Below, in pieces: positions 1 through 64,000 of a DNA stretch of 64,000 nt. The stretch is from Octopus vulgaris (taxonomy: Eukaryota), in assembly GCA_951406725.2 (NCBI GenBank), contig OX597822.1, positions 13,082,001 through 13,146,000 of the forward strand, given 5' to 3'. The notes under the pieces were generated by a model. It saw only the letters and a program-made list of their open reading frames with translations, was not told where the DNA came from and did no database searches. Position numbers and translations under genes: made by a program. Positions within the stretch are counted from its first letter, which is position 1; each line of letters opens with the position of its first letter.

Positions 1-982
1 TTCACAGGCAATACAGAACCCTGAGGACACTAAACACCTGCAATGTGAGCTAGACAAAATATACAAGTGGGCCGAAGAGAATAGCATGCAGTACAATGCT
101 GAAAAGTTTCAAGCTCTATACTATCAGCATGCAAAACTAAATGCAATACCCAATGAATACACTGGACCCGGAGGAATAGCAATCCCAGAGGCACAATCTG
201 TGCGTGACCTAGGTATTTACATGAGTGATGACGCGACCTTTCGTGTACATGTTGCTAAATTGGCAATGAAATGTAGACGACTGGCCGGATGGATCCTCAG
301 AACCTTTAGAACAAGAGAACAAGAAACCATGATGGTCCTCTGGAGGACACTTGTCCTAAGCCACTTTGACTACTGCTCTCATTTATGGTCACCATCCAGT
401 GTCAAGTTGATCACAGAGCTCGAGGCGATCCAACGTAGCTACACGAAGAAGATAGCCTCTATGCAGAATGTAAGCTACTGGGAAAGACTCAAGAGATTAA
501 AATTATATTCCCTGGAGCGTAGGCGGGAAAGATATGCCATAATATACATCTGGAAGATCCTGGAGGGAAGTGTCCTGAACTTTGGCATCGAGAGTTACGC
601 AAATGCCAGAACTGGGCGCCACTGCGTGGTGCCTAGGTCTCCAAACTTGCCATCAAGATGTAGGACAAGATTCTGTGATAGCCTGGGCTTCCGAGGCCCA
701 CAGCTCTTCAATATCCTCCCGAAGAACCTGAGAGACCTGAATGGGGTGGATACCGATGTCTTTAAAATGAAGCTGGATCTCTTCCTGTCAGGTGTCCCAG
801 ATGAACCAACTTCACGGCAGGAGGGGCAGATGAGGGCAGCTGCACCGAACTCTCTCATGCACCAAATAGCAGTTGCTAGAAAGCCTTCATGAAGTGAAAC
901 CAAGTAGCAACACCAAATGGCGGTGCCCCAGCATGGCCACAGCTCATAAGCTGAAACTAGAATCAATCAATCAATCAATCAA
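1..982 (+). mobile_element. CR1/L2-group non-LTR retrotransposon, 3' end (end of RT ORF, 3' UTR, (AATC)n tail)
   Basis: Frame open from base 2 to stop at 892 with post-YADD motifs (W...MQYNAEK, VRDLGIYM, LVLSHFDYCSHLWSP, SYWERLKRLKLYSLERRRER, FKMKLD). 3' UTR ends ggcggtgccccagcatggcc...ctgaaactag followed by (AATC)n. Confidence 0.9.
2..892 (+). CDS. C-terminal part of LINE reverse-transcriptase ORF (continues off the window start)
   Basis: Uninterrupted frame SQAIQNPEDTKHLQCELDKIYKW...; near-identical to the copy at 30158-31240, which carries the YADD motif. Confidence 0.8.
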   Translation, partial: SQAIQNPEDTKHLQCELDKIYKWAEENSMQYNAEKFQALYYQHAKLNAIPNEYTGPGGIAIPEAQSVRDLGIYMSDDATFRVHVAKLAMKCRRLAGWILRTFRTREQETMMVLWRTLVLSHFDYCSHLWSPSSVKLITELEAIQRSYTKKIASMQNVSYWERLKRLKLYSLERRRERYAIIYIWKILEGSVLNFGIESYANARTGRHCVVPRSPNLPSRCRTRFCDSLGFRGPQLFNILPKNLRDLNGVDTDVFKMKLDLFLSGVPDEPTSRQEGQMRAAAPNSLMHQIAVARKPS

Positions 983-1381
983 TCTTTATAGATAAAAGTA
1001 AGGTTGTGTGCTGTCTGTTTCCTACGATTTAGATTCCTAACTACTCCCACATTTTGCGGTGCAGTTTAACCAAAACTGGGTATCTTATAGTCGTGATTCA
1101 TATCGAGCCCTTCTGGGTATTAGCGCGTGTCCACGATGAGTTTACGATTTTAAAAAAATTTACCATCAATTTTTCCCATTTTTTATGCATTTTTGGCATA
1201 TATAAGGGAAGTAACTCTCTAAAAATTTATTATTAAATCTCAGAACGTAAAAAGCTACAGTAACCCCCCCCCCCCGTCTTGTGGGTAGCCATATTGAGAT
1301 GGCTATTATACTTTACATCTCTAAAAATTCTTATATAGTTATTTCCCTTACAAACCCGAGCAACGCCGGGCGATACTGCTA

Positions 1382-1382
<1 letters not shown>
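983..1382 (+). mobile_element. Non-autonomous Helitron
   Basis: Starts A|TC, ends with hairpin cccgagcaacgccggg then CTAG|T; second copy at 36871-37373 (-). Confidence 0.8.
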
Positions 1383-1440
<58 letters not shown>

Positions 1441-2171
1441 ACGGTGGAACTGGAAGTAGATAAGGCTTTGCGGGGAAAATATTGAGTTAATATATCTGTT
1501 AGATTTATAATATTGAAAAGTGGCTGCTGGGCCAGTTTTCAATATTCCGATGACCAGCCCTTAAAAATGATTTTTATTACGTCTCTCAATATTCCTAAAT
1601 TCTTCAGAGGAAAACCATTGATAAATAGATAAATAGATATTTACACATATAAACGCGTTCATATATACACATACATATATATGTGTATATGCGTATTTGT
1701 GTGTGCATATGTGTGTGTGTACGCGTGTTTATTGGTGTCTGTTCTATATATTTTCCAAACAATTACTTGAATTATTTTACTTTTATGTTCTCATCTTTTA
1801 TGGTGTAATTGTCTTCCAGCAGATGTTGAGCATACCACATCGAAATATGATAACATGTTCCTCATGGCCTTTCTTATTGACAGATAAACCAGATGTCCTA
1901 TAAAAATCATATTATGTTCCTATATTCATTTCATTGATGTTAATATCCAAAGTATTGCTATGATTCCAGTACTTCTCAATTCGCCCCACTCTTTTATAAT
2001 ATCACTGTAGCTTTCTTTCGTTCTCTTTCTCTCACTCACAATTTTCCTCCTCTCTTTCGTTTCTCCTGCATTTCTGTCATACTTCGTATCACCAACTCAC
2101 ATGTATAAACGGTTATGACAATGTGAGGGTGTATGCGTGTATGGTGTATATATGTATATGTTTATATATAT

Positions 2172-2217
<46 letters not shown>

Positions 2218-2260
2218 GTATGTATAAATATATATATATGTATATTTATATATGTATGTA

Positions 2261-2307
<47 letters not shown>

Positions 2308-2511
2308 GTATGTATTTATGTATGTATATATACACACACTTAAAGTATACACATATTTATATGCTTATGTGTGTTTATGCATACGTGCTTAAAACTGTCT
2401 CTAGAGCTTTCGATGGCAAAATCGTTAGAACAGTGGACAAAATCCCTTCCGGGACTTGTTCCGACTCTTCACTTTCTGAGTTTCAATTCTACATTACACA
2501 CGCATACACAC

Positions 2512-2570
<59 letters not shown>

Positions 2571-2681
2571 AAACACAAACACAATCACACGCAAACACGT
2601 AACACACACGTCACATAAGAATATATAAATATATGCATGTATAATAAATGTCCCCGTCTGTATGTGTGTGTGCGTATATCT

Positions 2682-2730
<49 letters not shown>

Positions 2731-3354
2731 GCATATACAGCTATATATATATATATATACATGCATATACAGCTATATACATAGCTATAAATATATATCC
2801 ATACAGGTATATGTGTATGTATATGTGTATATATGTGACTATGTGTCTGTGTTTATACATAAATACGCAACCTTTTTAAACATCCAGTATTTTACGTCCG
2901 TGTTGTAAGTGCCTGTGATCATACATGTATGTGAGCGTGCGCATGTTTGCCTGTAGAACTGTCGATGCCGAAATCATTAGAACTTAAGACAAAAGAAATA
3001 TTCGTTCAACTACATTTTGCTTCCATTATTTATTGGTTCAAATTCCATACCGTTCAGCTTACACCGTTCATAAATCTATGTCGGGAAACAAATTATACCA
3101 GTAGTAATCAGACACTCGGCCGGTCTATGCGAAAATCAGAATAGGACCCGAAAGTAGACTGACATTTTCCTCAATGTAGTTTTATTAAATCATGTAAAGA
3201 AACTAGCATTAAGAGTCCTTGGCTCTTTTTTCAGCAACAACGTACGTGTAGATGCGTCTGGCTTGCTTTGTTGGGGACTGCTGGTCTTTCGGGCAATCTT
3301 ATTTGAGACTGCATTTTCAAGCAGGACACATTATCAACGACCCATACGTAATAA

Positions 3355-3565
3355 TCTTTTCTACTTTAAGCACATGGTCTGAAATTTGGGAGAGGATGTA
3401 GATGATTACATCAACCCAAGCACTCAACAGGTACTTAATTTTTCGAACCAGAAAGGATAAAAAAACTCAAAGTCAACATCGGCGGAATTTGAACTCTGAA
3501 CGTAACGACGGCCGAAATTCTTCTAAGTATTTCACCCGGCGTGTAAATGATTCTGCCAGCTCATA
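3355..3565 (-). mobile_element. SINE family B (gagttcaaattccgccgaggtcgac type), degenerate
   Basis: Similar to 15562-15795 (ggcggaatttgaactc, gattctgccagctc). Confidence 0.7.
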
Positions 3566-3914
3566 GCCTTGACCCCCCATACATAATAATAAAACAAAAA
3601 CATTCTGAGGGCAAGATCCATAGACTAAACCCGAAGTACGTATTGCAAAAGAGGCAAAAGGAAACAAAAAACACCATTTCTATGTTGATGTTGTTTGGCA
3701 TATATCCCGTAAATGAGAGGTGGATAAATAAATATCGATAATGTAAGTATCAGACAGAAATAAATACACAAATCGATAAATTCAATATGAAATATTAAAA
3801 TATTTGCGACAGTATTAAGCCTCTACATCGAAAATAAATGTAAAGTTAACATACATACACACATAGCAACGCGCACACACATGTGTGACAGATACCAAAA
3901 CAAATGTGCATACA

Positions 3915-3953
<39 letters not shown>

Positions 3954-3974
3954 TCACATTCTTTTCTTATTTTG

Positions 3975-4162
3975 TTCTTTTAGCTGTTTCAGTCATTTGT
4001 CTATGGCGATGCTGGAGCACTGCTTTTAGTCGACAAATCCACCCCAGGACTTATTCTATCGATCTCTTTTAGTGAAACGTTAAGTTAAAGAGACGTACAC
4101 ACACCAACATTGGTTGGCAAGCGATGGTGGGAGGACACACACAGAAACACAATCACACACAC

Positions 4163-4231
<69 letters not shown>

Positions 4232-4418
4232 GCACACACATAAATTTATATGCATATATACATATGACGGGCTTCTGCCAGTTTCCTTCTTCCAAACCCA
4301 CTCACAAGCCTTTGGTCGGCCCAAAGTTATAGTAGAAGACATTTGCCCAAGGTGTCACACAGTGAGACTGAACCCGGATCCATGTGGTTGGGAAGCAAGC
4401 TTTTTACCACACAGTCAC
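3975..4418 (-). mobile_element. tRNA-derived SINE family A with central microsatellite
   Basis: Reverse complement of the 9243-9612 type: A/B-box head, cttgggcaa core, LINE-like tail gctccagcat...gactgaaaca. Confidence 0.8.
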
Positions 4419-4757
4419 GTCTGTTTCTTTTTAATGTTGTTATAAATACAAACTAACTTTAAACACACGACTTCCTCGGCATTTATTGTTAGGGTACATA
4501 TTTAATTTAACAAGCTACCGTTTAACAATGAATTCAAAATTTCAACTTGCACACATTTATCAGACATTTGATGAAGGCAAGCAAGGTGAAACACTGGACT
4601 CACTGTCAACCTTTTCGTTGTCAAAATTAATGTATATTAGTGTTGGTATGCACAAACACGAACACACACACACACACACACAAACACAGAGGCATATATG
4701 CCTACTTACATATATATGCATATGTACCGGTATATATGTATATATATATATATATAT

Positions 4758-4845
<88 letters not shown>

Positions 4846-4961
4846 TAAATTCAGAGTGAATACTTGATAAATGTAAGCACCTGTATATGCCAGCTATTGG
4901 CATAGGTGATAGGATATATGTATCAAATGAAGTAAATGAAAAACAGGACGCAAAGGATTTT

Positions 4962-5054
4962 GCGGTACATATGTTTCGGGCTTCATTGAACAACTTATTC
5001 TTATATCAATGCATAATTGATATAACAGATAGATCAAAAGCCTTCTTCAGCCGC
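4962..5054 (-). ncRNA. Minimal type-I hammerhead ribozyme motif
   Basis: Minus strand reads gcgg CTGAAGA aggctt...aagccc GAAA catatg TA ccgc. Confidence 0.8.
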
Positions 5055-5286
5055 GTACAATTACCACACTAAGGACATGTATCACATTATAACAGGTTTG
5101 AGAAATAGTTTGAGAAAAACCGAGTTTCATTAGGAAAGTAAATCCTCATAGGCGTACATGATATTGCTAGACTCCATAACCATGTACGCCTATAAGGATT
5201 TACTTTCATAATGAAACTCGGTTTTTCTCAAACTATTTCTCAAACATGTTATAATGTGATACATGCCCTTAGTGTGGTAATTGTAC

Positions 5287-5379
5287 GCGGCTGAAGAAGG
5301 CTTTTGATCTATCTGTTATATCAATTATGCATTGATATAAGAATAAGTTGTTCAATAAAGCCCGAAACATATGTACCGC
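5287..5379 (+). ncRNA. Minimal type-I hammerhead ribozyme motif
   Basis: gcgg CTGAAGA aggcttt...aaagccc GAAA catatg TA ccgc: stem I gcgg/ccgc, stem II ggcttt/aaagcc, palindromic stem III, GUA site. Confidence 0.8.
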
Positions 5380-5431
5380 AAAATCCTTTGCGTCCTGTTT
5401 TTCATTTACTTCATTTGATACACACACACAC

Positions 5432-5527
<96 letters not shown>

Positions 5528-5672
5528 ATGTATGTAAATATATATATACATATACATATTTATGTATACATACTTATAGACTATATGCATATATGTACAC
5601 TCATATATGTGGTAGAGAAAGAAACAGACATGCAGAAATGGAAGGTGAGAGAGAGAGGAGAATGCTGTGCAC

Positions 5673-5752
<80 letters not shown>

Positions 5753-6567
5753 GTAGGTAGGTAGGTAGGTAGGTAGGTAGGTAGGTAGGTAGGTATGTAG
5801 GTAGGTAGATATGTATGTGTATGCATTTATATATACCAAATTCACATGCGATGGTTTTCTCAGCCGGAACACATACTCAGAGCGGCACACGGAAACCACG
5901 TGATTGACAATAGAAACCCTAAACCACAAAAACTATGTTTGTGCCTACACAACTATGAAGAGAAACATCATGTGAATTCAGTAATTTAATCTTCATTACT
6001 ATTTCGAAAGATCTGGAATCACCAATGGAACAATGATCACATCAAGTTATGCTGCCCGTAAATCTTGTCCTGGTTTCACGTGCAAATCACCATTTAATGA
6101 GAAATGAGAATATTTCTGACATTAAGGTCAAAAGTTTAAAAGTAATTTATTCCTTATAATTTATTTATCTATATATATATATATTTAATATATATAATTT
6201 ATTTATATATATATATATTTAGTTCTAATGTGTGTATTATTTAAATAAGTGAGGCTTTATTTTCATAGTATGTATGCTCATTCATTTTATATTCCAGAGA
6301 AATTTTGAACGATATAGTCGTAGACATAACTGTGTGGTAAGAAGTTTGCTTCTCAACCACATGGTTCCGAGTTCAGCCCCACTGTGTGTCTTCTACTATA
6401 GCTTCTGACGGACCAAAACGTTGAGAGTGGATTTGGTAGAGGGAAACTGAAATAAGCCCCTTCTATATGTGTGTGTGTGTGTGTGTGTGGCCACAGCCTT
6501 TGGCTGAAACATAAAAAAAGAGAAGAATAAAATTATATATATATATAGATATACATATATATACATA

Positions 6568-7225
6568 TATAATTATAAATTAGGGTATCTACGAGATACC
6601 ACCATGCTGAAAATAGCAGTCGTGATCTGGCTCTAAAACCACATGTGAAGGTTATTTTTTACATGCTAGCCACTTGATAAACTCGTAATTTTATTTTAAA
6701 TTAACGATCTTATCCTTATTTGTATAAATTTAAATTTATTTCGTCACTGTATTTACTGCGGTGATATTTTAACTATATCTCACATGGAATTAAACGGCGG
6801 GCATTTTGAATTGGCCATGATGCATACGTGCATATATGTGTATGTATACGTTCATATATGTAAGTATTCGTATGTTGTATTTATATATATATATGTATTT
6901 ATGATTCTTTTCTGTGTGTATTCTACTGACGAGGCAAAGCATTCCAATATGCAAAGTCAAAAATCCGGGATCTAGAATTATCCAGTAATTTTTTACTAGC
7001 TTTATATTGTAGCTTTATATTGTCTCTTTGTTTTCTCTCTGTGTTTGCGATATGGCCAATTAAGGTGGTTTTAAAGTCAGATCATGACTGCTATTTTCAG
7101 CATGGTGGTATCTCGTAGATACCCTAATTTATAATTTTAATAATTATTACCTTTGACGGTTATTTTTTTCCATGCTGGCCACTTGATAAAATCGTTATTT
7201 TATTTTAAATTAACGATCTTATCGA
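6568..7225. mobile_element. Penelope-like pseudo-LTR module (inverted plus direct repeats) with degenerate hammerhead
   Basis: 6568-6642 inverted to about 7066-7135; about 6650-6714 directly repeated at about 7158-7223; attcta CTGACGA ggc...gtc aaaaa tccggga TC tagaat at 6920-6978. Confidence 0.65.
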
Positions 7226-7426
7226 TATTTATACCTGGCTTGGAAAAGTCAAAGGTTCAACTCGTGCGCCTTAAAGACAAACTCTTCAAGATGGTGTCCA
7301 ATCTGACCGCAATCTAATGACTGAAACAAGTAAAAGATGTTAGCATGCATGAAATATGTATGTCAAATATGGTGAGGGTTGTAATTTCAGGTTTGATCCC
7401 ACTGCACTGCACCATGGCAAATTTTG

Positions 7427-7461
<35 letters not shown>

Positions 7462-8148
7462 AATCATTGTAAAGTAGAGACAGACATGACATAAAGACAA
7501 AAAAATTAAGCGAGAGCTTTGGTCGGCCCGAGGCAATAGTAGAAGACACCTTCCCAAGGTGCCACGCAGTGGGACTGAACCCGGAACCATGTGGTTGGCA
7601 CACAGCCAGTCTGTTTAACTGCATACTTTCAGTTACAGCTATAAATATATCGCCCTGACATTGTACATACACACACCTGTGTGTATGTGTCTATATACAT
7701 GTAGATAGAGTACAGATAATACACACCAGGCAAACGGATATCGGACAAGAGGAATGGACACGGAACATGTGCTAATAAAATGTCAAGCTATTCACGGTCA
7801 GCACACACTACCATGATCCCAATGGAGCGACTGAAATGATTTTTTAACAAATGCGGAAGAATTGCAATGATGTGGGGTGGGGGTACCGTTTATTTCATAT
7901 ATTTGCATTAATTTATGTTTCTTTATGGTTCATGAAATTATTTTCGTTAACTAATCCCAGCATCCAGTATTTATTTTAGCGCAACAGAAAATAATGGAAA
8001 CATTTATTTAATTTCCGAAAGATAATTTTAATTCAATTTACCTGCTATATCTAAAGTGTCTATACACATATACACACATACATACATACACGCGCATATA
8101 TAAATATATATATATATACATACATGTATGTTTAAATACTTAAATGCC

Positions 8149-8345
8149 TATGTATATGTGTACTACACACATGCATATGTATATGTGTACTACACACATG
8201 CATATGTATATGTGTACTACACACATGCATATGTATATGTGTACTACACACATGCATATGTATATGTGTACTACACACATGCATATGTATATGTGTACTA
8301 CACACATGCATATGTATATGTGTACTACACACATGCATATGTATT
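8149..8345. repeat. 27-bp minisatellite (catatgtatatgtgtactacacacatg), about 7 copies
   Basis: Read directly; gives the YVYVYYTHA repeat in the ORF track. Confidence 0.95.
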
Positions 8346-9242
8346 TATGTACATATAGTTATACATAAATATGTACAAGGGCAATTATACATAGATGCAC
8401 ATATATGTATGTATTATGTATGTATACTCACAAACATGCTTGTATATTTAATTTAAGTGACGAGAAAATATTTAATCCGATTTTATATACTTAATTTTAG
8501 AAGCTAATAATGCAATATACAAAACTAATTACAAATAACGACATTTTATAATTATATATCTAATGGTGTATAAATATGGAAGGAAGTTTCTGTTTACGCA
8601 TTACTGTCAAATAGACAGTTATTATATCATTATAAGTTACCGTATTTGTTTTTCCAAGACATAACGCATGTCTGTTTGCTTGCGCTAAACTTATTTTCTC
8701 CAAATTTAAAATATATTTAGATATTCATGTCTCTAGATGCAGGCCTAGCTGTTGGGGGTGCTTGTCTCCCCTTCGTAAATATGAGGACACAGGAAATGTG
8801 TCAAAGCCGACAGGAAGCGTCGATGCTTCCTAGGGCTAAATAGCGGTGGTGTGATTCCCTTTACGGTACTGTCACGTTAAGTTGACAGTATACAACCGCT
8901 CTATCGTTCCACCACCGCTCATATCTCTCTGAGATATTTAGAAATTTAATATGTCTAAAATACATTTCTTTTCCACTCATTGTAGTTCTCAATACATGTT
9001 TCTCAACACTACGCTTCCATTTATAAAAGGAAACATGCCCTTGGTTGTCTGTAGACCCATGTGGTTTCTTAACTACTTTTGTAAATCCTCTCATCGTTTT
9101 ACACACACACACATACACACACACATTGAAAATTTACTGATTTATTAGACGTGCATCTGTAGTTGAAAAGCGAAAAGCTGTGAATTTAGTACGGGAAAAG
9201 TCCCTTTATAGACATGTTATATTAAAAAAATACAATATATAT

Positions 9243-9612
9243 AGGCGCAGGAGTGGCTGTGTGGTAAGAAGCTTGCTAAACAACCACATGGTTCCGGGTT
9301 CAGTTCCACTGCATGGCATCTTGGGCAAGTGTCTTCTGCTATAGCCCCGGGCCGACCAATGCCTTGTGAGTGGATTTGGTAGGCGGAAACTGAAAGAAGC
9401 CCGTCGTATATACGTATATATATATATATATATATATGTGTGCGTGTATGTTTGTGTGTCTGTGTTTGTCCCCCTAGCATTGCTTGACAACCGATGTGTT
9501 TAAGTCCCCGTTACTTAGCGGTTCGGCAAAAGAGACCGATAGAATAAGTACTGGGCTTACAAAAGAATGTCCCGGGGTCGAGTTGCTCGATTAAAGGCGG
9601 TGCTCCAGCATG
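9243..9612 (+). mobile_element. tRNA-derived SINE family A
   Basis: Head ggcgcaggagtggctgtgtggtaag...gggttcagttcc (A/B-box-like), cttgggcaagtgtcttc core, central (TA)n, tail ggcggtgctccagcatgg. Confidence 0.85.
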
Positions 9613-9614
9613 GA

Positions 9615-9929
9615 GAGAGTAGAATTTCAAGGCTTTAAGGCGGTCCCAATAATCGAGAGCAGCCATACCTTCAATTCGTTTAGTGAGTGCCCTCTGGGGT
9701 GATTCAATCCTCGAGATGTTTTGTCTTGTATGGGGAGACCACAGTGTGCAGTAGTATTCGAGATGTGGCCGTACAAAGGAGGAGAAAAGTGGTATGATGA
9801 CACCTTGTTATCTGGACCGGAAAGTTCTTAAGATCCAGGAACTCATCCTATGTGCTATATCGACCTTATTGTTGATGTGTGCACTCCAACTGAGATCGTC
9901 ATCAACAATTACACCCAAGTCTCTGATAT
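9615..9929 (-). mobile_element. CR1-like LINE fragment (different family)
   Basis: Minus strand reads IRDLGVIVDDDLSWSAHI...WILRTFRSR*...FVRPHLEYYCTLWSPH...DYWDRLKALKFYS. Confidence 0.8.
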
Positions 9930-9938
9930 TATATATAA

Positions 9939-9996
<58 letters not shown>

Positions 9997-10899
9997 CGTG
10001 GATGTTGTGTTATGTGCGTCATATGTGTGTGTGTGTGTGTACATACACCTGTACAGTTAACGAAATAAAGCTAAGTGGAAGGTCGTTGTGAATATTAAGC
10101 TGAGGTCCTTTACTTCTTATGTCAAAGGTAAATGGCGTACAAACCTTTTTAGCTACCTTTTTTTATTTCCTTAATGGTATTTCCTCCTCTCTGCACACGT
10201 GAGCCTGCGGATGCTTACGCGCACGCGCACCCCTATAGTGTCCTACAGGCGCACACAGAACGTACGCATATGTGCGTGCATATAGGAAGATATAATTTTA
10301 CTGTTCAGTGGTAAGTCACTAATTTATTTCCGACTTTACCCCCCATCTCCCTCCCCTTCTTCCCCCTCCTTTCTTCATCTCTCCTAGCACATCCGCCTTA
10401 CCTCTTCTCTTCCTTTTCTTCTCATTATTCATAATTTCACTTCTAAAAATTCTTCTCTTTTCTTTTCATTGATTCTGTCTAAATGTATATTTTTGTTTGC
10501 AACAATATTTGTATTTATTTACCTTTGACATAGTAAATGACCCCAACTTAACATTCACAACGACCTTCCCCTCGGTTAACTTCAATTTGACCAATATTAC
10601 CCCTATCTCTGACCTTTTCAGCGACTCTTTCCGTCCTCGTGTGTCCTCTTCCTTCTCTAAGTACATTCTGTTCTTCTATGATGTGCCACTGAATCGGTCA
10701 CAGATGTGTGAGGAAAGATTTCTGGACAATGGACATACGTTAGAATAAGAAGAGTATTCTGACTTATGTTATATTCAATATATACAGTACGCTTGTTTAT
10801 TTGGCTAAAAATAATGACCATCATAAAATACAACGATATCTCTTTCAACGCATGGTTTCATATCAGTAAACTCACAACTCAAATTCATAAATGCTTTAC

Positions 10900-10960
<61 letters not shown>

Positions 10961-12322
10961 GAGAGATATACACAAATAATATTTATCTTGCTCATGATAA
11001 AAAAACACATACTCATTTATGTAAATTACCAATTTTAAAATTGTATTTTCTAAATGCCTAAGCTCTTATACGTCAGAAGAAATTTCTATAATACCAGCGT
11101 CAGTTTTTAGAAGTATTTATTCAGTTTTGATTTCATTTCTGTATTGTTGGCTGGTTTTTTTTTCTTATTTTTTCTTTCGTTATTTCTTTGCATAGCCTTT
11201 CCAAGATCTTCTTTTAGTATGTCTTTATAAATTAGCATTAAAAAAATAAGCTTATTTGTAAGATGATAATTAGCAGGTGTTAATCAATTGCGGTCAATTA
11301 TAGTCCTGTTATCTTGTATTTTATTTCAAATAGAATCTCTTTCAAGCAAGTCCCATGCTGTAGGCTTCAGTGATGCGACAGAGATAACATGGGATATGTA
11401 AATCTTAGTTATTAGTTGTATGCATATGTGTGTGCCTGTGCATGTGTGTGTGTGTGTGTGTGTGTGCAGGGCGAGTGTGTATGCGTGAATGTAAGCATGT
11501 GTTCGTGTGTGTGTATTCTCATCATTATATATGTATATATATATTTTTATAACAATATGCATGTATATGTATATTTGTGTGTATTCTCATCATTATATAT
11601 GTATATATATATTTTTATAACAATATGCATGTATATGTATATTTGTGTGTATACCTATATATATGGATATCTATTTGTATGTATGCCTATATATATGGAT
11701 ATCTATTTGTATGTATACCTATATATATGGATATCTATTTGTATGTATGCCTATATATATATATATGGATATATATATATATATACACACACACAATTAT
11801 ATATATATATATATATACAGACTATATATAATAACCTTTATACGTACATATATTTATGCATTTACACACACACACACATACGTGTGTTCGTAAGTATGTA
11901 TGAGCATGCACACTGATGCACGTGGAAGCCGTATTAGCTGTTCGGCAATGATATTTGGCAGCAAGATCTTCGATGAACCGGAAATTGGAGTGAAATTGTT
12001 TAGCTTTTAACTTGTCGGCTTTAATTAAATATCTTGTAGATTGTAATTTGCTAGCACAAATGATATAATTTGCCCAGAAAGATGCGGAATGCGTAACCAT
12101 TGCGTTTCCGGATATCCTGATTTATGGTCGTGGAGGTTTTACAGCTACAATGTATCAACAGAATAGATGTATCAAGATAAATATCAGGACGACCAGAGGG
12201 ATGGAGTGACAGGCTGAACTTTGTAGGACAACTGGAAACGGCAGAGAGACAAAGAAAGGTAAACATTAACGAATTCCTCTCTGTATGCACATACGGATAT
12301 GTGCATACACATATATATGTGT

Positions 12323-12451
<129 letters not shown>

Positions 12452-12497
12452 ATATATATATATATTATATGTATATATATATATATATATATCATAA

Positions 12498-12562
<65 letters not shown>

Positions 12563-12794
12563 TATATACATATATACATATATATATATATAAAGATATA
12601 TATACATAAATATATATATAAATATCACTGAAGCAAAATAACACCAAATATATAGTGTTTTTATTGGCTAAACTGGCAATATGACCATTCCGAAATATAT
12701 ATATATGTATGTATATATAAACGTATATATAAATATATATATATATATATGTATATATATACATATATATGTGTGTGTGCATATGTAGTGAAAA

Positions 12795-13080
12795 TGTGCT
12801 TCTTGGTTGTCATATAATTGCACTCACGATTGCAAGATCGCGGGTTCGACTCCCGGGCCGAACCGTGCGTTTTAAACTGGAGCAACACTTCATTTCACGT
12901 TGATCCAGTCCGCTCAGTAGTAGACGTGTAGACCTATGATGGAGCAGCTTTCCAATCAGGGGGCAATGTTGGTCTGCTCAGCCAGCCAGCGGGATAGAGT
13001 TACTCGAAAGCTAAAGCGATACAAATTACAATGTAACCAGTAATCTAGTGCAACATCTGATGGTCAGGTCGATCACTCGA
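12795..13080 (+). mobile_element. tRNA-derived SINE family C
   Basis: B box gggttcgactccc, then gagcaacacttcatttcacgttg shared with 54130-54300. Confidence 0.6.
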
Positions 13081-13529
13081 AATATATTAACAACTTACAA
13101 ATAAGGGCAAACGAAAATATTTCCAATGCCAAACATGCCGAAAATTGGACATACTGTCCATCACCATGTAATTCCTCACGACTCGCACGCTACTCGAAAA
13201 AAAGCTGACAGAAATTTCTAAAAAATGGAATTTTTTAGAAATTTCTGTTTTACGTTGCACCAGTTAATTCAGTTGTAGAAATGAGTTGAGACATCACTGG
13301 TGCCAAGCTGTATCGGCCTTTGGCTTTCTTTTGGATAACATCGGTGGCGTGGAGAGGGGAGACTTGTGTGTATGGGCGGCTGCTGACCTTCCGCAAACAA
13401 CCTTGCTGGGACTTGTGCCTCGGAGGGTAAATTTCAAGGTGCAATCCCATAATCATTCATGACCGAACCGAAGGGGGTCTCCTCCTACATATTTATGTAT
13501 GTATGTATGTATGTATGTATGTATGTATG

Positions 13530-13560
<31 letters not shown>

Positions 13561-13653
13561 GTATGTATGTATATATATAGAGAGAGAGATAGATAAAACT
13601 TACTTGGAATAGGATACGTGGCATTCAATCATATAATAATATAAATAATACAT

Positions 13654-13722
<69 letters not shown>

Positions 13723-13723
<1 letters not shown>

Positions 13724-15012
13724 GAGGGGCGTTCAATAAGTAAAGCCCCTGACCCACTTCCCATAGCAGTAGAGCAACGAAACTTGGCACAGTTATTAGT
13801 CTTTTTTTACATAGGAACCACCCAGAGTTACGCATTTCTCCCATCGTTTGATGCAGCTCTGGAAACCGTTTTTGAAGAAGACCCCAGTTTGGTCCTCCAA
13901 TCACGACGTGACTTCAGAAATCAAGGCTGCATCATATGGGGAACGCTTTCCTTTCAAAAACAACTTCATGGCTGGGAAGAGGTGAAAATCAGAGGGTGCA
14001 AGGTCAGGAGAGTAGGAGGTGGGGGAGGAGTTCATAGCCGCATGCCTGTGCTTCTGATCTGGCGACACGCGAGTTGTGGACCGGAGCGTTGTCGTGCAGG
14101 AGGAGGATGCCTTTGCTGATCTTGCCCCGCCTCTTGATTTTGATAGCTTCTCTTAATTTCTTCAAAAGTGAAGCATTATAGGCTCCTGTAATTGTGGTAC
14201 CCTTTGCCAGGAAATCTGTCATCACTACTCCGTCCTGGTCCCAGAAGACTGTGAGCATGACCTTGCCAGCGGAGGGCTGCACCCTTGCCTACTTTGGAGG
14301 AGGTGAGTCTCGGTGCTTCCACTGCATTGACTGGGCTTTGGTCTCTGGATCATAGTGATGGACCCAGGTTTCATCCTGTGTAATCAGTCTTCTGTAAAAA
14401 GTTTGCCTCATCTTCTTGGCACATCTCCAAATTCATCCTCGAGCACTCGACGCGTTCTTGCTTCTGGAAAGGTGTGAGCAACCTGGGAATCCATCTGGCA
14501 GACACCTTTTTCATATGCAAATGGTCATGAATGATAGTTTCCACAGACCCGGTACTAATCTTGACCTCATGGGCTATTTGGCGAATAGTTATGCGTCGAT
14601 CTTCCAAAAAGGCAGCCTCAACTTGACGGACAGATGCCTCATCAATGGCAGAATGGGGCGACCAGATCTGGGAGCTGTTTTCACAGAGTTCCGACCATGT
14701 TTAAATTCACGATTCCAGCGTTTTACAAGGTCATATGATGGGGCATCATCACCATAAGTTACTTTCATTTCATCAAAAGTCTCCCGTGGTGTGCGTCCTT
14801 TCAAATACAAAAACCGGATCACTGCTCGACACTCAACTGGCTCCATTTCACACTTGACTCTGTTGAAACACCTGTAAATCAAAAACCACAATTAGTTCAG
14901 AGCTGTAATTTGCCACTTAATCTATAGAGATATACATAATTGCACATGCAATTTTCAGCTAGATCAAACAACTGCAAGTGGGTCAGAAGCATTACTTATT
15001 GAACGTCCCTCG
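13723..15012 (-). mobile_element. Near full-length mariner transposon (about 1.29 kb), irritans-like
   Basis: TIRs cgaggggcgttcaataagtaa... and ...ttacttattgaacgtccctcg, flanked by TA inside (TA)n. Confidence 0.92.
13796..14846 (-). pseudogene. Mariner transposase, frameshifted
   Basis: MEPVECRAVIRFL, WIPRLL, DETW, SAGKVMLTVFWD, HDNAPVH, DLAPSDF motifs spread over three frames, with an internal stop. Confidence 0.9.
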
Positions 15013-15029
15013 TATATATATATATATGC

Positions 15030-15089
<60 letters not shown>

Positions 15090-15499
15090 AATCCAAACGG
15101 GAAAACAGAAAAAACAACAACACGTGGAACAATTACAGTATTATTATTAATAGGCGCTCAGGAAAGATGGAAGCAGATATATATATATATATATTTATAC
15201 ATATGCATGTATATATAAATATATACAAACATATATATATATAAATTCAGTTGTCACTAATAATGACTGAGAGTGCATGGTAGCACCTAAGTTACTAGAA
15301 AAAAAACAACTTTCACCCTTATAGCCGTAAACATCACATTGTTTATGTACTGAAAGGGGAGGTAACTGCCCATAGCTACCGACGTCATTATAGTAGCACT
15401 TTGATTTCTCTTGGAATTAAAGCACATCAGTAGTGATTATCCTATCGCTTATTAGTAAGTCAAATCCTACCTGCCAGTACACGATATTTAACATATGAA

Positions 15500-15958
15500 A
15501 AGCGCCGAGTCGGCAGAAACTTTAGCACGCTGGAATGCTTAGCGGTACTTCGTCTGTCTTAAAGGCGGCGAGCTGGCACAAACATTTGCACGCCGGGCGA
15601 AATGCGTAGCCGTATTTCGTCTGCCGTTACGTTCTGAGTTCAAATTCCGCCGAGGTCGACTTTGCCTTTCATCCTTTCAGGATCGATAAATTAAGTACCA
15701 GTTACGCTCTGGGGTCGATGTAATCGGCTTAATCCGTTTGTCTGTCCTTGTTTGTCCTCTCTATGTTTAGCCCCTTGTGGGTAGTAAAGAAATAGGTATT
15801 TTGTCAGTCTTTGTGTTCTGAGTTCAAATTCCGTCGAGGTCGACTTTGCTTTTTATCCTTTCTGCGTCGATAAATTTAGTCCCAGTTGCGTAATGGGATC
15901 AATCTACTCGACTGGCCCCCTCCCCCAAAATTTCATGCCTTGTGCCTAGAGTAGAAAA
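15500..15958 (+). mobile_element. SINE family B composite (copy at 15562-15795 nested in a second copy)
   Basis: Two gagttcaaattccg...gaggtcgactttgc cores; duplicated ggtacttcgtctgtctt / ggtattttgtcagtctt flanks the inner copy. Confidence 0.75.
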
Positions 15959-16250
15959 AATATTTAACATATGAATCAATGGATGATTCAGCAAAATAGT
16001 AATATGAAAATTCGGGTTAGGGTAAGGTGGCTAAACGCAATATAAACCGAAAAAGCGAGAGTTTAATTTTCACTAATAGTGACTCAGTGTGCTAGAAACA
16101 AGTGTGAAAGACCCTTATATCTACAAAAAGGAATGCTTCTGGCAATAGCGCTGACACCCTGCAGCTTCAGTCACTCTCAGTGACAATTAAATTTTCCATC
16201 TTTGGTTTCATATTGCGTCTAGCCACCTTCGTTATTATGTGTGTATGAGT

Positions 16251-16308
<58 letters not shown>

Positions 16309-16872
16309 ATGTTGGTGATAATGGTAGTAGAAAGAGAACAGCTAATCGATGGTGGTGTTTTTTGGTGTTATATAAACATATTTACCAATATTTATACACA
16401 CATGTATGCCTGCACAGTTTTATTTGTACATATATAATTATACACACGCTTATATATACATTGATATGTATGTATTTATTGCTTATTCACACAAATATAC
16501 ACACACAAACACACACACATGCGTATATGCACGTGCAAACACATGTGTATGCATGTATGAAACTACAAATAACTTCACATTTATGCTTGGGCATGCTTTG
16601 ATGTACTTCTCCAGCGTGTATAAGAGGGTGTTTGCGCGTTTGTATATAAGTCTATACTTTATTCAATACATACGTACCAAAATAAGACCTGTAAATTCTT
16701 CTTTGATCTCGGCACTGGCAACACAAATTCTTCAAAAACAAGTCTCATTATTTACATCATTCTTGACGACCACCTCAAAGCTGACACACACGTACGCTCG
16801 TACACACACGTACACACATTGACACATATACAAACTTGTGTGCATAGACACATACACATGATTACATAAATG

Positions 16873-16904
<32 letters not shown>

Positions 16905-17251
16905 AAAAGTATTCATAAATCTTTTGTATACACACATATGTATATATATAACAGCTGATGCAAAATGGTTCATTCACTACAGCTGTTTCAAACAAGTTTT
17001 TTTTTATTGAAACATTCCAAGAATCCAAATTATGTACCAATTCATGATTCCTGGCTAGCTTCAGCCAAGGAATTCGTAGTTTACTATTTAAGTAACTGAT
17101 TCACTTGAATCTTGAATTCCTATATATATGCAGACACACACAAATATATTTGTGTGTAGATATACATACATATATTTGTATGCACATATAGATAGATATA
17201 TATACGTATACACATAAATAGATACATATGTAGATAGGAATAGATAGATAT

Positions 17252-17287
<36 letters not shown>

Positions 17288-17599
17288 TCAAATAAATACA
17301 TACATACACATGCATGCACGCAATTATAAGTACATATATAAATATTTGTGTATGCGTTCAACCATATATATATACACTTACATAAATATATACAAACATA
17401 AACATGCACACACTCATAAAGACCCATGCACGTACACACACACACATACACACACATACGCACAGGTTGTAGTTTAGTTTTAGTCGCAGCGTTTGTACGC
17501 GTTTGTATTTTTAAAGATAAAAGTGAGTATTTCATATAAGCCACTCTTATCCGACGCTGGTAAACTTGGATTTCTTCCTAAGAGTCATTGATTACCCTG

Positions 17600-18000
17600 C
17601 TTTTCTAGTCTAGGCACAAGGCTCAAAATTTTGGTGGGAGAAGGCCAATTGATTAGATCGACCCCAGTACACAACTTGTACTTAATTTGTCGACCCCGAA
17701 ATGATGAAAGGCAAAGTCGACCTCGGCGGAATTTGAACTCAGAACGTAAAGACTGACGAAATACTTATTTCTTTATTACCCACAAGGGGCTAAACACAGT
17801 AGGGACAAACAAGGACAGACACACGTATTAAGTCGATTACATCGACCCCAGTGCGTAACTGGTACTTAATTTACCGGCCCCCGAAAGGATTAAAGGCAAA
17901 GTCGACCTCGGCGGAAATTGAACTCAGAACGTAACGGCAGACGAAATACGGCTACGCATTTCGCCCGGCGTGCTAACGATTCTGCCAGCGCGCCGCCCTT
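17600..18000 (-). mobile_element. SINE family B composite
   Basis: Reverse complement of about 15562-15958, with the same junction. Confidence 0.75.
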
Positions 18001-18590
18001 AAACACACTAATATTAACGAGCATCCTAATCATAGTAGTGTTCCATCAAAACAATCGTGGGGGTGATGGGAGGAGGAGGAGGAGGAGGAGGAGGAGCGGC
18101 AAGGACGAGAAGTATTTTATGAATGCATTTTTTAAATTTTCTTAAATCTGACAAGAATGGTAAGTCGGGAAATGGATAGAAATAAAAAATGTGGACAGAA
18201 AAAAAACCTTTGGAATGTATGGAAAACATGTGACTGAATCATAAATAATCTGGCAGTGACACGTCAGGCCCTCCTCCACCTCTTACAGAAACGAATCACA
18301 GTATCAAACACACACGTACACACGTACATGCATAAATTCATACACACCCGGATATACATAAATTCACATTATTCTAAAAATATTTAGTACATATATTTCA
18401 CGTGATTTCCTATATTCCTATATTCATATATATATGTATGTATATGTATATGTATATATATATCTATGTGTGTGTGTATGTATGTAATCACACACATATA
18501 CACACGTATGTATGTTTATGTTTGTACATACATATATATATATATACATATATATCTATGTAAATTGTAAATTAGTATGAATGTGTTTAA

Positions 18591-18623
<33 letters not shown>

Positions 18624-18870
18624 GAATGTAGACTGGTATAAAATATAATTAGTATGTGTATTTAAATAAATACAACCACGTAGAATTGCATATATAATTC
18701 ATGAATATATATTTGGAAATACGTTCAAAATATACGTATGTATATTTTCACCTTTTTCTTTATATGTATAATATCTTCGGATTTGTATTATTTTAATCAA
18801 TACATAGTGAATAGCACTCGAAAGATGAAAATCGTTCAGACACTCACTGTACTGACACACAAATACATAC

Positions 18871-18949
<79 letters not shown>

Positions 18950-19229
18950 TATATATGTACAAACATACATGCACATATATATATATATAATAGAAATATT
19001 AAAATTACTAAGTCTCTCTAAAAGAGATTACGGCAACGTTACTGGAAATTAATTGTTATCGCCATATTAATATGGCAGTCTTATAGATATAAGACTAAAA
19101 GCTTCGCTGATTAGCTCCATGAGGCCATCGCCTTAAGATAGCTATTTGACACACAAACTGTGTCCATTATAACCTTCGAACAAGGGAGGTCAGCCGCTTC
19201 ACACTGCTAGTCAGACAGCTACAGACGCG

Positions 19230-19281
<52 letters not shown>

Positions 19282-19299
19282 TATATATATATATTATAT

Positions 19300-20115
<816 letters not shown>

Positions 20116-20117
20116 TA

Positions 20118-20290
20118 CAGGGGCTGGACAAAATAATGGAAACACCTTAACATTTCAAACAAATTTAATTTAAGATAGGATAGGAGCGGCTTTGGCAGTA
20201 ATAACAGCTTGAATTCTATGAGGTATGGACTCGTACAAAGTTTGAATTGCTTCCAAAAGAAATTTCGTCCATTCTTCAGCTAAAACAATC
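20118..20290 (-). mobile_element. Tc1-like transposon right end
   Basis: TA|caggggctggacaaaataatggaaacacc terminus; minus strand reads LAEEWTK...IQTLYESIPHRIQAVITAK, like a Tc1 C-terminus. Confidence 0.7.
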
Positions 20291-21501
20291 CCCAGAGGCC
20301 ACTGTGCTAGTAAGTCCACGTTTGACATCAAACACATCACTCGCTTCCCTTTCCAGACATATTACTTCTCTGTCCAGCTTCCTGTTAGTCATTTAAAAAT
20401 TCCAATAACTTCTTTCTCTCGGCTGCTGATCTCTGGAACTCGCTTCTATCGTCTTCTTTTCCACTGTTGATATTTTTGTAGAGTAATCTTATCTTCCCAG
20501 ACGCATCATTTCACTATTGAGCTTCCTGGTTGTCCTAAGTTCTTTCATTCTAAAAGCTGCTTACCTGGAACTGCTGCTCCCCGTTACTCACCAAAATCCT
20601 GTTGCTTTCCTCTGGTCGTTGTTAATCAGTCCTTCAACGTTTTTGTCAAACGACGACATCTTTTGAAGTTTTAAGCCGCCTTCTTTTCCGTTTTTGTAGT
20701 TCCTTACGTTAAATTGGCCTCAAGTCTTCTTTGGGACAAAACTGTATGAAAACTAAATCCTTCACAAATGCTTCTGTTGTTCATCCTTACAATGATCAGG
20801 AACCAAACCTACCGAAAATTCTTCAACATCTCAAAGAATTAACCCTTCTCTTCGGGGTAAAATTTTTAATCTCTCAACGATTGATGAGGCTCATAAGAGG
20901 GCGTTAACCCCTTTATCTTTGATACTGCTGCATATATGGATATCGAAGACTACATCCAAAGAAAGATCAGCTGTTTTTTTGTTTTTTTTTCTTTGTGCTA
21001 ACTTTATCGTCCGACTTTTGAATAACAATTATATCTCCTCTTTCTCCCTTTCTCTCTCTCCCTCCTCGTATCAAACACACACATTCTCCCTCTAATTCTC
21101 CCCCACTCGCTTTCTATCCTCTCTCTATCTCTCCTCTTCTTCTCTCTTCACTTTCTCTCCCACTCTCATCCTATAAAAGCATCTCCTCCTCAGAGATTGC
21201 TCCCGTCCCTCCCACATTTACAGTGGCTCTTCAGACACACTTGTCTCTCCTCGTATCATACACACTGGGTTCTCTTACACCCCCTCAAGACATACCCCCA
21301 GAACTCAACTCTAACCCGTGACATCTATCTTTCTCTCTTATAATGTCGTCTCTCTTGAATTCCTTCCCGTTTAATCGATTTCTTCTGACCCACGACTTGG
21401 AACAGTTAACCAAGAACTAGAAGCGATGTGACAGGTTTGCATCAGCTACATGCACTGTCCTTTCTGTCAAATACAACTTGAAAAAACATACATGCATACA
21501 T

Positions 21502-21576
<75 letters not shown>

Positions 21577-21867
21577 CTGAGTATTTTGTATGTATGCACG
21601 AATGTATGAGGAATAAACGAACTTTAGATAAGTTAAACTATGTTCGTGACATAATTAAACTTCTAGAGGCAAATTTACTGCAGTGACTGTGGAAGAAAAT
21701 TCTCTCTAATGATAAAAGTTTTAAAAATACGATATTTTCCCAGTGCTTCCCTCAAGAGAAATGGTCCTGGGCAGAAATGGTGTTTTTACACCTCTTAACA
21801 TAACAGGGATTTATTTTGTTTTTTTTTTGTTGTTTTTTTGGCACGGAAATTTGATTTACAAGTTAAA

Positions 21868-21898
<31 letters not shown>

Positions 21899-22059
21899 TG
21901 TATGTGTGTGTGTGTGTGTGTATATGTATTATATTATATTATATTATATAGTTGAGGTGTGTTCTTTTAAGAACGTATTAGAGTACAAATAGAGCTGTCT
22001 AACTTACTTTTCCTTTTAACTGTATTACTTTTTACTTTTTATATATTATACATATACGT

Positions 22060-22133
<74 letters not shown>

Positions 22134-22236
22134 TGTGTGTATGTGTGTGTGTGTATATATAATCAACGTTGAATTAAATAAATATAATACGCTTATTCAT
22201 AGATAGAAAGATAAATAGATAGACATACGCACATAC

Positions 22237-22271
<35 letters not shown>

Positions 22272-22362
22272 TGTATGTATGTATGTATGTATGTATGTAT
22301 GCATGTAAGCATATAAGTATGTATATCAACATTGATATTATGTAAAAGTAACACACTTGTTC

Positions 22363-22412
<50 letters not shown>

Positions 22413-22432
22413 ACAGAGAGACAGAGAGAGAC

Positions 22433-22489
<57 letters not shown>

Positions 22490-23505
22490 TGCATAATTGT
22501 ATTTTTCTCTAATTCATTGTATAGGAAATAATATGATAATATTTGTTTTCAACTTTATTTTCTTGTAATAATTTTAAAACTGATAGGAACGGGAATAAAC
22601 ACGACGGAATTAATAAAATGTCTGCGACAAAATCACTTTAGAAAACAAAAGGAATTAAAAATACTAAGATATATATTTGCTTTGTACAAATATTTGCACA
22701 GAATAATATGAAGCTTCTATGCTATCGGCGCTTATCGATGGAAATATAAATAATAAAAATGAAACTGTATTTAGCGTTCTTGATTAATTAATGCACTTGT
22801 TTAACCTTAAATTTCAACCGTGGGTAGTATGGTGGTTGTAAATGAGTTCAATGTTTTCTTTTTCTTTTTTATTTTCTGTTTTTAGCGTCGCATAACCAAG
22901 CACCGAGGCTATGGATTTGATTGGGGTAACTATTATTGAAATTAACAGATGTTAATTTCGTCATAATCTTCACTGAAATTAAATGTTTCGTAGACGAAAA
23001 TAGTTATTTGCCGAAGTATCGAGGGAGACATGCCAGAGAGATTCGAAGGAAATGTGGAGGCGTATGCAGTGCATGAATGGGTGGTTGAAAAGCTCGTTGA
23101 GCAATCACCTGGTTTCAGGTTCCACCCCACTGTGTAACGTCTGGTGAAATGTATTCTGCTATAAATCCAGGCGACGAATGTCATGAGTACGGATTTCGTA
23201 CACGGAAACTGTTTTTAAATGTCTTGCTTCGAGAGTTGCATTCGGTACGATGTGTTTATCTATTTTAGTATTTTTGACTTTAAGAGTCCCTCCTAGCGTG
23301 TGGCATTTATGTATAGTAATGCCCTCTATTTAATATATATATATATATATTACACGCGGGTGGGAAGGGGCTGGTGACACAAACTTTCATTCACACTTTG
23401 AATTTGGTGGTACTGGTAACGGCTTTAGCTCGTTCTGATACTGAGTTGAGATGATGCCTTCTAGTATCTCGAAATTTAATATACAATTATTCATAATTGT
23501 AGTGT

Positions 23506-23596
23506 CCTACGCTGATGAGAAAAGAAATTGGGTAAGATATAATTATCCAATTCTTATGTTTTCCTAAAACTTAATTTCGAAACGTACGTCCGTAGG
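23506..23596 (+). ncRNA. Intact minimal type-I hammerhead ribozyme motif
   Basis: cctacg CTGATGA gaaa...tttc GAAA cgtacg TC cgtagg: 6-bp stem I, G-C base of stem II, palindromic stem III, GUC site (predicted cut after 23590). Confidence 0.88.
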
Positions 23597-23785
23597 TGAC
23601 TTAAAATTGTATGATAGATTGCCGTCATTTCATTCTCTCTTACCTGTCTGTGTTTGCCTTTCAAGTGGTGTGTTTTTACTGAGATCTCCCTTTTAGTAGA
23701 AAGACTAGCTATAACTCTTTGACTGCTATTTCTAAATTCGGTGTGTGGTGAGGCAATTCGTTGCTAAACCCTTAATTGCTTAGTA

Positions 23786-23819
<34 letters not shown>

Positions 23820-23820
<1 letters not shown>

Positions 23821-24380
23821 CCCCCAGCTATGGTCATCAAGCAGTGTAAAATTAATTGCAGAACTTGAGGCAATCCAACGAAGCTACATGAAGATAGCCT
23901 CTATGCAATATACAAGCTACAGGGAAAGACTCAAGAGATTGAGACTCTATTCCCCAGAGGGCGAAAAATATGCCATAATATACATTTGGAAAATCCTGGA
24001 GGAAGTTGTCCCAAACGTTGGCATTAAGAGTTATACTACCGCTAGAACAGGTCGCCACTACATAGTGCCAAAGATTCCAACTTCGCCATCAAAATATAGG
24101 ACAAGATATTGCAACAGCCTGAGTTTTAAAGGACCACAGCTCTTCAATATCCTCCCGAAGGACCTGAGAGACCTGCTTGGGGTGGATGTAGATGCCTTCA
24201 AAACGAAACTGAATCTCTTGCTGTCAAGAGTCCCAAATGAACCAACTTTACACTAGGAAATGCAAATGAGGGCAGCAGCGTAAACCTCACTTATGCACCG
24301 AATGTTAAGTTCTAACATGAATTAATGAAGTAAAAGTTACGTAGCAATACCAAATGGCGGTGACCCAGCATGGCCTCGAC
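23820..24380 (+). mobile_element. CR1/L2-group LINE 3' fragment, diverged subfamily of 1-982
   Basis: ORF 23888-24256 homologous to 86-892; same 3' tail caaatggcggtgacccagcatggcc. Confidence 0.88.
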
Positions 24381-24636
24381 TCATCCATGCAATAAGATAC
24401 GTTAATACATTCAATATACTATCATATAGGTTGCCCGTTAGCAATTAAGACCTAAGTTGATAAACACGGGTACCAATTAGTACCTGCATTGCAAGAAATA
24501 AGAGTAAAAAACAACCCGAACAGCCACAGAGGGTATAAGGTTAGTCGTTTTTGACTTTTATTTCTAGGAATGCCGGTCCTAATTTGGACCCTTCTTTTTA
24601 TATTTATAGAGAGAGATACACACACACACACATACA

Positions 24637-24755
<119 letters not shown>

Positions 24756-24756
24756 G

Positions 24757-24787
<31 letters not shown>

Positions 24788-25221
24788 GTACGTGTGTGTG
24801 TGTGTGTGTGTGTGTGTAAGTGTGAGCTCATATATATATATGTGAATATGCATATGTGCATGTCTATGTGTGTATACAGCATTTCGCATCGAGGCATTTA
24901 ATCCGAGTACAAAATACAAGGTCAGCGGCATAATGTTTATATCTGTACATGATGAGAAGAAGACTAGAATCTACCCAACCGCACCCAAGGCTTTGATCTC
25001 CCCTTCTATCGCCTCTTAACCAAAATATATGTCCCAGTTTTTTTTTAGATAGTAAGGACAAGTTATTACTGAGCTACCAAGCGCGTGTATATATGCGTGT
25101 GTGTGTGGCGGGTGTATATGTAAGTGTTTATAATACAAGGAGAGAAAAAGCCAATAGCATGAATCTCTTCAGCTCTCCTTTTATATACACGCACACACAC
25201 ATGTATGTGTATAACTAAATA

Positions 25222-25259
<38 letters not shown>

Positions 25260-25366
25260 TTTATATAAATACATATACGTATACATATATACATATATAC
25301 ATATACGTAAATATATATATATATATATACATATGCATATATATAGGAATTTATACACATATGTAC

Positions 25367-25435
<69 letters not shown>

Positions 25436-25935
25436 GCATGCATGCTTTTGTGTATGTATATGCTTGTATTATTATTGATACTTCGATATGCTCTTACAAG
25501 TTGTGTTTATTCCACATATATGTTCCCTCTGTATAATAACCTGAACATGGAACGCTGTAACGTACACAAAACTTATTAACCTTAATAATAATAGGGAGCT
25601 GAGTTTCCTTTTGTGTTCAATGGACTTGCCACTTGTCCACTTGACGATATGAAAGAGACCTGCTTATTCAAGCACATGCTCTAAACATCCCTTTGATGCG
25701 AAACTCGCTTTGGTTATTTTCCACACCAAATAAACCGACAAAAATCATTTGAAAACTGGGAGCCATTTCCTACAAATCAATCCATTGATATGTTAACATG
25801 TACATGTGTGCGTGTGTGTTTGTATGTATCTCCCTTTCCCACTCTATCTCTCTTTCACACGCATACACACAAGCACACGTACACACATACACACTGTACG
25901 AGTATTTCACATTCATTTATAGTATGTGCGTGTAT

Positions 25936-26007
<72 letters not shown>

Positions 26008-26008
26008 C

Positions 26009-26044
<36 letters not shown>

Positions 26045-26053
26045 TAGACAGAC

Positions 26054-26124
<71 letters not shown>

Positions 26125-26299
26125 AAATAGAACTGCAACGTAAATGATGTACTCAATACCAAGATGAAAGTAGAATATAACATTTTTATTGTGATAAAAA
26201 AATGGAGATTACTGATCAAATCTGTGTTCTGTGACTTGTCACATTAATCCTAAATGAAATGTAAGTATATATCGCAAAACACAGTGATAACTAGAATTT

Positions 26300-28060
26300 A
26301 TCTCTCCTACTTGGGTTTAGATTATTGTCCAGTTTTCATTACAATAGAACAGAACTGCTTCAATGCAGCGTTCTTCCACTAAATGAATATTTCAACATCG
26401 GCAAAAGCTTTCATGCTACACCCCATGTTTATTGGCGTCATTGCCTCTGAGAATTGCTACTGTCCTATATGTTTCATTGGAAGCAACAAAAATCTGAAAA
26501 AATAGAAAATTGAGTGAGCTCCTTTGATGATATATATATGATCGTTAGATGTGGTGTTGGCAGAACAACAAGCATTAAATTATTTTTTAATTCATTTATT
26601 GTTTAGACCTAAATTTCTGAATATACTAATAAAACCTGTCAGCTATCTCTGAGTTGCCAATCTTTGCATCAGCCTCAAAGGTAACTCCAGTAATTTTATA
26701 CAGAAACATTCACCGAATAGCTTTCACCTGTGTGTATCTTTCTTTTTCTGCACAGATATATGATTACAGGTGAAATAAAAAAAAAATCAGAAGTGTTTTG
26801 CTCCCACACAGAAACTGCAGGAGATACTTAGAGGTTTTGCAAGCTCATCTGAATCCATTGCAATGCTGGAAAACCCTTCCGTATCGACAGCAAGTATCTT
26901 AGGGTAACAGGGTTTTAGCCCTTTGCCCGTACGTTTCACCCGAGTAAGATGATGAAGACTGAACTAATCTTCATAAACAGAAGGATTCCAGTAGCAGTAT
27001 CTTATCATACATAGCAACCTGGAACTAGTTTCAGCTGTAGTACCTCTTTCCAGTTGTCTGTGTTCTTGACTTATCATCTGCAGGATTTAGCGCACTGATC
27101 TCGATGGGAGTTATAAAGAGGTGGAGTGCAGAAGTGTTTTTTTGAAGCACATCGAAAGAGCTCTCAGATTCTGATCGCAGGGGTAGAAACACGAATGCTT
27201 TTATTATTGCACTTCGATGCTACAAAGTTAATAAATTGATTTAGAAACACACAAAATTAGGACAACTTGTATCGCTTCCCTGTTTACACAATCAAGTGTG
27301 TTATCAAAGTTCACACACATGACTATAATATTGCACTTTCTGGTGTCAGAGATCGATAGTAGTTTTCAATGACATTATTTGTTCAGTTTGGCCTGAAGCC
27401 AGACCCAAACTCAGAATTAATTACGCTGTTCGTGATTTAAGTTTTATGAGTAGCACTCGATTAAATAGATCTGCTCTGGTGCACATCAGCGATAAACCTC
27501 TTTGATTTTCTGGAAGAGTGCAGTTTCCTTTTTCTGGAATTGATAATATTATAGACTTTCATTCATTTTTCTGGTGGATCATATTTCAAATGATTATGGA
27601 ATTCATAATTCAAAATCGGTAAAAGAAACTTGGCACAAGATAGAACTGGAAGCACATTTGATGGAATTTATCTTGTTCAGCAGCTTTTCCACAAACAATT
27701 TTCATTGTTCCTCTTCAAAAACCTTCTTTTATCATTTAGTTCAGCAGGAATTTAAGATCGCTAATCGATTCGAAGTTACTGGTAGTTACTGGAACATTTC
27801 ATAAAATGCAATATAAAGAAATGTCATTGTAATGCGATCCTCATGGAGTCTATCATCCAAATGGCTGTAGTTATTCTTTCTATTTTTGCTTGTCACTACT
27901 CTTCTAAATCGCCAGAATTCTTCCAGCTTCGTTGTGCTGGATTATTTCGCTGGTATATATTTACAATATTTATTCGCTTCATGATATTCATGCACTGATC
28001 ATCAAGTGACATATGAATGCTTTGAGCTGTTGAGGAGAGATTATTCATGAAGATACAAGC
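26300..28060 (-). pseudogene. Old, degenerate RTE-type LINE reverse-transcriptase relic
   Basis: Minus-strand fragments in correct RT order: KGNCTLPENQRGLSLMCT..LFNRVLL, GFRP..TEQIMSLK, CVNFDNTLDCVNREA (cf. FVDFxKAFDSVxR), VLQKNTSALHLFI (cf. VLQGDTLAPYLFI), MYDKILLL (cf. YADD). Boundaries approximate. Confidence 0.65.
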
Positions 28061-28222
28061 ATTCAAGCATATAGAGACAGCACACACTCACGGACACACA
28101 ATGTACACTCACACATACAAAGCTGCATACATATATATAAATCCATAGATAGATAGATATAGATATATATATAGAGAGAGGGAGAGATATATAGATAGAT
28201 GGATGGATGGAGAGAGCAACAA

Positions 28223-28321
<99 letters not shown>

Positions 28322-28382
28322 CTTAGATTGATAGAAAATGAGATAGAGAGAGAAACTCGCAAACACACAAACACACACGCAA

Positions 28383-28425
<43 letters not shown>

Positions 28426-28584
28426 GAAAGACAGACAGAAATCGATAGCTGTTTAGAAGCCTAGACATGTTAATCTGATTTCAACACAAGATGAATAACA
28501 CCTGAAAAGAAAGTGGGTGTTACGAGCTTATACTTTTGTCGATTATAGAAACGGGTAGAATTTTACAGAAAATAAACAACATAT

Positions 28585-28957
28585 CGTAAAGTATACTAGC
28601 CATCTCAATATGGCTAACCACTAAGGGTGGGTGTTACTGTAGCATTTAGCCCCAGGAGATCATCGTCTCCAGCTGGCTTTAGGCACACTTTCTGTGCCTT
28701 ATGGTACTTGCAAACAGGTCTCCTTTCATCGAAAACCGGTGATTGCCGTACGCCGAAGACAGGCAAAGTCCTAGAAACTGCAGTCAGTGCGTATCACTTA
28801 GGTTTACGAGAGAGGGATGACCTTCCTTTGCAAATACCATAAGGGCACAGAAAGTGTGCCTAAAGCCAGCTGGAGACGATGATCTCCTGGGGCTAAATGC
28901 TACAGTAACACCCACCCTTAGTGGTTAGCCATATTGAGATGGCTAGTATACTTTACG
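28585..28957. mobile_element. MITE-like fold-back element with about 135-bp arms
   Basis: cgtaaagtatactagccatctcaatatggctaacc... and its reverse complement ...ggttagccatattgagatggctagtatactttacg. Confidence 0.85.
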
Positions 28958-29121
28958 TTGTCGAGTAGTTACTGTTTATATTTCATTCAGAGATTTATCA
29001 AACAACATATCGAAAATATTAAATCTCCACAATAGCCCACTGTGTGTCACATCTAGTTACGTTGGGATCATTGACTTTGTCAGCCGTTGTTGAAAAGAAA
29101 AATCTTTAATTAGAATATGTA

Positions 29122-29167
<46 letters not shown>

Positions 29168-29174
29168 AAAACGG

Positions 29175-29385
29175 TGAACTGGTAGGAAATCGTTAGCATG
29201 CTGGGCAAAATGCTTAGCGGTATTTCGTCCGTCCTTAATTTCTGAGTTCAAATTCCGCCCAGGACCACTTTGCTTCCATCTCCTTCTGCAATCGATGAAA
29301 TAAGTACCAGTTGCGTACTGATATTGAAAATGTCGACTTAACCCCCTACGCCGAATTTGCTGCCCTTGTGCCAAAATTTCAAACC
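29175..29385 (+). mobile_element. SINE family B, degenerate
   Basis: gaaatcgttagcatgctgggc...ctgagttcaaattccgcc...taagtaccagttgcgtactg. Confidence 0.7.
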
Positions 29386-29426
<41 letters not shown>

Positions 29427-30157
29427 TTGTATATGTATATACTGTTTATATATATATAGATCGACCCCAGTACGCAACTGCTACTTATTTATCGACTCCC
29501 ATAGAATAAGTACTAGGCTTACAAAGAATACGTCCTGGGGTCGATTTGTTCAACTAAAGGCGGTGCTCCAGCATGGCTGCAGTCAAATGACTGAAACAAA
29601 TAAAAGAATAAAATAAAAGAAAAACGATTATACATCAAATATATATTATGTCTCAAACTTTATCTTTTACTCGTTCCAGTCATTAGACTGCGGCCTTGCT
29701 GGGGCACCGTCTCGATTTATACTCGACCGTATCGGCCATAGCAGTTTTTGTGCCTCGTACTTATCCTATCGGCCATTTCTACTGAACCGCTAAGTAACGG
29801 GGACCTGAGCACACTAAAACGGATTATCAAGCGGTGTGGTGGTGGTAGTTGGAGAACACAGACACAAATGCATATACACGCATACATACATACTTGCATA
29901 GAAACTTATAGAAAAATTTATATATCACGGCCTACCTGCAGGAATTAATAACTGCCTTCTGTAAAACATATCAGATATCTCCAGAGTTCACCACTGGACA
30001 AATATAAAAAATATTATATTATATTATATTATATTATATTATACTATATTATATTAAATTAGAGATAAAACCACTATTAGGCAAATCAAACAGTGAAAAT
30101 CATAAACCAATACGTAGAAATAAAATTAATTAATAAATATGTATGTATGTATGCATA

Positions 30158-31236
30158 TTTTTTTTTTCTTCTAGTTTCAGCTCACGAGCTGTGGCCATGC
30201 TGGGGCACCGCCATTTGGAGTTGCTACATGGTTTTACTTCACGAATGCTTTTTAGCAACTGCCATTTGGTGCATGAGAGAGTTCGATGCAGCTGCCCTCA
30301 TCTGCACCTCCTGGCGTGAAGTTGGTTCATCTGGGACACCTGACAAGAAGAGATCCAGTTTCATTTTAAAGACATCTGCATCCACCCTATGCAGGTCTCT
30401 TAGGTTCTTCGGGAGGATATTGAAGAGCTGTGGGCCTCGGAAGCCCAGGCTATCACAGTATCTTGTCCTACATCTTGATGGCAAATTTGGAGTCCTAAGC
30501 ACCACGCAGTAGCGCCCAGTTCTGGCATTTGTGTAACTCCCGATGACAAAGTTTGGAACAAGTCCCTCCAGGATCTTCCAGATGTATATTATGGCATATC
30601 TTTCTCGCCTACGCTCCAAGTAATAGAGTTTTAATCTCTTGAGTCTTTCCCAGTAGCCCATACTCTGCACAGAGGCTATCTTCTTCGTGTAGCTACGTTG
30701 GATCGCCTCAAGTTATGTGATCAACTTGACACTGGATGGTGACCATAGCTGAGAGCAATAGTCAAAGTGGCTTAGGAAAAGTGTCCTCCAGAGGACCATC
30801 ATGGTTTCTTGTTCTCTTGTTCTAAAGGTTCTGAGAATCCATCCGGTAGTCGTCTACATTTCATTGCCAATTTAGCAACATGTACACGAAAGGTTGCGTC
30901 ATCACTCATGTAAATACCCAGGTCACGCACTGATTGTGCCTCTGGGATTGCAATTCCTCCGGGTCCAGTGTATTCATTGGGTATTGCATCTAGTTTTGCA
31001 TGCTGATAGTATAAAGCTTGAAACTTCTCAGCATTGAACTGCATGCTATTCTTTTCAGCCCACTTGTATATTTTGTCCAGCTCACATTGTAGGCGTTTAG
31101 TGTCCTCAGGGTTCTGTATTGCCTGTGAAACTTTTGTATCATCTGCATAAGTTGTGATCGTGGCTCTCTGCGTGGCTGAGGGCATGTCTGAGAGGGCCAT
31201 TATGAACAGTAGTGGTCCCAAAACAGTGCCCTGCGG

Positions 31237-31240
<4 letters not shown>
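30158..31240 (-). mobile_element. CR1/L2-group LINE, 5'-truncated copy of the 1-982 family, frameshifted
   Basis: VPQGTVLGPLLFI, TYADDTK, W...MQFNAEK; same 3' UTR; A-rich tail. Confidence 0.92.
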
Positions 31241-31276
<36 letters not shown>

Positions 31277-31378
31277 GATGAGGGTTAGAAATTATATATT
31301 AATTTAATTAACATCGAGTTCACACCAGTGGTCTAGCATATAAAAAAAAATGAACTGAAGGTTCAGTAAAATTGTATT

Positions 31379-31700
31379 ATATACATATTAGAGGGAAACT
31401 GCTATGTGGACACCCTTATGCTAGAAATAGATCCGCTATGGTCTTACCACTAAGAAATGTTCTCAAGAAGAATTTAGCAAAACAACCAAAACTTAATCGA
31501 GCAAGACAAAAGAAAAAGCAATAAAAATATGGATTATCTGCATACATGCTTCACTCCTAACATATTACGTAATGTTACTTAAATTAACGTCCGTGGATCA
31601 TCGTTGTTTTGCTAGATTCTTCTTGAGAACATTTCTTAGTGGTAAGACCATAGCGGATCTATATCTAGCATAAGAGTGTCAGCATAGCGGTTTCACTCTA

Positions 31701-31708
<8 letters not shown>
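31379..31708. repeat. Fold-back module, about 107-bp arms, beside (TA)n
   Basis: 31379-31486 inverted to 31602-31708; carries the tgctagaaatag motif also seen in the hammerhead modules at about 6605 and 23722. Confidence 0.85.
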
Positions 31709-31741
<33 letters not shown>

Positions 31742-31809
31742 GGAGTAAACATATAAATGTGAAACAAGGTGGAAAAAAGAGTACTCAAATACCAGTGGTA
31801 GAGTAATAT

Positions 31810-31882
31810 GAGTTTCTCGTTGCCGTTCATCAGACAGTTTTTGCTAGTCTGATGAACGGCAACGAGAAACTCAGAGTAACAG
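31810..31882 (+). ncRNA. Hammerhead core duplicated as a short inverted repeat
   Basis: gt CTGATGA acggcaacga GAAA ctcagag TA acag (31847-31882); 31810-31835 is the reverse complement of 31847-31872. Confidence 0.65.
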
Positions 31883-31914
31883 ATTTTGTTGAATTTTCTG
31901 CTGCTTAAAATAAA

Positions 31915-31955
<41 letters not shown>

Positions 31956-32109
31956 ATTATTTTGATGCTTAGGGAGTGAGAACATGTTTTACGTTTCGAG
32001 TCTACGCTCTTCAGCACAAAGGAATAAGTGTAAATAGAGAGAGAGAGAAAATGAAAAAATGTTTAGTGATATATATGCATAAATATATATATATAAATAT
32101 TCTTTTATT

Positions 32110-32440
32110 TTTTCTGTCATTTTACTGCACCCATGCTGTAGCATCACCTTTAGTCGAACAAATCCACCCCAGGATTTATTCTTTGTAAGTCTAGGTTCTC
32201 CTTTGCCGAACCGCTAGGTTACGTGACGTAAACACACCAACATCGATTGTCAAGCGATAGTGGTGGTGGAAACACCGACACACAAACATATGTTTATACA
32301 TACATATATACGACGGTCTTCTTTCAATTTCCGTCTACCAAATCCACTCACAAGGTTTTGGTCTACCCGAGGCTATAGTAAAGACACTTGCTCAAGGTAC
32401 CACGCAGTGGGACTGAACCCGGAACCATCTGGTTGGTAAG
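32110..32440 (-). mobile_element. SINE family A
   Basis: cacgcagtgggactgaacccggaacc, aaatccactcacaagg, gccgaaccgcta. Confidence 0.8.
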
Positions 32441-32903
32441 ACTACCAGTTAATTTGCTCTCTGTTAAGTATTCAAAATATGTTATTCAACAGTCAACGTA
32501 TAATTCCAATCAAGTTCTTGTAAGATAAGAAGTTAGAGAAATATTCCGTTAGATAATTGTTTTGGATAATTTCTTAACCATATAGATTACTTTCGTAAAA
32601 ATATTAGCAAGGATTACTCCAAAGTAGCGATGGCATTACTTTGAATTCTATAACTATATATACAGCCTTATAAAACAAGCACATGTTGATCATACCAAGG
32701 GACATCATGTGAAGACCCTGAAGAGACTGCACTGTTTTACATTAGGGCAGCAATTACAACGATTATTCATCGGTGCAAATGAAACATGTGTCGGTCTTAA
32801 AAGTCGGTATATAATTATAGAATTAAAGATAATGCTATTGCTACTTCAGATTCATCCCCATATATCTATATATATATATGCATCTATATATATATGCATA
32901 TAT

Positions 32904-32970
<67 letters not shown>

Positions 32971-33266
32971 TATATATATCTGTGTGTGTATGTGTGTGTG
33001 TATGTGTGTGTGTGTATGTGTGTGTATGAGCTGAAAGTAGATGAAAAAAAAATATATATAAGATAATCTGGAACTCGACTGATAGAAGAAAACTCCGAAT
33101 GACCCCTCCCTGTTATTTTGTTGTCCCATTTTTGTGTTCTTTTATATGCAAACACTCACACATACATACACACACACACACATACACACACATATATACG
33201 TATACAGTATATTCTTAGATGTGTTTGTATACATATGTGTATATATGTGAGAAATATATTTCTATA

Positions 33267-33308
<42 letters not shown>

Positions 33309-34148
33309 CAAATATATGTATATACAAACATATATTCACATGCACGCACGCTCACCTCTACTCTAAGTCGCACTCACACAGTCACGCTCACAGACGGATA
33401 CCAGAACACAGAGAGGGCCATTATAAAATTCTTTTATAATTGAAATTATGTCTAGCATACTACTATATATGGCAGAAATAATCAACGAAGAGGGTGAGTG
33501 AAAGTTTTTATTACATTTTTAAATAGATTTATTCATGAATTCATAAATTTTCAATACGTCTCTCCTCATTAGTTGTACAAACTGTGATATCGCCGATAAA
33601 ATATATGTATCACGATTCCCAATAATCTTTACAGATTAATGATATCATAAATAGACGTAAAGTTATAAATATTTAATATTTAAAATTTAAAATTGCACGT
33701 TACCGTATTTTATACATATAGTTACTTGTATATGTATGAAAGCATGTATATAAGTGTGTCTGTATGCATAGGTGTATACATATACGTATACATGTGATAA
33801 ACATCTACACATATATAGTGTGTATATAAGACGTGCATAAGTAAATATTCTTTTATATACATTTATTTTATATATATACACATATACAAATACACCTATA
33901 TGCATATATACATACATATATATACATACATACTTACACATACACACACACATATATATTTAAAGAGTTAGTTAAATATATGTGAATACAATTATATATA
34001 AAGACTTCTTATGTGGTATATATATATTGTACATATAAGATACATATACATTCGTTCTTTATTAAATATTTATATATAGATGTTTGTAAACATAAATGTG
34101 TATATATATAAATGTATATATATATATGCATATATACATACATATATG

Positions 34149-34209
<61 letters not shown>

Positions 34210-34690
34210 TATGCATACATACATTTATATAACCATCGCCGTGGGAAGTCTGTGTCCGTAGGTGTGTCAGCGTGCCTGAATTTTGATGACATATTTGTAT
34301 ATATATTTAATCGCATCAAATACGTAAATTGTATTAAAAGAGTTTGTTCAAAGACTATGATTATGGCTATGATGATGATGATGAATACGACGATCATGGC
34401 GACGACAACGATTTTGTTGATGATGATGGTGATGATGATGGTGATGACAGTTCAGTTAAAAATGGTTGGTGAAGACCTTAATGTACGACCTATGTAAATA
34501 CTTAATGATAGAAGTGTCTAGAATATTTCCAATCATGTATTTCCCAGAAAGACTGTCACTATTCGTATCCATCTAGGCTGGCGCGTACATTATCTTGTAT
34601 ACATAGGAATACACATACGTTACCTTATAAAGCAATGTAAGTTCCTATGTGCATGTATGTTTGTAAATGTGTGCGTGTGTATGTGTGTGT

Positions 34691-34722
<32 letters not shown>

Positions 34723-34735
34723 TGCTGTATATACG

Positions 34736-34779
<44 letters not shown>

Positions 34780-34862
34780 TTGTATCTTGTGTGTGAGAGA
34801 GAGAGCTTGAGGCAGCAACAGAGAGGCTGTATATACGCGTGATATATATATATATATATATA

Positions 34863-35099
34863 AGAGGCTTGATCAAGAAGTATCCGGACTGTTGTCATAG
34901 AAACAAAACTATAGCACACAGAGTAAAGTCGCTTGGCTCACATTGACTTTGAACTCTGCTGTGCATGCGCACTAACTTTTAACGTTCTAGCCCACTTCTG
35001 CTGTTTTCAGCAGTGCTTAGAAATAAGGTCAATGTGTGCCAAGCGTTCTTTAGCTACGTTACTATAGCAACAGTCCGGATACTTATTGATCAGACCACA
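34863..35099. mobile_element. Mariner-derived MITE
   Basis: TIRs tgatcaagaagtatccggactgttg / caacagtccggatacttattgatca; TA flanks. Confidence 0.75.
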
Positions 35100-35103
35100 T
35101 ATT

Positions 35104-35166
<63 letters not shown>

Positions 35167-35167
<1 letters not shown>

Positions 35168-35585
35168 CGTAGGCCTAGCTGTGTGATGGGGAATTTGATT
35201 CTCAACTACGTACTTCTAGGTTCAGTCCCACCGCATGGCACCTTAGCAAGTGTCTACAGTTACAACCTCGGGCTAGCCAAATCCTTGTGTGTAGATTTGG
35301 TAGACAAAATGTGAAAGAAGCCCGTCGTATATGTGTATGTGTGTGTGTATGTGTGCCTATGTGTGTGTGTGTCCTATCTATGTTTGTGCTCTACCCCCAC
35401 TGATAGCCAGTGTTGTCATGTTTATATTCACGTAAATTAGCGGTTCAGCAAAAGAGAACGATAGAATAAATAAAAAGCTTTTAAAAAATAAGTGCTGGGG
35501 TCGAATCGTTCAACTAAAAATTCTTGAAGGTGGTGCTGTAGCATGGCCGCAGCCTAATGTCTGAAAGAAGTAAAAGATGAAGATA
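35167..35585 (+). mobile_element. SINE family A, diverged
   Basis: ggttcagtccca, gaaagaagcccgtcgtata, tail gcatggccgcagcctaatgtctgaaa. Confidence 0.75.
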
Positions 35586-35875
35586 AAGTTGTGAATATAT
35601 CTTTTAACTTTTGATTTTTATTTGTTTCACTCGTTAGACTGCGGCCATGCAGGCGCACCGCCTTGTAGCATATTCAGTCGACTGAATCGACCCCAGGATT
35701 TATTTTGTATTAAGCCTGGTACTGATTATATCGGTCTTATTTGTCGAACCGCTAAATTACGGGCACGGAAACACACCAACACCAGTTTCCAAGCGGTGAT
35801 GGGGGGACAAACAGACACAAAGACACATTACACACACACACATACATATATATATATGTGTGTGTGTCTGTGTGT

Positions 35876-35930
<55 letters not shown>

Positions 35931-36020
35931 GTGTGTGTGTGTGTGTGTGTGTGTATGCATGTATGTGTGTGCTGAAAATAATAGTGTTTTTTCTCAAATT
36001 TATATTATACTTATATATTG

Positions 36021-36070
<50 letters not shown>

Positions 36071-36386
36071 AAAATAATACAAGGTAGAAAATAAATATAT
36101 ACATATATAAATAATCGTGTAAATACATATATATGCATATATATTAATATAAAGATATATGTGTGTGTATGTGTGTGTATTAGAACTTTTGTGCGTATAT
36201 GCGAGTCTGTGCGCGTGCAGATGTGTGAACGTGTGTTCGTATGTACAGCCAGTTTTTGCGTACGTATTACAAAAACATATAAATAGAAATTGATGGGCAT
36301 GTGTCACCGAAATAGTGAGAAAATCGTAGTTAGGCAGATAGAAAGATATGTAAATAGATAGATAGGCAGATAGATAGATAGATAGG

Positions 36387-36469
<83 letters not shown>

Positions 36470-36870
36470 GCAGACAAATTGATTGTATATTTCATAGACA
36501 ACTCAATGACGTAAAGACGTTTTGACAGTACGTATACCTGTCTCGACGCCATTTTTTCTTAGTCTTCTCTATTTTCTGTATTGTGCTCTATTTTTCAAAC
36601 ACCACTGAAATTGTCCTACAGAATGGAAAAATTATCTGGAAAAAATATCTAACAGAGCACTGAGAGAGCGCAAACCTCCGCCAAGGCAACACCAACGTCC
36701 TCTCAACGATTAGCCAGAAATGATTTTTAAAATGAGAATATCTGAAATATATTTGACCGCTCTCGCAAACGAGAATACTAAAAATAGACCCAACCGCTCT
36801 CAGAAATTAAGTAAAAAAAAAACCGGAATCCTAGTCCAGTACCTGATTGATAAATGGTAGTTATAGAATA

Positions 36871-37373
36871 CTAGCAGTATCGCCTGGCGTTGCTCGGGTT
36901 TGTAAGGGAAATAACTATATAAGCATTTTTAGAGAGTTATAGCAAAAAAATAGCAAAAAAATGTTTTAAAAATGGGGAAAAAATGATGGTAAATTTTTTT
37001 TTTAAATCGTTGACTCATCGTAGACATTTTTAGAGAGTTACTTCCCATATATAATAGCGAAAAAATGCATTAAAAAGGGGAAAAAATGATGGTAATTGTT
37101 TTTTTTAAATCGTTGACTCATCGTAGACATTTTTAGAGAGTTACTTCCCATATATAATAGCGAAAAAATGCATTAAAAAGGGGAAAAAATGATGGTAATT
37201 GTTTTTTAAAATCGTAGATTCATCGTAGATGCGCGCTAATACACAGAAGGGCTCGATATGAATCACGACTATAAGATACCCGCTTTTGGTTAAACTGCAC
37301 CGCAAAATGTGGGAGTAGTTAGGAATCTAAATCGTAGGAGACAGACACACAACTTCTCTTTTATATATAAAGA
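36871..37373 (-). mobile_element. Non-autonomous Helitron (983-1382 family) with an internal ~100-bp tandem duplication
   Basis: ctagcagtatcgcctggcgttgctcgggtt 3' end, TC 5' end; repeated gacatttttagagagttacttcccatatataatagcg unit. Confidence 0.8.
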
Positions 37374-38779
37374 TGTATGTGGCTGTAGAAAATTTAGTAA
37401 CAGAAATAAATAGTTAAATAAATTTCCTTTTGGTGTCTATAAATTAAAGTACTAGTCAAGTATTGGGACTGATGTAATTGACTTGTTGCCCTCTCATCAA
37501 AAACTGCTGGAGCTGTTTCAAAATTTAAAACCGTTATTTGTTCCGGTGAAAAGCGCTGAGCTGGCAGAATTATTACTGCGTCAGACGGCAAAACACTTAC
37601 CAGCATTCCTTTCGCTTTTACGATCTGACTTCAAATGCCACCGTGGTCGAAGTTGCCTTCCATCCTTACGAGGTCAGCAGTGTATAGTATCAGTAAAATA
37701 TTGAGGTAAGTCTAATCGATTTCTCTCTCCCATCAAAATTATAGCCTTTTGCCAACATTTAGGAAATATTTTTTGTTCTGTTTTCCACCGAGTGTGGTTT
37801 TTGCCTTTCATCCTTTGGGATCGATAATAAGAACCGCTTGAGCACTGAATTGACTTCCACCTCAGCAATGCTGGTCTTGAGCCAAAACTTTTAAGCCATT
37901 ATTTTTTTTTCCAGTCAGTTCGTAGAATTGTAAAAGCGTTGGGATAAATATTTCCAGGCATTATTTTCCGGCTCTTTACATTCTGAGTTCAAATGCGTTA
38001 CATTCTCGAGGGTCAATAACTGCGACATTCAAGTACGTGGGCTAATGTTATCGATTTTCCATCTGCCCCCAAAATTACTTGCTTTGTGTCTAATTTTGAA
38101 ACAAAATTTGTTCCTGCTTTTCACGATCAGAGTTCATTCTCACCAAAAGCTAACATTCTTTTACACCCTTTCGTGTTCTGTAAAATGTAGTAAAGTTACC
38201 GATTAAGGAAAGAATATTAGCGAAATTGTAAAAGAATCTTAGGAAACGCTTTGTGGGGTTTGATTCTGGCTCTTTGGGGCCTAACGTCTTTCCTGGTGGA
38301 GTTAATCCATTTAACAACATTTTCTCTCTTCTTATGAATGCTGATGTGGGAAAGGAGTGGTTCAGCAATTGAAGACCTCGTATGGTATCCACTTCTATGG
38401 AACTCCCAAGGAACGCTTTTAGTCGACACTTAGTTGGCAAGGTGTTATTGTACGGTCACATTCGCATCCGTAGTTCGACGGTTTATAGACACAATGTAGA
38501 CATTGTTGTGTGGCTCTTCTTTGTGCTCTTTTTTTTTTTGTCCAAAATAGAAATATACTTCCCAGAGTTTGTTTTGTTTCATTTTTGGGGTCCCAACATG
38601 TTTTAGGGACTGCATTTCTTGAAACTAAGCAATTTTACCGACTGAATTTCGAAACCAAATAGGCCACGCATTGTGGCTAATTCATTTTGGCACACATCAA
38701 TATGTGCCAAAATGAAAAACATAGAGGGCCACACCAGGAAAAAGCAAGACACATACAATGCATACAAACACACACACAC

Positions 38780-38851
<72 letters not shown>

Positions 38852-39424
38852 TAGACAAGTTTTGAATTTGTCACATTGCCAACAGAAAAGTAGTTAAATA
38901 GAGAGTGATGTATCGCTTATTGCGTCCAACCTCTCGGCTGTTTCTGTCTTGTAAATATGGAATATAAAGCAACCTGCACTATTATTGTTGTATCCAGAGA
39001 AGATGAAGACGAAGGAATGTAGGGGGCATATATAATCACAATGGGGTCTGGTTTACAGTTAGAAAGCAGAGCAGCGTTCACCTCTAACAGTGGAACTCTC
39101 TGCAGCATCACCATCACTACCATACCATTATTTCCACCACAACCACCACTGCAATCATCGCAACGAAGACCACTACCAGCAACAATCAAAACAATAAACA
39201 TCAGAACGACCAAGACAAATCAACTGGACATCGCCATCACCACCTCTGCCACCACAATCACTCCCTCAACACTACGAAAACTTAGCATGCACAGATGCTA
39301 CTTCTGGCCAACCACATTTCTACCACCAACACAACCACTGCCATCATCATCATCGCGGCCGCAAGTGCCATTAAGAGATGCAATCACAACTACAACAAAT
39401 ACAGCCACTACAACTACCACCATT

Positions 39425-39679
39425 ACTCTTTTACTTGTTTCAGTCATTTGACTGTGGCCATGCTGCAGCACCGCCTTTAGTCGAGAAAACCGACCCCAGG
39501 ACTTGTTCTTTGTAAGCCTAGTACTTATTCTATCGGTCTCTTTTGCCGAACCGCTATGTTACGGGGACGTAAACACACCAGCATCTGTTGTCAAGCGATG
39601 TTGGGGAAACAAATATAGAGACACACACACACACATACATACATACATACATACATACATACATACATACATACATACA

Positions 39680-39755
<76 letters not shown>

Positions 39756-39830
39756 GCGGTGCCCCAGCATGGCTACAGCTCGTGAGCTGAAACTAGATAA
39801 AATATAAATTTTAAAAAATATATATATGTG

Positions 39831-39893
<63 letters not shown>

Positions 39894-39962
39894 GACGGGC
39901 TTCTTTCAGTTTCCATCTACCAAATCCACTCACAAGGCTTTGGTCGGCCCAAGACTATAGTA
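39425..39962 (-). mobile_element. SINE family A with LINE-tail insert
   Basis: SINE tail and core; insert at 39753-39820. Confidence 0.8.
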
Positions 39963-40454
39963 TAAATGAGAGAGTAAGAGAGATGTCTTCTGCCTGATCA
40001 CTGGGCCTGATAGCACATCTTTCCTACATTGCACAATACCAACTTAAATAACGCCACATTAGATAATGGGATTTGTACCCGCTGAAATATCTGCAGTTAT
40101 AGGCCTCCTGCCTAACTCTGTCAGGGTTAAACAACAATAACCCAACCAGTAGCAGCTGTAGCAGTAGCAGCAGCAACATCACATACTTGCCAACGGCAGG
40201 CTGCGAATCGAAGTGGACGTTCGTCATACAAGAAATAGCAGCCTAAATCTCCCTTAGATCAAATACTGGTGTTTTAAAATCTAAGAACACATTAAGTGAC
40301 TTCGTCCTAGAGAGTTAACAAAACAGAGACGGAATGATCACGGTTGGAATGCCTTGACTCAGACTTATCTGGGCCTAAACAACTTCACAACAATACAGAA
40401 AGGTTATTTCACAAGCACCATCCCTTTTTAGGAGACTGGTGTAGAGATTTTTTA

Positions 40455-41118
<664 letters not shown>

Positions 41119-41802
41119 AAAACTTTTTCTCAGTCTATCGGCCCTGTGTGTATGGCAAAATACAAAAATAAATATAGAGGCAGAATTAAAAACTTAAGTT
41201 GATCAGAGGGGCCAATCCGGTATTAGGAACCCTGAAGCTTATACTTCGTTAGTCTTATAGTAGATCCGCCACTGAAACTACCTGCTAAAAATAGCAGGCA
41301 ATCTCTCTCCTACCACACAGCACGTACTGTTAAAAGAACAACTTTCATAATGATTCCTAAATTACAGTAGCACAGAAGAAAATACGGTAGCGCTATAGAA
41401 GGAGTGGACCTTCATCAAAGGACTATATGTTCTGCTACATCTCTGATAAAACAAAACCAACCACAGCATCGCCACCACTGCCGTTTTCATCGATAATACA
41501 CGTATTGCTCCGTTCCTCACAGTTTGGCAAGCTGATCTAATTACACAGTATCCGGTGAAATACAGCAAATAAGCATCCGTCCCTTGAGGACATAAAACAA
41601 TACGCGTGCGCGCAGGATCGTATGACGATATCACATCACATGACTGTATCGCATAACCTTTTGGGACGCAGATGGCTAAACGCATCAGCAGTGCAAAAGA
41701 TGTGAGTTGATTGGAGGATATCTCAGTGGTGTTCGTGCGTACGAAGGCGTGTGTAAAAAGTATGAATACATCCATACATCCATTCATACATATATGTATC
41801 TC

Positions 41803-41873
<71 letters not shown>

Positions 41874-41888
41874 CTATTCATCCATCCA

Positions 41889-41936
<48 letters not shown>

Positions 41937-42025
41937 CTCTATCTATCTATCTATCTATCTATCTGTCTGTCTGTCTGTCTGTCTGTCCATGTGTCTGCCT
42001 GTCTCTCTGTTTATCTATCTATCTT

Positions 42026-42063
<38 letters not shown>

Positions 42064-42109
42064 CATGTGTCTGTCTGTTTATCTATCTATCTATCTGTCT
42101 ATATGTCTG

Positions 42110-42170
<61 letters not shown>

Positions 42171-42173
42171 TAT

Positions 42174-43615
42174 GGACGGACGATAGTCACATCGACTCCG
42201 AGTATGTTTGCATTTTTGCGATGAAAATTGTGTATTGTTAAATATTCTCATATAAAAGTTGTGCAACAACTAATAATTTCGATCGTGCAAATTGTTTGCA
42301 CGGGAAACCTGCCTTGTGTGGCGTGTTTTCCGATTTTGTGAATTTGTTTTCGACTTTCTTAGCCATTTTTGTTTTGAGTATGGCGTCTTCAAGACATGAA
42401 GACGGTTTTGTAACGAACGCCGGCCACCTTGGCAACTCGTTTGACGTTGATTTCCCAACACTGCCTTCACCACAGCTTCATGAAGGAGGGAATAAGAGGA
42501 GAAGTCTCACACGCGCAGGTACAAGTGTGAGCAAGAATGCCAACACCGCTACCCACACAAGTAACAACAGCGATATTGTCGCAAAGCCGTCGACCTCAAA
42601 AATGAGAATACCAACAATACCAATGCAACTCCACCGTCAACTGCTACAATGGACAACGCTGCCACCAACACTAGCACTACCACCACCACCACCACCACCA
42701 CCACCACCACCGCAAAAGAAAAAGCAAATTTAGCTGAAGCGATACGACAAAAAATAAGATGGCATCGTTCACTACTCAATAAATAAAAGACACTAAATCA
42801 CTACTCCACAAATAAGGCGAAGCCTTACACTTAAACATCCCACAGGATATAGAAGAAATACAGAAAAAAAAGCAATCATATACAAAATATTGAATACAAA
42901 ACCAAAAATACAGAAAACGCAGCACAGGAAAAACTTGAGAAGTATCTTCGCCCTTTATGGACACATAAGGATTACGTCAATTGGTGGCATAAATTTGCCA
43001 CTGTTCAAGTTCGCTTCCACAGCGAAGAATTAGCGAGACAATTTTCGACACTCACTCTTCGCACAGATCAGCTAACAATGAATACCAGCTATCTTGGGCG
43101 AAGATTGCCAACAGTAACAATATAAAATGTGCCTCCAGAAGTAGAGACGCAGGGGCTGTTATCGGCCATTTGTTTCGAAAGGGAGGAAGCACAATATTTT
43201 AGAAATTGCTGTCCTTGAACAGCCAAACTGGGCAGGTAAAAAGCTCGAAATCTTATTGCAAATCAATCAAGAATCGATAAATAATTTACCAACAAATATC
43301 GAATTAGCAGAAGGATACAAGTTGTATGTAGTGGTGGAGGGCAGGAGGCTATGATGCTACATGTGCAACAGTGAGATACATCTAAATTATGATTGTCCAA
43401 CTGCCGTTAAAAACAAAGAACAGCAACAATAACAACAACCAATTCCAAAACCTGCAAGAAAGCCCTGCTACCCACACCACCTTCAAAACAAATGACAGCG
43501 AAAACAACACCAGTAACCGACAACAAAACAAAAAGTGGAGATACAGGAAAAACAGCAGAAGATGCAAAACTAATTCCCCCTATATCGCATACACCTAACA
43601 CAAATAAGCAACAAA
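42174..43615 (+). pseudogene. ORF1 (gag-like) relic of an L1/Tx1-type LINE
   Basis: CCHC knuckle VEGRRL*CYMCNSEIHLNYDCP (C-x2-C-x4-H-x4-C, 43355-43396); low-complexity T/P-rich N- and C-terminal stretches; bounded by microsatellites. Confidence 0.6.
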
Positions 43616-43634
43616 CTGTCTGTCTGTCTGACTG

Positions 43635-43686
<52 letters not shown>

Positions 43687-43708
43687 CCACTTTCTCTCTC
43701 ACTCTATC

Positions 43709-43761
<53 letters not shown>

Positions 43762-44049
43762 CATATATGTATGTATATGTATATGTATATGTATTCATGC
43801 AGACACACACATACATGCACATATACATACATAGATACATAGATACATTATATTTATATATATAAGGCGTAGGAATAGCAGTAGGGTAAGAAGCTTGCTT
43901 CCTAACCACGTGGTTCCGGGTTCAATCCCACTGCGTGGCGCCTTGGGCAAGTGTCATCTACTATAGCTTCGGGCTGATCAGAACCTTGTAGTGGGTTTCT
44001 TAGACGAAAGTGAAAGAAGCCCGTCATGTATATATATATATATATATAA

Positions 44050-44695
44050 TGGGCATGAGAGGTATCGGTGTCCAAGAAGACCCAAAGGTATCAGGTAATT
44101 CTATGGTTAAGCTTCAGTTTCGATAATGATACGAATGAGGAATCCAACGTACGTCGTGTATTAGCATGTATATATATAAAAATTAATAGAATGAGATAAA
44201 AAATCTAAGTCTGTGAATAGTTTTCAGAACATTTAAAAAGAGGTCTTACAGCTGTTTCCGGGATATTTTATATAGCCCGTCATCAGAGATGGTGCGAGAA
44301 AATGCTTAAGTAATAGTTATTATACAGAAGATATGAAATACAGAGTGAAGTGGAGGAATGAAAATAGACGTGAGATACGTAAGGATATTTTATTTGCAGT
44401 TCCATTATCTATGCACAATGTATTTTCTGTGTGAGTTCTTATATATACATAATTTTGCTTTAATAATGGAACTGCAAATAAAATATCCTTACGTATCTCA
44501 CGTCTATTTTCATCCCTCCCCTTCACTCTGTATTTCATATTTTCTCAATAATAACTATTACATCAACATTTTCTCGCACTGTCTCCGATGAAGGGATATA
44601 TAAAATATGCCGGAAACAGCTGTAAGACATCTTTATAAATGTTCTGAAAACTATTAATAGCCTTCGATCTTGTACCTCATTCTGTTAATTTATAT
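44050..44695. mobile_element. Fold-back module with a hammerhead in each arm
   Basis: Arms about 44170-44409 / 44463-44695. Minus 44243-44290: tct CTGATGA cgggctatataaaatatcccg GAAA cagctg TA aga. Plus 44580-44629: tgtct CCGATGA ... GAAA cagctg TA agaca. Confidence 0.85.
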
Positions 44696-44781
44696 ATATA
44701 TATATATATATATATATGCCATGTTACGTATATAGATATATATTAAGAATGCCTTTCTCTTACCGTATATCTCTCACTGTA

Positions 44782-44837
<56 letters not shown>

Positions 44838-45514
44838 TATATATACATAGATATTTTATTCTATGGAAACCAACGCGAACCAGATATATTAAAACAGATA
44901 TATACTGCATACAATGGACAAACAAGTGTTTCCCTTAGTAGGGTGTATATTAGAAACCCACGAAAAATATTCATCAACCGGGAACAAATAAAATTTATTT
45001 ATATTAAAGACCAGATATTGCAAATACCGTTTATTTGTACTTCAGCAGATCAATACTTAGATCAATTTAAATATATTTTATTTGGTTTCCAACTGAAGAA
45101 GGTTCTGCTTGCGTTAATAATACACAACTAGATATTACAAACATGTATAGTACCCAGGCATGTGATACATATTTTGATATATCTGCGCCGCATTGGTTAG
45201 GTTTCAGTTAGATGACATAACTTTATATCAATTTATATATTCCCTGGCTAGTGTTCCTTTATTTGGATCTTTGGAAATATTCTACAAAAAGAAATGTATT
45301 TTTGTAATATTTTAAGAAGTATTCTTTCTGTGAGTTGATGTATGTAATATGTTGTATGTGTGTGTATAAGTGCGTGTACATGTATGCATAATATATATGT
45401 GCGTGTGTGTGTATGTATGTATGATTGTATGTGTATGTGCATCTATGCGTGTGCATTTGTGTAATATATATAAAATATATAATATATATGTATGTGTATG
45501 TATATATATATATA

Positions 45515-45581
<67 letters not shown>

Positions 45582-45625
45582 ATAGATAGATAGATAAATA
45601 GATAGATAGATAAACAGATAGATAT

Positions 45626-45700
<75 letters not shown>

Positions 45701-46075
45701 TGTATGTATAAGTTTGTGTGGCGACGTAGAACACAATGCGCTGAGAGGAATTATTCAGAATGGCTAACGGCATGAATTTGGTCAACAAAGACGAATAAAG
45801 TTATTCAGAATGTTTTACAAGAGAAATTCTTTATTTGCTGAAGTTGTATTTGCTTCCAAAGATGATAAATGAAGGTAAACGAACGCCTAGTGGCAAATGC
45901 GACAGACTCTGAATATGAAAGAAAGATAATTACATGTGTGTGTGTGTGTGTGTATGTGTACATATTGTTTTATTCTTTTACTCGTATCAGCCATTTGACA
46001 GCGGCCAAGCTGGAGCAACGCCTATATATGTGTGCGTGTGCGTGTGCATCTATATATATATATATAGTTATCTAC

Positions 46076-46149
<74 letters not shown>

Positions 46150-46203
46150 ACATATATATATATACATATATATATATATTGGAATGCATTTATAATATAT
46201 TTA

Positions 46204-46995
46204 TACAATCTGCGATAAGTAAATTGTCACCATATTGTTTGTTTTGGGTTTTGTCGACTAAACAGTATAGTAGGGTCAGTTAGACACCGTCTGTGAGAAA
46301 AAGAGTACCATGACGCAATTCAGTCTGCCGGAAATTTGGAAACGACATCTGTACTTCTTGGTTTTCGTGTCGGAAGTACTGATACGAACATTTCAGAGTG
46401 TTTGGATCTCAATTTGAGGACAGTACAATCTGAGGACAGATGTACCGAGAGTGATAAAAATCAAACATCCAGTCAACATTCTGGTGTTTGGTTTGATTTC
46501 TAGTGATGGTGACGTTATACCTCCATTCAGCTTCCCACACGGCCTCAGACTCAACGCGGCAGCTTACATCAAGTGCCTGGAAGAGGCAGTGCTGCCTTGG
46601 GTCAAGAGGATGGATACTGGAAGACACTATGTTTGGCAACAGAACTCTGCACCATACGACACAAGCAGGGGTACCCAGTCAAAGCTGTCAGACAATTTAT
46701 GCAACCACATCACCCCTATCATCTGGCTACCTAACTCACCATCTGCAACCCCCTTGATTACTGTAACACCAAACACTGAAGGCAAGAATTATGGCAGCAT
46801 TGACCAACTTAAACAACTAGACTGTCCAGAAGAGTTGCAGGACATTCCGAAGACGTCTGGAGGAACGTGGTTGAAGCCAATGGCGATTTCATTGAATGAA
46901 TTTACTCTTTAGTATTTCAAAATATTGTTATGTAATTTTAGTAAATATACCGGTTAAAATAAGATGTCAGTGTTATTTCCATTTTTGCGTAATTC
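46204..46995 (+). mobile_element. Tc1/mariner (maT/DD37D-like) transposase relic
   Basis: KHPVNILVFGLISSDGDVIPP...YIKCLEEAVLPWVKR...YVWQQNSAP...IWLPNSP (cf. QQDSAP, WPPNSPD); internally deleted. Confidence 0.75.
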
Positions 46996-47155
46996 ATAGG
47001 TACATACAAACATACATTATAGTATCATGTATATATGTAATAGACAGACAGACAGACTGGTAGATACATCGATAGATAGATGGAGAGAGAGACAGATACC
47101 TGCAAACATATCTACATACATACACAGCACATGCATGCATACATACGTACCTACA

Positions 47156-47241
<86 letters not shown>

Positions 47242-48170
47242 TGTATATATATATAAATATATGTATATATATACATATGCATACATACATACATACATAC
47301 ATACATACATACATACATACATACATACATACATACATACATACATACATACATGCATACACGTGTGTATGCTTATTCCTATATCGATTAGTGAGGTTTT
47401 GCGTTTAGTGTAGTAAACTTGATACGTTATCACGATGTATATCAGAAGTTAGGCGCTGCTAATTGGCGAACAAGAACGCAGTAGAATTAAAAGTTCATTT
47501 CACTCAAAGGGACGTTTATTGGACGAAGGCGATGTAATACGGACAGAAACTCTGTATGATGTAATCGATAAGTGAATATTTGTGCTGATTCTAATCTCAT
47601 AGACTTCCCTGTGAGATGTGTGTACGCATTAGGAAAGTAAATAATTGAATTAGATTTTGCTTTTCTGGATTCCGTAAGATTTTGTTTCGTTCAAAACGTT
47701 CAATCAAATTAGTTGGGAAGGAAAAGATTTACTCTTGTCAGGCTACATTCTGGTGTAGTTGTTCTCATATCAGCAGAATCGATCCCATGCTCGATTTGCA
47801 ACATCATAAACCGCCATCGATTCCTTCCTTCCGTTAAGTCTCTCACTGTAACAAGCTTTTCGCTTCATTTTTCTTCCCAGGATGTCAACGCACCGAAACG
47901 CCAACATGCCGTTATACTTCCTGCGTATAATGACTTCTCTTATCTTTTATTTATTTCAGTCATTAGGCTGGGCCATGTTGGAGCATCGCCCTGAAGAATT
48001 TTTCGTGTTATGAATTGGCTCCAGTCCCTTTTTTATTGAAGCATCCCTACTTATTCGATCGGTCTCTTTTGCAGCACGGAGACGTAAAAACACGAACAAC
48101 GGTTGTCAAACATACACACACACACATATGTGTGTGCGTGTGTGTGTGTATTTATGTACAAAGATACATA

Positions 48171-48205
<35 letters not shown>

Positions 48206-48560
48206 ACAACAAAATCTAATCTAATTATCTCTGAAGAAGATGATCTGTGAACTTCATTCTCCTCTCTGTATTCTTCTATCCACAGTTTTACTCTTTCTTC
48301 TCTCGACTACTTCATTCCTTTATAAACTGTGAGTTCCCTGTCTAGAACTATGATAACAGAATACTTAGCGTATGGAGATGATAACCTATCACTTGGGATA
48401 CTTCAGAAACAGCTGTAAGACAGCCAATAATTAATTAACGAATTAATTAATTAATCAATTACCTCAAATTCACTTTACTCTAATTAAACATTCGAAATGA
48501 CTTGAGATATTCGTCCTGCTTGGTTTTGTGGTCCTTTTCCCTCTAATATATATATATATG

Positions 48561-48611
<51 letters not shown>

Positions 48612-48706
48612 ATATATATATGTATATGTAAATGTATATGTATATATATATATATATACACACACACACATATATATATACATATGTATGTATATGTATA
48701 TGTATG

Positions 48707-48740
<34 letters not shown>

Positions 48741-48749
<9 letters not shown>

Positions 48750-49594
48750 TTAATAAGGGTGAGAGAATTAGATACTAATAATAATGGTCACATAGTGACC
48801 ATTCTCTTATACTTATTTTTGTATAAATATTATAATATATTATAAAATATTATAATAATCCAGGTTTCTCGAGGCACTGGGCCACTTGGTGTGGAATAGA
48901 TATACTATTAAATTAGTATCTAATTCTCTCACCCTTATTAATTAATTATAATTATGCTACATTTATTTCTAAATGTAGTATTTGTTTCCGTGAAAGTTTG
49001 GCGCGCTGTTGGTAGGGGCATTTGAATTATAACGTCGGATGTAATCAATTGAACCACACGAGTATTTATCGTTATGGTAAAATCTGGCGTGTGATTGAGT
49101 GGATTTCATCCAGATAGTTTTGGCTGAGGAGCTACAAGTGGGTTTTTTGTAAGTAAAATTACATTTAATTCATTAATAGCGAAACAATTGTCCCAAAATA
49201 ATCTGTATTTTTGTTATTCTTTATTTGCCCTGTTCGTGTGAGCTAACAATCGTACTGACTTTCATGGGAAACATGTATTTTTGTGGTTGAAACCTTTTGC
49301 ATTTGCTAGTGCTAGAATGAGCCACATAGTGACCATTCTCTTATATTTATTTTTGTATAAATATTATAATATATTATAAAATATTATAATAATCCAGGTT
49401 TCTCGAGGCACTGGGCCACTTGGTGTGGAATAGATATACTATTAAATTAGTATCTAATTCTCTCACCCTTATTAATTAATTATAATTATGCTACATTTAT
49501 TTCTAAATGTAGTATTTGTTTCCGTGAAAGTTTGGCGCGCTGTTGGTAGGGGCATTTGAATTATAACGTCGGATGTAATCAATTGAACCACACG
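48741..49594. mobile_element. Penelope-like pseudo-LTR: 272-bp direct repeat plus short inverted 5' segment, between (TA)n tracts
   Basis: 48789-49060 nearly identical to 49323-49594; 48741-48779 is the reverse complement of about 48913-48950. Confidence 0.75.
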
Positions 49595-49601
49595 TGTATT
49601 T

Positions 49602-49675
<74 letters not shown>

Positions 49676-50748
49676 ACAGGCGCTGCTTTTTTCCGTTAAG
49701 CAAATGCATTCACAAGTCATTGGCCGGCTTGAGATTATAGTAGAAGATACTTACCTATGGTGCCGCATAGTGGGGATGAACCCGAAACCATGTGGTTGAG
49801 GAAACAAACTACATACCGCACAACCACAGCTGTTCCTGGCTTATAGAAATTCGTACAAAATATATGGCTTTACCAGTCTCGAGTGTCTTATGAGAGTTTT
49901 GTGTATGAAGTCATACATAGAAATGAAATCACTGTGTCTAGATATAATCTTAGCGATTGCCAAATAAAATCTCTGCAGGTTTTTTCTATGGGTTTAGCAA
50001 CATTAATCAGTCATTACAGTATCAGACAGAAAGCAGTGAGGTTTGATCTGATATTCTGCACTTAGTGCTTATGTTGGGTTCACGTTCGTTAAATCTTGCG
50101 TTCGAATCACGGGTCAGATTTGGAATTTTGTACTGGAACAGAGCACTTCCTTTCCCAATGCTTCGATACAATCAACTCAAAATGAGCACCCGTAGCAACT
50201 GGATTTTAACCCCGTGAGGAGTCAATGACCCTTTCAGGGGTGGGCAGTCTTGCAAATCTCAGCGTAAACACCTTGAAGTTAGAAACTCCAGTTTTATGCT
50301 TATATACGAGGCAGACTTCTGCATTTTCAGTTGAATCCTTTCCTCGCTTTATTTAGCTTTCCATATATCGGGATTAGATCCATAAAGCACAAGATGGAGA
50401 GGTCGTCTTTGTTTCCCTGCGCCCTATGGACAACTAAAACCATCTCCCTAACCCTAAAACCATCTCACAAACTGTGCTACTTACTCTTATACCATGTCAT
50501 CTTCGATCGCGAGTAATATGGAAAATCTACACGTGGTTTGTGGGTAAACAGCAAGGGAAAGAGATCAGCATTTAGAGATCAGCATTCTATGTTTAACAAA
50601 TGTGAACAAAGTTAAATAGTCTATGATATTGTTTTAACATAGACTTAGGTGGAACTACAAACAACTGCTATCACTTCACAACCACAAATAGACAAATATA
50701 CATTATTTACATTTGATGGATATTTGCCCTTGTCTTGTTTGTTTTTAA

Positions 50749-50790
50749 CACAACGTTTCGGCTGATATACCCTCCAGCCTTCATCATGTG
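50749..50790 (-). ncRNA. Minimal hammerhead-like motif (C3 changed to A)
   Basis: Minus strand reads cac ATGATGA aggctg gagggtatat cagcc GAAA cg TT gtg. Confidence 0.6.
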
Positions 50791-50885
50791 CCTTGGGGAT
50801 ATTTCGAACCTGGATTCTCATTCCTAAGGTATTTGTCGATGTTCTTCATCTTCTTCTTCTTATTAATATTATCATTATTATTATT

Positions 50886-52625
50886 GTCATTTACTTTTAA
50901 TCTGCATGTTTGATGCAATCATTTGCCGGGGCACACCCAGCGCCCTAGGGCAAGTGAAGGTTAAGAGTTATTGAAATCTAGCTGAAAGCTTGGGGAGGGG
51001 AAGTAGAGAAATATCTCCATGTAATACAACACAAACATTTACATTGATAGGGTTTTTCTAAGGATGTGGGCAGTACTTGTTAGCACAATCTTTTGGATTT
51101 CCTATCCCTTTTTTATCATACCTAGGGTACCTACAATAACAGGAACAGTTTTGTTTTAAGATTCCACATCTTTTGTATTTCGATTTCCAGGTCCTTATAT
51201 TTACTAAGTTTGTCAAATTCCTTTACAGATATATTTTTATCAGTGAGGACGCTTACCTCTATTAGTCTGCAGGTATTTTCTTCCCTGTCTTTAACAATTA
51301 TGTCTGGTCGATTAGCCTTGATCGTTCTGTCAGTGTTGACTGGAAAATCCCAGAGGATGGTGACATTTTTACCTTCAACAACTAACTGAGGATGGTGTTC
51401 ATACCAGTTAGCAGGAGTGCCGAATTTGTAGTGTTTACATATTTTCCAATATCCTACCCTATCGTGGCGATTTTTGTATTCGTTTGGTGTCAGCACAGGA
51501 CATCCCGAAACGAGATGGTCTATTGTTTCGTCAAATGTGTCGCAGAATCTGCATTTAGGGTCAGTACCGTTTCGGAGGACGTTAGCCTGGTAAATTCTGG
51601 TAAACAAGCTTTGATCTTGTGCTGCCAGTATGAAGCCTTCAGTCTCTGCTTTCAATCCTGAACTCTTCAGCCACTGATGGGTTGTTGCTTGGTCTACATC
51701 AGCATTTTGGCTTCGGAGAATATATTGTCCATGCAGGGGTTTCTGGCTCCACCGCCTCTCAATTTGATTCTGCCCGTTCTTTTTTGCAGTATGCTTGATT
51801 CGCTTTGCTTGCTTTGTAACGGTGGTTTCCGGCTCTTCATCTGATTCAAGGTTAATGTCTAGTTCCCTTTCGAACTTATAAGCTTCCTTGACAATAGAAT
51901 GCATCTTTTTTCCTCTTTCGTGTTTGCACACAAGTCGCAGCATCCAGTCCTTTGTACTAGATAGGTACCTGTTCATTCTTACAGTGGAGGTCTTATAGCA
52001 TCATTCCTCTCCCCCTGCTGCTTCTAGGTAGGTACAGGCGGTCTACATCTGCCTTAGGGTGGTGCATGTTCTTGGATGTCAGCAATTTTCTTGTCTTTCT
52101 GTCCAAGCGTTGGAGTTCCGTAAGGTTCCAGTTAATGACGTTAAAACTGTACTGGACTACTGGAAGTGCCAGAGTGTTAATGGCCTCAATGCAATTTTTG
52201 GAGTTGCGTTCAGTCTTCAGTACAAGCCTTATTCTCCTATAGTATTCCTTTCTTATTTTTTTCCTTCATAGTAGCATGATGTATACCATCTCCTTCGTTG
52301 ATTCCTAGGTATTTGTAACTTTCTTGTGGGTCAAGTTCCTTGATGGTAGTGTCAATATCTAATTTAACAGAATCTGTTTGCCTGAGCTTGCTTCTTACAA
52401 AAGTTGCTTTAGCACATTTATCAAGCCAAAATCCATTCCGATATCATTGCTAAACTCTTTAACAGTTGTTAGAAGCGACTTCTAGCTCTTGGTCATTCCT
52501 GGCAAACAGCTTTAGGTCGTCCAGAAAAGGTGGTTTATTGACTTACTAAAAACCATATTTGGTACTATCCAATTCGTTTGAGAGTGGGATCAGTGCCATG
52601 CAAAAAAGTAATAGAGAGAGGGAGT

Positions 52626-52628
<3 letters not shown>
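50886..52628 (-). mobile_element. R4/Dong-clade non-LTR retrotransposon, 5'-truncated, in (TAA)n
   Basis: DSLSLLLFCMALIPLS, INHL..DDLKLFA, HGQY, WLKSSGLKAETEGFILAAQDQ, CRFC..ETIDHLVSGC, RHD, RPDIIV..LIEVS..KLSKY (restriction-like endonuclease). (TAT)n on both flanks, matching the known TAA-repeat preference of Dong. Confidence 0.9.
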
Positions 52629-52657
<29 letters not shown>

Positions 52658-52825
52658 CATCATCATCATTATTATTATTCAGGTCACTACTCGGAATCGA
52701 ACTCCGAATCTTGGGGAAAAAAAGCGAAGATTAAAGGCGAAATTTTGAGGTAAAGGAAATATACCAGCATAGCAAGTGCGGCTAAAACACATGTTTTGAG
52801 TATGCGTGTGTGTGTATATGCATGC

Positions 52826-52875
<50 letters not shown>

Positions 52876-53064
52876 GCGTGTGTGTGTGTGTGTGCGCGTG
52901 TATGTGTTTAAGATATGTCTCCGATCAGCCGGATTCATAAATAAATGTGCGTCAGACTCCTACTTGTAACTCAGCCGCCACAGTCAGTATGGCACAGTGG
53001 TGCTCAACCCCGGCGCATATAACACACATGGAAATCCATATAAGTTTTGCTACAATTTATTCTT

Positions 53065-53480
53065 TCATTCTTTTACGTTTCAGTCATTTGTCTGCGGCCA
53101 TGCTGGAGCACAGCCTTTAGTCGAACAAATCGACCGCAGGATTTATTCTTTGTAAGCCTAGTACTTATTCTATGTTTTGCTGAACCGCTAAGTTACGGGG
53201 GCGTAAACACACCAGCATTAGTCGTCAAGCAATGTTGGGGGGACAAACACAGATACACAAACACACACACACATATATATACATATATATACATACATAT
53301 ATATATATATATATATAAACGACGGGCTTCTTTCACTTTCCGTCTACCGAATCCACTCACAAGGCTTTAGTCAGCCCAAGGCCATAGTAGAACACACTTG
53401 CTCAAGGTGTCACGCAGTGGGACTGAACCTTGAACCATGTGATTGGGAATCTAGTCTCTTACAACATAGCCACTCCTGTG
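53065..53480 (-). mobile_element. SINE family A
   Basis: Full head, core and tail similarity to 9243-9612. Confidence 0.82.
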
Positions 53481-53860
53481 CTTATATAAGCAGTAAATTG
53501 TTTATACTTTCAAAATACACAAAATATTTTAACAATTTGTTTGTCAATACAATTCCTAATAATATTTATTCATAAAAATATAATAGGATTTTTTCAACAT
53601 CGAATGAGTGTGAGGGACCATCGGAACAAAATAAGAATCACAGGTGTTCCATAGGCAAAACATTTAAAAAAAAAAACGTTGAGAACCACTGCTATGGATA
53701 ATCCCTTTTAATCTAAATCCATTGGATTACTTTTTTCTTCAGCTTCGTCGTCTTTGCTGCCATTGAAAAACCCACATGATTAAGGGCTTTCATTATCGAG
53801 TTTAGTGAAACACCTCAACAAATTACATCTTCCACGCTCTCACATTTTCTCACTCTCTCA

Positions 53861-53914
<54 letters not shown>

Positions 53915-54129
53915 CTGTATTTAAGCAGAAACAGGGAGGCGGAAACACAAACACAAAAAATGGACAAACAATGAAATTTCTCTCAGTATTTCATAGAAGA
54001 CGATAACTCATTAATAAAAAATATAAAACCGGAAAAAGCAAACAGAAATGGCAAATAAATTGAGATCATATGTATAATACACATACACATATACATATAT
54101 ACATAAACATATACACAACACACACAGGG

Positions 54130-54300
54130 AGGTCGTGGCCTAGTGGTTAAGAAATTGTACACATTATCTAAGGTTGTGGTTTCAATTCCAGGACAGGGCG
54201 TTGTCTTTGAGCAAAACACTTCATTTCACGTTGCCCCAGTGCACTCAGATGGCAAAGAAGAGTCATCTTGTGACGGAGTGACATTCCAGCCAAAGAGGAG
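54130..54300 (+). mobile_element. tRNA-derived SINE family C
   Basis: gtggcctagtggttaag A box, ggtttcaattcc B-box-like motif, gagcaaaacacttcatttcacgttg. Confidence 0.65.
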
Positions 54301-54376
54301 ATATATACGAGGGTGAGTCAAAAAGTAATGCCATTTTGTTTAGGACAGATTCTTTATGTGAGTTCGTGTGTTGAAG

Positions 54377-55062
54377 CATATTCTGTTGTGTCTGGGGAGA
54401 GATATTTTCTCTTTGTGCCTTATAAGTTAGCACAATCTTTTGGATTTCCTATCCCTTTTTTATCATACCTAGGGTACCTACAATAACAGGAACAGTTTTG
54501 TTTTAAGATTCCACATCTTTTGTATTTCGATTTCCAGCTCCTTATATTTACTAAGTTTGTCAAATTCCTTTACAGATATATTTTTATCAGTGAGGATGCT
54601 TACCTCTATTAGTCTGCAGGTATTTTCTTCCCTGTCTTTAACAATTATGTCTGGTCGATTAGCCTTGATCGTTCTGTCAGTGTTGACTGGAAAATCCCAG
54701 AGGATGGTGACATTTTTACCTTCAACAACTAACTGAGGATGGTGTTCATACCAGTTAGCAGGAGTGCCGAATTTGTAGTGTTTACATATTTTCCAATGTC
54801 CTACCCTATCGTGGCGATTTTTGTATTCGTTTGGTGTCAGCACAGGACATCCCGAAACTCACCGGTAAAATTTCCACTAATTATTTTTATTTTTCTAAAA
54901 TTTTCTATGCACCTTGCAACCTTTTCAGTACTGTTTGAGTATATTATTGAAAAGGTTGGAAGACGCAACGACAATTTTACAAGAAGTAAAAGTTTTACCG
55001 GTGAGTGTGTTCAATCATAAGACACTAAAAGAAAATGACTCCCCCCAGACACAACAGAATAT

Positions 55063-55063
<1 letters not shown>
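54377..55063. mobile_element. MITE-like fold-back interrupted by a copied Dong fragment
   Basis: catattctgttgtgtctgggg / ccccagacacaacagaatatg and ctcaccggtaaaa / ttttaccggtgag arms. Confidence 0.7.
54426..54858 (-). repeat. 433-bp near-identical copy of 51079-51511 (Dong endonuclease region)
   Basis: Direct sequence match; ORF 54478-54843 equals the C-terminus of ORF 51131-51976. Confidence 0.92.
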
Positions 55064-55112
<49 letters not shown>

Positions 55113-55130
55113 ATATATATATATATATAT

Positions 55131-55385
<255 letters not shown>

Positions 55386-55878
55386 TAGATATATAGATAT
55401 AGATATAGATACATACATATACATATATATGATATAATACATTCAGAGTAATCTTCATCTCATCCGGATTATGTAATGTTATAAAATCTCTTGCAGAAAT
55501 GGTACAGTAGACTGGAGATGAGGATAGATGGAGACATTTAGTGAGTGTTCATTATAAAATGGAGGCTGCAAAATGGCGGAGTCTTCGTTAAGCGGGTTAG
55601 GTTTTTGTTTATGAGACCAGACAATGCAACAAACAAGAATGCTTTGGTTTTTCTATTTCCATTTTATCTAATTTTTTTCCTTTTTTCAAGTTTTAGTTTG
55701 GATTATCTCATTGCATTTCTTTCTTTTGGGGGTGGGAATGGAAAGGTAGAATATTGAGATTTAGAAAATATTTGATGGAAATTGATTCAACAAGATAAAT
55801 ATACATATATATATACAACGAATATAATTTGCTACATACATATACATACATGCATACATATACACACACACACACACA

Positions 55879-56009
<131 letters not shown>

Positions 56010-56196
56010 TTATATGTTTGCGGGCGGTGTGTGTATATATATTTATATATCCCTATATACACATACATATATCTACATATATATTTTACTACACTATATT
56101 TTATTTTAATTTTAACATTTTAAAATGTTTAAACTGCATCCATATATACACATATATTACATTCACATATATATGTATATACACATAAATACATGC

Positions 56197-56265
<69 letters not shown>

Positions 56266-56472
56266 CTAGCTGACCCTGAGCCGTCAAAAAAGACGGCTAA
56301 TTGTTATAATCTATATATAAATAAGGTACATAATAATCTCACATACCATCATTCACATACTTCCGTTGTACATGCATAAACATACACACTCACACAAAGT
56401 TGAAATGCTGTTTTTTTTTTTTTCGTTTCGGCGTTGAACGTTCACCATCCCACTTCCATTGCAGACACACAC

Positions 56473-56503
<31 letters not shown>

Positions 56504-56755
56504 TACATTCACATACATCCATTTTACATAGACAAACATATACTCACACAGAGTTGAAACGCTGTTTGTTTTCATCCCTTTCTTCCTTATTCACCTATCA
56601 CCCCTTCTTTCTCTCATTGCTATTGCTTTCTCTCACTCTCTCTCTCTCAGTCTAGGCTATTCCTCTTACTTCTGCCTGAATTACTATTTTCTCTCCCTCC
56701 CCTTCACTTATACTACTTTCTCTTACTCCGTCCTACCGTCCTACTCCTACTCAGT
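56266..56755 (-). mobile_element. Probable Helitron 3' end (different family)
   Basis: TA|CTAG followed by hairpin gccgtc aaaaaa gacggc; far boundary uncertain. Confidence 0.5.
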
Positions 56756-56761
56756 GATTTT

Positions 56762-56816
<55 letters not shown>

Positions 56817-56817
<1 letters not shown>

Positions 56818-57192
56818 TAGCAGTATCGCACGGCGTTGCTCGGGTTTGTTTCGACCCTATAGAATTAGAATTTTTGAAAAGTAAAAATTTTGCATTATGT
56901 AGCTTGTTATTCTCTTTAAGTGAGCATCTTTCAGGTTGAAATACACAGAAAAATGGCGACACAGCAGTCAAAAAATCGTAAAAAATAGGGATTTTCATAG
57001 AAGAAAGAGCACCTTTTTATGTAAATAATTTTTGGTGTTAACATGGTCCGATTTGATTTTTTTTCTTCTACGGATGGAAGAGCAAGCCTTCTTCTATCAT
57101 ACTCTCAATTTTGGTCAACTTGCGCACCAGGGTCTCGGAGGCGATAGTGTTAGTTGAAGGCTACAAAACCTACCATACACAGACAACTTCAG

Positions 57193-57200
<8 letters not shown>
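56817..57200 (-). mobile_element. Non-autonomous Helitron sharing its 3' end with the 983-1382 family
   Basis: ctagcagtatcgcacggcgttgctcgggtttg end, different body, similar acagacaactt...tttatata 5' region. Confidence 0.7.
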
Positions 57201-57242
<42 letters not shown>

Positions 57243-57338
57243 GTAAGTATGTATATATATATGTATGTATATAAGGACAACTTACTTGGAAATGTATGCG
57301 TGGCGTTCAATCAAATAATAATATAAATAATATATATA

Positions 57339-57501
57339 GGCGTAAGAATGGCTGTGTGGTAAGTAGCTTACTTACCAACCACATGGTTCCAGGTTCAGTC
57401 CCATTGCGTGGCACCTTGGGCAAGTGTCTTCTACTATAACCGTGGGCCGATCAAAGCTTTATGAGTGGATTTGGTATACGGAAACTGAAAGAAGCCCGTC
57501 G

Positions 57502-57576
<75 letters not shown>

Positions 57577-58562
57577 TATATATATCTTATAAGCAAGGGC
57601 TAAAGAAGATTATTCTAAAGCCAATATACTGATATTCCACATTTAATCCGCTTGCTACAGAAAATTGAACTGAAATTCGGGCAACTAATCATTGGAACGT
57701 CTAAATTTCGTTATTTCAATATTGAATCAATTTCGGAATTAACCACATAAGGGTTCGTTCTTCATCAGTTGAACTTACGAGAGAATATAATTAGGGTACT
57801 TACATGCGCCTATTGGAACAGCCGAAGCGAATAACACAAATACATCTAAGTAACTCAACTATATCTAAAAATAAAAATTCTTATGTCAGTCTCAGGACAA
57901 CATGTTGACTTTCCGCCGATACATATTGTAGTGGTTACAAGTCCCCTGTAGCAAGCAGTAATGAGTTTACTACTATTAAAAAAGGTTTAAGTTTTTTTCT
58001 TTAGAGAAAAGTATTCCATCAGGAAGTGTGGCAGTATATTAAAAGAACCTTTACGCTTCTTTTAATATACTAACTGATGAAGAACGAACCCTTATGTGGT
58101 AAATTCCGAAATTGATTCAATATTGAAATAACGAAATTTAGACGTTCCAATGGTTAGTTGCCCGAATTTCAGTTCAATTTTCTGTAGCAAGCGGATTAAA
58201 TGTGGAATATCAGTATATTGGCTTTAGAATAATCTTCTTTAGCCCTTGCTTATAAGATATTTATAATTTAATATACTGCTACACTTCCTGATGGAATTCT
58301 TTTCTGTAGGGAAAAAAACTTCATCCTTTTTTAATAGTATATATATATATGTATGTGTGTGTATGTTTGTATGTCTGTGTTTGTCCCCCCTCAACATCGC
58401 TTGACAAACAAGGCTAGTGCGTTTACGTCCTCGTGACTTAGCGGTTCGCCTAAAGAGAATGATAGAATAAGTATTGAGCTTACAATAAGATCTGGGGTTG
58501 ATTTGCTCGACTACAGGCGGTGCTCCAGCATGGCCACAGTTACATGACTGAAACAAGTAAAG
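57339..58562 (+). mobile_element. SINE family A split by a fold-back module in its central (TA)n
   Basis: Head 57339-57505, tail about 58370-58562. Confidence 0.8.
57582..58340. mobile_element. Fold-back module with hammerhead in each arm
   Basis: 57582-57770 inverted to 58072-58260; 57970-58043 inverted to 58267-58340. Minus 57715-57773: ttcaa CTGATGA agaacgaacc...ggttaattcc GAAA ttgattcaa TA ttgaa. Confidence 0.85.
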
Positions 58563-58689
58563 AGTATATATGCATGTGTATATATATACATATATATATA
58601 TATACACACACACATGAATATATATATACGTATATATATATGTATATATATATATGTGGGTGGGGGGTGTATGTATGTATGTATATATG

Positions 58690-59400
58690 GGTACTGGACG
58701 TCACCAACAACAAACAACATGAAATACGAAAACATAACTACATTTATATTATTTATATTATTATTTGTCTGAACGCCACGCATCCATTTGCAAGTAAGTT
58801 TATCTTAGCCTTTTTGATGTGACTCTACTTTATACTGTTTTTTCCCCATCCTTCTCTAATTCCATTTTCTTCCCTTCACCGTTTTCTATCTGTTTCTCTC
58901 TCTCTCCCCATCTTTCTCTCACTCTTTCTCTCTCTCTCTCTCTCTCTTGTTGCTCATACGGGATCATCGTCCATCTTCCTTTTCCTCACGTGACTATCTT
59001 TCTTTTCCTCAGGACGTCCTAACGACTGGACTTCTTCTATCACTCTCTTCTATCTTTTCTCTTTTCAAAGAAAATATTTCTCTAGCAATTTTACTCTGGT
59101 TCTGGTCAAAGGAGCCACCATGTTTGTTTTCGTTCGGTTTCCTTGTATTTGTCCACTACCCAGTTTTTGTTCCCACTTTGACCCTCCATAAATTATTTTG
59201 TTATTTATGGGAGCAACTGTCTTCGAAGACTCATATTGTCGTTCAATGCTCGAAATGAGGAGTAGATAGCCGAAAACTGATGAAGGGTTGTTCTATGTTG
59301 TACATGTCCCGTTTTCAATTTTTTTCTCTCGTGGTTTGAGTATTTAACTCATTTATTTTTGTATTTCATGTTGTTTGCTGTTGGTGACGTCCTGTACCAT
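58690..59400. repeat. Module with about 45-bp terminal inverted repeats between TA-rich tracts
   Basis: gtactggacgtcaccaacaacaaacaacatgaaatac / gtatttcatgttgtttgctgttggtgacgtcctgtac. Confidence 0.7.
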
Positions 59401-59449
59401 TATATGCATATATATGTGTGTATATATATAATGCATATATATATGCATG

Positions 59450-59490
<41 letters not shown>

Positions 59491-59525
59491 CGTTCATTAT
59501 CATATTTGGAGATATATATACATAC

Positions 59526-59559
<34 letters not shown>

Positions 59560-61594
59560 TTTGTATGTATATATATACATATATACATACATATATGTGT
59601 GTGTATGTATGTATATATGTAAGTGCATGTATGCGCAGGAAGTGCAAGAAGACTGAATGGTTAAGTAGAGCGCTTCGTAAACACGAGGTCATTGTTCGAT
59701 TCCACAATATTGCAACTTGAACAGATGCTATTATTTGGGACAAACCGTGTAGATGTATTCAAATATTTTCTTTTCCCAACGAGATCAAATGAAAGAATTC
59801 AGATCACCCTGTAGAGTATATTAGTTATTGAAAGCGAATTGTTTTTTCTCGGAAATTGTGCCATCCATTTCAATGTCCATATCATCAATGCTTTAGAATC
59901 TTTTTAATCTGTTACGTTCGAAAACCCACTGAAATCACGCATCACTGTTATTAAAGCTAGTAATCGCTTTTAAATTTTGGGATAAAGCCTGTAATTTCAG
60001 GGGAGTGGATAAATCGATTACATGAACTCTAGTGATCAACTGCTACTTATTTTATCAACTCTGAAATGACGAAAAGCAAAGTTGATCTCGGTGGAATCTC
60101 ACTGAGCATTTTGTCTAGCGAGTTAACCATTCTAACCGGTTCGTCATCTTGAAGTCCATATAATATTATTCATTATTATGAAAATAACAGAATTTTATTT
60201 AAATAGCAAATATTCGGATCTGATAATCATATCCAAAATTTTATGTCATAAAATGTTGGACGATGTTCTACATGATTTCTTTATTAATATTCTACATTCG
60301 TCTATTTATAGCATATTTTAAAATAATGACCAAGTTTCAATTTTATTTTTTATTCATCATAAAAATTGATAAAAGTTGAATGCTTTTTGCATATTTTCAC
60401 CGTACAAAAATCGCATAACTTGTTATATTAATTGTCGCGTCCACCCATACATTCCTCATTAACATCGATTTTCTTGAAATCAGAAGATTCCAGTTCTTCA
60501 TACAAATAGAAATTCTTTGTGCCCTCAGGTTATTTCTCATGGCATATATTTTTAATGACTCTACATCTGTCTCCGTTTTAATCATGTTCCAAGTAATTTT
60601 TTCAACACAATGTCACGACCTGATCATGTTACCTCTTCATTTGTGAATGCCATCACCTTCATTTCATATTTCCCCCACACGAAACATCAAACTACCACCA
60701 CATCAACCCACACCGCTACACCAAATTACCACAAAAAATTCCCCACTCTATACAACAAAACCACACCAGAGCAAGTCATCACAACACCACACCACAGAAT
60801 GTAACCATTAAAAGGCTTGTACATAAGCTGTATCGAGTTGATGTAGAATATCCTGTTATTACAACCATTTTCTTTTGTTTCTTTCTTTAAACAATTTGCT
60901 CTACTTTAATGAGTTTATTTCTTTATTGATTGAACTAAAGTACATCAGAAGTGGCAGTCATTTCCGTGTTTTTTTTTTGTCAGAAATTTGAGTGAATCTA
61001 GATAAAAATTCGTAGCGGAATGTTGTGTATCTTTTCTTTGGTCATTTACTCGTTTCTGAATGGACTGCAGCCATGCTGATTTTGAATCGGACTAATTAAC
61101 CCCAGTCTTAATTTTAAACTCTGGTAATTAATGTCTTGCTTTATAAACTTTTCGCTAAATTACCGGAACATAAAAAAGTCTACACCAATGGTGGAGCAGA
61201 AGACACAGAGACAAAGACACAAACATACGCACCAACACACTCACACACATACATGCATAAATATGCAGGCATACACATTTATGTATATGTACATATAAGG
61301 CGGGTTTCAACATAGTTTCCGTCTACCATATTCATTCATAATGCATTGGTCAGCCTGGATTTCTAGCAGAAGATACATGGCCTAGGAGCCTCTCGAAGTG
61401 GAACTGAACTGGAAACCACATTTTTCAAAAGCGAGCTTCATAAACACAAACCCATAAGTCCCAATTAGACACTAGAGTCGATGTGATTGTTTTGCCCCAC
61501 CTCTCAAAATTTCCGACATTGTATCTATTTTCTTTTAAATATTAGCAACAAGAACAGCCGTATATTTTCCCATCAACAGAGATTTTAATGGTCA

Positions 61595-61661
61595 CAGTCC
61601 TCGAACGCTCAAATGCATTGTCTTCTTCTAATAAGACAATGCATTGATCGTTCGAGGACTG
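61595..61661. other. 67-nt near-perfect hairpin
   Basis: cagtcctcgaacgctcaaatgcattgtctt / aagacaatgcattgatcgttcgaggactg, 8-nt loop. Confidence 0.8.
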
Positions 61662-61936
61662 GCGTTCGAGGTACGCCAAACATCGTATAACGCCCTTGCA
61701 CTTCACCTCGATTTTCAGACCTTCCGATGCCAATATCCGTATGTTTCATTAAACATCAAGCGTGGTTGTGAGGTAAGAAGTTTACTCCCCAACCACATGG
61801 TTCCGGTTTCAGTCCCACTGCGTTATAAATGCGATCAAAGTCTAATGAGTGGATTTGGTAGATGGAAACTGTGTGTGTGTGTGTGTGCAATATATAATAT
61901 GATATACGTATACATATATGTCAATATCTATCTATG

Positions 61937-61983
<47 letters not shown>

Positions 61984-61986
61984 ATA

Positions 61987-62162
<176 letters not shown>

Positions 62163-62172
62163 TGTATGTATG

Positions 62173-62232
<60 letters not shown>

Positions 62233-64000
62233 TTACGCCCGTTTCAAGCGGCTACATTTCATCGTTCAATGCAAACATTACATCGCTTTCCTCAAAGGCA
62301 TAAAATCATATAGGGTTTCAACATACAGGATACTCCATTAGAATTTTTTTAGCATATTCCTCGTCACAACTAGAGAAAAAAAGAAATACGCGGTTATTGC
62401 TAATATTATAGCAGAATGCACTTAAGGAGAAAATGCCCCCAACTATAATTTAGAGTGTCAGAAGAGAATAACAATGGGGGCCAAGAAATCGTAATGTAGC
62501 TACATTTATCTTTCTCCTTGTCACAGTCAAAAGATCCAATTCAACTAGTATTCAACATCTTAGAATTAAAAACCATTGGGAACTGACAGTTAAGTTCTTG
62601 CTGCTGGTAATAAATTAATTAATGTCAGATACTTTTCCCCGCTCCCGTTTTACTGTGACTATAAATTCGCCATGACTTCATAAAAGAACATGCCTCAGAA
62701 GATGCCAGCAAGATAATGGTATATATTCCGAAGGCGGAAAGGCAGGGGTGACAAACTATATTAGGATTATCTATTAAAAGGGGCCTAAAATAGAAAAAAA
62801 AGGGGTTACAATGAGATCTAAGGGGTCATTAAGAGTACAGAGAAAAATTGTATATCTAAATTCAGCGAAATTCATATATTATTATATTTGTATATTAAAT
62901 AATAAAATTTAGAAAGGGATTTAAGGACCAAGTAGGAGAAAGAGGATAGATAAACCAGTCTAAGCCTTAAAAAGTGGGGTACTTTTATATGAAATAGAAA
63001 CCTCAATGCTTCATCCTAACATATTGTTAAGGTGGTCCTGATAAAACTATTCAACAATGAACCTATATAATTAAATTAAGATTTTATCCGAGAAGGGGTG
63101 CACATTTTCTGTTGACTGAAATCCAAAGATTAATGGCCAAAAATACGATGATAAATTCTATAACAGATAAATTTATTTAAAAACCTTGGATAAACATGAT
63201 TATATAAAAAATTTTTCAACGTTATGAAAACATCTTAAAGGATATAAGAAGGTATAAAAATACCACATATATATATACAAAAAAATCACATATATATGTA
63301 TATATAAATATATATATATATATTATAATTATAAAAAGTAAATACAAATTAATGAATGTAAATGCCATATTGTATTATATTATACCATGATTAATTATAG
63401 AGAGAAGTTACAACCCTTCACAATTCACAGAAGTTATACCAGTATATACGAGGTAAATAGGTATACAAAATACAAAATATAATTAATATAACATAATATA
63501 AAATAATAAATAAAAATAAGTATAAATAATAAATAAAGTAAAAAAGAATAAAAGGAAGAAATATTTATATAAAATTTCAATAAAGAATTTATAAAATGAA
63601 AAATTAGACATTGTGAAATCTATTAAATACTTACTGGATATAAAAAGAGTTAAAAGATTAAAAAAATAATAATATATAATCTTACCTTATCTTATACATA
63701 TATAAAAACAAGTTGTCTGTTTGTCAGTCTGTTTATGTCAAGTTGCCGTCTACACGGCTGTAACAAAACGCATGGAATACATTTTCAAGCTAGCACTAGA
63801 ATCGAAATCAGATCTTCAATAAATAGTATTTTCCAAAACAATAGATTCACTTATTTCGGTTAGTGACTTATACCGAATATATGTTTCTTCATTACCCACA
63901 AAGAGAAGACAAACAAGGACAGACAAACGGATTAAGTCGATTATACAAATGCACTGTCATCACAAAGGTCACTGTACTCTATGTAGCAACCAACCACATA

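Follow-up and report, generated by a model that had tools for sequence, protein, structure and literature searches.

The window analysed in this study, by which we mean the whole 64,000-nt stretch of Octopus vulgaris DNA, carries a genuine type I hammerhead motif at 23506-23596, in which the core CUGANGA...GAAA...NUH is found together with stems I to III (Table 1). An earlier note on this DNA had described complete core bases, a 6-bp stem I, a GUC site, a palindromic stem III and an expanded stem II, and all of these were confirmed. Every core base is present in the sequence and was recovered in a descriptor scan, stem I pairs at six of six positions and can be extended across a 2x2 internal loop with 23501-23503, and the GUC cleavage triplet ends at C23590, which corresponds to C17. 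Stem III is an 8-nt palindrome (23582-23589), a form that calls for cleavage as a dimer. Stem II is a 60-nt domain with a 4-bp base made of GAAA (23519-23522) and TTTC (23575-23578), including the pair G10.1-C11.1, which encloses 52 nt (23523-23574). A strict hammerhead descriptor, requiring 6 bp in stem I, 4 bp in stem II and 2 bp in stem III, matched the window twice (23512, 49124) and had no match in any of 60 local shuffles. Rfam gave no hammerhead match for the whole window at the gathering score, nor for 23300-23900 at E ≤ 10, probably because of the 60-nt stem II. The canonical contact between loops 1 and 2 was not found in the motif, as the 4-bp base is followed by a 2x2 internal loop instead of a terminal loop 2.

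Table 1. Features of the hammerhead and of the surrounding insertion (positions refer to the window)
Feature	Position	Strand	Remarks
Hammerhead stem I, 5′ strand	23506-23511	+	pairs 6/6 with 23591-23596
Catalytic core CUGAUGA (C3-A9), DNA CTGATGA	23512-23518	+	read from sequence, descriptor scan
Stem II domain, 60 nt	23519-23578	+	base of 4 bp, then a 2x2 internal loop; modelled for the family as a long irregular rod
Core GAAA (23579-23582), stem III, GUC triplet	23579-23590	+	
Stem I, 3′ strand	23591-23596	+	first bases past predicted cut
5′-truncated single 583-nt retrozyme insertion	23351-23788	+	blastn vs tandem array L024
Left TA microsatellite (target)	23333-23350	.	
Right TA microsatellite (target)	23789-23818	.	
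Conserved 3′ signal region	23723-23788	+	CTGCTATTTC ... GGTG hairpin ... ACCCT-AATT

What the earlier note had missed is that the motif belongs to a mobile 583-nt repeat. In the tandem array L024 the cut sites are spaced 591, 583 and 582 nt apart, from which a unit of 583 nt follows. Counted from the cleavage site, the insertion in the window comprises unit positions 344-583 followed by 1-198, and no second copy of the family was found within the window, and the insertion is without a tandem neighbour. An intact-core pattern with a stem II of 40-68 nt matched the 2.8-Gb genome 453 times, compared to one match for the reversed control, while a 361-nt query returned 2351 genome candidates, of which the 40 that were scored show 97-99% identity over their full matches. 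The copies are scattered over many contigs. The unit has a GC content of 36% and is non-coding, its longest ATG frame having 38 aa even when read as a circle; an ORF with reverse transcriptase (RT) and GIY-YIG endonuclease, as expected of an autonomous Penelope-like element, was not found in the unit, nor were terminal inverted repeats. As a predicted circle it is highly self-paired (−149.7 kcal/mol, z −4.9, 0 of 40 shuffles as low). At least two consecutive units, each with a complete type I hammerhead, occur in L024 and in other arrays of the family, whereas the window copy is a truncated monomer, and no LTR-like layout was found across 51 loci. The 583-nt repeat is a new family of animal non-LTR retrozymes with an unusually long stem II. 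Among the papers listed on octopus hammerhead ribozymes, none concerns this family by title, and the main text of a 2026 octopus repeat annotation mentions neither hammerhead nor ribozyme nor retrozyme. Contigs of four presumed-RNA runs carry variants of the family; such contigs are uninformative on ends, strand and circles.

The structure of stem II was analysed with an alignment (A1) of 25 distinct copies chosen to span subfamilies. A single long rod leaves 93.7% of the alignment cells paired, with three pairs showing two-sided changes in 13 such cells; among 500 shuffles none reached these values for cells and score, while the pair count was matched in 51. For a ttgggtaa/ttatccaa-type hairpin, 93.8% of the helix is paired, with one two-sided pair. 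The covariation events are few because the 25 copies are related and come from a few subfamilies, and rod and hairpin are only weakly separated by covariation alone; folding separates them clearly, in favour of the rod. In four of four other copies tested the isolated stem II domain folds as a rod with base-pair probabilities of 0.66-1.0. Stem II of the family is therefore best modelled as a single long rod, based on compensatory changes and minimum-energy folds. The earlier note had placed the ttgggtaa/ttatccaa pairing inside stem II. The hairpin is indeed present and is the minimum-energy fold of the window copy, but it competes with stem II rather than lying inside it, and as the family structure it was rejected as a competing fold that is favoured by the window copy's own substitutions.

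When whole motifs were folded, stem I and the rod formed, but the core paired with the cut-site strand, resulting in an inactive state, and the RNAalifold consensus on A1 is likewise this inactive fold and not the hammerhead. According to the folding, five other copies pay about 3.7-4.5 kcal/mol to form the hammerhead as a monomer. For a double hammerhead joined by the palindrome, the penalty relative to a pair of free monomers is 0-1.8 kcal/mol in four other copies. From the cost of the monomer and the nearly free double form, cleavage in the family is predicted to depend on a dimer. Small Penelope hammerheads are said, with reference to Lunse et al. 2017, to cleave as dimers. Such a dependence has also been described for type I motifs of animals whose helix III is palindromic, as far as the available text of PMC4209133 goes. 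The 2x2 internal loops, situated after 4 bp in stem II and after 6 bp in stem I, may contact each other; the same layout is found in the 49124 motif of an unrelated family. Core and palindrome are constant across subfamilies while stem II varies in compensating pairs. One subfamily (L032, L036, L044, L057) has A at 10.1, giving an A-C mismatch at the base of stem II, yet comprises many young tandem copies.

For the insertion footprint, 60 loci were fetched, 30 by similarity, which biases them to ends near +198, and 30 by hammerhead pattern; after removal of 9 overlapping duplicates, 51 loci were used. Their 5′ ends are scattered. For the 3′ ends there are two sites downstream of the cut, A at +192 to +202 and B at +292 to +306, and almost all of these ends abut TA runs. 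Among the 35 single-arm loci, 30 end at A and 4 at B, and one runs off the locus; the 18 single-arm loci picked by pattern, and thereby free of the end bias, gave 16 A and 2 B. Two arms joined back-to-back at their 5′ ends were found in 16 of the 51 loci. Where both ends of such loci are standard (n = 10), nine are A/B, one is A/A and none is B/B (P ~0.01), and six of the 16 have one non-standard end. An arm exceeds one unit in 27 of the 51 loci. The conserved 3′ signal region of the window copy ends at site A and is common to the sister families. With regard to the downstream ctgctatttcta, for which the earlier note had seen a resemblance to modules at 6.6-7.1 kb and 31.4-31.7 kb, its presence was verified at 23723 and in the 6.9-kb module, while the likeness at 31.4-31.7 kb is by eye only. 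A target-site duplication, if any, would be masked by the flanking TA runs.

The insertion marks expected of Penelope-mobilised sequences were found in the family, namely 5′ truncation, partial tandems, an inverted 5′-truncated arm, fixed alternative 3′ ends and a microsatellite target. Because of this anatomy (fixed twin 3′ ends at TA repeats, variable 5′ ends, back-to-back arms), the insertions were likely made by a Penelope-like enzyme. Young Penelope-like families with intact RT and GIY-YIG frames of 781-784 aa are abundant in the genome; the frames carry a C-x4-C-x2-C linker, a type ascribed to Neptune elements in the accessible part of PMC8557442. The 3′ ends of these families lie in TA runs, and some families carry a hammerhead with a U3-A8 core variant. 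Among the loci inspected, L113:3930-3970, L205, L207 and L208 represent autonomous two-ORF Penelope-like families with U3-A8 hammerheads near TA-abutting 3′ ends. The search for an autonomous partner covered a part of the genome's Penelope families. Terminal-repeat homology to the 583-nt unit was not significant in 31 loci of one Penelope family and six longer stretches, and none was detected in 30 GIY-YIG loci, where two matches proved to be separate sister insertions. A Penelope RT adjoining a copy in L049 was rejected as parent, as its family and a 72%-identical family are without terminal-repeat homology; the adjacency is therefore put down to the common TA target. In L224, the sister element that follows a GIY-YIG frame does not belong to the element with that frame either, being a separate insertion in its TA tail. 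At L049:1305-1629 and in L224, the TA runs that terminate autonomous Penelope copies contain retrozyme-like elements, which shows a common target.

In the window, a Pfam analysis of 30 of the 64 ORFs detected two LINE-type RT fragments only and no Penelope, and tblastn with two Penelope proteins gave no match. LINE-type RT fragments lie at 1-962, 23816-24384, 30169-31221 and 51131-51976, the second of which begins directly past the TA run 3′ of the retrozyme copy.

The copies also contain information on the template. C17 is kept in 445 matches that read through the cut site, versus three junctions exactly at +1. The seven matches without C comprise these three junctions, one substitution, two arms of one locus with an 8-nt deletion and one likely chance match, and at a control position nine such matches were found, six of them substitutions and three likely chance, with no junction. 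The excess of 5′ ends falling on the cut site, 3 compared to 0 at the control position, is made up of counts too small for a conclusion, from a test that is blind to junctions preceded by C, and the Poisson P ranges from 0.004 to 0.08 depending on the assumed rate. Copies differ by a mean of 2.7 letters within a locus (21 pairs) compared to 13.4 between loci, and in 5 of 16 multi-copy loci rare variants are common to the copies. Read-through and the likeness within loci indicate that each insertion derives from one continuous template. This template was likely a circle or an uncut multimer, two forms that look alike in DNA alone. At L182/L183 (G000:C2:75407477-75407934) both arms are without the same 8 nt spanning stem III and the cut site, hence a ribozyme-dead template was copied there; the deletion could stem from a trimmed and religated circle or from a slip between CGTA repeats.

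Taken together, we consider it probable that 23351-23788 is a solo, 5′-truncated retrozyme, member of a family whose units are likely cut by the ribozyme, circularised and copied by a Penelope enzyme into TA runs from two sites, and that its own ribozyme is misfolded, as predicted. Tandem loci would be transcribed, a lone hammerhead in the RNA would adopt the inactive pairing of core and cut site, and neighbouring units are predicted to pair via the 8-nt palindrome and to cut. The unit RNAs would then be ligated into circles by a host ligase, as in published retrozymes. As the DNA footprint shows, cDNA synthesis, presumably by the Penelope enzyme, starts about 196 or about 300 nt past the cut site where a TA run is broken. 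It crosses the cut site, in many cases continues beyond one unit, and stops at variable points. Both DNA ends can prime, one per site, which gives back-to-back arms, and the window copy would be a single arm primed at the first site.

In an alternative that we regard as unlikely, a non-autonomous Penelope derivative moves as an uncut linear multimer without any role of circles, its hammerhead being a relic that is weak or helped by protein. Uncut RNA would explain the read-through of 445 versus 3 equally well, the likeness within loci would likewise be expected, and at L182/L183 a dead-ribozyme template was in fact copied. Uncut RNA was also the chief substrate in vitro in the accessible text of PMC11167929, and one of nine Xenopus dimers cleaved according to that of 10.64898/2026.07.22.740005. 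However, an irrelevant hammerhead is difficult to reconcile with a core and palindrome fixed across subfamilies next to a compensating stem II, and with several unrelated families keeping the same design. Furthermore, new multi-unit arrays arise despite 5′ truncation of every insertion, which a circle explains more simply, and the junctions at +1, three versus none at the control position, are a weak hint of cut RNA.

The retrozyme reading includes a defect of the window copy itself. Compared to 35 other copies it has five private substitutions, three of them inside stem II (23527, 23548, 23559), a clustering with P ~0.02 calculated post hoc. The 23527 variant occurs at three genome places, the other two of which are without the changes at 23548 and 23559. 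The predicted stem II base probability is 0.02 in the window copy compared to about 0.66-1.0 in other copies, and folding gave a cost of 8 kcal/mol for the monomeric hammerhead and of +9.2 kcal/mol for the double form. Due to the three stem II substitutions and the absence of a tandem neighbour, the window copy is predicted to be a misfolded and poor ribozyme. Run contigs of the organism codes A, C, D and E contain the family and have the common alleles at 23527, 23548 and 23559; the insertion is not datable thereby.

That the copy is nevertheless an active ribozyme, be it as part of a host transcript reading through it or by acting in trans with RNA of the family, appears quite unlikely. Its core, stem I and palindrome are intact, and stem III could in principle pair in trans with RNA of the family, but the three substitutions are absent from 35 of 35 compared copies, and both the stem II probability and the double-form penalty speak against it, as does the solitary position. 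The earlier note had ranked this motif first among the window's candidates for ribozyme activity, which is not supported in view of the stem II base probability of 0.96-1.0 at 49124 and of the double-hammerhead penalty of 0-1.8 kcal/mol in four other copies. The hammerhead at 49124 is predicted to be the better candidate for activity.

It is highly improbable that the repeat is a satellite, or otherwise spread at the DNA level by recombination or a DNA transposon, with an incidental hammerhead. Tandem arrays such as L024 exist, but the copies are dispersed and 5′-truncated, their fixed 3′ ends abut TA runs, arms lie back-to-back, and the unit is without terminal inverted repeats.

As a retrozyme, the family resembles metazoan non-LTR retrozymes, as described in the available parts of PMC7229834 and 10.64898/2026.07.22.740005, in that its tandem units are non-coding and low in GC, and each contains one type I hammerhead whose helix III is short and palindromic. 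Further common features are monomers, dimers and multimers in dispersed positions, a predicted circle that is strongly self-paired, and co-existing Penelope-like elements. The unit of 583 nt exceeds the 150-450 nt given in PMC7229834 and lies inside the 51-972 range of 10.64898/2026.07.22.740005. In contrast to the 60-nt rod found here, stem II of the metazoan retrozymes is a 4-bp helix with a small loop (same sources), and neither fixed twin 3′ ends nor TA targeting nor back-to-back arms are among the retrozyme features in the available text of either source. Terminal-repeat homology to Penelope was reported for 24 of 57 Xenopus families (10.64898/2026.07.22.740005, available text), whereas none was found here in the sampled families. 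With the hammerheads of Penelope-like elements, as far as covered in the available text of PMC4209133, the family has in common the type I form, a palindromic stem III, a predicted need for a dimer, G10.1-C11.1 and copies near each other on opposite strands. In the same text, helix II has 6-8 bp and an extra base follows A9, while here stem II has 60 nt, no extra base is present and no ORF is attached.

Similarity to EN+ Penelope-like elements with a Neptune-type linker (PMC8557442 and PMC11167929, accessible parts) extends to 5′ truncation, partial tandems, an inverted 5′-truncated copy by the 5′ end, TA bias and two internal RT starts; partial tandems, inverted 5′-truncated copies and TA bias are reported in PMC8557442, and two internal RT start sites in vitro, 30-40 nt apart, for one Penelope element in PMC11167929. 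Unlike these elements, the family encodes no protein, and its start sites are about 100 nt apart and split between arms, a difference in spacing that counts against the model. In vitro, a hammerhead mutant left Penelope insertion unimpaired, uncut RNA was the main substrate, and the transposition steps beyond first-strand synthesis are left open (PMC11167929, accessible part).

Re-entry of retrozymes into the genome via Penelope enzymes and a circular template has been proposed, not shown, and a search of the literature apart from supplements found no paper that combines retrozymes with twin priming. A young family with start sites split between two arms provides exact RNA positions and a defined template for in vitro work. 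Furthermore, standard hammerhead descriptors and Rfam overlook abundant families due to the long stem II. The window copy, a decayed insertion, matters little alone. A more far-reaching reading, possible but doubtful, is that at least five retrozyme families with thousands of copies have replaced loop 2 by the rod, that their 2x2 loops in stems I and II dock and that activity arises in the palindrome-paired form only. A Penelope dimer would use two different fixed sites of one circle, one for priming at each end of the cut TA run, and the copies would thereby record the second-strand step of Penelope integration.

Several related or similar motifs were detected in the window and the genome. 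The region 6921-7140 holds a sister retrozyme-like element with the same 3′ signal and a decayed hammerhead in which G12 is lost. Its family, with 432 intact-pattern genome matches compared to none for the control, likewise has two end sites and carries this 3′ signal. The 3′ region of the 583-nt unit recurs, at about 70%, in a sister family whose copies are short (2558 candidates). To a further family with long stem II belong most of 3592 matches, compared to 26 for the control, and there two end sites are found, too. The hammerhead at 49117-49199 is intact and belongs to another family, with a CTGAGGA core, a 50-nt stem II, the palindrome CAATTG and a 7-bp stem I; it lies inside a partial tandem with a period of 534 nt (48789-49603), and relatives are found in L016, L051 and L052. 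At 32712-32798, a hammerhead-like sequence with long stem II has a changed base pair 11.1, and its stem II is predicted not to form. The region 4940-5420 is a back-to-back two-arm insertion with one long-stem-II hammerhead per arm (cores at 5050 on the minus and 5291 on the plus strand, GUA triplet), and further back-to-back inverted pairs with pieces of hammerhead-like cores are located at 44140-44640 and 57566-58275.
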